From Callorhinchus milii (Eukaryota), in assembly GCF_018977255.1 (NCBI RefSeq), contig NW_024704742.1, positions 90,398,001-90,462,000 of the forward strand: a stretch of DNA of 64,000 nucleotides. Direction: 5' to 3'. The stretch's first letter is position 1; the number at the start of each line of letters is the position of its first letter. Below, piece after piece: positions 1 to 64,000 of this stretch. The notes under the pieces are model-generated. The model did no database searches, was not told where the DNA came from, and was given only the letters and a program-made list of their open reading frames with translations. The position numbers were made by a program, and so were the translations under genes.

Positions 1-580
1 GAACTCTCTCCTCGCCGGCCTTCCCGCCAACTCCCTCCACAAGCTGCAGGTCATTCAGAACTCTGCAGCTCGTGTACTGTCCCGCACCAGGCTTCGCGAC
101 CACATCACTCCCACCCTCGCTCGCCTCCACTGGCTCCCCATCCCCCAGAGGATCGAATTCAAGATCGTCATCTTCACCTACAAGGCCATTCACGGCCTCG
201 CTCCCTCCTACCTCTCCGACCTACTATCCCCCTACCTACCTGCCCGTACCCTCCGTTCCTCTGGCTCCGGTTTGCTCCACATCCCCCGCCCTAACCGCCC
301 TACCATCGGTGGCCGGGCCTTCAGCCTCTCAGCCCCGAGGCTCTGGAACTCTATCCCCCAGTGCCTTCGCCGCCTCCTCCCTCTCCTCCTTCATGGCCGG
401 TCTCAAGACCTTTCTCTTCAACCGAGCCTTCAGCTCCCCTCTCGACCCCCTTCTCGCTCCCTCCCTTCCCTCCCCCTGACCATTTCCCCCCTGCTCGGGT
501 CCCGACCCAACTGTCCAGCGCCTTGGGACGTCCTCCCGACGTGAAAGGCGCTCTATAAATGAAATCTTGTTGTTGTTGTA
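1..580 (+). mobile_element. L2 LINE 3' end, young subfamily A, cut by the window edge
   Basis: ORF2 C-terminal motifs ([40 protein letters not shown]), 3' stem-loop and (TTG)n tail; near-identical to 21249-22167 and 41035-41499. Confidence 0.95.
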
Positions 581-959
581 GTACAGCACCACACATCCGG
601 GATCAGTTGTCAGTCAGCTCCTTATACACAAAGCACTAGCAGCTCCTTGAGTTGGGTCAGGTTCACTGCTCAATGCAAAAAGGATAAGATAATGATGTCA
701 TTGACCACTCAAGGTATATGTGAGGGGTTGGGTACCACTTGCCTGCAATCAGAAGGAGCACCCAATCTGACCCCAAAACAGCTCCATTCAAATGTATTTT
801 CTAATAAATCCTAACTCAGTAACCGAGTGACACCAATCATCGTTATTCCCAGTATGGGAATGGGAGGGGAGGTGGGAATACGGGGAAGAATGTGATTTGT
901 GATATATTAATTATCAGCTGGAATTTCATGAATCAGACTTGAAACGCTGTATTGCACGA

Positions 960-1105
960 TCGGAAATAATTGTGCCACTCTCTGGCTGCGAATCCGGACA
1001 TAGGTGGGGTACATGTACAGAGTTCTCAGTCTGGTTTGGATCTCTTAAGCATGGTTACAGGTTTGCCCACCTGTCAGATACCCGGCTGACCAACAAAATC
1101 TTTGA
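960..1105 (+). mobile_element. 3' fragment of unclassified retroposon family X
   Basis: ctggtttggatctcttaagcatgg...tgtcagatacccggctgaccaacaaaatc matches 12860-12945. Confidence 0.75.
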
Positions 1106-1269
1106 CAATCCCTCAAAACAAAGATGGGGTGGCCAATTTTTCAAGCTGGCATCAGACTCAACCATCGTGCCCAGGCCATACCCAAGCACCTCGCTATCTC
1201 TTTAACTGCTTGTATCCCATTCCTCTGCCCACCCCTTTCATTCAGCTGGCGCTGGACTGCTGTTTGTCC

Positions 1270-2281
1270 CCCTCTGCTGCCATTGGTGGCAGTGCTTTCA
1301 GCCACTATGTGCCTATTCTCAGGACCTTCCTGCCTCAATCCCTCCATCTTGCACCCTCTTCATCAGTCTTCATCCGGCTCCCCCTTAGTAATATCATCCG
1401 CAGACATGGGGTCAACGTCTAAATGTATGCGGATGACACCCAACTGTACCTCTCTGTCTCCACCCTTGATTCCAGGACCACTGCTGTCTTCATAAAATGC
1501 CTGTCAGGCATCCAGTCCTGGGTGAAAGCTAACTTTCTACAGTTGAATGTCAACAACGAGGCCCTCCTGCTTGGCTCCCATCAGCTCCTACATACCTCGA
1601 ACGCTGACAGAATCTACCTCCATGGATGCACTCTACATCGCATGGAGCCAATACGGAACCTCAGTGTTCTGTTTGACCCTCAACTGTCCTTCATACCCCA
1701 CATCTGTGCCATGACCCACTCCACCTTTCCCCACCTCCGCAACATCACTCGGATCTGCCACTGTCTCACACCGCAGGCCGCCGAGAGCCCTCATACCCAC
1801 AATCATAACATCCAGGTTCAACTACACAAACTCCCTGCTGGTCGGCCTCCCCACCTTCTCCCTCCATAGGCTGCAGATCATCCAGAACTCTGCTGCCCGT
1901 GTCTTCTCCGCACCAGGCTGCACGACCCTATTACCCCCACCCAACAGTCCCTCTGCCTCACCCCCTTCCTTGCCTCTTTCAAGTCCAGTCTCAAGACCTT
2001 CTTCGACCGCGCCTTCAGTCACCTTTCTTCCCCCATGCCCTCCACCCTCCCCGACCCCGATCCTCAGCTTGGGTCTGAAACACTGACTATCCAACGCTTT
2101 GAGACATCCTCTCGATGTGACAGGCTCTACATAAATGTAATTTTGTTGTTTGTTTGTTGTTGTTTAAATCACACCATAAGACTACCTCTTCTCCCTTGCT
2201 TGGTAGCCAACCCCGCCATTGTGCACACTCCGAGATGCTACCCCGCATGAAGGCTGCTATGTAAATACTAGTTACTGTTGC
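1270..2281 (+). mobile_element. Old L2 3' fragment (1270-1377 and 2165-2281) split by a younger L2
   Basis: GGSAFSHY motif on the left; L2 tail gagatgctaccccgcatgaagg...gtaaatactagttactgttg on the right. Confidence 0.65.
1378..2164 (+). mobile_element. L2 LINE subfamily B, 5'-truncated, with an internal deletion near 1945
   Basis: RT motif YADDTQLY, NFLQLN, FDPQLSF; tail ataaatgtaattttgttgtt. Confidence 0.93.
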
Positions 2282-2674
2282 TCACTATCGACTATTTTAC
2301 CGTTGCATGTTTACCGTGTGACAGTTATCGCAACGAATCTCATTTTCTACCGATGCTCAGAGATGGCAGATGGCCACTTAAACTAGGACCCATCAAAACC
2401 ACATCACAGTCCAAGGGAAAAAGGAGCCATCTCAGTTGAGAAAGATCACACAAGGTGCTGTTGCTGTATTTTAAATCTGTCCACAACTACATCCTGACTT
2501 ACGTAACCCCCTCCTGATCATGCAGTCTGTCGTGTGGACAGACGTCTGCCATGGCCATGTGCTGGCATCATGTTAGAAGAAGCACCAGCTGGCTGCAGCA
2601 CAGCAGAAATCCTGGATTAGAGCATCATGAATTGAAGGAGATCACAATCACAGTTCCCAGCTTCACTGCATGAG

Positions 2675-2792
2675 TAATAATAATAATGATGATTCTTGCT
2701 TTTATATAGCAACTTTCACATTGGGAGGCGTCTCAAAGCACTTCACAGGATACACTGTAAAGTGTAGTAACCATGTGTTTTTTAGGCAAATG
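2675..2792 (-). mobile_element. SINE 3' tail fragment (L2-type tail, (TTA)n)
   Basis: Reverse complement of the tail of 5221-5535. Confidence 0.75.
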
Positions 2793-3513
2793 TACAAGGG
2801 CATGGTGTTCCGTCAAGTGAGGCCCTGAGTGATTCTTTGAAATTATAGGCAGCAATCCGCAAATTCAATAAAGTTAAACACCCAATAAGCACAACGTTTA
2901 GTCCTGATCATTTACCTTGTTTGGATTGCAAAAATAATGCCTTTTTAATCAAACAAAAATATATTTTTATTGATTGTTAATGCAAAATCTCCCAGTTTTG
3001 TTACCATCGCATGCAAATCGCACTTGGACACAGACAGGAAAGCACCCAGGCTTCAAATGGTTTGTATTTAACCACCGTATTAATACTACTCAAGGAATGA
3101 ATTCAGATGGATTTTCAGGTAATCGTCAGGCTAAAAGACTAATGCACCAGAACCCTTTGACATCAAATATATAAGCAATTTGGCAATTACTCCACCCAAA
3201 CAACAATTTAGCCTTCCAGTGGGTATTTATAGTCTTCCGTATTAGGACCATTTTGCAGTCCTGTTTCCTGCTTGTTTGCCACATACAGGACTTGGGAGAC
3301 CTCCTCATACATGAAACTAAGAAGCCTCTATTGCAGCAACAGTAACTGGTCTCACAGTTTCTACAACTACTCTGTTTCCTATTGACCAGAGACTGAAAGT
3401 TATGTTGAACACACAGCCACGTTAGCCTTTTCCCCAACTTTCCTGCACTTAGAAATCAATAGTCAAAAAATCTCTACGTCTGGGAGCAGAAATTCCTCAT
3501 ATTCTTAAACTTC

Positions 3514-3590
3514 AGACTTGAAATTTAAGACTGTACAAAATTTTGGAACAGTCTTAAATTCAGTCTACATTTGGAAGCCAGTTATTCTAC
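3514..3590. repeat. Palindromic repeat (MITE-like)
   Basis: Perfect 13-bp arms aatttaagactgt/acagtcttaaatt; related sequence at ~19745 and ~52600-52715. Confidence 0.6.
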
Positions 3591-4908
3591 GGTATCCGAA
3601 AGATGCTGTCAACTAATATAAACCAGAGTTTCAAAGCAGCGAAAATAATAATATGCTAGGCTCAATAAAGCAGAAAATTCAGACTGAAGTTGTACAGTCC
3701 CATGAGCTTGTTTCTCTAGAGAATACAAAGGTATGCGATCAGCCAGGAACAACATTAAAACAACTCCAATCTTGAATGCTGAATAATTACTTGGTTGAAG
3801 AACTTCACTTATCTATCTGTATCTCTGCTCACTCTTTCTCTGCTCTCTTCATCTTGGGCCCTATTATATCCATTCAATAAGTAATGTACATCCTATTCTC
3901 CCGTGACAGTGGTCAACTTTCCCATCCTACAAATTGGCTTTACCTTCCCTAATATAGGATGTGTTAGCCTCAAGATGAAGTTTGTTCCAGTATTGCACAA
4001 ATATGATACAATTGAATTACAGTGCATACCGCTCAGTGATGAGGCAACATTCACAAACACATTCCCTGACATAAGGATCTGTCACATGCCAATTAACAAA
4101 AATTAACCATCTTTTTTCCAATAGTTGTTGGGAATGGGAAATCCATTTCATATAAGCAATTAAGGAAAAGGATGGTTATTTTCCGTGTTCAGGTGTGAAA
4201 GCCTCGACGTCTAGCAGATGTTTAAAATTAAACGGTGAACAGTAACTACAGCAGTCAACTACACCTGTCAAATCCCATGTATTTACCTGTAAATACTGCA
4301 GGGTATTGCATTTACCAAAGACTGTTCATACAGTTATCCTTGCAAAGTGACCACAGTGTGCAATGCTACATCTTTTCAATATCCTGGAATGAGTGACAGG
4401 CCAAACCTACTTGAACTTTTGAGGAGCATGTGAGAGGAATAATGATCTTATGTTGATGACACAAATGACTTTCTGTTAAGCAGGGATTAGTGTCTGGATG
4501 ATCTGGGCCTCAATAGGCGCACGCTTCTGTCTGGAAAAATTCAGCTCTACAGAGTTTCTGAGAGGCGTCCAGTGAAAGTACACCAGAACATTACTGTGCC
4601 TAAACAATTTGACAAGCTCAGTCTGCCACATGGCCAATCCACTTGGGGTTCAGCCATACTCCTCTATCCATTAGGCTAAGATCATACTGGAAAGCCTATG
4701 ATTATAGAGAAATCATTTCATACCTCAAAGATGCACTTGGATTTCGTGAAGCCACACTCCTACACACTGGAAATGAAGTGATTAAATTTTAATCCAAATA
4801 CTCAGTATACTATAGGCTTTTTAAATTCACTCACTACATTATGTTCAAACAATTTTTAATATATATATGCAAAAGATCCAAATTTCACATTTCATTTATC
4901 AGCAAATT

Positions 4909-5018
4909 ATAATAATAACCCTTCCATTTGATATAGGGCCTTATCACATCTTCAATACGTCTCAAAGCTCTTCACAGAATATACTGTAAAGTGAATTGAC
5001 AGTATATTTTGTGGGTGA
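4909..5018 (-). mobile_element. tRNA-Ala SINE 3' fragment
   Basis: Reverse complement of the SINE 3' ~110 bp. Confidence 0.8.
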
Positions 5019-5220
5019 AAAAAAAACCTACACTTATTCATTACACTTGACATAGGATAACATCCACTAGAACTTTACACGGTCAAATACTGAGCAGGGA
5101 AAAGGGGGAAATGGAAGAGGTGGCCATAGAGGCGGTTGAAGAAGTAAGTTTTAAAAGATGCATCCAATAATACTTGAAAACCTAGCTTACAATCAGCAGA
5201 TTTTTGTAAACACTTTGTAG

Positions 5221-5535
5221 AGTCCTGTAGCTCAGTGGTTAGAGCACTCGCTTTGCAAGCGAGAGACCTGAGTTCAATTCCAGGCAGGGCGAAACCTTGG
5301 GCAAGTTTCCTTACTCCACACGCCTAATAATAATCCCTCCAAAACCAAAAACAATAATAAATTGGTCATTTTCAATCTACGACTGTTTGTGGGACATTGC
5401 TGTGCGCAATTGGCTGCCGGTTCGCCCACAAATATACAGTCAATTTACTTTACAGTGTGTTCTGTGAAGCGCTTTGGGACGTCCTCCCGACGTGAAAGGC
5501 ACTATATCAAATGCAAGGATTATTATTATTATTAT
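5221..5535 (+). mobile_element. Full-length tRNA-Ala-derived SINE, short young subfamily
   Basis: A box tagctcagtggttagagc, anticodon arm ctcgc-TTTGCAA-gcgag (TGC), B box gagttcaattcc, Deu-like body, L2-type tail, (TTA)n. Confidence 0.93.
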
Positions 5536-5655
5536 GATGTTACGTAGGCAAGTTGTGGAGAACAGACAGGTATTTTGAGACAAGCAATCAACACTGGGGG
5601 CCTTACTGCTGGCTGAAAACAAGCAAACGTGGTTGACCTATTTAAGAGAGATGGC

Positions 5656-6137
5656 AACAACAATAAACACTTATATAGCGCCCTCCGTGCAGGGTAGTGT
5701 CTCAGAGCGCTTAACAGTGGTGTAGCCTGACTCTGAGCCCGGGGGGGGGTGGTGGTCCAGAAGTTTGGGGCGTAGTGGCTGAATGTGTGACCTCCAATGG
5801 TGGAGCTGGGGCACGAGAGACAAGCAGGATGTTGGTGCCAGTCGAACGGATGCACCAGGTGGTGGATTGGGGAGTGAGGAGTTCGGAGAGGTAGGGAGGT
5901 GCCAGGGAGTGAAGGGATTTGAACATGAGTGTGAGGATCTTGAAGTCGATCTGTTCGGTGATGGGGAGCCAATGAAACCTGGCCAGAACTGGTGAGATGG
6001 GGTTACAGAGTTTGGTCCGGGTCAGTATGTGGGCAGCTGAGTTCTGAATGAGCTGAATTTTTTGAATAGTGGAGCTTGGGAGAACGGCGAGGAGTGTATT
6101 TGAGTAATCCAGGCGGGAGGTGACAAATGGGGACATG
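5656..6137 (-). mobile_element. L2 LINE 3' fragment
   Basis: ORF 5711-6136: [34 protein letters not shown]; (CAA)n at the left end. Confidence 0.92.
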
Positions 6138-6559
6138 GTGTTCAGTGCTATGATCAGGAATAGACAGAAAATGTGACATTTCCTAATCCATTAAATCTGT
6201 TCTGAAATGTCAATTTTTTTCTCTTATCCTTCAAAGATGTAACTGATCGTGTAAGACGACTTGGCAGGATAAAATGTAAGTCATACACCAGCATCTCATT
6301 TGTGATTGGAGTCTGAGTTGCAAATAATGTAGTGACACTTTCCGGTCATAGGAGCCAACTGGATCTCTGCGTCAACGCAACTTATTCCACAACGGAGTAT
6401 CAGCAAGTCAGCATGATTCACCTCCACTTACTGGAAGCAGTCACTGTTTATTTTTCAATCGCTCATTACCAACTATGATTATGAACTCCTTCATATTCCA
6501 CTTCATTGTTTGTTTGCATGCAACAAGGTTTCTTTATATTTCAACATTTTGCTTCAGTC

Positions 6560-6699
6560 ACATTTAAGACAACTTGTTATTAGTGGAAAACAATGCTTTT
6601 CAATGTGTTGGGATGTTTTCCCAATGTGAAAGGCACTATACAAAAGTAATTTGTTGTTCAATAACATTTCAGACTACTTGTTCTTAGTGGAAAACAATG
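6560..6699 (+). repeat. 36-bp direct repeats flanking a ~68-bp L2 tail
   Basis: 6560-6595 vs 6664-6699, 33/36 identical; insert gggatgttttcccaatgtgaaaggcactatacaaaagtaatttgttgtt. Confidence 0.85.
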
Positions 6700-7224
6700 A
6701 CTTTCTCCAACTTTCTGACAAATACCTGGAAGGAACAGTGTTGGGCTGATGTGGTTTGTAACGGTAATAATACACTTACAAGTGATTCTACAGAAGTGGT
6801 GCAACAACCCATGAGATTTTTTTGTTGCAACTTCTCTGTCCCTGCAAAGCATCTGAGGTACAATCTATTTCTGATATTTCAAACAAGCTTCTGCTAAAAC
6901 CAGCACGTATGAATGCACTGACTAAGGTGCAGTTGAACATGCTGTATTACACACGGAGAGAGCCATATGTTCAATGACTCGCACACAGTCAATTAAAGCT
7001 CAGTCTGTTTCTTGCATTTTTTAACGAAGCTACTTCTTTACGCTCCTGCTGCAAGGAAAAGACTGCCCAGATGAAAGTAACCTTCCTCCTCGATTTACAG
7101 GTGAACTACCGAACCACAGGACTGATTCAACAAATTAAAGGAGACTCAATCTTCATGAAAATGTGACTGGCAAACATCTTTGTTTCAGAAAAGACTGCAT
7201 CATTTAAACAATAAAAACAACAGT

Positions 7225-7465
7225 GTCCCACAAACCGTCATGAATTGAGTAACCTAATTATTTTTATTTATTTATATACATATTTTGGAAGGGATTATTA
7301 CCGCTGGAACAGCGATCCACCAATCGACTAACAACCGGGTACCTACTGCTAGGTAAACGGAGGTCTGTGGGGTAAAGAAACTTGCCCAACATTTCGGCCT
7401 ACCCAGGAATCAAACCCAGGTCCTCTCGCTTGCGAGGCAAGGGTTCTAACCAATGAGCTACTGAA
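7225..7465 (-). mobile_element. tRNA-Ala SINE, long subfamily, 5' part
   Basis: Reverse-complement tRNA head plus the ctccgtttacctagcagtaggtacc block. Confidence 0.8.
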
Positions 7466-7558
7466 CAAGCAGCTGAGACCTCGGTTTAAATTCTCATCTG
7501 AAGAATGGCATATGTTAAACAGCACATGAAGGCCAGTCTTCCCTTATCTTCATCGCTG

Positions 7559-8815
7559 AACAACAGCAACAACAACAAAATTACATTTGTATAACACCTT
7601 TCACATCGGGAGGACGTCCCAAGGCGCTGGACAGTCAGTGTTTCAGACCCGAGTTGGGGGTCGGGATTGGGGAGGGTGGAGGGCAGAAGGGGAAGGAGGG
7701 TGATGGAAAGCAAGGTTGAAGAGGAGGGTCTTGAGATGGGTCTTGAAGGAGGTAAGGGATGGGGCGTGGCTGAGGGACTGTGGGATGGAGTTCCAGAGGG
7801 TGGGGCCAGAGTGGCAGAAGGCCCGCCCGCCAATGGTGGGGCGGGAGAGGCGGGGGATGTGAAGCAAGCTGAGCGGAGGGAGCGGGGTGGTTAGTAGGGG
7901 GTTAGAGGTCGCAGAGGTGGGGGGAGCAAGGCCATGGAGTGCTTTGAAAGTGAGGACCAGGATCTTGAACTGTATCCTCTGTGTGATGGGAAGCCACTGG
8001 AGTCGGACGAGGGTGGGGGTGATAGGGTCATGAAGCCTGGTGCGGGAGAGGACATGGGCTGCAGAGTTCTGGATGATCTGCAGCCTATGGAGGGAGGAGT
8101 TGGGGAGGCCGACAAGGAAGGAGTTTACGCAGTCAAGCCTGGTTGTTGTGAATGTGTGTATGAGGGTTTCAGTGGCCTGCGGTGTGACACAGTGGCAGAG
8201 CCGGGCAATGTTGCGGAGATGGGAGAAGGCAGAGTGAATCATGGCACAGATGTGGGGTAGAAAGCATAGTTGAGGGTCAAACAAGACGCCAAAGTTCCGG
8301 ACTGGTTCAGTAAGGTCGAGTGTGCATCCTTGGATGGTGATGCTGTCAGCGCCTGAGGTGCTGTGGAGGTGCTGACAGGAGCCAATCAGACATTCTGTCA
8401 GGACAGCAGTGGTCCTGGAGTCAAGGGTCGAGGTAGAGAGGTACATGTGGAATTTGAACCCATGTCTGCGGATGATGTCACCAAGAGGGAGCATATAGAT
8501 ATTGAAGAGGTGAGGACCAAGGACAGAGCCCTGAGGAACGCTGCATGAGACAGTGCGGAGGCAAGAGGACAAATCGTTTGAGGAGATGAAATGGAAGCGG
8601 TGTGAGAGGTATGATCTAAACCATTCAAGGACAGAGCTGTGGAGGTGAGAGTAGAGGCAGTGGATGAAGATAGAGTAGTCGACGGTGTTGAAGGCAGTAG
8701 AGAGGTCAAGGAGAACGAGGAGGCAGAGGGAGCCCTGGTCACAAATGGACAGAATGTCATTTATCACTTTGATCAGGGCTGTTTCTGTGCTGTGGGTGGC
8801 ACGGTAACCCAATTG
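7559..8815 (-). mobile_element. L2 LINE subfamily B, ~1.25 kb 3' part
   Basis: ORF 7643-8851: [46 protein letters not shown]; (CAA)n tail. Confidence 0.96.
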
Positions 8816-9069
8816 GACAGGTTCGCGGAGGTGCAGTAGAAAAAGTACCACATCAATCTCTCAGCAGTTCAAACAACTGTCATGTGAGGGCAGTAAACTC
8901 ATCCCAGGGGCTATTGCATGTTTGAAGAGGACTTGAGCTCAGCATTCTGCTGATGACTTGTCACTCAAAGTAATGTATTGGGCATCTGTTTGCATTGCTC
9001 TTAATTACAATAACAGACAGATGTATGCTTAGTGATGCTCAGAATCACACCAACTGAATAAAGAGAAAA

Positions 9070-9170
9070 ATAATAATCCTTGCATTTGATACAGTGCCTC
9101 ATCACTCCATTGAGATGTTTCAAAGTGCTTCGCAGGATATCCTATAAAGTGTAGTGACTGTGTATTTTTA
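9070..9170 (-). mobile_element. SINE 3' tail fragment
   Basis: taataatccttgcatttgata...tcaaagtgcttcgcagg. Confidence 0.75.
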
Positions 9171-9909
9171 TATTTACAAAGGGCAAGCAGGGATTTATCT
9201 TCTCCCCAGTGTAGACCCTAGGAGATTCAATGTTTTGTTCAGTCGTCAACTAAACTGGAGGAAAGGAGGTATCCAATACATATTTCCACTTCCCGTTAGA
9301 ACAAAGGATTAGGTAGATTATCCTCCTCCCTGGAAAAGCTTGGCTTATTTGGTAAGAATTCTTATATCTGGGGTCAGAGGTTGTGGCTTTGAGCTCTCGC
9401 TCCTCAGTGCTGGGGAAGCATTGCAGAAGGAAGTTTCTTTTGGTGTTCTCTGGATAAGTTAGGCTTTCACTTGATGCCTGGAATCTGCTGTGCACAAATT
9501 GGCTGCAGTACTTGCCTACAAATAGGGAGAAAGAAACAGAGGCATGGAGTCTCTTGTAGGATATGAAGACTGGACTAGTTAGGCTGAAGGGCCCATTTCC
9601 ATGCAGTCTATGTAATTTCTGTAACATTTATATAGCCCCAACTTGAAAGGCCCTATATAAATATAAATTTGTATTGTACTCTATTGCATTCTTGGAGATG
9701 CCAACCTTAGGATGAGACGTTAAACCTTCAGATTCCTAAAGTAAGGAGTCCTTTTTGACATTGCAGCATTTTAGATTCAATATTATTTCAGAAAATAAGA
9801 AAGTTTAGGATGAGAAAAAGACATTCACCCACTGAAGCCTATCCTTCAATTACCACCATCTTATCCAATATAATACATTGCTCCTTTTTGAATATCAGAG
9901 TATTTCTTT

Positions 9910-10812
9910 CACTCACAGAATACAGTCAATCCCTTTTACAGTGTATTCTGTGAAGTGCTTTGAGACGTTTCAACGACGTGATAAGGCGTTATATACTCTT
10001 TGGCTCTCGTCAACGACTAAAATCACATGGTTCTCACCTCCTCCACCTACCCGACCTCCCCTTAAAACTCTCCGAACCCATACACAACCTAGGGGTCAGG
10101 TTCGACCCCCAATTATCCTTCCTCCTCCACATCCGGTCCCTCACCAGCACCCCTTTCTTCCACCTCCGACGTATCAACCGTCTCGGCCAATACCTCACTC
10201 CAAACCCTGGTCCATGCCTTTGTCACCTCTCGGCTGGACTATTCAAATGCCCTCCTCACCGGTCTCCCATCCACTACCATCCATAAAATCCAGGTCATAC
10301 AAAACTCTGCCACCCACATTCTTACCTGCACCAAACTCCGCTCCCCGATCACCTCAGTCCTTGCCAGACTGCACTGGCTGCCTATCCCAGAGAGGATCGA
10401 CTTCAAGATCCTCAGCCTTGTCTTCAAATCCCTCCACTCCTCTGCACCTCCCTACCTCTCTGACCTCCTCTCTCCTCAAAAGAGTGCCCGTTCGTTCCAC
10501 CAGGTCTGGCCTCCTCCTTGTCCCCCGAGTCCTTCGCTCCACCCTCGGCGGCCGGGCCTTCAGCCACTATGCCTCGAGGCTCTGGAACTCCGTTCCTCAC
10601 TCTCTTTGCCTCGCCTCCTCTCTTCCTATTTTCAGGTCTCGGCTGGAGACCTTTCTTTTCGACCGAGCCTTTGGTCACCTTCCCCCCCTCCCCCTGGCTT
10701 GGCCCCGGGTTCCATTACTGTGAAGAGCTCTGAGACTCCATTCGGCATGGAGGGCGCTATATAAATCCAAGTTATTGTTGTTATATCAAACGTCAGGATT
10801 ATTATTATTATT
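9910..10812 (+). mobile_element. SINE 3' fragment (9910-9994 and 10781-10812) split by an L2
   Basis: The halves rejoin as ...gataaggcgttatatcaaa...ggattattatt. Confidence 0.8.
9995..10779 (+). mobile_element. L2 LINE subfamily C 3' fragment with TSD gttatat
   Basis: [28 protein letters not shown]; tail ggagggcgctatataaatccaagttattgttg. Confidence 0.93.
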
Positions 10813-11284
10813 GTGTTTGGCGTATATGCTGGTGCCACTTCAATGTAAATGTCAACCCTCTGTGTGCAATCAATCAAAACAGGCAAGTGTGTTGTAGCCT
10901 TTAAAGTGCACTTAATCTCAAAACAGGTCACCAGCTGCAGCTTTCCTCCCCCGGTTTCCTTCCCAAAGAAACCCAATTTGCTTTGTTTATCAGTCACGGC
11001 ATGGCTAACTAATGGATGGGTAATTACTGTACGACAGCATAATATTAAGGGAATACGTCTCAATTTAGCAACTAACCTTAATCAATGTCTGATACTTGCA
11101 ATAAGCCATTAAACACAGCAAGATACAGTTTAAGAAAAAAATTATTTTAATATCTTGAGATTTACACAGTATAAGTCACAATATCTAAGGCATTCCTTAT
11201 GAGTAAAGAAGCTTTTCAGAATATAACTTATGTTACCAAGCTTATCGTCTATGGTCCTATGACAGTTCAGTGAGTGAATGCAAC

Positions 11285-11430
11285 TACAAAAAACAACAAA
11301 TTGCATGAATATAGCTCCTTTCACTTCAGGAGGACATCCCCAAGGTAGTGAACAGAGATGGGTGTTGAAGGCAAATGAGGATGGAGGTGGGAGAATGACC
11401 GAAGGCACAGTCAAAGATGTTCTTAAGCAT
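11285..11430 (-). mobile_element. Degraded L2 3' end
   Basis: aacaacaaattgcatgaatatagctcctttcac...ggacatcc is the reverse complement of an L2 tail. Confidence 0.65.
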
Positions 11431-11820
11431 GGTAATGAACTTCCACCTGCAAAGCTGACCAAAAAAAGGCTACTGCAATTCGTTCTTCCAGGAGGTGTCA
11501 CGGATAGTTGTCAGGAGAAAGAACCTGGATGTCCTACAAGAACCATCAACACTCACTATCCAGACTCATTGTATAAAGACATTGGCATGTGTAGAACCTT
11601 GCAATCTGACTCCAGAAGGAGTCAGCAGAATAGGGAGAAAATTGGAAGAGTAAACAATATCAGTACTGACAGGTTTCATAGCCTGGCAATTCACAGTGGT
11701 AGAGATCAGGCTATCCTTTTTCTTCAACTGAGAAAATACATTTTGCTCACATATACACACTTGACATTTTTATCGTTAATCGTTTTAGATTTCATTTTGA
11801 AGCTTTTATCTTGCCTTCAT

Positions 11821-11914
11821 TCAAACAGAGTGGCGGTATATAGCCTGGCTGGGACCCAAGCTTTCTCTCGCTTTTTTCCATGCATGAAGGCAAGCGGCCA
11901 CATCTTCACTGAAT
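11821..11914 (-). CDS. Candidate terminal coding exon of an unidentified gene (FSEDVAACLHAWKKARESLGPSQAIYRHSV*)
   Basis: Strong acceptor ccctgcttctttctcttcag|, 30 open codons with protein-like helical composition, then TGA; repeat-free context; no homology confirmed. Confidence 0.45.
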
Positions 11915-12354
11915 CTGAAGAGAAAGAAGCAGGGTAATGCAGATGTCCAAGTGTTTTTTCTTGTAATCTTATTTTCACGCTTACCTAGTCAACATGAAAT
12001 GGTAATGGGATAACAGTAGGAATGGGGTCAGAAGCATCACATGCAACTGTGAAAGCAGTCTTGAGAGATCAGGTACTGTCGCTTCTCATTAATGAACTCT
12101 CCAGTCACTACTGGAGGTGCTCTGTATAACCGCATTACTGCACCATTTCTCAATATTCTATAGCCTGGAAATAGATATGTGCTCTTACAATGCAGCACAA
12201 GCAGATTTTATTTACAGCTTGTTTGCTCTTCAGGTCACAATGACAGCTTTTTAATAAAGAAATAATGAATGCAGCTGCATTAACAGTTGAGTAATTCATC
12301 CTAGTGGGAAGATATTTAAAGTGTAAGCGAGAATCTATTTGTTCCGTCAAGTGA

Positions 12355-12945
12355 ACATAGCCTAGTCGTTGGTCTCCTTGGAGCTGAACTGGCTCCAAGG
12401 TGACATGCCTGGCAATGGAATTTCGGAATCAAGCCAGCCCTCTGTGGTGGTCTCAGTAGTCTGGTTCCTGAGCCTGGCGGGTCTGCAGTATTCCAGGGCA
12501 CTGCTGATGACAGCATAGGCTCATTGGCAGGACCTGGGAGGGATGACCAAGCACTGCGGGCACCGAGTCATCCCACTCAGCTCCTGTTAATCCTGCAAGC
12601 CAAAGGCCTAATGGGTAGGGTGGTCCTAGCTGGAAAGCTTGCCAGACAGCAATATAAATGGCAAGCTATGTGGTTTTAGCTGGTTGGATTCCAGCAGTAC
12701 CCTAATGCACACTCTGGGATCTCCAAGCCTTGGCTCTTGCCATCCTGCACCTAACAGCTTCCGGAATTAGGTTAGCAGGATGCATCCCTCCAAGGAGAGA
12801 GTATATATTTCCATTCCAACAATCTTTCTCTGGGATTTCCATGTGTAGGTGGGATGCATGGAAATCTCAGCTTGGTTTGGATATGCTTAAGCATGGGGAT
12901 GGGTTTCCGCATATGTCAGACACCCGGCTGACCAAAAAAAAAATG
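12355..12945 (+). mobile_element. Longest copy (~590 bp) of unclassified retroposon family X
   Basis: Segments match 44054-44266, 46826-47262 (minus), 51135-51843 and 61647-61853; ends ggctgaccAAAAAAAAA; 5' boundary uncertain. Confidence 0.75.
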
Positions 12946-13169
12946 TCCCCCCCCGCCACCTTTCTCACCTCTCCTTATGAGAGTGAATCAATGCTGGAGT
13001 ACTGACCCACAGGTGTGGCAGAGTCACACTAAATAGGAAAGTCTCCTATTTAATTTTTAGGCAATAGACAATGGGGCACTATTACTTGCCTTTATGCCTT
13101 AGGATCACTTATGTGGGGAGGACATATCAAAGCACTTCACAACAAGGAGCAGTTAGAGATGATACATCC

Positions 13170-13408
13170 TCTTTATCGCTATCCAGTAACATGGCACTCC
13201 CACAACCCACCCATTGGAATGTGTCCATGTTGGCAAGAGCAAAATTGAGTTTGAGTGTGACGCTCCTCCACAGTTGAATAACCTGCCCACACTCACTGTC
13301 CAGACTCTTGTGAAGAATAGCAACTTGGGTGAGTATGGACACTGAGGCTGAGATACTGGACAGACAACCACAGCAACTGGAACCCCAGCACATGTCAATG
13401 CCTTCAGC
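13170..13408 (+). mobile_element. AmnSINE2-like ancient SINE fragment
   Basis: atcgctatccagt, cactcactgtccagactc..tgaagaatagcaacttgggtgag, aaccccagca..gtcaatgccttcag resemble the recalled AmnSINE2 consensus. Confidence 0.65.
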
Positions 13409-13417
13409 CTCACATTG

Positions 13418-14860
13418 TTAGCCTGGCTCAGTTGGTAGCACTCTGGCCTATGAGTCAGAAGGTTGTAGGTTGAAGGTTGGGACTTTGAACTCATATGGTC
13501 TCCGTCGACATTCTAATGCAGCGCTGGGGATATGCTTCATTATTGAAGGTGTTGCTCGGCAAGCTGAGTACTCTCCACCTGTTCAGGTTATCATTAGATA
13601 TTAATCCTTGCATTTCAAATAGTTCCTTTCACATGGGGAGGACATCTTAATAAGAATTAGGAGCAGGAGTAGGCCATTTGGCCCTTCGTGCCTGCTCCGC
13701 CATTCAATAAGACATGGCTGATCTTCTCACCTAACTCTGATTACCTGCCCTATCCCCATATCCCCTAATCCCTCTATTTTTCAAGAATCTATCAGTCTCA
13801 GCCTTGAAAATGTTCAAGGACTGAGCATCTACAGCCTTCTGGGGTAGTGAATTCCATAAGTTTACTAGCCTCTGAGTGAAGAAATGTTTCCTCAACTCTG
13901 TTCCAAGAGGCTGACCTTTAATTTTAAGACTGTGACCCCTGGTTATAGATTCTCCTACCAGGGGAAACAGACCCTCAGTGTCTACTTTATCCAGCCCTTT
14001 AAGAATCTTATAAGTTTCAATAAGATCCCCCCTAATTCTTCTGTACTCTAGAGAATACAGCCCTAGTTTATTCAGCCTATCCTCATAGGTCAGTCCCCTC
14101 ATCCCAGGAACTAACTGAGTGAATCTATGCTGCACCCCCTCTAGGGCAAGTATGTCCTTTTTTAAATAAGGAGACCAAAACTGCACACAATACTCTAGGT
14201 GTGGTCTCACCAAAGCCCTATACAGTTGCAGCAAGACTTCCCTACTCTTATATTCTAAACCTTTCGAAATGAATGCTAACATGCCGTTCGCCTTCTTAGT
14301 TGCTGCTGCACCTGTAAACTAACTTTTTGGGACTGGTGTACAAGGACACCCAAATCCCTTTGAATACTAACACTATCTAACTTCTCCCCTTCCAGAAAAT
14401 AATCTGTTCTTTTATTCTTGCTACCTAGGTGAATAATTTCACACTTGCTAACATTGAATTCCATCTGCCACCTACTTGCCCACTCCCCTAGCCTATCTAT
14501 ATCTTGTTGCAATCTTTTTGCATCATCCTGAGAGCTCACTCTGCTACCTAGTTTAGTATCATCCGCGAATTAAGACACATTACATTCAATTAAAGCGCTT
14601 CACAGCCTTTTACTGTAAACTGCAATGACTGCCTATTTTGTAAGTAATCCCACGGCACTATTTAAAAAAAGAAAGGAATTTCTCTTGGCATCCTGCCCAA
14701 TAAACCTCCAAATAAAATTGGTCGTTCACTTCATAGCTATTTTTGTGGAACATAGGCTTCTGTGTTTGCCTGCAAAATACAGTCATTCATAGTATCTCCT
14801 GTGAAAAGCTTTGAGGCACACTCCCAACATGAAATCAAATGTAAAGATTATTGTTATTAT
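13418..14860 (+). mobile_element. Deu-domain SINE (SacSINE1/AmnSINE1-like), split into 13418-13600 and 14646-14860
   Basis: Head gcctggctcagttggtagcactct..gagtcagaaggttg; resumes at atcccacggcactattt. Confidence 0.75.
13651..14589 (-). mobile_element. CR1 LINE 3' part (shark HER1-like) with TSD TTAA
   Basis: FADDTKL, WQMEFNVSKC, LYRALVRPHLEYCVQFWSP, RGDLIETYKI, TRGHSLKI; 3' end ctcctgctcctaattctta. Confidence 0.96.
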
Positions 14861-15519
14861 TCACTAACAGAGGAGTGAGAAACAGTGAAAACGGGAGAAA
14901 AGATAGCTTTGCTCACTAACAGTGAAAGCAACAGTAACCATTTATCCAGATACAAAATCCATCTCCTGGAATGGATTACTGCATGCCTCAACACATCAAC
15001 ACATCCATTATTCATGAAGCCTGCACAGTTCTTTTGAGTAAGGGTGAAACTAATACGTCACTCGCACACGCATTATGCAGGACAAATAGCAGATCATAGC
15101 TCACAGCTTGGAAATGAGGTTATAAAGCAGTAGCTTCCGTGCTGAGAGAAGTAAAAGTTGACAAGGGTCTGATCGAACAGAGGCAAACCTAAACTCAGAA
15201 CCAAACCACCATTGGCTCTATCAGCACAAGCCTTGGTTCTTCCTGAAAGCCCCAAAGGCACGAGATGTAAACTTTCTGCACAAAAACAAACTTCGATTCC
15301 AAGAAAAAGGCTTACTTGTGTTCATTTGGCTCCCAGGCTTGTTCAATTAAGCATTTTTGAGGCAAGACTTTCCGTTTCAAAAGTCTCAGCATATCGCTGT
15401 CCATGTAGGAGCTCCCACACAGGGACAGTTCCCCATTTCAGAAAAGGAAACATCACATCCCACATGAATGTAGTTAATAACTTGATGCTTACACAAGAGA
15501 AAAGAGAATAGAGATGTAT

Positions 15520-15623
15520 AGAGTGGAGATTTGGAGGGATGAAGGCTCATGTGAAGTATAAACACAGGCAGTTAGGCCGAATGGCCTGTTTCCTTGCTGT
15601 AGCAGTCTATGTAATTCTATGTA
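15520..15623 (+). mobile_element. CR1-type 3' end
   Basis: ggccgaatggcctgtttcc..gctgta..ctatgtaattctatgta; a similar fragment lies at 9555-9625. Confidence 0.7.
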
Positions 15624-15716
15624 GAAAATAGCTAAAATGAGATATATTCAACACTATCTGATCAATAGGAGGCAGAGTCAACTTAAAACAAACTCTAGAA
15701 CCTCACTCAAATCCAC

Positions 15717-16114
15717 AATGATCCTCGCATTTGATTTTATCCCTTAACATCTCAAAGCGTTTCACAGGATGTGTAATACCTGCATATTTGTAGTTTGAAC
15801 ACGGCAAACAATATGCACACAGCAATATCCCATGAATGACCATAAAGTGAATGACCAACTTTTTTTTATTTAGGGTATTGTTGGCCAGGATACCTGGAAA
15901 AATTATTCTCTTTTCGAATAGTGCCATGGGATCTTTTACATCCACCTGAACAGGCAAACAGGACTTTGGTTTAGCCTCCGATAATTCAGCCCTCCCCCAG
16001 TACTGCAAATGAATATCAGCCTAAACTATAGGAGCTCAAAGTCCCTGTGTGGGTCTTTAAGCTACAATTTTCTAACTCAGAGGTGAAATTTCAACCAACT
16101 TAGCCAGGCTGATA
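15717..16114 (-). mobile_element. Deu-domain SINE, near full length
   Basis: Reverse complement of cctgttcaggtggatgtaaaagatcccatggcactattcgaa; head and (TTA)-type tail present. Confidence 0.85.
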
Positions 16115-17489
16115 CAACTTGCTCTTAAACATCAGTGATGGGAGGAGTGGAGGATAGTGTAGAGAAGTACACAGAGTACATTCTCTCTAGTCATTACGTT
16201 TAGTGTATTTTTCACAATGTGCACAGATAATAGGGCACCTTAGCAAGAACTGGCAAACATGAGAGCAGCTTCCACAATCTCGGGGAGCAGGATTGTGTTT
16301 GGGGGAGTTGTTGCTGGCTTGTTACCAGAGGAGGCACTGTTAAAGACTACAATACAGGTATGAATACGGAGCTCACTCACTCCATCAAGTGAAAATTAAG
16401 TCTCTGAAGTGAATTGTGACACCCAATGCAGTGAAGCTATTATTGATCAAAAAATAAACAGAACCGCTCACACCTGCGAATCCCTGATAAAAGAAATCCA
16501 CTGAGGACTTTGCTGTTCGAGGTTCTTCAGCTTGGGTTAGGTTAAGGCATAAATCCCACGCTCTCATTAACTCCAAAGTACACCTCCCCTCCTTGAAGCA
16601 TGATGAATGCTTTTTTTAAAACAAACTGTGTTTAACAGTATTTTCCTTTTGTATTCTTAATTGCATAACTTCCTTCACACATTATACAAGAGCCCCAGAT
16701 TTGCAACCACAAACATTGGACTCCTTGAGATAGACTCAGTCTCACAAATGTAGCAATTCAACCACAGGACAAAAATGTGGCTGGCAGATATGAAGGCCCC
16801 AGATTTACATCCTGAATCTCTTTCAAAAGAGTGGAGCTGGAAAGTGTTTTCTCTCTGCTCTTCCCCCCACCCCCAAGCTTTCTGTCCTTCAATACAGTGG
16901 AAACTTGCCTCTGTGGCCACTTAAATTATCACACCACGTTTTCACAACTGTTCTTTTCCTAGTGTCAACTGTATCTGCGACTCACTCATGTGAGCAACCT
17001 ACTTTGCAAGCAGTAAATACAATCCCACTCTGGGCAACTACATCTGTGTGAATCAGCCCTTCAGGGATTTATGTGACGACTCTTATGAGCAGGTGGAATG
17101 ACGTAAGTTGAAGGTCCCATTTAAAAACATGGGCCCAAGGCCATTTCTAATTGATGATTGTTACATCCCAGTACATGACTGTCTTAGACAGCGTGCATAT
17201 CCAATGCTCAGGCTGAGAAGAATTCAGTCAATCTCCCCCATCCACACCCCAAATTCCCAACCAGAGTGGTGTCAACTAGCACATTGCTCACATAATGTAT
17301 CTGCCATATCTGCTGTGTGAGGAGAAAAAATCTGGTGTCATGACTCGTGAGCATTCAAATAATTGATGCCACACAATAGGATTTTTTTGTTTAGAAAATA
17401 TTATAAAAAGTAACGCACAAAATAAAAACTACTTATAAATATAAGAGTCAAATAAAGAAGATATCCCCTCTTATGCCTTCCATATCACC

Positions 17490-19045
17490 CACTCTTTCCA
17501 CAAAGGCTCCCACCACTGCCCGCACCCTGTACTCCTTTGACCCCATTTCTCCTTCCTTCCTTTCTACCATCAAAACCAATGTGGAGCCCATCACCTGCTG
17601 CCTTGACCCCCTCCCACCCAGCTGCTGGTCACTCAATGTCTCCTCCGCTGCCTACTACTGGCAGACACAGTTAACCTGACCTCTCCTCAGGCTCTGTCCC
17701 AAACCCCTCAAAACCGCTATCATCACTCCTCTCCTCAAAAATAACACCCTTGATCCCTCTAACGTCACACTACAGGCCCATTTCAAAGTTGCCCTTCATT
17801 TCTAAAGTCCTGGAACGAGTTGATGCCAACCAACTTCACTTACATCTCTTTCTCCATTCCCTACTCAAGGCCCTCCAATCTGGTTTCTGCCCTGCCCATA
17901 GCACCAAGACAGAGTTCATCAAAGTTACAAATGACGTCCTCTCTCTAAGAACAGGACTCTCTCTGTCTCCTTGTCCTCCGGGACCTCTCTGCTGCCTTTG
18001 ACACAGTCAATCCTGCCATCCTCCTCCACTGCCTCTCCTCCCTTATCCAGCTTAGTGGGACTGAACTCTTCTGGATCAAGTCCTACTTAAGCAACTGCCA
18101 TCACTTTGTTTCCACTAACAATTTGTCTTCCAACCCCCGCCCGGTCACTTGCAGCATATCCTTCTTTTCCCCATTCACATGCTCCCTCTTGATGAAGTCA
18201 TCTGCAGAAATGGGGTCAACCTCCACAAGTATGCGGATGACACCAAATCTACTTCTTCTCCAGCTGCAGACCTTGGTCCGCCAATGTTGTCCTCTTAGAC
18301 ATCAAGGCTTGGATGAGGCCAATTTTCTGTAGCTGAATGTTGACAAGACCGAAGCCATCTGTCAACGTCTTATCACCTGCGACTTCAATCTCTTTAACTT
18401 TCCTGACCTATCCCTCAGACTTACTGAATCTGTGCAAAGCCTCAGCGTCAAGTTCCATCCTCAGCCGTCCTTCCTATCTGCTCCCTGACGAGCAACATCA
18501 ACAATCAAATTACATTTGTATAGTGCCTTTCATGTTGGGAGGACATAGCAGGACCGCTTTCTTCTGCCACATTGCCTGCCTCCAAACCTATCTCATATCC
18601 ACCCAGATGAAATCCTTATCCATGCATTTGTCACCAGCCGCTTGATTATTCCATTGCCCTCCTCGCCAGTCTCCCTAGTTCCTATCAATTAAAAATTCCG
18701 CCACCCATACCGTACTCCCATCACCCCAGTCCTTGCCAGGCTCCACCGAATCCCTAATACAGAACAGATCGATTTCAAGATCTTCACACTTGTGTACAAA
18801 TCATTTCATGCTCTACCTCTCCGATCTGCTTATACCCCACTTCATGACCCGCTGCCTTCGCTCAGATGGCTCCAGCATGTCCCTCACTCCACCATCGGTG
18901 GCTGTGCTTTCAGCTATTAAGCCCCCAAACCATGAAACCCTCTGCCTCATTCCCTCCACTTGCCTCCTCTCTCTCCCCGGCTCAGCATCAAGCTCTGCTA
19001 TGGTTAAGCGATCTGAGATGCTAGCCCACTTGAAGAGCGCTCTGT
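17490..19045 (+). mobile_element. Degraded L2 LINE (~1.5 kb) with an antisense L2 tail inserted at ~18490-18547
   Basis: YRPISKLPFISKVLER, QSGFCPAHST, DLSAAFDTV, YADDT; tail gaatgcaagttgttgttg. Confidence 0.9.
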
Positions 19046-20054
19046 GAATGCAAGTTGTTGTTGATTAATGTGGTACAGGTTATACTCTGATATTGAAACA
19101 TTATGTATTACTTCTGTCCTCATAGTCTAAAGTAACTGACCTTTAGCAAATGAAATTTTCAATCTCAATACTTCAAGCTGCTCTCCTTGTTAGGATGTAA
19201 TGAATCAAATACACCCTAACAATGGCTTAGAAAATAGGACAACAACATGAAGAGAAATCAGGAAATTCCACTAAAATGCCATGTGGGGATGTCTCCTGAA
19301 AATGACTGTTTCAATCCATTACCATCTTCCCTGCCATCTTCCCTGCCTAATAAAAGTTCAGTCTTAATTTATTTCTTGGAAAAGCTATCTGTATGCAAAT
19401 TACACATATGTTATCAGTTTCACATCCCCCAAGCTTGACACCATGTATTCCACCATAAATATTCATTTACATTCATACCTCGGTGAGGCTCCTACGCTTT
19501 ACAGAATATCAAACCGGTCGAATCAAGTCGACTCTGATGGAATTACCACCAAACATCTATCCCTCTGTTCCTGACAAGCAATAACTGAAACAGTGCACCA
19601 TAATATTCAACCGTGAGGCTACTGAGGGAGAAATTTCATCTGAGTCTAGATTTACTCTATTTCAGAGCATCCAGAATTTAGCAAGTTCTTATATGTAACA
19701 TAAATTTTGAAGGCAGTTTTTCCATTACACCTTTGAACTACAAAATTGGCTTCAAATTTAAGACTGAATTCAACACCTTGCCAAATTCTGCACACTCTGA
19801 AAAGCTAAGAAAACGAGTAAATCTACATCCAATATGCACAACAGTAAGTGTTGAACAATAAGTCACAGAGCTAGAAGACAAGAAGTGCAAACTGCCCAGC
19901 ATCAAGCAAGACTGCAAATTGGAATACAATTATTTTACAGCTCAGTGTGCATATGACAGAATAGACTCCCATTCAATAAACAGTTAATGCTACTTTGGTG
20001 CACTCCTATAAAAAGGAACTTAATAAATATTTGCTTAGGATAGGATGGAGCTCA

Positions 20055-20413
20055 CAAATGGCTTAGTAGGCAAAGCCTCGAGTGAAAGAGTCATGTAAAC
20101 CAAGGAGGTATGAGGTTTGACTTCTGGTCCATATTGAGTTGGCTGACCTCAACTGGGCAGTAGTTCTCTGAACCTTTGCCAGGAACGAGGTATATAATTA
20201 GACATGGTTCCTGTTCTTGATCTCTATCCAGTACATGTTCACTTCACATTGGGAATGATAGAATAGTGTTTGGCTGTGATAGGTAAGTAGTGAACAGTCA
20301 TTCACTGTCTGGGAACACTCTCTGAGAATGGCAGGGTGTTGGCAGGATAGTCGATACCTATGAAATTGTATCACACCACAAGTCGCACCCTTTAAGAGAG
20401 CAGGGCAGAAAAT
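20055..20413 (+). mobile_element. AmnSINE2-like ancient SINE, near full length and diverged
   Basis: tgagttggctgacctcaactggg, ggttcctgttcttgatctctatccagt, ggctgtgat, ttcactgtct, gagaatggc. Confidence 0.65.
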
Positions 20414-21004
20414 GTGAAGGAGCGAAACAGAGACAAAAAATATGCATGAAGATTCCAGGGTAGACCAAAACAGAAAACGTAGAGCAAATTAAAAGGCAAA
20501 ATGATCAGGCACTTTACAAAAGAGTGCTTGCTCCTCTGGCATCATTGGAACAGTCTGGGAATGCACCTTTGTACGATTAAATTATGAAGGCAGTAATGTT
20601 TAATTCATGCAAGAATTAATTTCTCTCAGTATCCTGGCCAGCAATCCTCCAGGTTAATTGGCCATTCACCTCATGACTGCATGAGAGACCTTGCCGTGCT
20701 ATGTGTAAACTAGCTGCTGCATTCCCCTGGGTAAACAGTCATTACACTGGACAGGAATTAAAGCTCTGAGACCTTGATATGAAAAGGCACTGCAAATTTG
20801 CAAGTTCTGTCCTCTTTAATTAATATCCAATAATTGTTTCATTCAAACACATTCAGGGTTTTTTTTAGCATGTGTTTTTAAACTAGTTAAATTGGAATGA
20901 GATCCTGAAAGTCAAAACTGCACGTGATCCATTGGAAGCACTTTTTTCCCATTTTGCACTTTCCTTTACTGTAAACTTTCCATCACTGTAAATTTTCTGG
21001 AATA

Positions 21005-21248
21005 CTGTTCAAGTAGACATTAAAGATCCCATGACACAATATGAAGAGAAGGATGTCCCTCTCGGTGTCCTAGCCAATAATCCCCCAAATGAAATTGGTC
21101 ATTCACTTCATGGCTGCTTGTGGGACATTGCTGTGCACAAATTGGCTGCCGCAGTTGCAAACAAATACACAATCACTACACTGAACATTAAATCCTGTCA
21201 ATTGCTTTCCAGGCAACCTCCTGCCATGAAGGGAGCTGTATCAAATCC
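21005..21248 (+). mobile_element. Deu-domain SINE 3' half (another fragment at ~20620-20810)
   Basis: aaagatcccatgacac..., tgtgggacattgctgtgcacaaattggctgcc. Confidence 0.8.
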
Positions 21249-22167
21249 AACAACAACAACAACAAGATTGCATTTACAGAGCGCCTTTCATGTCGGGAGG
21301 ACGTCCCAAGGCACTGGACAGTTGGGTCGGGACCCGAGCAGGGGGGAAATGGTCAGGGTGAGGGGAGGGAAGGGAGGGAGCAAGGAGGTGGTAGAGAGTC
21401 GAGAGGGGAGCTGAAGGCTCGGTTGAAGAGAAAGGTCTTGAGACCGGCCTTGAAGGAGGAAAGGGAGGAGGCGGCGAAGGCACTGGGGGATGGAGTTCCA
21501 GAGCCTCGGGGCTGAGGGGCTGAAGGCCCGGCCACCGATGGTAGGGCGGTTGGGGCGGGGGATGTGGAGCAGACCGGAGCCAGAGGAACGGAGGGTACGG
21601 GCAGGTAAGTAGGGGGATAGTAGGTCGGAGAGGTAGGAGGGAGCAAGGCTGTGAATGGCCTTGTAGGTGAGGATGAGGATCTTGAATTCGATCCTCTGGG
21701 GGATGGGGGAAGCCAGTGGAGGTGAGCGAGGGTGGGAGTGATGTGGTCCGAAGCCTGGTGCGGGACAGTACACGAGCTGCAGAGTTCTGAATGACCTGCA
21801 GCTTGTGGAGGGAGGTGGCGGGAAGGCCGGCGAGGAGAGAGTTCCCATAGTCCAGCCTTGAGGTGATAAAGGCGTGGACCAGAGTTTCAGCAGCATGAGG
21901 GGTGAGGTAGTGCCGTAGTCTGGCGATGTTCCGGAGGTGATGGAAGGCGGTGCCAGCTGTGGCGCGGATGTGGGGAAGAAAGGACAGCTCAGGGTCGAAC
22001 AGAACCCCGAGGTTCCTGACTGACTTTGAGAGGTGGAGAGTGCAGCCTTGGATGCTGATGGTGTCAGCGCCTGAGGTGCGGAGGCCCTGACGTGAGCCAA
22101 TCAGGAGGACCTCAGTTTTGCGCACGTTGAGCTGAAGAAAGTTGTCTCTCGCCCAGGACTCGATGTT
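21249..22167 (-). mobile_element. L2 LINE young subfamily A, 0.9 kb 3' part
   Basis: ORFs 21274-22179 and 21288-22100 together give a nearly intact ORF2 C-terminus with a frameshift near 21700; (CAA)n tail. Confidence 0.97.
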
Positions 22168-22659
22168 TATTATTGTCACTTTATTCTAAAATTCAAATTA
22201 TTTATCCATTTTAAGGGNTGTATCATTACCTTACTTTAAATCTGCTTAATATAATATTAAAATCCAAGCATATCTTTCACAAAAGCCATAGAGTATGGAA
22301 TAAAAGAATATGATAGAGCCTAATAGGCAGAGTTATAAAAAGATAACTTTCAGGAATGCATTGATATATTAATTTTATACAGTTAAATAAAAATAGGAAT
22401 AATTTAACTTTTGATATGATGTGATAATTATCAGCAAATCGGCAATGAAACATTGCATTCTTCATCTTTAAATTGTTTTCCCTTTCTGTTCACTGGGCAA
22501 AAAAAAGAAACTCATCAGCGGTTAAAATTACAGCTTGCCAAAGTCATATTGTGCTGTAAGTCAGCACCGAGCAATTGAGGATTAAGTTTGTGACAGAAAC
22601 AACCATGGAGAAATTTCTCCCAGTGTACTGACCAAAGGTCCTAAAAATTAAAATCAGCC

Positions 22660-22830
22660 CTTTTAATTCCTGGCTATTTGTGAGGCACTGAGCTGCACCA
22701 ATTGGCTGCTGCGTTCACTTACAAATACAGTCACCAACTACTCTTCACAATAAATCCTGTAAAGCACTTGGAGACGCCCGACCGATGTGAAAGGCCCTAT
22801 ATCAAATGTTAGGATTATTATATTATTATT
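22660..22830 (+). mobile_element. SINE 3' fragment
   Basis: caattggctgctgcgttcac...atatcaaatgttaggattattat. Confidence 0.75.
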
Positions 22831-24829
22831 AAATTGTGCCGACAATTTTTTTCTGCAAAATGTAACCCTCACCTTTGCTCTCTCTAAAACAAAGCTGGTT
22901 TACCCAGTCACAGTGTCCACAGGAGAGAACTGTATTGTGGATTTTAATCGTTTTTTAAAAAAAAAATAATATGTAGGTAGCTTCTACGGAAAGCAATGCA
23001 ACCGTATGAGGAGTGTCTGTAACATTCTACCACATCACGTTCTGGGCAGGTCATCTTTGGAGGACGCCATCAGGTGTCCATAATTCAGGTGCAAACATTT
23101 CAGATGCTTGACACACGTTGTTTCTGGCGCAGTACAATGTTAATTCAGTAACCATCTGCAAGTAAAGGGATCTGTCAGATTCATCCAAACCTGATAAATC
23201 CAAAAAAAATCTGCTTCAAGTATAAGAGAATGAATAATTTATACCGAGTAGACCAACATAACCACAACCATCAACTACACGTGGAGTAAACTCATAGAGC
23301 TTAGGGCAATCTTGGGAAACTAAACGTGCACAGTTTGGCTGAGTTTGCAATGCACAGGATTTTAAAATAACACAGAACTGTGTAACATTTCATTTATGGA
23401 TTATCTGATCAGATCTCTATCAGCTGAAAACAGTGACAGAGGAACATGAAGAGTCAGTAATCTTCTTGCTTGATTGGCACAAAATTGTATTTCAGGTGAT
23501 AAGGTTACTTCAAACAGCATTACCAGCACACTGCGGATTCTGATATTTATTTAACCCAGTGATTGCTATCCCCTGAAACATCAACATCTGACAAAGACAG
23601 AGGATTCAACCCAAATAAGCAGATCTCTCATTTAAAAAGAACTATTAAACTACTGTTACCAGTATTTGTGAGCCAAATTTCGACCAGTATCTCTTTCACT
23701 ATTTACTTCCATTATTTCAGAATAATCTTTCGCTATCTATCCTCTCAAAAATTCAGAGTTTTGGAGACTCCCCTCTGAGATCTTCCCTTAACCTTCTTAG
23801 TTTTAGTGGAACAGACCCAATTCTTCCACGTCCACCTTTATAACTGTGATACATCAGAATATCTGTGAGCATTTTCAAGCCTCTGTTGTCAGTATTGTGA
23901 TAAAGGTTCTAGGGGCAGCACAAATCTGGCCCTGTCAATCCATTTCTGTTTACAGCTTGAAAATCTGGGCAACTCCCATAACATAGGACATAATAATTGC
24001 TGGGTTGAGTTTGTATTCAAAAATACCTGGTGCCCTTCAGTAAAGGGAGCAACACAGAGAAGACCATTGCATAATTTTGCAGAAAGTTATTTTACTTTAG
24101 AATAAATGGACGATCAAAGGCAGTGCAGTTTCTTTTTGTAAAATAAATACGAGTACAGAAAATCTGGAACAGATACAGAACCCTTCATGCGCTGCTCCTT
24201 TCTTCTCTCCTGGCTCTCCCATCATCAATCCAACTCCTCACTGATTATTTCAAATGACATGTCGTACAGGGCAACCCCTACTGTGGACCCTGCTACACTG
24301 GAAGCGCATTATGCCTGGCTTCTTGTACTGACTAGTCAGCTTCTCATACTAATAAATGGCTCACTTCCCTGTGACCAGGTTGACACTGACATCAATTGTT
24401 CCTTTTGTAGCACTCAGATTGTAATGGTTGTCTTGCATTTCAAAGTATTTTTACAGCCATTGAAATACAGAAACATTTCTCTGTCACTGCAAATCCCAAC
24501 TGAGTGCCAATGTTCATGCATTTGGTGAGTTTCAATCTGCTATGTAATAAATAGCTCACATTCCGGGAGCTTCACGGACATCTTTCCCCTTTGCTTCTCT
24601 ATTCTTTGAGACTGATAAATAGTTTTAGATTCTCCCCTCAGTAAATGATCAAACTCTTCATAGCTTCTCAGAGCCTGAACATTGTACAACAACTTGTACA
24701 ATGTATATAGCGCACTTCACATAGCACCATATCTGAGCACTTTACAATGATGGGGTTGGATGCTGAGAAAAGAAACTGGGAGAATAGAAGGTCCCCAATT
24801 ACGGCCTAACCAATGCCCTGTATAAACTT

Positions 24830-25150
24830 AATAATAATAATCCTTGCATTTGATATAGCACTTTTCACGTCTTCTAGACGTCTCAAAGCGCTTCACAGAA
24901 TATGCTGTAAAGTGAATTGACTGTATATTTGTGGACGAAATGCGGCAGCCAATTATGCACAGCAGTGTCCCACAAACAGTTGTTGATTGAAAATTACTAA
25001 TTTATTATTGTTTTTATTGGTTTTTTTTGGAGGGGTTATTATCAGGCGCGTGGAGTAAGGAAACTCGCCCAAGGTTTTGCCCTGCCTGGAATTGAACCCA
25101 AGTGTCTCGTTTGCAAGGCGAGTGTTCTAACCACTGAGCTACAGGACTCC
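24830..25150 (-). mobile_element. Full-length tRNA-Ala SINE, short subfamily, TSD aactt
   Basis: Reverse-complement match to 5221-5535; aactt at 24825-24829 and 25151-25155. Confidence 0.93.
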
Positions 25151-26722
25151 AACTTGGTTATATAACTTCTCCAGGTTTGACCTCTATCCAGTAAGTTGTC
25201 ATATACATTCTACTGGAATGAATCAGCTTTGCTCATCATAATCCAGTACCCTAGAGTGCTACATGTAAACACAGTGCACCTTGGGCTAATTCACTGAATA
25301 GTGTGGGGAAAACACATTGGTCATTGTGATCTCAACACGCTCCAGGATTGTAAAGGGATAAACAGGGAGAGCAAGATCCATCACAGTTTCAGTCAGAGCC
25401 TCCACCCTGCAGTAAAATTCAAGTCACGTGCCTGCTGCAAGCTCGTGCCCTCCGCCACCACCACCCACACATCACACAAACAACAACAGATCCAGAGCAA
25501 TTACAAATGCAAAGCAGTTGTGACAGCTTCAATTACCAGAGCAAACATCTGTGCAGCCTTTTAATTGGAATCATACATTTTTATGAGGCATAGTCCAAGT
25601 CATGTTTCAATCAATGTAAAATCAGTGGGGTTACTAAAGGTGCAAGCTGGGTGTCTCCCCACATGACTACAACCACCATTTAGGCACTGCAGCAAGTGTA
25701 ATGGTCAATTGGCTTATTTATTAACACAGGAACTACAATCGTGGGCATTGAAGAGTTCTGGTCAGAATCGAGATACAATTCAACAGTAGTAGGAGTACCT
25801 TCAGGGCTCACATTTCCACCTCCTTTCCACCAAACCCTATCTGGGAGTTCACTTCCCACTGTTACAATCTGCTGCGTTTACTGAGCAAGTTTGATTCGAA
25901 TTAAACCAACTCTGGCAGTTTGGCTTCCTTCCTGTGTATGTTAAACTGTGCTCTGTCTTACATCCACGGGAAGCCAGGTCAACACTGCTTAAAGATTTTT
26001 CTTGATAGAGCTGGTTATATCAGGTAACCGTTCTTGCCTTCTGCACCTCAAAAGAAAACACACTTTCAAAGTACAAGGTTTTTTGTTGCTTTGCTTTACA
26101 AGTTTAGCACTGACAGTGACATTGTGGCACATGATATTATTATTGTTTCCTTTATTGCTCTTGATTCTGGACTCCTCTTCTTGAGGTTTTACAGTACATC
26201 TCCTCTTTCAATGGTAAAATGACTCCCTTATTGTTCCTCACCAAAACCACCACACAACTGGAACTGGAAGACTTTAACGCTATGACCCAGACTGAGATTG
26301 TAGCAGTGTCAGCTGACTGCAGAGCTTCCTTTTTTTGGAGGGGGGGGGGTGTGGATGGAAAGTACCACCATATTAGGATGTTCTTAGGCGTGCTCACATC
26401 AAGGAACAGCCTGACCCAAAACCTCAGCTGTAGCGCTTGCACATTGCCTACAGAGATAATTTCATGCTGCAGGAAACACTACATCTGTTTCACTGTGACA
26501 CAATGGCAGATATCAAACCCTTCTCCACTTAGGAACCAAGGATAGTGCTCCTCAGCCCTTTTTTTCTCCCTTTAAATATACTCCTCACTGCTGGATAACA
26601 ATGGAATTGATATGCAGAATCGCATGGGATGTGTTGAAGGGAGATCAACAAATACGTAAAGTGAAATTATGACGGGATTTGGAGAAAATGTGGGCAACTG
26701 GGATTAAAAAATCTACCTTCAT

Positions 26723-26875
26723 GGATAACAACAACTTGCATTTATATAGCGGCCTTCACATCCCAGAGCACTTGACAGTAACGCAGCACAATGCCGAGCC
26801 AGGAGGAGGTCAGCATGGTCAAACAGGAAAATCTTCAGGTGAGTCTTGAAGATCGGGAAGGAGGGGGCGGAGAGA
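26723..26875 (-). mobile_element. L2 3' end inside an old CR1 3' end
   Basis: aacaacaacttgcatttatatagc tail; flanks gggcaactgggatt and ctgggctgaatggtcttct. Confidence 0.7.
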
Positions 26876-26969
26876 TTAGTGGCTGAGATCAGCTGGGCTG
26901 AATGGTCTTCTTCATCCAAACCTGTTTTGTGATCTTGGATTATCTGTGAGCCTGTCTCGGATGGAAGAA

Positions 26970-27305
26970 ACCGTGCTTCGGAGTCAGAAAATTGAAGATC
27001 CACACTGGGACTTTTAACTCACAACCTAGATTGACAATCCAATGCAGGACTGCATTGTCAGAGGTGCTATCCTTTAGATGAGATGCAAAACTAAGGTCTC
27101 GCCTGTGCCTCATCAGGTGGATGTTAAATATCCCTTGACATAATCCTTCAGATAACAATTTCATGATTATTTATAGGATATTGATGTGTGCAAAATTGGC
27201 TTCTGCATTCACCTACAAAATACACAGTCACTGCACTTTATAAGAAGTATTGTGAAGCACTTTCAATTGCCCTCCTGACATGAAAGACTCCATTCAAATG
27301 CATTT
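26970..27305 (+). mobile_element. Deu-domain SINE, degraded
   Basis: tgcattgtcagaggtgctatcctttagatgagatg, caggtggatgttaaa. Confidence 0.75.
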
Positions 27306-27609
27306 ACACAATCTGCATAATAAACACCAATATTTTTGAACTGCACTGCTTGAATTAACCATCCTTGTGAATAAAGCAATGCTCAATAGGGAGAATTTCT
27401 CACTTAAGTCAGATGATTCCAACCAAGTTAGTAATAGGATGATGTAATTCACCTAAGTATCTCTGAACTTGGTAGAGGAGCAAAAACCATCAAGACCCTT
27501 GTCGTTATGCAGAGAGCCCTGCTGGCAAGTGGGCATGTGACCATAACAACAGCAACAAATTACATTTGTATACAGCCTTTCACATCAGGAGGATGTCTCA
27601 AAGTGGACA

Positions 27610-27773
27610 CTGAATGAGTAAAGGATCAGACTCAGCTCTGGTGTCCTCCACATTCAAACAGCCTGTTCAGGTTCACAGATAAAGAATGGCCACTTGTGCA
27701 AGGTACTGGAGGACATATGGTGCCTGTGGGACCATAAGACAGTCAGTGCCTTCAGGAGAGGAGGGGTGAAAAA
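27610..27773 (+). mobile_element. AmnSINE2-like 3' fragment
   Basis: aagaatggccacttgtgcaaggtactggagg...agtcagtgccttcaggagaggagggg. Confidence 0.75.
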
Positions 27774-27908
27774 CCATGAAATAAAAACGTAAGTAAAAGA
27801 AAAATCTGCCCACCAATTTCTATTTAGAGACGTCTTTGGCTCCAATGGAAGAGGTTTGATATTGACGCATGCTCATTTTTCTGAACATGGAAGTCATTTC
27901 AAGTCATT

Positions 27909-28267
27909 GGAGTCACATAAGAGTAGTGGTTAGCATGCTCGCTCGCAAGCGAGAAGACCCGGGTTCGATTCCTAGGCTGGGTGAAACCTTGGGTGAGTAT
28001 CCTTCACATGCCTCTGTTTACCTAGTAGTACGGAGGAACCCCAGTCATTTGTCGATTGGTGGCAGATTGCTTTCCAGGTGTAATAATCCCTCAAAAACTT
28101 TTGGTAATTCAATTCACCAGTTTGTGAGACACTGCTCTGTGCCAATGACCACGTTTGCTCACAAAATACAATCCACCTCACAATATATTCTGTGAAGCAC
28201 TTTGAGACATCTCAATGAAATGATAAGGCCTACCTCAAATGTAAGGATTACTGAGGATTATTATTAT
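27909..28267 (+). mobile_element. tRNA-Ala SINE, long subfamily
   Basis: ctcgctcgcaagcgag, gggttcgattcc, tgcctctgtttacctagtagta block, (TTA)n. Confidence 0.85.
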
Positions 28268-29959
28268 TCAAAATAAACCAGTTAGAGACTGCCATTTCTG
28301 ATTAAATAAGCACATTTATATCACACATCAGGTACGAGTCAGAGTACTGCAGTCTGCAGGAGACTAAATAAAGGAGAATAAAGGATAAATCGATCACCAT
28401 TTTCCACTACCTAACTGAACCATTGTTTTTAAATAGCATAAGCATAGTCACAATTTGAACTGTGGTAAACAAAACAATTTCTAAGTGAGATTATGCTTCC
28501 GGAGAAGAAATTATGTCATACGGCTGAAACTGAAAGCACTATTGGAAGTCTTTTTTAAATGGGGAAAAGAAGAAGAGGGGAAAAAAAAGACATTGGAATG
28601 CAAAATGTGCAGAGAAAGATCAGCCGAAGTGTCCCACTGGATTTTGGGCAGCATTGCACAGAACTCTGGCTGCATCTATGAATAAAGAGCCTTTTATATG
28701 GACTCGTTTGCAAATATTGCAATATAGAATTTAAATCAGCAAGCATAGCCCGATGCTCATGATTGAGTTATGGTCTCCTCATAAATGCAATAAATCAGGT
28801 ATTCCAATCTCCACCGTGTATTCCCTCTTACACTACAGCTGTAGAATTATGGATGAGGGAAAAAAACAGCAATGCAAATGGAAAATTTACAATACTGCAA
28901 ACACTGGTGGATTTTCAATAGCTCATTAAAAGCAAGTTCTTCGCTCTCTCCACCAGTCACAGGCTAGTGCATTGAAACCAAATGAAATATCACTTCTCAC
29001 TTAAGGAATTGAAGCTTTATTATTGCTTTTTAATTCCCTGCATTGCAGTGTGGAAACTGAAATATTTAATGTTTTTCTCTCTGCTGGAGGTTTACAAGGG
29101 AGACAGACATATCTGAGTATTAGAGGGATAAACGGGGATGGCGAAAAGGTGAGATATTGGAATAAAAATATCTGACAAGGTCTAATAAACTGGTGGAACC
29201 TAGTTCTGTTTTCCTATGTTCCTATTACTAGGTTAGAAACCTATGGCGTGAAAGTGCATTATTTGATCTGATAATTACCACCGATGATATCTGTCACACT
29301 ACTTGCCACACTTTTCACCATCATATCCCTATCGCAGCTGTGTGGCTCAGTGTTGAAATGCTTCTTGATTTTGATGGACAAGTACGCCTATAGACCAGAC
29401 AACAACAGCAACATGTGAAGGATGAAATGCAAACATATTTTTGCACACAAATTATGCCATGCAGTTCACACATGCAGATTGCTTTTAAACTTTCTCTTCT
29501 TTCAACCCTACATTTACTATAGTTCTACAAACATAGTTCTTAGCAGCATAAGTAAAATAGATCATTCGGTCCACCAAGACCGTGCTACCACACATATAGC
29601 ACTATCAGAAGTATTCTGTTCAACATATTGAAGACTATTCTTTCTCCATTCTATATCAATGGGGTGGTGGGGGGGAGGGGGGGAGTGGAAGAGAAAACAA
29701 TACCCTCCCTCCCTCCCACCATCCATTATAAGACTATCCAAATTTTTAATTGTCACATCTGAAATAAAGAAAACATGCTAGAAGTAACAGTCACATAAAT
29801 CAGCTCCACATAAAGCTTGCTGACTGTGACATCTTGCCTTTGTCCTCCAAACAGAAGGGACAAAATTAAGAGAAGAACATCTTCAGTACTGACCAATAAT
29901 TAATTGATCAGATGTAAAAATTCTAGCATACCATCACAGATGATGAAACCAGCTGCAGT

Positions 29960-30305
29960 GCTTTAAAACAAGGAAATCCACGACATGAGAGGGAAGGTGA
30001 CCAATGGTCAAAGAGGAAGGTCGTCAGGTGTGATCTGAAGACAGACAAAGAGGGGGGGATGGAGGAATTGAGGCAGAGTTCCATAATTTTAGGGCGTAGT
30101 AGCTGAAAGCACAACCACATACATTTTCCTCTGAACTTCAGGTTTACACCTCATTTGAAGAACAGGGCCTCCGACCCTGTTAAAGTACCCAGCAGTACTG
30201 CAGCGGTGCATCAGCCTGGACTATTTGAGTTCAAACTTCCGACATGGGGCTTGAACCCACAACATTCTGACTTGGAGATAAAAGTCCTACCGACTGAGCC
30301 GAATA
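29960..30305 (-). mobile_element. Adjacent degraded L2 3' end (29960-30115) and Deu-SINE 5' part (30140-30305)
   Basis: gcgtagtagctgaaagcac; ggggcttgaacccacaacattctgac...cctaccgactgagcc. Confidence 0.7.
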
Positions 30306-32399
30306 TGACAAAACAAAATTGAAGTTAGAAAGATGGAAGAGTACAGTATATTGAAGTACCGAGAGAGAATCATGCAATGGCATTGAATACATAAGTATGA
30401 GGTCAGAATGAATTTAACTGAAGGCAAGCAATAGAACACTGTATTTTATTCCACCTTTAAATAAGTGCAATTTGTAACAATTATCCCACTGGTATTCAGC
30501 TATAATTTCTAACTACCTGTAAATAATTTGTGTGCCTCATTTTTAAGATTAGATTTTAGAGCATTGATCCACAGTAAACTCTAATCCATATCATTTATTT
30601 CCAAAACACCCTCCACTTGCTTCATTCATCAGAATCTCAAAGTTCCTGAATTCATTTCCTACCCTGCAGAATACATCACTTTGATAAGCCTGTGGCAGGG
30701 GGCTCTATGGAGGCTCTGACGGCAAATCACTTAGCTAACATTAAAAGTACGTTTGCACTGATCCATCAAACTTCTCAACAAGGCTTTTCAGTTGGTCGGG
30801 CTGAAATGTTAAAAATAGCACTATATTCCAATAAAGAACAGGCATGTGTACGTATGAGCAAGATATTTTCAATCAGAAGGAAGGATGGGCAATTGAATTA
30901 CAATAAAATAACTTAATTGGAAAGAGAACACTGTACATACAACATTCATTATAGCTATTTGAAGTCTACATTTGTATATAAAGGGCTGTATTATCTTCTA
31001 AAGCATTCAGCCAGTTTGCAGACATGCTTGAGTGATGTGATTGTGTTGCTTCATCTGTGAATTGGGTTTAATTGAGTTGAAGTATTCATAAAGATGCCAG
31101 GTGAGAACAAATGATAAATTAAATAGCTATTCTGCAGCCAATCAGTGCTGTGCAAACTTTCCTCAAGCTGTGATTGTGGCAGTTTTGTGAGGTATTTCCA
31201 GAGATTTAGCTTTCACAAGGCAACAAGATAGCATCCTCTTAACTATGGAAAACAGCCTCCCTCCATATGGAGTCTTGCTATGGTTCGATCAGTACTTCAG
31301 TGCTAAGGCATCACTGTGGTATTGAACAGTTTCCAATGTCATAAGCAAGATATCTGCATTCAATACAGGTCACAAAATTGCAAGCGTTTCAGATGAAGTC
31401 TCTTTGGTCCATTCTTATCTCATCCTTCCAGAAAGCCATCTTCCCCCTGTACCATTAAGTGATTTTCTTTAAATAGAGTCCAATGTGTTGACCCAACCAT
31501 TCTTCCTAATAACCAATTCAGCTGTTGACCTCCCTCTGTATTACGAAAATGATTAAAGTCAATCCATTGGCTTTAAATGCAAATCCACCGAATGCTTCCA
31601 GGTCATGGTACCAAGAAGCACTTTGATCCATCTCCCCCTTTCTGGGATGAGAAGGTAACTTTGATCTCAGTGGGAGTGTTGACCAGAATGATGAAAATAC
31701 ACTTGCTCCCATCAAGATGAATCCAGCCTACAAAGCAAGGGCAGTGACAATAACTGGTATCAGAAAATAGATTGACCAGGAATACGCTGTGAAGACCACA
31801 CAGTGCCAATTGGTGCTGCAATGTAATTCTAATGTAGTTATACGGGGGGGCTACTTCTACTACTTGCAATCATCATCCCTTAATTAAGACATTTGAAGGA
31901 AAAGGCTATCACATAGTACTGATGGAAGATAATTTTAGAGTGTTGAAGAGGCTTGACCAATTTCCCCAGGGGACTGGAACTAATGACTTTATTCAGTCAT
32001 TCGATTCGGGCAAATAAAACAATGAGAGCTAACATAAAACTGTGCAGAGAATTCAGCTCAACTATATAGGTTTCTAATACACCATTTTATTATTGCAATG
32101 AAATGTATTCAAAGAGCACACAAAACCCCGAAGTCAATATAAATTGTTCCCTCTGATCCCAATAAGATCACACATCTCAGTCATGCATTTATTCAGCGCG
32201 TGTGGAATGCACCTCACCTGCAGGAAATCAGACATCACACAATAGGGACGTTGAGGAATATTAAAACCCAGGGCATGTTTCACAGTAAATACACTGATTA
32301 AGGTGGAATATTTTCCAGCCTATTCATAACCTTCGTTCTCCAAAATGTGTGTGAAGACAACATAAAGGCAAACCCACTTGAAGTTACACCTGTAACTTC

Positions 32400-32581
32400 T
32401 GAAAGTCTCTGCCTCTCTCCCTCTGCTTCACCCATCTCTATCTAATTTTAAACCCCACCTTAAAACCTAACTCTTTGATACATCCCTCTCCTCCCTTGCT
32501 CAGCAAACGACCCCACCACTGTGAAGCGCTCCGAGACACGATCGAACATGAAAGACACGATATAAATGCAAATTGTTGTTG
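32400..32581 (+). mobile_element. L2 3' end
   Basis: ctgtgaagcgctccgagacacg...tataaatgcaaattgttgttg. Confidence 0.75.
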
Positions 32582-33289
32582 AAGGTATGGGCAAAGAAAG
32601 CAGTCAACAGGGGAATGTCCCTGGCACTTCTTCCAGGTGCCTATGTTTTTATAGAATTGTGTATGCTTTGGAGAAATATGCTATTCTTGCTTAATTTCTG
32701 GCATTTTGGTCCCAGCACTAACTTTGACTACTCCAGCCACAAGCACATTCCACACGGTTCATGTAACGCTTGCTGCTCTCATGATGAAAGATTTCTGAAA
32801 ACTCATTTGGACAAAAATATTAGTGTGAATAACTAAATTAAAGATGATGCATGATGCTGGAGCGGGAAGATGGCAGTGTTGATTTACTGAAATACTTTGG
32901 TCAATGGACCAAAGGGCGTTCTTCACCCAAAAAAGATTTTGTGGCCTGTGCTTAATGCAGGATTGGCTGCTCGTGGTCCCATTGGGAGCAAGTGAATACC
33001 ACAATGACCTACTACTTTCAGATAACATTAAGGGATAACATCGGGTATCTTTTTACCCAGTTTATACACATAAGATGTAGTTTGGCACCAGCAGGTCAGT
33101 ACAAGGCTCCATCTTTGAAAAACCCTCTCAAACATCCATCCTACCACTTTCTAAACGTCTCTCAAACCCATACCCACAACTCTCATTTTTCTTAACTTCT
33201 TCTCACACACACACCAGCTACAGCTGCCCTCATCCATGCGACCAAATCTCATTCAGTGCCTAATTTTCCAGACTATGTTCAACCAAACA

Positions 33290-33409
33290 TACATGGTGAA
33301 CAAAAAGTTGTGATACCATTTATTTTAATATTTACTCTATTTCTTCATCATTTCTTTAAGACTTATTAAACATTGTAATGGCATCACAACTTTTTGATCA
33401 CCCTTTGTA
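33290..33409. mobile_element. Tc1/mariner-type MITE (~120 bp)
   Basis: TIR core ggtgaacaaaaagttgtgataccatt vs aatggcatcacaactttttgatcacc (24/26); TA on both flanks; AT-rich spacer. Confidence 0.8.
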
Positions 33410-34106
33410 TTTTGTGTCCATCATTTTGGTTTAACTTTTAGGTACTAAAGATGAACATATTAATGCTAATACACTTCACCCACCATATCATTGTTAGTTG
33501 ATTTCGTCAATGGAATCGGCAATGGTAAAATATGTAGGTCTTCTCCTCAGCAATGTTACTTCAGATTGGGACAAGAAGGGAAATCTACAATGATATAGTA
33601 AACTCATTTTATTATTACACAGTTGTCACTGCCTTGACACAAAATAGGTAGGACTGTCAGTCAAACCAATGAGGCAATAATGGTCCTAGCACACTCAAAG
33701 CACGGCAGATTTTTGTTTGGTGGATCATTCACCAAGAAGTTGAAATATTAATCTTCCAAAGATACACATAACAGTGGTGTCCACGGGAGCAATAATCCAG
33801 TGATATTCTCACATGCAGATCAAGTATACATCCCAAGCAGACAGCCATTGTGGTACACAGATCTGACAAACATAAAAATAATAATAATAATCCTTACATT
33901 TGATGTTGATTGCATCTCAAGCCTGCATCATTTTGCCTGTTGTGCAGGTCATTGTTATGATAAATTTAACACACAGTCCCCAAAAGATGAAAACTTGTCA
34001 AAAGACATATGGTTGAAAACAATTCTTTATTGCACCAAATATATTGTACCAAATGTGCAATTAACTTGTCCGGCTAGAAAATATTGTACCTACATTTGCC
34101 TACAGT

Positions 34107-34352
34107 AAACCTTGGGCAAGTTTCCTTACTCCACACGCCTAATAATAATCCCTCCAAAACCCAAAACAATAATAAATTGGTCATTTTCAATCTACGACTG
34201 TTTGTGGGACATTGCTGTGCGCAATTGGCTGCCGCGTTCGCCCACAAATATATAGTCAATTCACTTTACAGTGTGTTCTGTGAAGCGCTTTGGGATGTCC
34301 TCCCGACGTGAAAAGCGCTATATCAAATGCAAGGATTATTATTATTATTATC
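34107..34352 (+). mobile_element. 5'-truncated young tRNA-Ala SINE inside an older SINE tail, TSD acagtaaac
   Basis: Near-identical to 5293-5535; acagtaaac at 34102-34110 and 34353-34361. Confidence 0.92.
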
Positions 34353-37300
34353 ACAGTAAACTGCTGTGAAGTGCTTTGCAATATCCTCCTGATGTGAAAG
34401 ACTCAATGTCAAACACAATGATAGTATTATTATTATTAATAATAATAATAGTCCCTTGATTGAAGACTATTTTCACATTATTCACTGAGGTGTTCAAATG
34501 TCTTCAAAGTCAGGGCTAAATGCATTTTTCTTGAACTATAAAAAAGATAATTTGCACCTATGCCACACAGATATTTTACATCACATTGTAGAAATGTTAT
34601 AGTAATGGGAAAGTACATTGTCTTGTAAAAAAAAGACAAATCTAAACAATGTTTAGAAGGAAAGAGAACAAATAGGAAATCTACAATTTGTTTTTGGAAC
34701 ATTGGGAGATGAGCAATAGATTCAGAACAGTGTGTGAACAACACATAAATCCAGGCCTCAGGTTTCTGTGGCAAAGTACAAGTAAATTCCACACAACTCA
34801 TAAGATTATAAGTATATCTTCTGGCCGTCACAAATACAATAGATTCAGAATTTCATCTAAAAACTTCACTCATTCAATCCAAAGCAATTTAAAAAGCAAC
34901 AATGTTATGGGTTTACATTTAACTTATTCTCAGCCTCCTTTAGAGCAGCATTCATCTTTTGGCCTAGGTTGCAATAAGCCGTGCACTCTATGGTGCAATG
35001 TAAAACTAGGCCATGAACGACTCATTCCTGCATTGCAGCTTTTCTTTATGCAGCTACTGTATGCTGTACCTGCATCAACAGACCAAAGGGAGAACTCTCT
35101 AATCGGACAAACCACATTCAGTCCATTTCTCCATTCAAACTACTGTGACAATTGTTCAAGGCAATGGTCAATTTTTTTTGATGTTTGAGATCATCGCACT
35201 GTTCCTGCTAACATCTGCCTGTGCTAACTTGAAGAGAAATTTTGCACATTGTGTAATAGTGCACACCGGGGAGGTTTGATTGTTGGTCTAACTCCAACAG
35301 TTCACCATTTGTTTTCAGTGCAACAAAGCATTGACCGGCAGCCTATGCCATTAAAGTGTGTCGTTAAATAAATGTAGTGCTTCACAACAGTGATCTCAAT
35401 CAATTTGCAGCATGCTATTGTGTCAGAGCACTTCTTTTGTGGGTCATTTTGCTAGCCTTTGCGCTTATGCTCCACAGATATTTTACATTGCATTGTAGAA
35501 ATGTTATAAATGGGAATAATGGGAAAATACAGTATGTACTGGGCTGGCCTGCCCATTCAGTTGGACATATCTACAGCTCTATGGTATTGTGGATGACTGT
35601 GAGCCTGAATGGCTTTTCTAGACATCATTTAGCCTCACCTCCCTCACAAGGAAGACAAGTAATTCTTTAGGAATGATACTCATTTGATTCACCCAAAAGG
35701 GTGAAATACCGATTGAGATGGGTCGATAAAAATAATAATCCTTGCATTTGATATAGCGCCTTATGGATGTGAATCCAGAACCTTAATGTAGACCATTCAA
35801 GCATATATATATACACACACACAAACACACTATATCTGTATTATGTAGTGTATAGATATAAATAGGTATATGCAAATTTAATTACAATTACACTTATCTG
35901 ATTGAAAGTCTTGTATTTGAACAGGAATTTTCCTATTACCTGGTTTCAACAAAGTGAAGGTATGGATAACTGAAGTTGGGATTGAACAAGACCAAAGATG
36001 CTTTTTTGTTTATGCTTAAGAGAATCATCTCAATTCATTTATTCGGTTCCATTTCTCAATTTACACTATGAAGAAGAAATTTATGGGGGGCGGGAGGGGC
36101 ATGTAAATTCACATCCCCTCCCCCAAATTTCTACTTCATATAATATAGATGTTATATGGAATAGAAAATAATTTTAAAGCAAACAACAGAATTGTACTCA
36201 AAAGATTAATGGAGCTAGAGAGATGCTTTTGAAATCTAATCATTCTGATCTAGATTTGAACCCAAGGCCTAAATCTGTTTGCACAGATTTCTGGCTTGCC
36301 CGGCCAGTTCTGAGCAAACTAGAACACTGTTTTGTTGCAGTGTTAGAAACATATAACAGTTTGCAGCTTGTTTTACTCTCTTTACATTGGTCTTAAGTAG
36401 AGCACACTAAACATAGACAATCCTCCTAATGAGTTATTAATGCACGACTGATTTGCACAATCTTCGCAAAGCAGCCAACATACACAGCTGGAACTAAGTG
36501 TCCTCCGAATCAACCTACACAGCACAACCCTAGAAACCCATGAGATGAGATTGCCTTCAGCATCCAGCACAACACACAGCACTGACAGCTACATCCTGAA
36601 TGTTGTAGCACACAAAATGCTGCACTAGATCTGAAGACAAAAATAGCATGTCTGAGATATCTACTGGTTTCCAATAGATTTCTGCAACAGAACCTACAAA
36701 TTAAAGGGGACATTCCTAAAAATCTGCTTTTCAAAGTTTTTTTCATTTACATTAGTCTAAGCAGGGCACACAACACATAGACAATTCTTCTAATGAGTTA
36801 CTAATAGGCTAACTGTTAGGACACAGTTAGGGCAATTAGTGTAGGACAGTCAAAATATTACATTTTACACTCAACGATAAAAACAAGACTTTGGATTGTA
36901 AAATAAGAACAATTTATTAAGTTCTCCTACTCTGTTTGCTCCCACCTTAATAAACCCTCTAGTGCAATTTTTAAAATCTGAGCTGGTTCAGTTTGGGAAG
37001 TTTGGGTTGATTTGACACAGGTGTAACTCTGTATTCTGATCCGTGGTGTTGACACTTGAAAGAAACATCTCAAGCTGATACACAGGAATTGTGAAGGGCC
37101 CGGAATAGTACCTGCCCCCATTTCCTACAAGACTGATCACCATAGTAAAGTCATGAGCAGGTTCATTCCAGCTACATCCATGGAGACAGAAAGACACAAA
37201 TACAGTACAAATCCAACTCATTACGCCACAGAAATATTCCCTTTGAAAGGTTTTGAAAAGAATGGCTTTATGAAAAAACTGAAGCAAGTGACTTGTAATA

Positions 37301-38129
37301 AATAACAGTTTTCAGCCCCATTACAGTGCGCTTCACAAGAATCACTTATAAGACGGGTTCCCTGCAGCCTGCTACTGCCTTTTTCAGACAGATGGTTTAT
37401 CAGAGATCTGTTTTTCTCTAGCACAGTTGCAAAATAATTACTTTGCTGCATTCCAATTACAATCCTGTCACTTCACACTCGATTTGCAATGACATAGCCA
37501 CTGACTTCCTTCCCCGAAGCACGATCAGGGATATCATTACGGATAGACATACCCGAACCCTAACCACAGGAAACTACAATCTGATCATTAACATCATCAA
37601 ATAAATCAGTCCAGGGGGAATGGTGTGAATGGGATTCAGAAGATAAGTTCAGACTGATTTTATTCTGGGCAAATGAGTTCCATGAAATGTGAATATTAGA
37701 ACAAAGAGATCTTGATATTATTTCTACATTTTTCATATGTGTAAAAAAAATTCCATTTATAATCATTTTCGTGCAACCACCAATCCTATTACTTTACTAT
37801 AAATGCACCAAATATATACACAAGCTCTTCCCAAAGTCCCATCAACACCAGAACATATTCCCAAAAGCTGCTCCTCTGATTTCTCAGCATTTGTTCGTTC
37901 TTGTTTCTGAAGTTTAAAATAATTGAGACGTTAGGGATCATTTAGGAATGTAAGGTCAGCTTGTAAGGGTTGCAAGAAGAATAATGCAGCAATCTAGGGG
38001 TGGGTGAGGTAGAATCTGAAACCTCAGCCACTGAGGGTGGTGCAGAGCAGGTGGGTGACAGCGTTAAAAGCCAGAGTCAGCTGTGCCGAGGGAGCGAGCA
38101 GAGGATTGTTCTAAGAGAAGATCACAGAG

Positions 38130-38305
38130 AAAGAGAAGTGCTAAGACGTGACAGGATTGATAGGTGATCTGCTGGACAGGGAGACAGTAGACCTGACGAA
38201 GACTGGGGTGATGGGCAAATGGAGTTTGTTGGGTGTAAGGATGCAGGAGGCAGAGTTTTGCATCAGTTGGAGTTTATGGATGGTGGAGTTAAGGAGACCA
38301 GCAAG
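38130..38305 (-). mobile_element. Degraded L2 ORF2 fragment
   Basis: Reverse complement encodes HKLQLMQNSAS..LTPNKL..PITPV. Confidence 0.75.
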
Positions 38306-38996
38306 TTATGGTCTACCTGAATGCCAGATGAGATCTTTGTTTATTATTTCATCCAAAGGATGGCACTTACGCGAATGCTGTGCACTCCCCCACTGTTACT
38401 CAGCAATACATCTCCTGCTTCCATCAAAATAATAGGATCTTAGAACAACTTGCATTTATTTATGGACCAAGGGAAAGGAAAGGTACAGGTGTGGGGGGAG
38501 GGGGAGGTGAGGAGTGAAAGAAATAACTATATCCATGGAATTCTCATATGATATTGAAGAAATAGGTTAACAAACTCTTCCTCTCCCCCTCAACACAAGA
38601 TACCCACAAAGCTCATTCAATTCAAGTGTGTGAACATTTCTGGCCATGGGTGAAATTGGTGATGACATTGCAGTTGCCTCAGAAATTTCTATCAACGCTG
38701 ACAATGTCACCAGCAGTTTGCCATGACTGATTCCTGAAAGCAGCTCCAGCCATTGGCATGCATTATTAAGTGATGCTACAGCCCTGCACAATGCAGACTG
38801 CCAAGTGTCACATTACACAGTTACAGAATAACAGTGATGGGTTGCAACCCACTGAGGAATAGATAGCTGCCTCTGACACAAAACCACTACCAATTGAGGG
38901 CAGCGTTGATAGTATCTGTTCACATGTCTGCAGGCTGGACTAAGTGTTGGAGGTGGGAGACTGCCATTTCCCAGCACCGACATACAAGGTGGATTT

Positions 38997-39014
38997 ATGT
39001 GTGTGTGTGTGTGT
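38997..39014. repeat. (GT)n microsatellite
   Basis: tgtgtgtgtgtgtgtgt. Confidence 0.9.
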
Positions 39015-39650
39015 AGGGGGGGAAGAAAAAGAATACCCTTTGCAACCTGTTCAAGCCCCAATAGACTGCCAATAAACTCATGTAGTTCTTCAATGGAATA
39101 AAAGGTAAATATTCATCCCTCAAGCGAATATTACTCAGAGGGCACCAGCTAATAAATTAATCCAGTTCCCCCCTTGATGTCAGAGAAATGTACAAGTCAG
39201 CTGTATCACCATCAAATATCTCTCTACCGCCTCAGTTTCCACAGTAACCAGCGTATGTGTCAGCTCCGCGTGCCAGGCTCCAGCAGGCCTGTCGTCCTCT
39301 GTGCATATGGAGTTCTAAAGTCTTTTGCTAATGAGAATTTTAGTGACCGCCCAGCCATTTGGGCTAGATTCAAAAATGAAAGGTTGCTTTTTTTGTTTCT
39401 TGGTGGCATTACACCGTTTTATTTTCCAGCAAATTTAAGTAGATTTACACAATTGCTGCAGAATTACACCACTGTAGGAAGTAAAATTGAGAAATTTTAA
39501 GCTGGTCTATTATTAGAAGCTCATAAAGTAAGTGCTGTTTTTCACCACCCTCCCCCCCCCCCCGCCCACCCACCACCACTCGCTCCACACAAATCATGAT
39601 ACTGTTTGGGGATTATTCCTTCAATTCTGTAACTCATAGTGGCTTAGTGT

Positions 39651-41565
39651 TCATAGAATCATAGAATTATACAGCACAGAAGGAGGCCATTTGGCCCATC
39701 GTGACTGTGCCGACTCTTTGAAAAGAGCTACCCAATTCAATCCCACTCCTGCGCTCTCTCCCCATAGTACTGCAAACTTGTCCTCCCCAAATAATTATCT
39801 GCTTCTCTCTTAAATATTATCGAATCGGCCTCCACCACCCTTTCAGGCAATGCATTCCAGATCCGAACAACTCGCTGTGTGAAAAAATTTCTCCTCACCT
39901 TCCCTCTATTTCTTTTAACAACTATTTTAAATCGGTGCCCTCAGGTTACCGACCCACCCACCAGTGGAAGTAGTTTCTACTTGTTCACCCTATCGAATCC
40001 CCTCATAATTTTGAAAACTTCTATTAAGTCTCCTCTTTACCTTCTCTGCTCCAAGGAGAATAATCCTAGCGTCTCCAGCCTCTCCTGATAGCTGAAGTCC
40101 CTCATTCCTGGTACCATCCTGGTAAATCTCCTTTGTACCCTTTCAAATGCCTTGACATCCTTCCTAAAGTGTGGGGCCCAGAACTGAACACAGTCTCTAG
40201 CTGAGGTCTAACCAGTGTTTTATAAAAGTTCATCATAACTTCCTGACTTTTGTATTCTATGCCCCTATTTATAAAGCCTAGTATCCCACTTGCTTTTTTA
40301 ACAGCTTTATCTACCTGTCCTGCCACCTTCAAAGATTTACTTATATGAATCCACAGGTCTCTCTATTCCTTCACCCCCATTAAGATTGTACAAGCTAGCC
40401 AATATTGCTTCTCCTCATTCTTCCTCCCAATATCCATCACTTCGCATTTCTCCACATTAAACTTCATCTGGCACGTGTCTGCCCATTTTACCAGTATGTC
40501 TATGTCCATTTGCAGTCTGCTACTATCCTCCTCACTGTTTACTACATTTCCTCAGTATCAAACATGGAAATTGTACTCCCTATACCCAAGTCCAGGTCAT
40601 TTATATAGATTAAAAACAGCAGTGGTCCCAATACTGATCCCTGGGGGACACCACTGCACACTTCCCTCCAGTCAAAAAAAACAACCGTTCACCACTACTC
40701 TCTGCTTTCTCCTTCCCAACCAGTTCTGTATCTATGCTGCCACTGTCCATTTAATACCGTGGGCTTCAATTTAGCTTACACGTCTCTTATGTGGCACTTT
40801 ATCAAACGCCTTTTGAAAATCCATATAAACTACATCAACTGGACCAGGTTCATCCACCCCCTATAATAATAATAATAATATCCCACTTGCTACTTCATCA
40901 AAAAACTCTATCAGGTTTGTTAGACCTGATTTGCCTTTAACAAGTCTGTATTGGCTGTCCTTTATTAACCCATATTTTTCTAAGTGAAAACTTATTTTGT
41001 CCCGGATTATAGTCTCTAGAAGTTTCCCCACTACAACAACAACAACAACAACAAGATTCCATTTATAAAGCGCCTTTCACGTCAGGAGGACGTCCCAAGG
41101 CGCTGCACAGTTGGGTCAGGACCCGAGCAGGGGGGAAATGGTCAGGGTGAGGGGAGGGAAGGGAGGGAGCGAGGAGGGGGGAAATGGTCAGGGTGAGGGG
41201 AGGGAAGGGAGGGAGCGAGGAGGGGAAGAGAGTCGAGAGGGGAGCTGAAGGCTCGGTCAAAGAGAAAGGTTTTGAGACCGGCCTTGAAGGAGGAGGGGAA
41301 GGAAGCAAGGCGAAGGCACCGGGGGATGGAGTCCCAGAGCCCGGGGGCTGAGAGGCTGAAGGCCCGACCACCAATGGTAGGGCGGTTGGGGCGGGGGACG
41401 TGGAGCAGACCGGAGCCGGAGGAACGGAGGGTACGGGCAGGTAGGTAGGGGGATAGTAGGTCAGAGAGGTAGGAGGGAGCAAGGCCGTGGATGGCCTTGC
41501 TACTGACGATAGGCTGATTGGCCTGTAGTTCCTGGGTTTACCCTTCTGCCCCGTTTTGTATAGTG
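39651..41565 (-). mobile_element. CR1 LINE (second subfamily), ~1.45 kb, interrupted by an L2
   Basis: [55 protein letters not shown]; tail (tctatgat)n at the left end. Confidence 0.95.
41035..41499 (-). mobile_element. Young L2 subfamily A 3' end, TSD ctac, with an internal 46-bp tandem duplication
   Basis: Reverse-complement match to ~180-580; ctac at 41031-41034 and 41500-41503. Confidence 0.95.
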
Positions 41566-42379
41566 TTGGGTTAGCTTTATTCACATATAGCTCAAGGGCT
41601 ACTCTCGGTTATTTTAGCATCAAATATTTCCAAATTAACTGCATCTGATTGATGTAGCCCCCACCTCTTCAAAAACTCAACACAACCCTCTTCAATAGTA
41701 ATTGGAAAAAAAAGGTTGTGCTACTGGCTGAAGCCACTACCTCCAACTGCACAGTACAGATGGTAAACTAAACACAGAGCTCCACTTCCTAGCTCGGTAC
41801 AGCCGTTTCCTCGGTACCTCTAGCTTCTATTTTGAGGGGAGGCAACAAATAAAATAGCTTCCCGGAGGATTTTGCTGCAATGTTAGTGCACAGTTTTTTT
41901 TNAGCACTGTTGAAGAACAGGATACAAGCTAATAACTGGTAAAACACAGTAGCCAACACAAACCATGTAAAATACGTGCCAACGATTCAGCAGCTCCCAA
42001 CTTCCTGAGAATGTACCATCAGGAATATTTATGACTTGGGCAAGTCTTCCACCACTGCCATAGAAGGTTAGCAGTGGTTTGAATTTATTGACTAGTTACA
42101 GATGTGACCTTCCTCTTCCCCACCCCCCCCCCACTCCCATCCCCAACTAACAATTATTGGTCCAAAGCTGTCCAAAATGATTGTCACGAGACTTGCTGTT
42201 CCACAGTATTGAAGTTCCGGATAATGGATCTACCTATCAAACCCAGAATAGATCATATAAGTTGACAACACAATGGCATGTTTTTATGATGTGATAATAA
42301 ACACATCACAGGTTGCAATTCACACCTCACCATTTACTGTAGGACATTTTTTCCAGTAGATTTCCTCCTGTTCGATGTT

Positions 42380-42755
42380 ATATAATATAATCCTTGCATT
42401 CGATATAGGGCCTTATCACGTCTTCAAACGTCTCGAAGCCCTTCACAGAATGTACTGTAAAGTAATTTGACTGTATATTTTGTGGGCAAAAAACGGCAGC
42501 CAATTGCGCACAGCAGTGTCACACAAACAGCCATGGATTGAGTGACCAAATTATTATTATTATTATTTTGAAAGGATTATTACTCCCGGAAAAGCAATCC
42601 GCCAATCGAATAACAATCCGGTTCCTGCTTACTGTTAGGTAAACAGAGGTATGTGGAGTAAGGAAATTTGCCCAACGTGTCGCCCTGCCCAGGCATCGAA
42701 CCCAGGTCCTCTCATTTGTGAGGCGAGTACTCTAACCACTAAGCTACAGGACTCC
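42380..42755 (-). mobile_element. Full-length tRNA-Ala SINE, long subfamily, TSD atgtt
   Basis: Head, extra ~60-bp block, Deu-like body and tail; atgtt at 42375-42379 and 42756-42760. Confidence 0.92.
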
Positions 42756-42909
42756 ATGTTGTAGTTATAATACAATATTATACAATAATAATAGAACAAT
42801 ATTGTAGTTATAATAATATTCTATAGTTGTAATGACTTTCAAAGTCTGGTCAAGTTATGCAACGTTGATCTAGAGACTGTTAACATTTGTTCGATAGCAT
42901 CCACTTCAT

Positions 42910-43410
42910 TTGTAATGTACATCAAGATAATGAATATAGATGACATTAAGCTAGGAGATGTAGTGAATTGTAAAGAGCAGAAAATTACAAGGGTACACAG
43001 AGAGATTAAACAAGTGGGCGGACCTATGGCAGATGGTGTTCAATGTGGCAAAGTGTATGCAAGAAAAGCAGATGGGGTTATGTTCTAAATAGGGGAGGGG
43101 GTAGATGCATAAAATAAATTTAAGGATTTAGGTTCATGAGTTGTTAAAAGCAATCAAAAAAGCCAATAGTATACAGGGCTTCATCACAATAAGTCTCAAA
43201 CACAAGAAAATACAATTGTATTTGTACAGAGTAATGAGCAAACCTGAGTGGGGTTATATTCCACTTTGTAAAATATTAAAGAATATTGGCAAAACAGGTA
43301 GGCACTGAGTGTACAGGATAAACATAGAACAAAGGGTCATAATCATAAAACTAGAACAAACCAGGAGATACATTTTTTTTAGATAAAGGGCTGTGGGAAT
43401 GAGGAGTGCA
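42910..43410 (+). mobile_element. Very old CR1 ORF2 fragment
   Basis: DDIKLGDVVNC, RLNKWADLWQMVFNVAKC. Confidence 0.75.
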
Positions 43411-43419
43411 CTACAGTGT

Positions 43420-43615
43420 GAATCTTTCACATAGGGACATCATCTCAAAGCGTTTCACAAAGATTGTGGTCAAGGAGGAAGATGGGCTGGTAAGAAGGTA
43501 AGTGACCGAAGACGCAGTCAAAGAGTTAAGACTTTTAAATGGGTTTTGAAAGCAGAGAGGAAGCCGAGGATTTTGAATGGTGGTTCCAAATGGTGGGTGC
43601 AAAGCAGCTAAAATC
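43420..43615 (-). mobile_element. Degraded L2 3' end
   Basis: catctcaaagcgtttcaca...gtgaccgaagacgcagtcaaagag. Confidence 0.65.
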
Positions 43616-44053
43616 TCGCTTTCCTCTAATAATAATCCTTACATTTGATACAGTGCCTTATTACACCATCAAGACTTGTTTTCAAAGTATTTATTGTAAA
43701 GTGCCTGTATATTTTGTGGGCGATGGTGGAGCAACACATAGCCCTAGGAGGCAGTGGAACAGTACTTAAGCTCCCATAAGAAAAAACATCAGAAGCTAAA
43801 CAATTTCATCTACAATCATTTAAACTACAATTAGTTCACCGAAAGCTATGATTCCTCAGCAGGTTTCAAAGGAAGGAAAATACAGCAGCTGAATAAAGGG
43901 TTGTGAAAGCAACGTACCGCACAAGAAAGATTTTCTTGATTGATAGTGTTCTCGAAACTAAACATTCTGAAAATGTTTTGTCATAATCTAGCAGCTTGTG
44001 TTTTACAGAAAATGCTGGAAAAAAAAGATTGATCAGCATCCAAAAGAGAAGAG

Positions 44054-44266
44054 AGGTTTTCCAAACTCACGGCTCTCACCAACCTGCACCTAATACTCTC
44101 TGGATTTAGGTCATCAGGGTGCATCTCTCCAGGGAGAGAGCGACATTTCATTCCAGACACAGTGAAATCTCCATGGGTAGCTGGCATACATATCTGTGAA
44201 ACTCCGTTTGCTTTGGATACTCTTAAACATAGTGATGGCTTCCCATCTGGCTCACCAAAACAAAAT
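44054..44266 (+). mobile_element. Family X copy flanked by ~95-bp direct repeats
   Basis: Matches 12720-12945; repeats at 43958-44052 and 44267-44363. Confidence 0.8.
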
Positions 44267-44494
44267 CTAAACCTTGAAAATGTTTTGTCATAAATAATCC
44301 AGAATTTTTTTTAAAAAACGAAAATGCTGGAAAAAATTCAATCAGGATTCAAAAAAGAGAAGAAATAATAATGTTTAGGGTTTGACCTTTCATGAGGTTT
44401 AATGAGGGAATGATGTACAAAACATTAATCCATCTCCATTGGCTGCTGGGTGATCTGCTGCCCACTTGCAGTGTTTGTTAATAACTGTGTTTCG

Positions 44495-44605
44495 TCTACA
44501 AAATATACAGTCAATTCACTTTACGGTATATTCTGTGAAGCACTTTGAAACATCTCGAAGACGCGATAAAGCCCTATATCAAATGCAAGGATTATTATTA
44601 TTATT
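44495..44605 (+). mobile_element. tRNA-Ala SINE 3' fragment (similar fragments at 52920-53035 +, 61420-61515 -, 62425-62525 +)
   Basis: cagtcaattcactttac..tattctgtgaagcactttga...atatcaaatgcaaggattattatt. Confidence 0.85.
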
Positions 44606-44914
44606 GTTTGTTGTTTATGTCCTGGGTTTTTAATTTTGATCCACAAATCCAGCATGGTGAGGACAACAGAGGGAAAGGACTTCAACTGTATCTTTTGTGC
44701 TTAACCACAATCTGAATTAGTGGCCACTATAATTAAAGGAGACATTTCTGTATTAAAGTTCTACTAAAAGCACAATTCTGGCGGAACCACTCCATTTAAG
44801 GACCAATCTATATATTTTGCTCACCCCATTGTTATACGAGTATGGGTATTAAAGAACAAGATCAAAGGAGATTAAAATATCCCAGCTAAAAGGTTGGAAT
44901 AGATAGTATTGTGT

Positions 44915-45684
44915 CGTGACCCACTCTGCCTTTCCCCACCTTCGCAACATCAAGGCTGAGACTGAAAGATTTTTTAAAAATAGAGGGATTAGGGGATATG
45001 GGGATAGGGCAGGTAATTAGAGTTAGGTCAGAAGATCAGCCATGATCTTATCGAATGGTGGGGCAGGCTCGAGGGGCCAACTCCTGCTCCTAATTCTTAT
45101 GTTCTTATGTAACATCGCTCGGCTCTGCCACTGTCTCACACTGCAGGCCGGCGAAACCCTGATACACGCATTCATAACATCCAGACTCAACTATGCAAAC
45201 TCCCTGCTTGTCAGCTCCCCAACTCTTCCCTCCACAGGTAGCGGATCATCCAGAATTCTGCAGCCCGTGTCCTCTCACGCACCAGGCTCCGCGACCCTAT
45301 CACCCCCATCCTCACCCGACTCCACTGCTTCCCATCACACACAGGATAGAGTTCAAGATCCTGGTCCTCACCTTAAAGCCCTCCAAGGCCTTGCTCCCCC
45401 TTAACTCTGCGACCTCCTAACCCCCTACCATCCTGTTCGCTCCCTCGACTCAGCGGGCTCCGGCCTGCTTCACATCCCCCGCCTCGCCCATCCCACCATT
45501 GGCGGGTGGGCCTTCAGTCACTCTGCCCCCACCCTCTGGAACACCATCCCGAAGTCCCTCCACCTTGCCCTCTCCCTTCAAGACCCAACTCAAGACCCTC
45601 CTCTTCGACCGTGCCTTTGGTCATCCTCCTTCCCCGCCTGCCCTCCACCTTGGCGCTATACAAATGTAATTTTGCTATTGTTGT
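44915..45684 (+). mobile_element. L2 subfamily B 3' part interrupted by a CR1 3' end
   Basis: NIARLCHCLT..ETLIHAFITSRLNY; tail tacaaatgtaattttgctattgttg. Confidence 0.9.
44952..45110 (+). mobile_element. CR1 (HER1-like) 3' end, TSD aacatc
   Basis: Matches the reverse complement of 13651-13805; tail ttcttatgttcttatgt; aacatc at 44946-44951 and 45111-45116. Confidence 0.92.
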
Positions 45685-46825
45685 GAGTGAACGCAGCAGA
45701 CAATTATTATATTACAGTAATCTAGTCAATGTAGCAACACAGTTACGCATCAATTACGTTTCATGTGATTAACAGTGAGCACTGAGGATTGGGGAACTAT
45801 GGGGAAAAAATGCCACCTGAATGTTCTTTACAACGTTCCAGAGACTCTCACAGCAGCAAAGAGGATGATTTTAATACTGATCACTATGAAGCATGGTGGG
45901 TTTCCAAATTCTCAGTAATTCTCAAAAAAAAGTTTTTTTTACAATAATAATTCTTGCATAATGTTGAAACATCTTAAATGCCTTCATAAAAATAAGTTAT
46001 ACAGTACTGCTGCAACTTTTGTAAAGGAGACAGCTATTCTGTCCCAGCAACACTGCCCAAACAGCAATATGGCGAGTGAGCAAATGTTATATCTTTTGGT
46101 GAATGGAGAAATACAGACCAGAAAACAGAGAATACTGTCCAATCTTCTTTGAAAAACCTGGAAGTGCCATCTTTAACTTCCACCTGTATCATTAACAATG
46201 GGAAATCAGTTTAAAAGATGGCAATACCAAAAATGCAGCAGTTCCTCGGCAATACACTGCAGCGTTGGCCTAGATGTCATGTCCTGTGGTCCTGGTGAGG
46301 AACTCAATCCCACAATCTTTTGATCCCAAGGCAAAAGCAGTATCAAATGCCACAAATTGTTGCACATTTTTAAGTTCAATAATTGTTCTCAAACACACAT
46401 TTGTCAAATGGTGCAAATAACTAACCATTAAAAAATAAACTCATCTTGCAATGTGATCAAACAAATGCATTCAATGAACCACTTGTTTTTAATTCCTGCT
46501 AGATAGAATGATACTTGTTAACTTCAGAACAACTACCATTTGGAATGGTTTCAAAAATGCAATCTGGAATGAAACAGGCTGAATGATCTGCTCCTGCTTC
46601 TATCTTCTCAACTTCTTTACTGGCACGGAAACCTAGTAATTCACAAACATTGCTGGAGGCTATGACAAGAGCAGGTATCAACATTGGATATCTCTGGGCT
46701 GATTAGGATAGACATAGATTAACAAGGGATGTATTCACCTTTCAGCAGTACTGCTGGAAGCAACCCCAACTTCAGCAGCAGTGCTGTCAGGTCAAATTAA
46801 CAACAAACATGCTGTCACCAACAAG

Positions 46826-47262
46826 AATTTTTTGTGGCCAGCTGGGTGTCTGACACATGCGGAAACTGTGCTTAAGAGTATTCAAACTAGACAGAGTTCC
46901 ACGTAGTGTATGTATATCACCTACATATGGATATTTGTCTGTTTGTCAGGCTGGCTCCGTTGGTAGCATTCTCACCTTTGAGACAGAGGTTGTAGATTCA
47001 AGCCCCACATCAGGACTTGGAACTCATCTAGTCTTATGTTGACACTGCAATGCAGTGCCACAGGCATGGTGCATTGTCAGAGGTGCCATTCTTCAGATGA
47101 GACATTAAACTGAGATACTATGGTACTATTAAAAAGAGAAGGGACCACCCATTCATTACCGCTTGGTTTGCAGGATTAACCAGGGCAAACTGAAGAATCC
47201 CCAATCCCAGTGCCCCTCCAAGTCCTGCTGATGAGCCAGGCTGGCAGTTCTGTCAACAGCCC
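46826..47262 (-). mobile_element. Family X copy interrupted by a Deu-SINE 5' part (46946-47140, plus strand)
   Basis: 46826-46936 is the reverse complement of the family X 3' end; 47140-47262 is the reverse complement of 12500-12627. Confidence 0.75.
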
Positions 47263-47904
47263 AAACATATATCTTCCAAAACAATAATTTCTAGGCATTT
47301 CTGTCATAAATGAAGTTTGATTTGGTTTCAATTTATTCATAAAATGTGAAAAAAATGTATAGGTCTCATATCAAAAATGAACTATACCCTTTCGCATAAA
47401 AAGACATTTCCATATAGGACCACAGCGTGCATCGTCAAACAGTACACAGAACTGAACATTCACAGCTATTTATATGAGTGAAATATTCTGTCATTCCTGA
47501 AAACTCAGAAGATGAAATACGATGTAACCTTGTCAGCTGTTTGTGCAGAGATTGCAAAGTCAGAAGCACTGGCTGGTTACAAAGGGATCCTCACAATTGA
47601 ATGGCACATGGATAAGAGTCTGTGTATAATGAATGTATCACACATCTCAGTTCCTTGAACGTGTGGTGCAATCTAAAATACAAGATTGGGTCAAATTAAT
47701 CCTTTTCTGGGGCCAATTACATCTCATCACACTCTACATTTACAGAGTATTTGCAACTACAGTATCTTAACAAAGAACAAAGGGTTGACATAAAACCTCT
47801 GGAAGCCACAAGACATTCTCATGATGTCTTGTCAGTGAAAGTCTGAGCATTTGCAGCTGATACTTTGGTGGAACAACCAGTTAATCAGATTTTCTCTAAT
47901 AAAT

Positions 47905-48225
47905 ACAACAACAATAACTTGCATTTATGTAGCATCCCGGTACACTTGGCAGTGGCTGAGTCTCAACCCGAGCCAGGGGGACAGGAAGTGGGGAGGTGAC
48001 CGTAAGCACAATCAAAAAGGAAGGTCTTTAGGTGGGATTTGAAAATTGGGAGGGAGGGGACAAGGTAGAGGGATTGAGGGAGAAAGTTCCCCAGTTTCTG
48101 GACGTAGTGGCTGAAGGCATAGGGAGGGGACGAGGGACGAACAGGAGGCCGGCTGCTTCTGTTGTGAGATACGGACGGAGGTGGGCAATGTGACAGAGGT
48201 GGAAAAAAGCGACCCTGGTCAGGGA
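47905..48225 (-). mobile_element. L2 3' fragment with internal deletions
   Basis: acaacaacaataacttgcatttat tail; AFSHYVQKLGNFLPQSL. Confidence 0.8.
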
Positions 48226-49467
48226 ACGGAAGTAATAAACACAATAAGATAGTGTGACATTTAACAAGAAGCTGGGTGGACAATTGCTCAGTCTTTGAAT
48301 AGATAGGGTAATAGCTATGTGTCATGAAAAGCCTGTTAGCAGCTCTAACAGAACAGCATATAAGGGATCTAACTTAACAGTAAATGTGTCTGGTGAAATC
48401 CTTTGAGGCACCATTTCTCATTATCACATCATCCTAACTGCAGCATTTCACACCTATAAGTTGCTGACGTGTGATGGTCAGACTCATAAGAGAGAAGAGA
48501 CCGCTGAGAAATGAGTGCAAAGAAGATGTTCGTGTTTTAATTTTGCTGGGGTTCTGCTAATGTCCTTGAAACCGAGTTTACCCCAAATCCTTTCAAGTCA
48601 TCTGAATGGTGAGCTGACCATGAGTAGACTGTGTTATCAAATCAGGTTGGATATAATGGGAGCAGCAAGAGCAGACTCAACTCACACAATAACCAACCCA
48701 ACTCACCCTGGGATAGCAGCAGTTCACTAACTTTGATATACTTCTCACATCAGGAGGAGGACTCAAAGTGCAGGATATACTCATAGTATAGCGACTGTGT
48801 TTTTTGTAGGTGAATGCATTATGAAATAACACAAATTACATCCTGATGTTCCTTTATTTTTCCTTTGAGTCTCTTGTATTTAATCAATTAGGATCCTTTT
48901 TTTAAGAACTTAACCAAATGCGACAGTATCTAAAATGCTGAAGTGCAAAAATTGTGAAGTCTGGTGAATCAATAATATCAACCAGATGATTTGCATTTAG
49001 TCCACATATATAATTTGTCTCGAAACACAAATGTTTATAAGGCGGGTGCCCTGTGGACTGTTTCTTACCAATCCTAATTATGTAAAACATTTAATTACTC
49101 TCCATTATCTGTACAATTATCAATAAAGCTCCAACACCCACACTCAAGTCTGAGATCTGATGGGAACCAAAAAGCTGATATTCTATCAGATTCACCAGAT
49201 AAACAATTCTGTGGGTGTCTTGCAGGAAAAAAGATTGCCGGGCATTCAAATCACCAACAGTGAAACAAAACAAAAGAGAAAGGGAATCTTTGAATTCTTT
49301 GCTAAAGGGTTGCCCTTGGAATGAAAAATATCAAACTAATCGACTTAGTTTAACGAGAGAGAGAAAAATAAGGGCTATTAAGTAAAGCAGAAAGATTTTA
49401 ATTTTTAGGCTTCTGAGGAAAATACTAAAACAGTTGGTATCTTCCCCAGAAGTCTAAAAATTAAAGG

Positions 49468-50617
49468 CTCACACCGCATCCACTTCATCTCCACCAACGG
49501 TTTCTCCTCTAGCCCCCGCACAGTCTCGTGCAGCGTTCCTCAGGTCTCTGTCCTTGGTCCCCTCCTCCTCAATATCTACATGCTCCCACTTGGTGACATC
49601 ATCTACAAGATCATCTGTAGACATGGGGTCAACTTCCACATGTATGCGGATGACACCCAACTGAACCTCTCTGCCTCCACCCTTGACTCCAGGACCACTG
49701 CTGTCCTGACAGAATGTCTGTCAGACATCAAGTTCTGGATGAGAGTTCATTTTCTTCAGTTGAACATCAGCAAGACCGAGGCCCTCCTGATTGGCTCCCG
49801 TCAGCACCTCCACACCTCAGGCGTTGACAGTATCACCATCCATGGTTGCACACTCCACCTTGCTAAGCCAGTCCGGAATCTTGGCATCTGGTTTGATCCT
49901 CAACTATCCTTTCTACCCCACATCCATGACATGACCCGCTCTGCCTTCCCCCACCTCTGCAACATTGGCCGGCGCCACCATTATCTCACACCACAGGTCG
50001 CCAAAACCCTGATACACGCTTTCATAACAGCAAGGCTTGATTAGGCTTATCAGTCCTTGTTTGTCGGACTCCCAAACTCCCTCCATAGGCTGCAGATCAT
50101 CCAGAACTTTGTAGTCCGTGTTCTCTCCTCACCAGGCTCCGTGACCCTATCAGCCCCATCCTCCCCTGACTCCACTGGCTTCCCATCACACACAGGATAC
50201 AGTTCAAGATCCTGGTCCTCATCTCCAAAACCCTCCACGGTCTTGCTCCACCCTATCTCTACGACCTCCTAACCCCCTACCATCCTGCCTGCTCCCACCA
50301 CTCAGCAGTCCCCGACCTGCTTCGTGTCCCCCACCTCGCCTGCCCCACAATTGGTGGGTTGGCCTTCTGCCACTCTGGCCCCATCCTCTGGAACTCCATC
50401 CCGCAGTCTCTCCACCTCGCCCCCTACCTTGCCTCTTTCAAGACCCATCTCAAGACCCTCCTCTTTGATCATGCTTTCGATCACCCTGCTTCCCCCCCTG
50501 CTCTCCACATTCCCTGACCCCGACCACCAGCTCAGGTCTGAAACACTGACTGTCCAGCACCTTGAGACGTCCTCCAGACATGAAAGGCGCTCTACAAATG
50601 TAATTTTGTTGTTGTTG
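49468..50617 (+). mobile_element. L2 subfamily B, 1.15 kb 3' part, followed by further L2 scraps to ~50980
   Basis: VPQ.SVLGPLLLNIYMLPLG, YADDTQL, FDPQLSF, AFITARLD; (TTG)n tail. Confidence 0.95.
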
Positions 50618-51134
50618 GTATCGTTGACACTTAGGGTTAGGGTGCCAGGGACGAGCAGGAGGCCAGTACCAGTCGAATGGTGGTACTGGGTGGTGGATTG
50701 GGGAATGAGGAGGTCGGAGAGGTAGGGAGGTGGAAGAAGGCAGTGCTGGTCAGGGGCCAGATGTGGGAGAGGAAGGACAGCTGGGGATCGAACCCAGACA
50801 CTAACTATGGGCAATAAATGTTGGCCATGATGTTTTGAATATACAGTAGAATCTGCTTTTAGACCTAGCTCTTTGACTACACCTATGGTCACCTCCCTGT
50901 CGTTCTACGTCTAACGCTGCCACTGTGCTGCACTCTGAGATGCGTATCTACATGAAGGGTGCTATATAAATGTTGCTTATCCAAGTGTCCTGTGGACTGT
51001 TTCTTACCAATCCCAATCATTTCAAACATTTAATTACTCTCCATTGTCTGTACATATATTAATAATGCATTAAGACAACTTGCCAGTGAAGTGATGAATG
51101 AAGCCATTAAAACATCCACTTTATCTTTTTTCGC

Positions 51135-51843
51135 CCCTGAGACCAAGCATCCACTCAGTGTGTTGACAACCCTAGTAATGGGGGAAGAATAATAGTAATC
51201 CTTGCATTCAATTTAGTGCCTTATCACACCACTGAGACGTCTCTAAGCACTTCAATACTGCAGTAACTGTCTACTTGAAGGTGAATGTGGCACCCAATAT
51301 ACACATAGCAAAGTCATAGGAATATCCATGAAGTGAATGACCATTTTATCTGGGGGATTGTTGGTCAGGACACCAGGAGAAACTCCATTCTCTTTTTGAA
51401 TAGTGCCAGGGGATCTATAGGGTATAGGGTTCACCTGAACAGGACATTGAATTAATGTCTCATCCAAAGAACGTCAGCCAGGACTGTGAGCTCAAAATCC
51501 TGATATGGGACTTGAACCCACAAGCTTCTGACTCAGAGGCTCCACCAACTGAACCAGGCTGTTACTGAGCGCAGAGTGGGGTTTACAAAAGACAGTCTCA
51601 ATGACAAACTCTGCTGTTTTAGCTGGATAAACTCCAACATTAGCTCAACGTACCCTCTGAGGTCCCAACCTTTGCTTTTGACAACCTGCACCATATACTC
51701 TCTGGAATTAGGTAAGCAGGGTGAGTCCCTTCAATCAGAGAGTGCACATTCCATTCCAGATACACAAAAATGTCCATGTGTGGTTTGGGTTCTCTTAAGC
51801 ATACTGCTGGGTTTCCTGCTTGTGTCAGATGCCAGAAAAAAAA
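51135..51843 (+). mobile_element. Family X copy interrupted by a Deu-SINE (51188-51562, minus strand)
   Basis: gttttagctgga, acctgcacc..ctctggaattaggtaagcagggtg, ctcttaagcat..tgtgtcagatgcc-A-run match 12630-12945. Confidence 0.7.
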
Positions 51844-53476
51844 TAGGGTTAAATTGTAATATTCCTAATATTCCGATGTTAAAATGTGTTTTGATACAAC
51901 ACCTCCCCTCCAGACAAAAGGCAGATTGGATTTCAGATTTTGCCCTTCCATTGAGCCTCTGCAAGGAATTGACAAACCAATAGCCTATAAAGAAAAGCCT
52001 GAAAAGCTGCTCTCATTTCAAAAACCCTACTAAGAGAGAATCCAAGACGATAATTATCACAGGGAAAGCGATATGAAATGTCACAGGTTTCACCTCTACA
52101 AGTGAAAGAGGTTCCCAATAAAGTTTATAGCCACATCACACAACACTGACAATTTGCAAAAAATTGTGCTCCTTTACAATATTGATTTTGTTCTTGTTCT
52201 GTCAGTACATGTCCATAGCTTTCTTACATAAGACAATGCTGAATCTGTAACAGTCAGTAACACTGCATTGCAGATGACTTTGGACAACAAAGCAGCAGGA
52301 GCTTAAATCGAGTTGGAGAGCTTGTGCAGTGTATCTGCCGTGTAATCGCAATGGCAAGTCAAGAGCAGAAATGCTAACACGTTAGAAACCGGATCTTCTG
52401 AACAGTGCAACCAGGAAATTCAGAAGCCACATTCCCTTTTTTGTGCTGATGTAACACTTTACCAAGTGGGGTCCTAGAGGACACATCTGGGCTGCTATTG
52501 CATTGACATTAAGAGTTATACCATGACACAGTATTGTAATTGCAGAAACATCAGAGGCCCAGAATTGCTCACGTATTAGCCTGCAAGAACTTTGCCTTAA
52601 AATCTAAGACAGTACAGAATTTTATAAAATTCTCTCTTAATTTGAATGTTGATTCTTCTTAAGAACTAAGGAAAAACAGGCTTCCAAACTAAGATTGAAT
52701 TGAAGAATTTTCTTAATAATTAATACCATTTACTGGTCTTAAAGCTAAGAAACATTGAGCCTCAGTTGTCTGGTTAGATCACTTTCAAATACCAAAAGAG
52801 ACCACACCTGCCTGATTATGAGAACAGTGAACTTTCAGTCCATCTTTAATGGAAGGTAAAAACTACTGGCCAACTCTTCCTAAAGAGATTTAATGTAACC
52901 AATCAATTTTAATTATTGATTTCGCCCACAAAATATGCAGTCAATTCACTTTACAGTATATTCTGTGAAGCACTTTGAGTCATCTCGAAGACATGATCAG
53001 GTGCTATATCAAATGCAAGGATTATTATTAATTATGATTTTTGAATGTTGTAAGTGATCAGTGTTTTTCTAGCAAGCTTATGTATTTCACATCACTTTAT
53101 ATCCACAATGGTTTAACACACAAGTGATAGATCGTCCTCATTTCTTATGTTTGGCTGATGTTAATCAGCACAGTTAATACATTGCTATGCAGAATGCCAT
53201 GCCATTGCCGTGCAGAATGTTGGGCACATCAGAGCAGAAGTGCAATCTGTCTCCAGAAATTCTCATGGGCCCATAAATCACTTAGAGCAGAAAAAGATTT
53301 GCTATTCACCATTAGCTGTCCATTATTTATATTATTCTACCTTTTAAACTCATAAACATACATTTCTTTACAGGAATATTCTTGCAGATCAATGAAAGGG
53401 AATAATATTTCCACCAGTACAAAAGAAAATGCCGTTTCTTCCCAGATAGGTACATTTTCATGACGAGGTTGGGTCT

Positions 53477-54045
53477 AACAACAACAACTTGCATTTATAT
53501 AGGGTCCTTTGCGTAGGGTAGCATCTCAGAGAATTTTATAGGGATGAGGGTTGGACACCGAATCAAGGAGGAGGGAAGGAGGGATTGAGGCCATAGACAC
53601 ATTCAAACTGGCAATTTGCAGCAGAACTTAAAGACAGAAAGAGAGGGAGTCAGGTGATAAGAGTGCAGCTGTTGGACTTACAAGCTCACTGTCCTTTGTT
53701 ACTGATGCCCAACCACAAGTAGTCAACTGAAAAAAGGGTTCAAAAGTCAAAGTTTCACCAGATACTACTGAATCTGTCCTTGGAATGAGACATTAAACTG
53801 AAGTCTGATCTGCCTGTTCAGATGGACGTTGAAGATCCCATGGCACTATTTGAAAAGAGAAGAGAGTTTCTCCAGGTGTCCCAGTCAACAATCCCCCAAA
53901 TGAAATTGGTCACTCACTTCACAGCTATTTGTGGGATCTTGCTGTGCACAACTGATCAGCTGCGTTCACCTACAAATGCGCAGTCACTCCACTTCACAGT
54001 AAATCCTATGAAGCGCTTTGGGACATCTTCTTGATATAAAGAGGA
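53477..54045. mobile_element. L2 3' end (53477-53650, minus) and Deu-SINE 3' part (53775-54045, plus)
   Basis: aacaacaacaacttgcatttatatag; atgagacattaaac..ctgcctgttcagatggacgttgaagatcccatggcactatttgaa. Confidence 0.8.
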
Positions 54046-54845
54046 CTGCTGCGCCGAATCCCAGAGTTAAGCCAGTAGCAACAACAACTTACATTTATAC
54101 AGTGCCTTGATGGGGGGCAGGGTCTCGAAGCGCTGTTTCCTATGAAATATTAGTGAAAAAAAGAATTCTCCACAATGAAACACAATAATATCAGTACAAA
54201 ATCCTTGTACCCAACTCCTGGGCCAAAGTCACAGAGGGATGGGGTTCATTCCGTCCTTGGAAATAGAAGGAAAAATGCAATGTTTCTTAAGGTAAATTTA
54301 ATAGCTCATTTGATAATATCGAATGAATCATGAAAGATCACATTTATCATCCCAAAAATCACATAACGTTACGGATAGGTAGATTTCCAGAGGGAAGGTG
54401 TGGTGACGATTGTACAGTTATAGGGTTTTTGAAGCTGAGTGCTTCTGAACTGAATTTACCAGAGCTGAACCAGATTGGTCATGCAATTTTACTTGTAAAA
54501 ATGTGACAGATTCTACACTTGTGAGACTGGCTCCTTACAGCACAATTTATATGTTTGGAAACCTAACAAATTGCATGCTACAGTTCAGGAGCTAGTGTGT
54601 TGCTTTAAGAGCATGAGAATAAGTATATATCAAGAATACACAGTAACTACACATGGAATAATGGGTACCAGAGAGCAATTACAAGACAACAATCTGATAA
54701 AGGGGCTCACATGAAAATGTTGTGGTTAAGAATGATCACTCGAACCCTAGAAATGTGGTTAACGTCTTGAAATCTGCAAGAATTTAACCCATTGAATATT
54801 GCTTTTGTGGTAACTCATTATAACACACAAGGCAACCCCTTTACA

Positions 54846-55127
54846 TAATAATAATCCTTGCATTTGATATAGCGCCATATCATGGCGTTGAGATGTCCCA
54901 AAGCACTTCACAGAATATTCTGTAAAGTGGATTGACTGCATATTTAGTGGGCTAAACGCAGTAACCAAATATAACAGCAGTGTCCCCCAACAGCCATGGA
55001 GCAAGTGACCAATTTGTTTTTGAGGGATTATTATTCCCAGAAAGCGATCCGCCGATCAACTAACAATCAACAATTGATTCCTACTTACTGCTAGGTAAAC
55101 AGAGGCATATAGAGTAAGGAAACTTGA
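54846..55127 (-). mobile_element. tRNA-Ala SINE, long subfamily, lacking the head
   Basis: ctacttactgctaggtaaacagaggcat block plus tail. Confidence 0.85.
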
Positions 55128-55154
55128 CTTAGTGATCAGTCTTAATCTCCATGA

Positions 55155-55232
55155 TTTTTGTTTGGTTAGCTGGCTGCCTGACACCTGCAGAAACCTATCA
55201 TTGTGTTTAAAATAATCCAAACCAGACTAACT
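55155..55232 (-). mobile_element. Family X 3' fragment
   Basis: ttttgtttggttagctggctgcctgacacctgcagaaacctatca..atccaaaccagact. Confidence 0.7.
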
Positions 55233-56039
55233 GTGATTATCGGGTATCATCTCCAACCACAATCAATTACTAAAATAGCAGATTCCTCCCTCTCCCTCTG
55301 CCCTTTTTACTGCTCTCACTCAGTGCCTAAATGTTTACTCGTGTTTCATACATCACTTGTTGCAGTGAAGTCAAGGTGACCACTACCAATAAAGTGCAAA
55401 TTAAAAACAAATTGAAACAATCATTCAAAAATAACTCACCTAAAGGAATAGCAGTGCTGCCTTGAATTCAAATATGCTGGCTTTCGAACAGTGTCTTGTG
55501 TCAAGATTGTTGGAGTCAGAGGAATGGGCAAGTTCTCCGCTTATATTGCTTTAACAACTAATTAGCTTTCGATTTATAAACCTCCGAACCAGATAGAGCG
55601 ACAAATCAAATTGGAATGAATTCAAAGGAGAGCTCTGGGTGACAGCGATAATCATAATTTATTGTTTCCCACAGCAGCACAGATTTCACAATCCTCTGTT
55701 AATGAAATAGCCTCTGGTTTTCGAGGACTGTGCTCTGGCAAAAGCTCTTCAAGGCTTCCTCTCGGACATATCACAGTACTATCAATTCAAACAGTGCCAT
55801 GTTGCACCAAGAATAAGCAGATCACCAGGCCAGGGCAAGAAGGGGGTGGGTGGGGATAGCATGGACCGGGTCAGAGCAAGAGGAGGTGGGAGGGAACGGG
55901 ACTGCGCTGGAGCAAGAGAGGAGGGTATGCTACATGTACAGAATACAGAGCAAAGGAGGGATAACCGTGAGTGTCATCAAAACAAATGTGGGACCAGCAA
56001 TATCAGGACAAAACACTTGAAATTCGCAACACGCTGTCA

Positions 56040-56850
56040 AAAAATAACATGCATTTGCAGGTATATAGCGCCCTTCACATTGGATGACATCTGAACACTT
56101 TACAATGGCGCATTCAGTCGCCGAGCAGGGGAGAGGGAGAGGGGAGAAGGAAGAGGTGCCCATAGCTGCAGTTCATTAGGTAGGTTTTAAGACAGATTTT
56201 AAAGACAGAAAGAGAGGGAGTGAGAGGGAGCAACCTGCAGAGGTCAGGTGTAGAAGGTGAAGGCTCAGCCACTGATGGTGGCACAGAGAAGGTGGGGGAC
56301 ACACAGCAGCAACAACAACTTGGATTTCTATAGTGCCCTTTATGCAGGACAGCATCTCAGAGACGTTAACAGTAGCAGAGCCTAACCCTGAGCTAAGGGA
56401 GGGAGGAAGTGGCCATAAGCACAGTCAGAGAGGAAGGTCTTCAGGCATGATCAGAAAAAGGTGAAGGAGGGCGTAAGGCGGAGGGATTGAGGGAGTTCCA
56501 AAATTTTGAGGCATAGTGGCTGAAAGCACAGCCATCAATGGTGGTTTGGAGGGGACTAGAGACAAGCAAATGAGTGGGATTGGAGGAGATCACAGAGATA
56601 GAGAGGTGCTACGGCATGAACAGATTTATTTACAGTTGAACAGAGAGTGAGGACCTTGAAATCTATCCTTTGGGAGACAAGAGGCCAGTGGAACCTGATG
56701 AGAAATTCAGTTATGGGCATATGGAGTTTATGGGTGAGAAGGCAGAATTTGGATTAGTTGCAGTTTATGGACGGTGGAGCTGGGAGGCCGGTGAGGACTA
56801 CATTTGAAAATCTAGACAGAAGGTAACTAAAAGGCGAATAAAGGTGAGAG
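56040..56850 (-). mobile_element. Two adjacent degraded L2 3' fragments (56040-56300 and 56305-56850)
   Basis: Two L2 tails; gcatagtggctgaaagcacagccatcaatggtgg; reverse complement encodes HKLQLIQ. Confidence 0.8.
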
Positions 56851-57786
56851 ATTATCAGCAAATTAAAAATGTCCACACTACAATACCTTTGGGCAGTTTA
56901 TGTGTATTTGTACAGTCTCCATGAAGAATGTCAGGCTTGTAACCCATCATCTCTTAGGCTAAAATAAATAAACTTTGTACATTTTATATGAGCTAAAAAA
57001 TAATTAGCTGGAAATTTCATTTTATTTGAATATGTCATGTCGTGCTCACCTTCAATTGATTAATTTGTACCAATAAAAAAAACACAGAACAACTCCTCCA
57101 ACAAATAGAATTTGGCTCCGCAAACACATACACGATTAAATTTAGAAGGGGTGAATTGCATTGTGTGATGTGCTAAATAACACCTATAGTGTTAATTAAC
57201 ACAATTATTTATAAAAAGCAACCTTACGATAATACATTAACTGGTATGATTTGCTGAAATTGGCTTTACCGATTTGCTGAAATTCCCCCTGCTTTCCCCA
57301 CTCCCCCCTCTCCTGCGCTCACTTACTCTCCACCAAACCCCCTTTTGAATGGTTGCACTAAGAGGCCAGCAGCACCATTCACTGACTCCCTGGCTCAGTA
57401 TTGACCACTGATGAGTATAGTATTGACCAATTTTCGCCCACAAATCATAGTCACTCCATTTTACAGTAGATCCTATGAAGTGTGTTTGAGCTATCCTCCT
57501 GACGTAAAAGATGCTGTATCAAATGTAAGATTATTAATATTGGCTTCACTCTGATTTTTCTGTTTTGTTCAGCCAGTCTCCTACCCAACTACAAGCCCAT
57601 TACCAGCACCACCAAACAGGGCACCAGCAGCCTCTGGCCACAACAATTGGAAATGGTGTCGGGGGTGGAGCTGGGGTTCCATCACCAGCATACATTGGGG
57701 ACCAGTTAATGTCTTAATTATTGTGTTCGCCTATAAAATACAGTTACTGCACTTTACAGTATATCCTGGAGGTCCTGTTTACATTG

Positions 57787-58190
57787 TATCAGTCTGGCTC
57801 AGTTGGTAGCAATCTTTTCGCTGAGTCAACAGGTTGTGGGTTCAAGCTGCACATTGGGACATGAACTCACATAATTTAAGCTGACACTCCAATGCAGTGC
57901 TACATTGTCAAAGGTGCAGTCCTTCGGATGAGACATTAAATCAAGGTCCCTTTTGAGGATGTTAAAGATCACACGCCACTGCTCGAAAAGAGAAGGGAGT
58001 TTCTCCCAGTATCCTGATCCAATCCCCTAAATAAAATTGGTCATTCACTGCATGGTTGTTTGCTGGACATTGCTGTGCACAAATTTGCTGCCATGTTTGC
58101 CTACGATGACTCCACTTTACAGTATATCCTGTGAAGAGCTTCGAACATCCTCCGAACATAAGGCGCTATATCAAATGCAAGGATTATTAA
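57787..58190 (+). mobile_element. Deu-domain SINE, near full length
   Basis: gtatcagtctggctcagttggtagc head; gtccttcggatgagacattaaa; tail atatcaaatgcaaggattatt. Confidence 0.87.
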
Positions 58191-58653
58191 CATCGTCATA
58201 AGGTTGGGCAATATCTATATTAATTGGTATTATAAGTGTTATTTAACATATCATGCATCACAATTTCTACCTCACATTCTATAAATTATACCACAGGATA
58301 TTGTTTTACCCCCAAAGTTGATAATGATCCTTCTAATCGAATATCAATAGCCTTCCTAAACCTGAGTGATATCCTGGAGAGTCCTAATTGATAACTGTTG
58401 TTTAACTCTTGATAACTTGTAGTTATTAGATCCCAATCATACGAGAACCCAGAATGAAACAAGGTCGTTTGAACTTTCATTCAACTCCTTCCACAAACTA
58501 CATAATCCACACCTTGGATTCCACCCAGTCCACTCAGTCTCTTGGGGTAAAATACATCATCACAAGAAGTGCTCTCTTCCTAGACATTTAATCATAGCGT
58601 GAGTAGCTCAAGACATGGAAAGGACTGCCCAAGACAGGCATTTTCCTATTTTG

Positions 58654-59390
58654 CAGGCTGGCTCAGTTTAATAATAATAATAATAATCCTTGCATTTAAT
58701 ATAGCGCTTTTCACGTCGGGAGGACGTCCCAAAGCGCTTCACAGAACACACTGTAAAGTGAATTGACTGTATATTTGTGGGCGAACGCGGCAGCCAATTG
58801 CGCACAGCAATGTCCCACAAACAGTCGTGGATTGAAAATGACCAATTTATTATTGTTTTTTTTTGGAGGGATTATTATTAGGCTCTGTGTGGAGTAAGGA
58901 AACTTGCCCAAGGTTTCACCCTGCCTGGAATTGAACTCAGGTCTCTCACTTGCAAAGCGAGTGCTCTAGCCACTGAGCTACAGGTCTCCACAGTTTGTAG
59001 CATTCTCACTACTGAGTAAGAAAGTTGTGGGTTCAAGTTCCACATCATGACTTGGACTTCATATAGAAGTGTGCTTCATTGTCAGAGGTGCCATCCTTCC
59101 AATGAGATGTTAAATTGAGGTCTCGTCTGTCTGTCCAGATGGATGTTGAAGATACCATGGCACTCTTTGAAAAGAGAAGTGAGTTTCTCCCAGGTGACCA
59201 ACCCAATAAACCCCAAATAAACTCCATGGGTGGTTGTGGCATATTGCTGTGCACATTGGCTGCTGCGTTCACTCACAAAATACAGTCACACCACTTTACA
59301 GTATATCCTGTGAACCAATTTGATAATGATGTGATATGGCACTATAACAAAAGTAAGGATTATTATTTCTTCGATTATTATTATTATCTT
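58654..59390 (+). mobile_element. Deu-domain SINE split in its A box (58654-58669 and 58991-59390)
   Basis: The halves rejoin as caggctggctcagtttgtagcattctc. Confidence 0.85.
58670..58990 (-). mobile_element. Full-length young tRNA-Ala SINE, TSD cagttt
   Basis: Reverse complement near-identical to 5221-5535; cagttt at 58664-58669 and 58991-58996. Confidence 0.95.
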
Positions 59391-60234
59391 TTAGCTTCTA
59401 TTGCTAAAACAGTTTTTAATCCTACCTGATAATTTTCCATTAATTCCATGAACTTCCACCCACTCTGAAGGTCTGCCGTTTGAACGTTATTAAATGCCTT
59501 CTGAAAATCCAAGTATATTATGGTTATCTCCTATTTTAGTTATCTCTTCAAAGGGAATTTTAGGGTAATAATAATAATCCTTGCATTTGATATCGTGCTT
59601 TTTACATCTTTTAGACGTCTCAAAGCACTTAGAGGAATATCCATTCCTTCTAAATCTAAGCTGACTGCTCCTTGTAGCATCTTGGTGTCCTCATTTAAGG
59701 ATAGACATTGTGCATGAAGTTTCCATGTCTGTTGTGTTACTGGGAGAAGACAAGCTTCACAGTATACATTACAGATAAATAATAGATACACAGGAACATC
59801 ATTCAGGTAGTAATCTCATTGAAATGTTCAGACAATGGCATCGTATCACTCGCATTGACGGAACAACAGTGGTTTACTTGGCTGGATTACCTCTGTGCCC
59901 AGCATTTCGTTTACTTCGCATCTACTGAATGATACATCGTCACTCACGCACAGTAATTCCAGTGTTTTAAAGTACTCTCTATCCACTAACTACAAATGAT
60001 TGACTGTAGCTCTATATCATACAACACAAGGGGCTCCATTGAGGCCCTTGTGTAAACTTCTGTACCATGAGTTTGGGCACTGGTTTTAAAACGTTTAATT
60101 TTATACATGAATTTTAACCTTGAGAAATACGATCTGGTATTTTCCATCACTGGACGTGTGATTTGGTGATATATCAGTAGGCTATGTGGGATACTGTAAC
60201 ATTTGGTTACACTGCCTGGCCACAGGTTGTACTG

Positions 60235-60652
60235 TCGCTATTATTCCTTGATGTTGCGACAACACTGAAAAGTATCAAAACGCTTCAGAATTTTCTGCAA
60301 AGTGTATTGGCTATATTTATAGAAGAGCACAGCAGCCAATTTGCGCACATCAGCGTCCAACAAACAACCATATTTGTTTATTTGCCCAATTTATCTGGGG
60401 ATTTCTTGACCAGTACACTTCTGAGAAACTTCGCTTACTTTTCAACTAATGGGATGGAATTTATGGGATCATTAACATTCACCTGAATAAGTCAATGAGA
60501 CCTCAGTTTATTGTCTCATCCATTGGACGGCACCTCCAACATCTTTCCCAGCAGTGCAGTCTCAGCCTAGATTTATGAGCCATGACGTGGGCATTAAACC
60601 CGCAACCTCATGACGTGAGGTGAGAGCGCTACTAACAGAGTCAGCCTGACAC
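60235..60652 (-). mobile_element. Deu-domain SINE, degraded
   Basis: gcagccaatttgcgcaca, gacctcagtttattgtctcatcc, gagagcgctactaacagagtcagcctgacac. Confidence 0.75.
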
Positions 60653-61646
60653 AGGATAAGGGAATACACCGCTTACACATCAAAGGGAGACAGACCGGTT
60701 GTGGTAACAGGAGTAGTTGGTAAACAAGTAAGAATCAATGGAAAGCATGAAACTTCTTTCAGCACTCAAAGACGCTACCCTGCATGAAGGGCGCTATATA
60801 GATGCAACTTGTTGTTGCTGTTGTTGAAACTGCACCAGTGATGCAAAGACAGAATTCAGATGAGAACGTATTCTTGCAGAATACAGTATCATCTTCCAAC
60901 CTGGTGGGAGCTCTTTGACGAGCAAGCATATGTTGCTCCTTTCCCTGGCATTAATCCCAAAAAAACAAGAGTCAAACCATTGCCAGTTACTTTCTCATCC
61001 CATTATTTTTCCTATTCAAATATTCAATTTATCTCCAGTTTTAACACAGCTTATATTTTATCTACAGAGCACAGTACTCATACATCGAGACAAATCACCA
61101 ATAAAGGCAACTTTAAGCTTTTATAGATAAATCTTAATTGCAGAAGAAAAGGTAAGTGTTTGCACTAGCTCTGCAAATGTGGATCTAAATTATTGGGATT
61201 TTTTTAACTGCTGCAATGCATAATAATATTAATAGTGAAATCATTTTTAAATATGCTTTCAGAATAGAAAAACTCCTACAATTCAGTAAAGGCTCATGCA
61301 AACATCTGAATTCAAGAGGCAGCTGGAAATGTCTGTTTCTAAGTCTTTGTTTAGACCAGGGGCCAGTGCAAATATTAACAGAGAAAGTCAGATTGCATCT
61401 ACAAATCCAAACGGAGCTGAATAATAATAAGAAGAATCCTTGTATTTGATACAGCGTGATTTTCACATCTTCTAGATGTCTCAAAGCGCTTCAAAGAATA
61501 TACTGTAAAGTGAATAGTTCCAACTGTAAGAACAGCAAGAAAACTTCGTTCTGCTCAAATAACATGGGAGAGTGTCTTCCAGTAGCATTGCTTGATTCTC
61601 AGGATCAGAGCAAGTGGAGTGTTATATAAGGCAAACAGTAACCAGA

Positions 61647-61853
61647 GGGATGTCAGCCTGAGACAATCCAAAATTAAAAGTTCTTGTATCCTTGTTCCTA
61701 AATTCTCCAGTTACTAGGTAAGCAGGGTTCATCGCATAAAAAAAATTCCATAAAATAACAGTAAATTCCATACCTATATTGAACTCGCAGTTTAGATCAT
61801 CTTAAGCATGGTGATGGATTTCCAGTGTGTCAGACACTTGGCTAACAAAAAAA
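61647..61853 (+). mobile_element. Family X 3' fragment with degenerate ~30-bp flanking repeats
   Basis: taggtaagcagggttcatc; tcttaagcatggtgatggatttccagtgtgtcagacacttggctaacAAAAAAA. Confidence 0.7.
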
Positions 61854-63054
61854 GGTTCATGTATAAGAGGCAAAGACAAACAAACAGAACACATATAGAT
61901 ATGTGTGCTGTGTATTTGTAGACCAAGGGTAATTTGTGTTCAGCAATGCCCACAAACAACTGTGAAGTGAATAATCAATTTATCTGACTGGGGATCATGA
62001 GAAACTCCCTTTTATTTTTAAATAGTGTCATGGAATTAACACACTTCACCCCAGTCAGACACTCTGCTTACCTTGTGACAGAGAATATAGGTATGCAAAT
62101 ACCCGTAAAATACTTCTGAGGAGAACTGGTATTATAATAACAGGCCCTTGTTATCTCTGGCCCATTGATTTCATCCTGAAGGCTACTGTGTCTACTGTCT
62201 ACTATGAAAAGCTCTTCAAGAAAAGTATCAAAGTCTAAGTCTAAAATGTGTAAATTACAACTCTAGAAATAGATTCCTCCCACCATGTCTGAACCACTTC
62301 CATTCAACACACATCGCTCAAATGTTAAGAGAACAAGTCAAAGAATCCCTGAGCACTGATTTGGACAGCCTTAATAAACAATGAACCTTTGAGACAAGAT
62401 TACTAGCAATTAAATGCCCACAAAAAAACAGTTAATTAACTTTACAGTATATTCTGTGAAGTGCTTTGAGACGTCCAGAAGACGTGAAAAGCACTATATC
62501 AAATGCAAGGATTATTATTATTATTAAACACATTTACAATGGCATTATAAATGGTAATATGAGACAAAAGCTTTTGAATCACTCCCATGTACCTATTGTT
62601 CTTCGGAAGATAGTTCACTGCATTTAGCGATATCTTTCTGAAAGACATGCCATGTTCATGTAAAAGCCATTGTCAAACTCTTCTCTTCATTATTTGCAGC
62701 AGTGGCATAAATCATGTCGACCTTTGGCACTCTGTCACCCATACATGATCTGACCATGACAAAAATGACAATATGGACAAACATTTTCAATGAAGGCTCT
62801 CATTATACCTGCTTATCCATCTGGCATTTTGTGAACTACCTAAAAGGATTTATGATGCAACCACATCATTGGTCATTCACTTCATGGCTGTTTATGGGAG
62901 ATGGCTGTACACACAATTGGCTGCTGTGTTTGCCTACAAATATACAGTTACTACACTTTACAGTAAATCCTATGAATCACTTTGAGACATTTTAACAATT
63001 GTGCTAAGATGCTATATCAAATAAATGCAAGAATCATTATTAATTATTATTTTC

Positions 63055-63345
63055 ACCTTACTTCACACACCTCTGTTTACCTGGCGGTAAGTAGGAACCC
63101 GGATTAACAGATCATTTTCCAGGGGTAATAATCCCTTCAAATAAATAAATAAAATAAAAATTTGGTCTCTCAATCCACGACTGTTTGTGGGACAGTGCTG
63201 TGCACAATTGGCTGCAGCATCCCGCTCACATAATATACAGTCAATTAATTTTACAGTATATTCCGAGAAGCGCTTTGAGACATCTCAACGACGTGATAAG
63301 GTGCTATATCAAATGCAAGGATTATTATGATTATGATTATTATTA
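63055..63345 (+). mobile_element. tRNA-Ala SINE, long subfamily, lacking the head (preceded by a Deu-SINE tail at 62865-63050)
   Basis: cctctgtttacctggcggtaagtaggaacccgg block plus tail. Confidence 0.85.
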
Positions 63346-63392
63346 TCTGTCCCTAGTAATCGTAAACTAGTCAGTGCAGATGAAGTAAATAC

Positions 63393-63706
63393 CAGTCCTG
63401 TAGCTCAGTGGTAAGAGCACTCGCCTTGCAAGTGAGAGACTGGGTTTGATTCCTGGCAGAGCGAAACCTTGGGCAAGTTTCCTTACTCCACACGCCTGAT
63501 AATAATCCCTCAAGAAAAAAAATTATAATAATTTGGTCACTCAATCCACAACTGTTTGTGGGACATTGCTATGCGCAATTGGTTGCCTTGTTTCGCCCAC
63601 AAATATACAATCAATTCACTTTACAGTATATTCTGTGAAGCGCTTTGAGACATCTAAAAGACATGAAAAGCACTATATTAAATGCAAGGATTATTATTAT
63701 TATTAT
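63393..63706 (+). mobile_element. Full-length tRNA-Ala SINE, short subfamily
   Basis: Collinear with 5221-5535. Confidence 0.92.
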
Positions 63707-64000
63707 GAGCTGCTTGACGAGTCTTTGGCTTGATCTGACAACAGCTGCGGCAGGAAGGAGGCAGCATACTGAAAAATTAAACATTCATTTGGCCAATTAA
63801 AATAAAATCGACTGGGAGATACAGAGGATTACACAACAAAGCATGACCAGCACTTAGTGGAATAATATGCAAAAATGCAAAAATGGCATTCTTAATGCAG
63901 TTGAGCCAACTGTGAACATCCAAACGGAATGATTCAGAACAGACAATTACAGACCATGCACATTTACATTTAACATCAGGAGGATGTTCTAAGGCACTTG

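What the first reader, a model, noticed from the sequence alone, without database searches (positions are those of the whole stretch)
12355..12945. Unclassified ~590-bp retroposon family (X) with at least 7 copies in 64 kb
Seen: copies at 960-1105, 12355-12945, 44054-44266, 46826-47262 (-), 51135-51843, 55155-55232 (-) and 61647-61853, with weaker ones at ~17175-17280 (-) and ~25640-25690 (-). All end at about the same point (...tgtcagacacccggctgacc + A-run) but have variable 5' ends, which is the signature of target-primed reverse transcription. It resembles none of the L2, CR1, Deu or AmnSINE2-like repeats here, and two copies are interrupted by Deu-SINEs, so it is old. The 5' end of the longest copy has a degenerate A-box-like tagcctagtcgttgg, a hairpin (ccttggagc/gctccaagg) and a weak B-box-like tttcggaatc. 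Inference: a SINE or non-autonomous element using a LINE partner other than L2 or CR1. I cannot tell whether it is already catalogued.
Basis: partly seen in the sequence, partly recalled or inferred. Interest (0 to 1): 0.7.

Follow-up and report, generated by a model that had tools for sequence, protein, structure and literature searches.

The report
Old hairpin-rich retroposon tails, chimaera-type genome
This is a real, very abundant and old jumping-gene repeat of about 600 bases, with a fixed A-tailed back end and a ragged front end; it is likely the non-coding tail of an unnamed LINE rather than a tRNA-type SINE, so it is probably ordinary genomic debris whose parent element is still unidentified.

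Summary
The family is real. All 7 main copies are confirmed and an 8th stub was found at 11416-11468. The two weak copies are not confirmed. Laying four public runs at 80% likeness placed 8,679-41,357 contigs each on 12050-13250, with summed depth almost wholly within 12371-12942. The 3' end is fixed, depth rises about 4-5-fold from 5' to 3', and this insertion is shared by three organisms about 12-13% diverged. One copy has a ~95-100 bp target-site duplication, so retroposition is supported. The longest copy is itself 5'-cut: hundreds of contigs share 17 more bases (G-run), preceded by a non-random T-rich signal. Best reading (0.55): truncated, hairpin-rich 3' UTRs of an old non-L2/non-CR1 LINE in a likely holocephalan genome. 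Main rival (0.33): a free-standing ~620-nt non-autonomous element starting at the G-run. Parent ORF, clade and Dfam/Repbase status could not be tested. The scan noted a similar ~630-bp hairpin repeat elsewhere in this genome (e1-7812807); identity with it is not verified.

The parts
12371..12944 (+). Longest copy (c2): chain of hairpins, 3' stem-loop, 10-base A-run; itself 5'-truncated by at least 17 nt
   Evidence: loose ends at 12371 and 12941/12942; fold z -4.5
12372..12406 (+). First hairpin of the family as present in c2
12916..12944 (+). Shared 3' terminus: 5-bp stem with 8-nt loop, then short A-run; no AATAAA upstream
12358..12368 (+).
   Evidence: table 3 (depth 7.8 at 12345 and 12363 in X1)
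968..1100 (+). 3' copy c1 (~130 bp)
11416..11468 (+).
44054..44266 (+). 3' copy c3 (~210 bp)
43955..44052 (+). Left copy of a ~95-100 bp target-site duplication of c3 (right copy 44264-44363, 73% identical)
   Evidence: 0 of 150 null pairs as good
46826..47262 (-). Copy c4: family 5' piece 47262-47141 and 3' piece 46942-46826, split by a Deu-type SINE head (46943-47140, opposite strand); ~210 bp of the family lost; candidate ~28-bp duplication borderline
   Evidence: 8 of 150
51135..51843 (+). Copy c5: 3' piece 51566-51843 firm; left piece 51135-51175 weak; full SINE on minus strand between them
55155..55250 (-). 3' copy c6 (~95 bp)
61665..61853 (+). 3' copy c7 (~190 bp)

Best explanation
These are dead, 5'-truncated retroposon copies that share one fixed A-tailed 3' end, most likely the long (over 600 nt), hairpin-rich 3' UTR of an old, abundant LINE that is neither of the L2 nor CR1 families seen in this window. 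Inferred mechanism: the LINE protein bound the structured 3' end of its own RNA, primed reverse transcription at a nick in A-rich target DNA, and usually stopped after 50-600 nt, so most copies hold only UTR. Shown: fixed 3' end, ragged 5' ends, one long target-site duplication, very high copy number, age, strong folding of the longest copy, no pol III head. Inferred: that an ORF2 lies upstream, that the hairpins serve RNA recognition, and the clade.
For: Fixed 3' end: loose ends pile up at 12941/12942 (448+394 contigs in X1, 93 in X5, 188 in X8) with flank agreement 0.33-0.35, near the 0.30 of random flank. Peak depth climbs 5' to 3' in all four runs (X1 107k at 12378-12418, 194k at 12583-12623, 468k at 12829-12869). 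Only 1 of 8 window copies reaches 12371. c2's start is not the family's start: 621, 443 and 330 contigs in X1, X8, X13 carry the same 17 further bases (7 G, then AGGTAAGCGG). The 13 consensus letters beyond are 29 T, 7 G, 2 C, 1 A of 39 over three runs, whereas random flank gives A and T equally and 0 of 300 simulations had at most one A; this fits shared T/G-rich sequence blurred by a variable G-run. No tRNA, 5S, 7SL or snRNA head; pol III boxes at chance level. Target-site duplication at c3.
Against: No ORF was linked to the repeat: no copy in the window extends past 12371, and three protein searches with translations of c2 found no true relative. The consensus beyond the G-run differs between runs while internal loose ends agree between runs, and the overall agreement of 0.46-0.47 equals the 0.47 expected for 17 shared plus 13 unshared letters. 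Depth in the 5' hairpin bin is as high as or higher than in the last 3' bin in X1, X8 and X13, and flattens between 12378 and 12500. True SINEs in this window are also often cut to ~110-bp tails, so truncation does not separate LINE from SINE. Summed contig depth is no copy number.
Confidence: 0.55

Rival explanations
1. A free-standing non-autonomous retroposon of about 610-630 nt whose true 5' end is the G-run: either a bipartite LINE derivative (5' UTR joined to 3' UTR by internal deletion, as described for RTE, Ingi, Vingi and R2) or a SINE-like element with a non-canonical head, copied in trans by a LINE that recognises its 3' stem-loop.
For: Shared sequence stops being reproducible 17 nt upstream of 12371 in three runs; agreement 0.46-0.47 fits a true end. 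Hundreds of contigs reach the 5' hairpin. No coding trace in c2. Bipartite non-autonomous LINEs are an established class (PMC5786205). Four of 8 tails carry a C inside the A-run, reminiscent of the (CAA)n ends listed for animal RTEs.
Against: The letters beyond the G-run are T-rich far beyond random flank (0 of 300), which a true end explains only with an added target preference. No pile-up of full-length copies in the window (1 of 8). No match of 4 of 5 short motifs in the one readable supplement of PMC5786205, the fifth a chance 9-mer.
Confidence: 0.33
2. A conventional pol III SINE with a decayed tRNA-derived head beginning near 12355.
For: A word with one mismatch to the A-box at 12358 and weak box-like words downstream; length and A-tail fit a SINE.
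Against: The 12358 word is single-copy flank. Inside the element the best pair is met in 168 of 1000 random windows, while the window's true SINEs score 0/0 and 1/1 mismatches. Rfam and ARAGORN find tRNA heads on other SINEs of the window but not here.
Confidence: 0.05
3. Not a retroposon but a hairpin-rich non-autonomous rolling-circle or DNA element that inserts at T/A runs, the A-run being target sequence.
For: Short A-runs of 7-10 bases, many hairpins, one fixed and one ragged end; 6 of 8 copies show no detectable duplication.
Against: A ~95-100 bp duplication abuts both ends of c3; no terminal inverted repeat seen in the fold or self-comparison; this genome type is described as almost wholly shaped by retroelements (PMC4350176).
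Confidence: 0.05

Closest known systems
Stringent-type LINE 3' tails with a terminal stem-loop (L2/CR1-type LINE-SINE pairs; review PMC3747384, passages seen)
   Same: Fixed 3' end with a small stem-loop just before a short terminal repeat, no AATAAA, heavy 5' truncation.
   Different: No sequence similarity to the window's L2, CR1 or SINE tails; ends in an A-run rather than (ATT)n; the non-coding part is about 600 nt of consecutive hairpins.
Bipartite non-autonomous LINEs of RTE, Ingi, Vingi and R2 (Kojima 2018, PMC5786205; two parts of the main text read, one supplement searched)
   Same: Non-coding, a few hundred nt, no pol III head, LINE-type 3' end.
   Different: No parent LINE identified; no motif match in that paper's supplement; whether the element has a fixed 5' end is unresolved.
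CmiSINEs (SINE2-1_CM, SINE2B-1_CM) and SacSINE1-CM of Callorhinchus milii (PMC5499810; one part of the text and passages read)
   Same: Same kind of genome: the window holds tRNA-Ala-headed SINEs with L2-type tails and Deu-type SINEs, which the paper describes for the elephant shark.
   Different: The family shares neither head, body nor tail with them and is older than at least one Deu-type insertion.
L1/Tx1-group LINE 3' UTRs
   Same: A-tail, duplication starting in the A-run, G-rich tract near the start of the UTR (G-tract of L1 UTRs is recalled, from no call).
   Different: No AATAAA and only 7-10 A; the one clear duplication is ~95-100 bp against 7-18 bp cited for L1 (PMC6007223); no ORF available to place it.

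Membership tests
Non-LTR retroposon (TPRT product) | Fixed 3' end with A-rich or microsatellite tail | tested here: met
   7 of 8 window copies; loose-end pile-up at 12941/12942 with random flank behind
Non-LTR retroposon (TPRT product) | Variable 5' truncation | tested here: met
   8 different 5' ends; depth gradient in four runs
Non-LTR retroposon (TPRT product) | Target-site duplication | tested here: met
   1 of 8 clear (c3, 0 of 150 nulls), 1 borderline (c4, 8 of 150), 6 none
tRNA-derived SINE (SINE2) | tRNA-like head with A and B boxes | tested here: not met
SINE1 / SINE3 / SINEU | 7SL, 5S or U1/U2-derived head | tested here: not met
   No such Rfam match at E up to 10 over 12200-13100; the 17 family bases missing from c2 were not scanned
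CmiSINE / SacSINE1-CM | Shared L2-type 3' tail and CORE or Deu body | tested here: not met
   No BLAST similarity to the window's copies of these SINE types; Repbase consensus itself not available
Autonomous LINE (3' UTR remnant) | Shared sequence continuing upstream of the repeat | tested here: inconclusive
   17 shared nt, then a T-rich but run-discordant consensus
Autonomous LINE (3' UTR remnant) | ORF2 with RT upstream of the tail | not testable with these tools
   No genome held; no longer copy in window or collections
L1/Tx1 group | TSD of 7-18 bp (PMC6007223) and poly(A) tail, in L1 usually with AATAAA (recalled) | tested here: inconclusive
   No AATAAA; only clear TSD is ~95-100 bp, but 49- and 84-bp duplications also flank L2-type tails in this window, so length is not diagnostic here
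L1/Tx1 group | RT phylogeny | not testable with these tools
   No ORF linked to the repeat
RTE clade and its SINEs | (CAA)n-type tail, TSD starting with A, T-stretch about 10 nt upstream of the TSD (PMC6007223) | tested here: inconclusive
   C inside the A-run in 4 of 8 copies, c3 duplication starts in A's; too few TSDs to test the T-stretch
Bipartite non-autonomous LINE | 5' and 3' parts match the two ends of one autonomous LINE | not testable with these tools
   No parent LINE or Repbase access; motif search of the PMC5786205 supplement negative
Any named Dfam/Repbase family | Full-length match to a catalogued consensus | not testable with these tools
   Neither library is held; full-text search for 4 motifs gave 5 unrelated papers

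The most novel reading that the evidence does not exclude
A holocephalan retroposon of about 620 nt, in tens of thousands of copies, with no pol III head at all: it starts at a G-run, is built end to end from hairpins, and is mobilised by a third, unnamed LINE lineage through a 3' stem-loop. That would be a SINE-scale success of a non-canonical head or of a bipartite LINE derivative outside the four clades known to make them.
Probability: 0.2. Interest if true: 0.55.

Novelty: new member of a known kind. Interest (0 to 1): 0.28.

Why it matters
The elephant shark genome is described as dominated by L2, CR1 and their SINEs (PMC5381603, passage seen). A third lineage at roughly one copy per 8 kb in this window, shared by at least three related organisms, adds to that picture and gives presence/absence markers for chimaera phylogeny. 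If it is a LINE tail, the point of interest is only the unusually long, strongly folded UTR. If it proves to be a free-standing element without a pol III head, it would show another way for a short RNA to reach SINE-like copy numbers.

Tried and rejected
No whole genome is held, so the genome-wide consensus and end plots could not be made; one read-laying run stood in for them. Motif scans found nothing in metagenome contigs or GTDB genomes; 2 viral-contig hits were chance matches. Protein searches with translations of c2, meant to catch ORFs crossing the 5' boundary: none, and one hit that is a repetitive-protein artefact. Pfam on 102 of 135 stop-to-stop ORFs of 78 aa or more: only RT fragments, at places that BLAST or their translation tie to the L2/CR1-type repeats, plus one sub-threshold chance hit; none in a family copy. 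Rfam: nothing at gathering score or E below 0.4. Consensus folding of the 3' ends gave no covariation, 0 of 6 pairs, and the six shorter pieces do not fold better than shuffles (z -1.2 to +0.3); the folding signal rests on c2 alone. Long TSD as a marker of RTE machinery was rejected: 49- and 84-bp duplications flank L2-type tails in the same window. Expression: no RNA holder listed; X5 is only guessed to be RNA and also covers flank, so it shows nothing on transcription. X8 and X13 lack cover at 12952-13033, which proves nothing. No empty-site joint was among the 15 joints shown of 2316. Sequence look-ups in earlier findings gave no look-alike. Nine paper searches found no description of this family; supplements of PMC5499810 could not be read and may bear on naming, as may Repbase entries such as SINEX-1_CM listed in PMC3747384.

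Full report
Observation. A single-sequence search with window 12300-13000 finds all six other main copies (nhmmer E 3.7e-25 to 1.3e-6). Aligned identity to the longest copy (c2) is 60-71%. A profile of these copies adds an eighth, 55-bp stub at 11416-11468 that was not in the training set (E 2.6e-4; the reversed-window control gave a best E of 3.2; 0 of 300 shuffles). The two weak copies fail: 16 of 300 and 2 of 300 shuffles on regions chosen after the fact, with no BLAST or profile hit. Seven of 8 copies end at the same motif plus 7-10 A; c5 ends about 9 nt short. c4 is split by a Deu-type SINE head and has lost ~210 bp of the family; c5 holds a full SINE, but its left piece is only weakly supported. 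The family has no similarity to the L2, CR1 or SINE repeats of the window.

Genome-wide view. No assembly is held. Twenty of 24 listed runs hold part of 11900-13400; I laid four of them, from four studies and three organisms, on 12050-13250 at 80% likeness. 41,357 (X1), 8,679 (X5), 25,063 (X8) and 18,707 (X13) contigs were laid. Depth is about 0-95 in most flank bins and 1e4-6e5 between 12378 and 12951. The family is therefore present in tens of thousands of contigs; summed depth is no copy number, and one copy per 8 kb in this window is the only direct density. Loose ends pile up at 12941/12942 with flank agreement 0.33-0.35, close to the 0.30 of random sequence: the 3' end is fixed. One contig each in organisms B and C bridges the flank-element junction with 61 differences in 465 and 42 in 355 letters, so this insertion predates their split from organism A.

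The 5' end. Family cover starts at 12371; at 12345 and 12363 only the locus's own contig is laid (table 3). Inside the element the best A/B pair is of a quality met in 168 of 1000 random 100-nt windows, while the window's real SINEs score 0/0 and 1/1 mismatches (box motifs recalled). Rfam and ARAGORN see tRNA heads elsewhere in the window but nothing here. c2 is itself truncated: 621, 443 and 330 contigs in X1, X8 and X13 continue with the same 17 bases, a run of 7 G and AGGTAAGCGG. Beyond that the three runs disagree, and the overall agreement of 0.46-0.47 is what 17 shared plus 13 unshared letters would give. That argues for a true end, and was my reading. Against it, the 13 further letters are 29 T, 7 G, 2 C and 1 A of 39, where random flank gives A and T equally (0 of 300 simulations; the 3' flank consensus is indeed A/T-mixed). 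Either some copies run on into shared T/G-rich sequence, blurred by G-run length, or there is a T-rich target preference. Peak depth rises 4-5-fold from the 5' hairpin to the 12829-12869 bin in all four runs, and only 1 of 8 window copies reaches 12371. I ran the T-bias test after seeing note e1-7812807, which reads a ~630-bp hairpin repeat of the same density in this genome as a LINE 3' UTR; I could not link that note to this sequence and do not count it as support.

Structure and target sites. c2 folds well below its shuffles: z -3.4 globally and -4.5 with local pairs, lower than all 43 control windows of 575 nt (lowest -4.25). Loose-end consensus letters near 12634 and 12809 show, by eye, further stems that c2 has partly lost. 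The shorter copies do not fold better than chance and the 3' ends show no covariation, as expected of old dead copies; a function for the hairpins is inferred, not shown. c3 is bracketed by a 95-100 bp duplication that starts in the A-run and ends at the 5' junction (0 of 150 nulls); c4 has a borderline 28-bp candidate (8 of 150); 6 of 8 have none. Long duplications also flank L2-type tails in this window (49 and 84 bp), so they do not name the partner.

Host and literature. The window's tRNA-Ala-headed and Deu-type SINEs fit the CmiSINE and SacSINE1-CM description for the elephant shark, where CmiSINEs were not found in the sharks and skate assayed (PMC5499810, part 2 of the text; passages). 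Earlier notes also call this genome elephant shark. A holocephalan host is likely, not proven. Papers seen: PMC5786205 (text parts 2-3; one supplement searched); passages only of PMC9004415, PMC5753468, PMC3747384, PMC6007223, PMC4494074, PMC4350176, PMC5381603, PMC12952989 and PMC1845163. None of these passages describes this family. PMC1845163 mentions ten early consensus repeats, among them three LINE-like and one unknown, which I could not compare. Dfam and Repbase are not available, so the family may well be catalogued.

Mechanism and verdict. Shown: an old, very abundant, 3'-anchored, 5'-truncated, A-tailed repeat with at least one target-site duplication and no pol III head. Inferred: target-primed reverse transcription by a LINE protein that reads the 3' stem-loop. 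Most likely these are tails of that LINE itself (0.55); a free-standing ~620-nt non-autonomous element starting at the G-run remains a serious rival (0.33); a decayed tRNA-SINE (0.05) or a non-retro element (0.05) is unlikely. It is a new, or at least here unnamed, member of a known kind. Interest is modest (0.28) and would rise to about 0.55 if an assembly shows a fixed G-run start with no parent ORF.

Noticed in passing
window 6553-6601 and 6657-6705: A 49-bp direct repeat (86%) brackets a ~50-bp L2-type tail: a long target-site duplication on an L2-type insertion.
   Followed up: partly
window 49046-49129 and 50985-51068: An 84-bp direct repeat (88%) brackets a 1.85-kb composite of L2 pieces that ends in an L2-type tail.
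   Followed up: partly
window 34551-34611 / 35458-35516 and 36381-36441 / 36746-36805: Two ~61-bp direct repeats (85-87%) each bracket a stretch (about 850 and 300 bp) with no other match in the window; possibly old unidentified insertions with long duplications.
   Followed up: no
window about 13075-13156: A second short repeat fragment: depth 700-900 against 6-50 in neighbouring bins in three runs; no match elsewhere in the window.
   Followed up: no
window 5221-5535, 24829-25151(-), 34107-34351, 58671-58992(-), 63394-63708: tRNA-Ala(TGC)-headed SINEs with L2-type (ATT)n tails, the youngest 95-97% alike; they fit the CmiSINE description and point to a holocephalan genome.
   Followed up: partly
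window 1-575: An L2 3' fragment folds almost as far below its shuffles (z -4.25) as the family's longest copy.
   Followed up: no
window 41124-41244: A 46-bp tandem duplication inside an L2 3' end.
   Followed up: no
run X13, joint 12912 to 12385: One contig holds a 3' end of the family followed after a short spacer by another copy starting near the 5' hairpin: a tandem insertion (table 5c).
   Followed up: no
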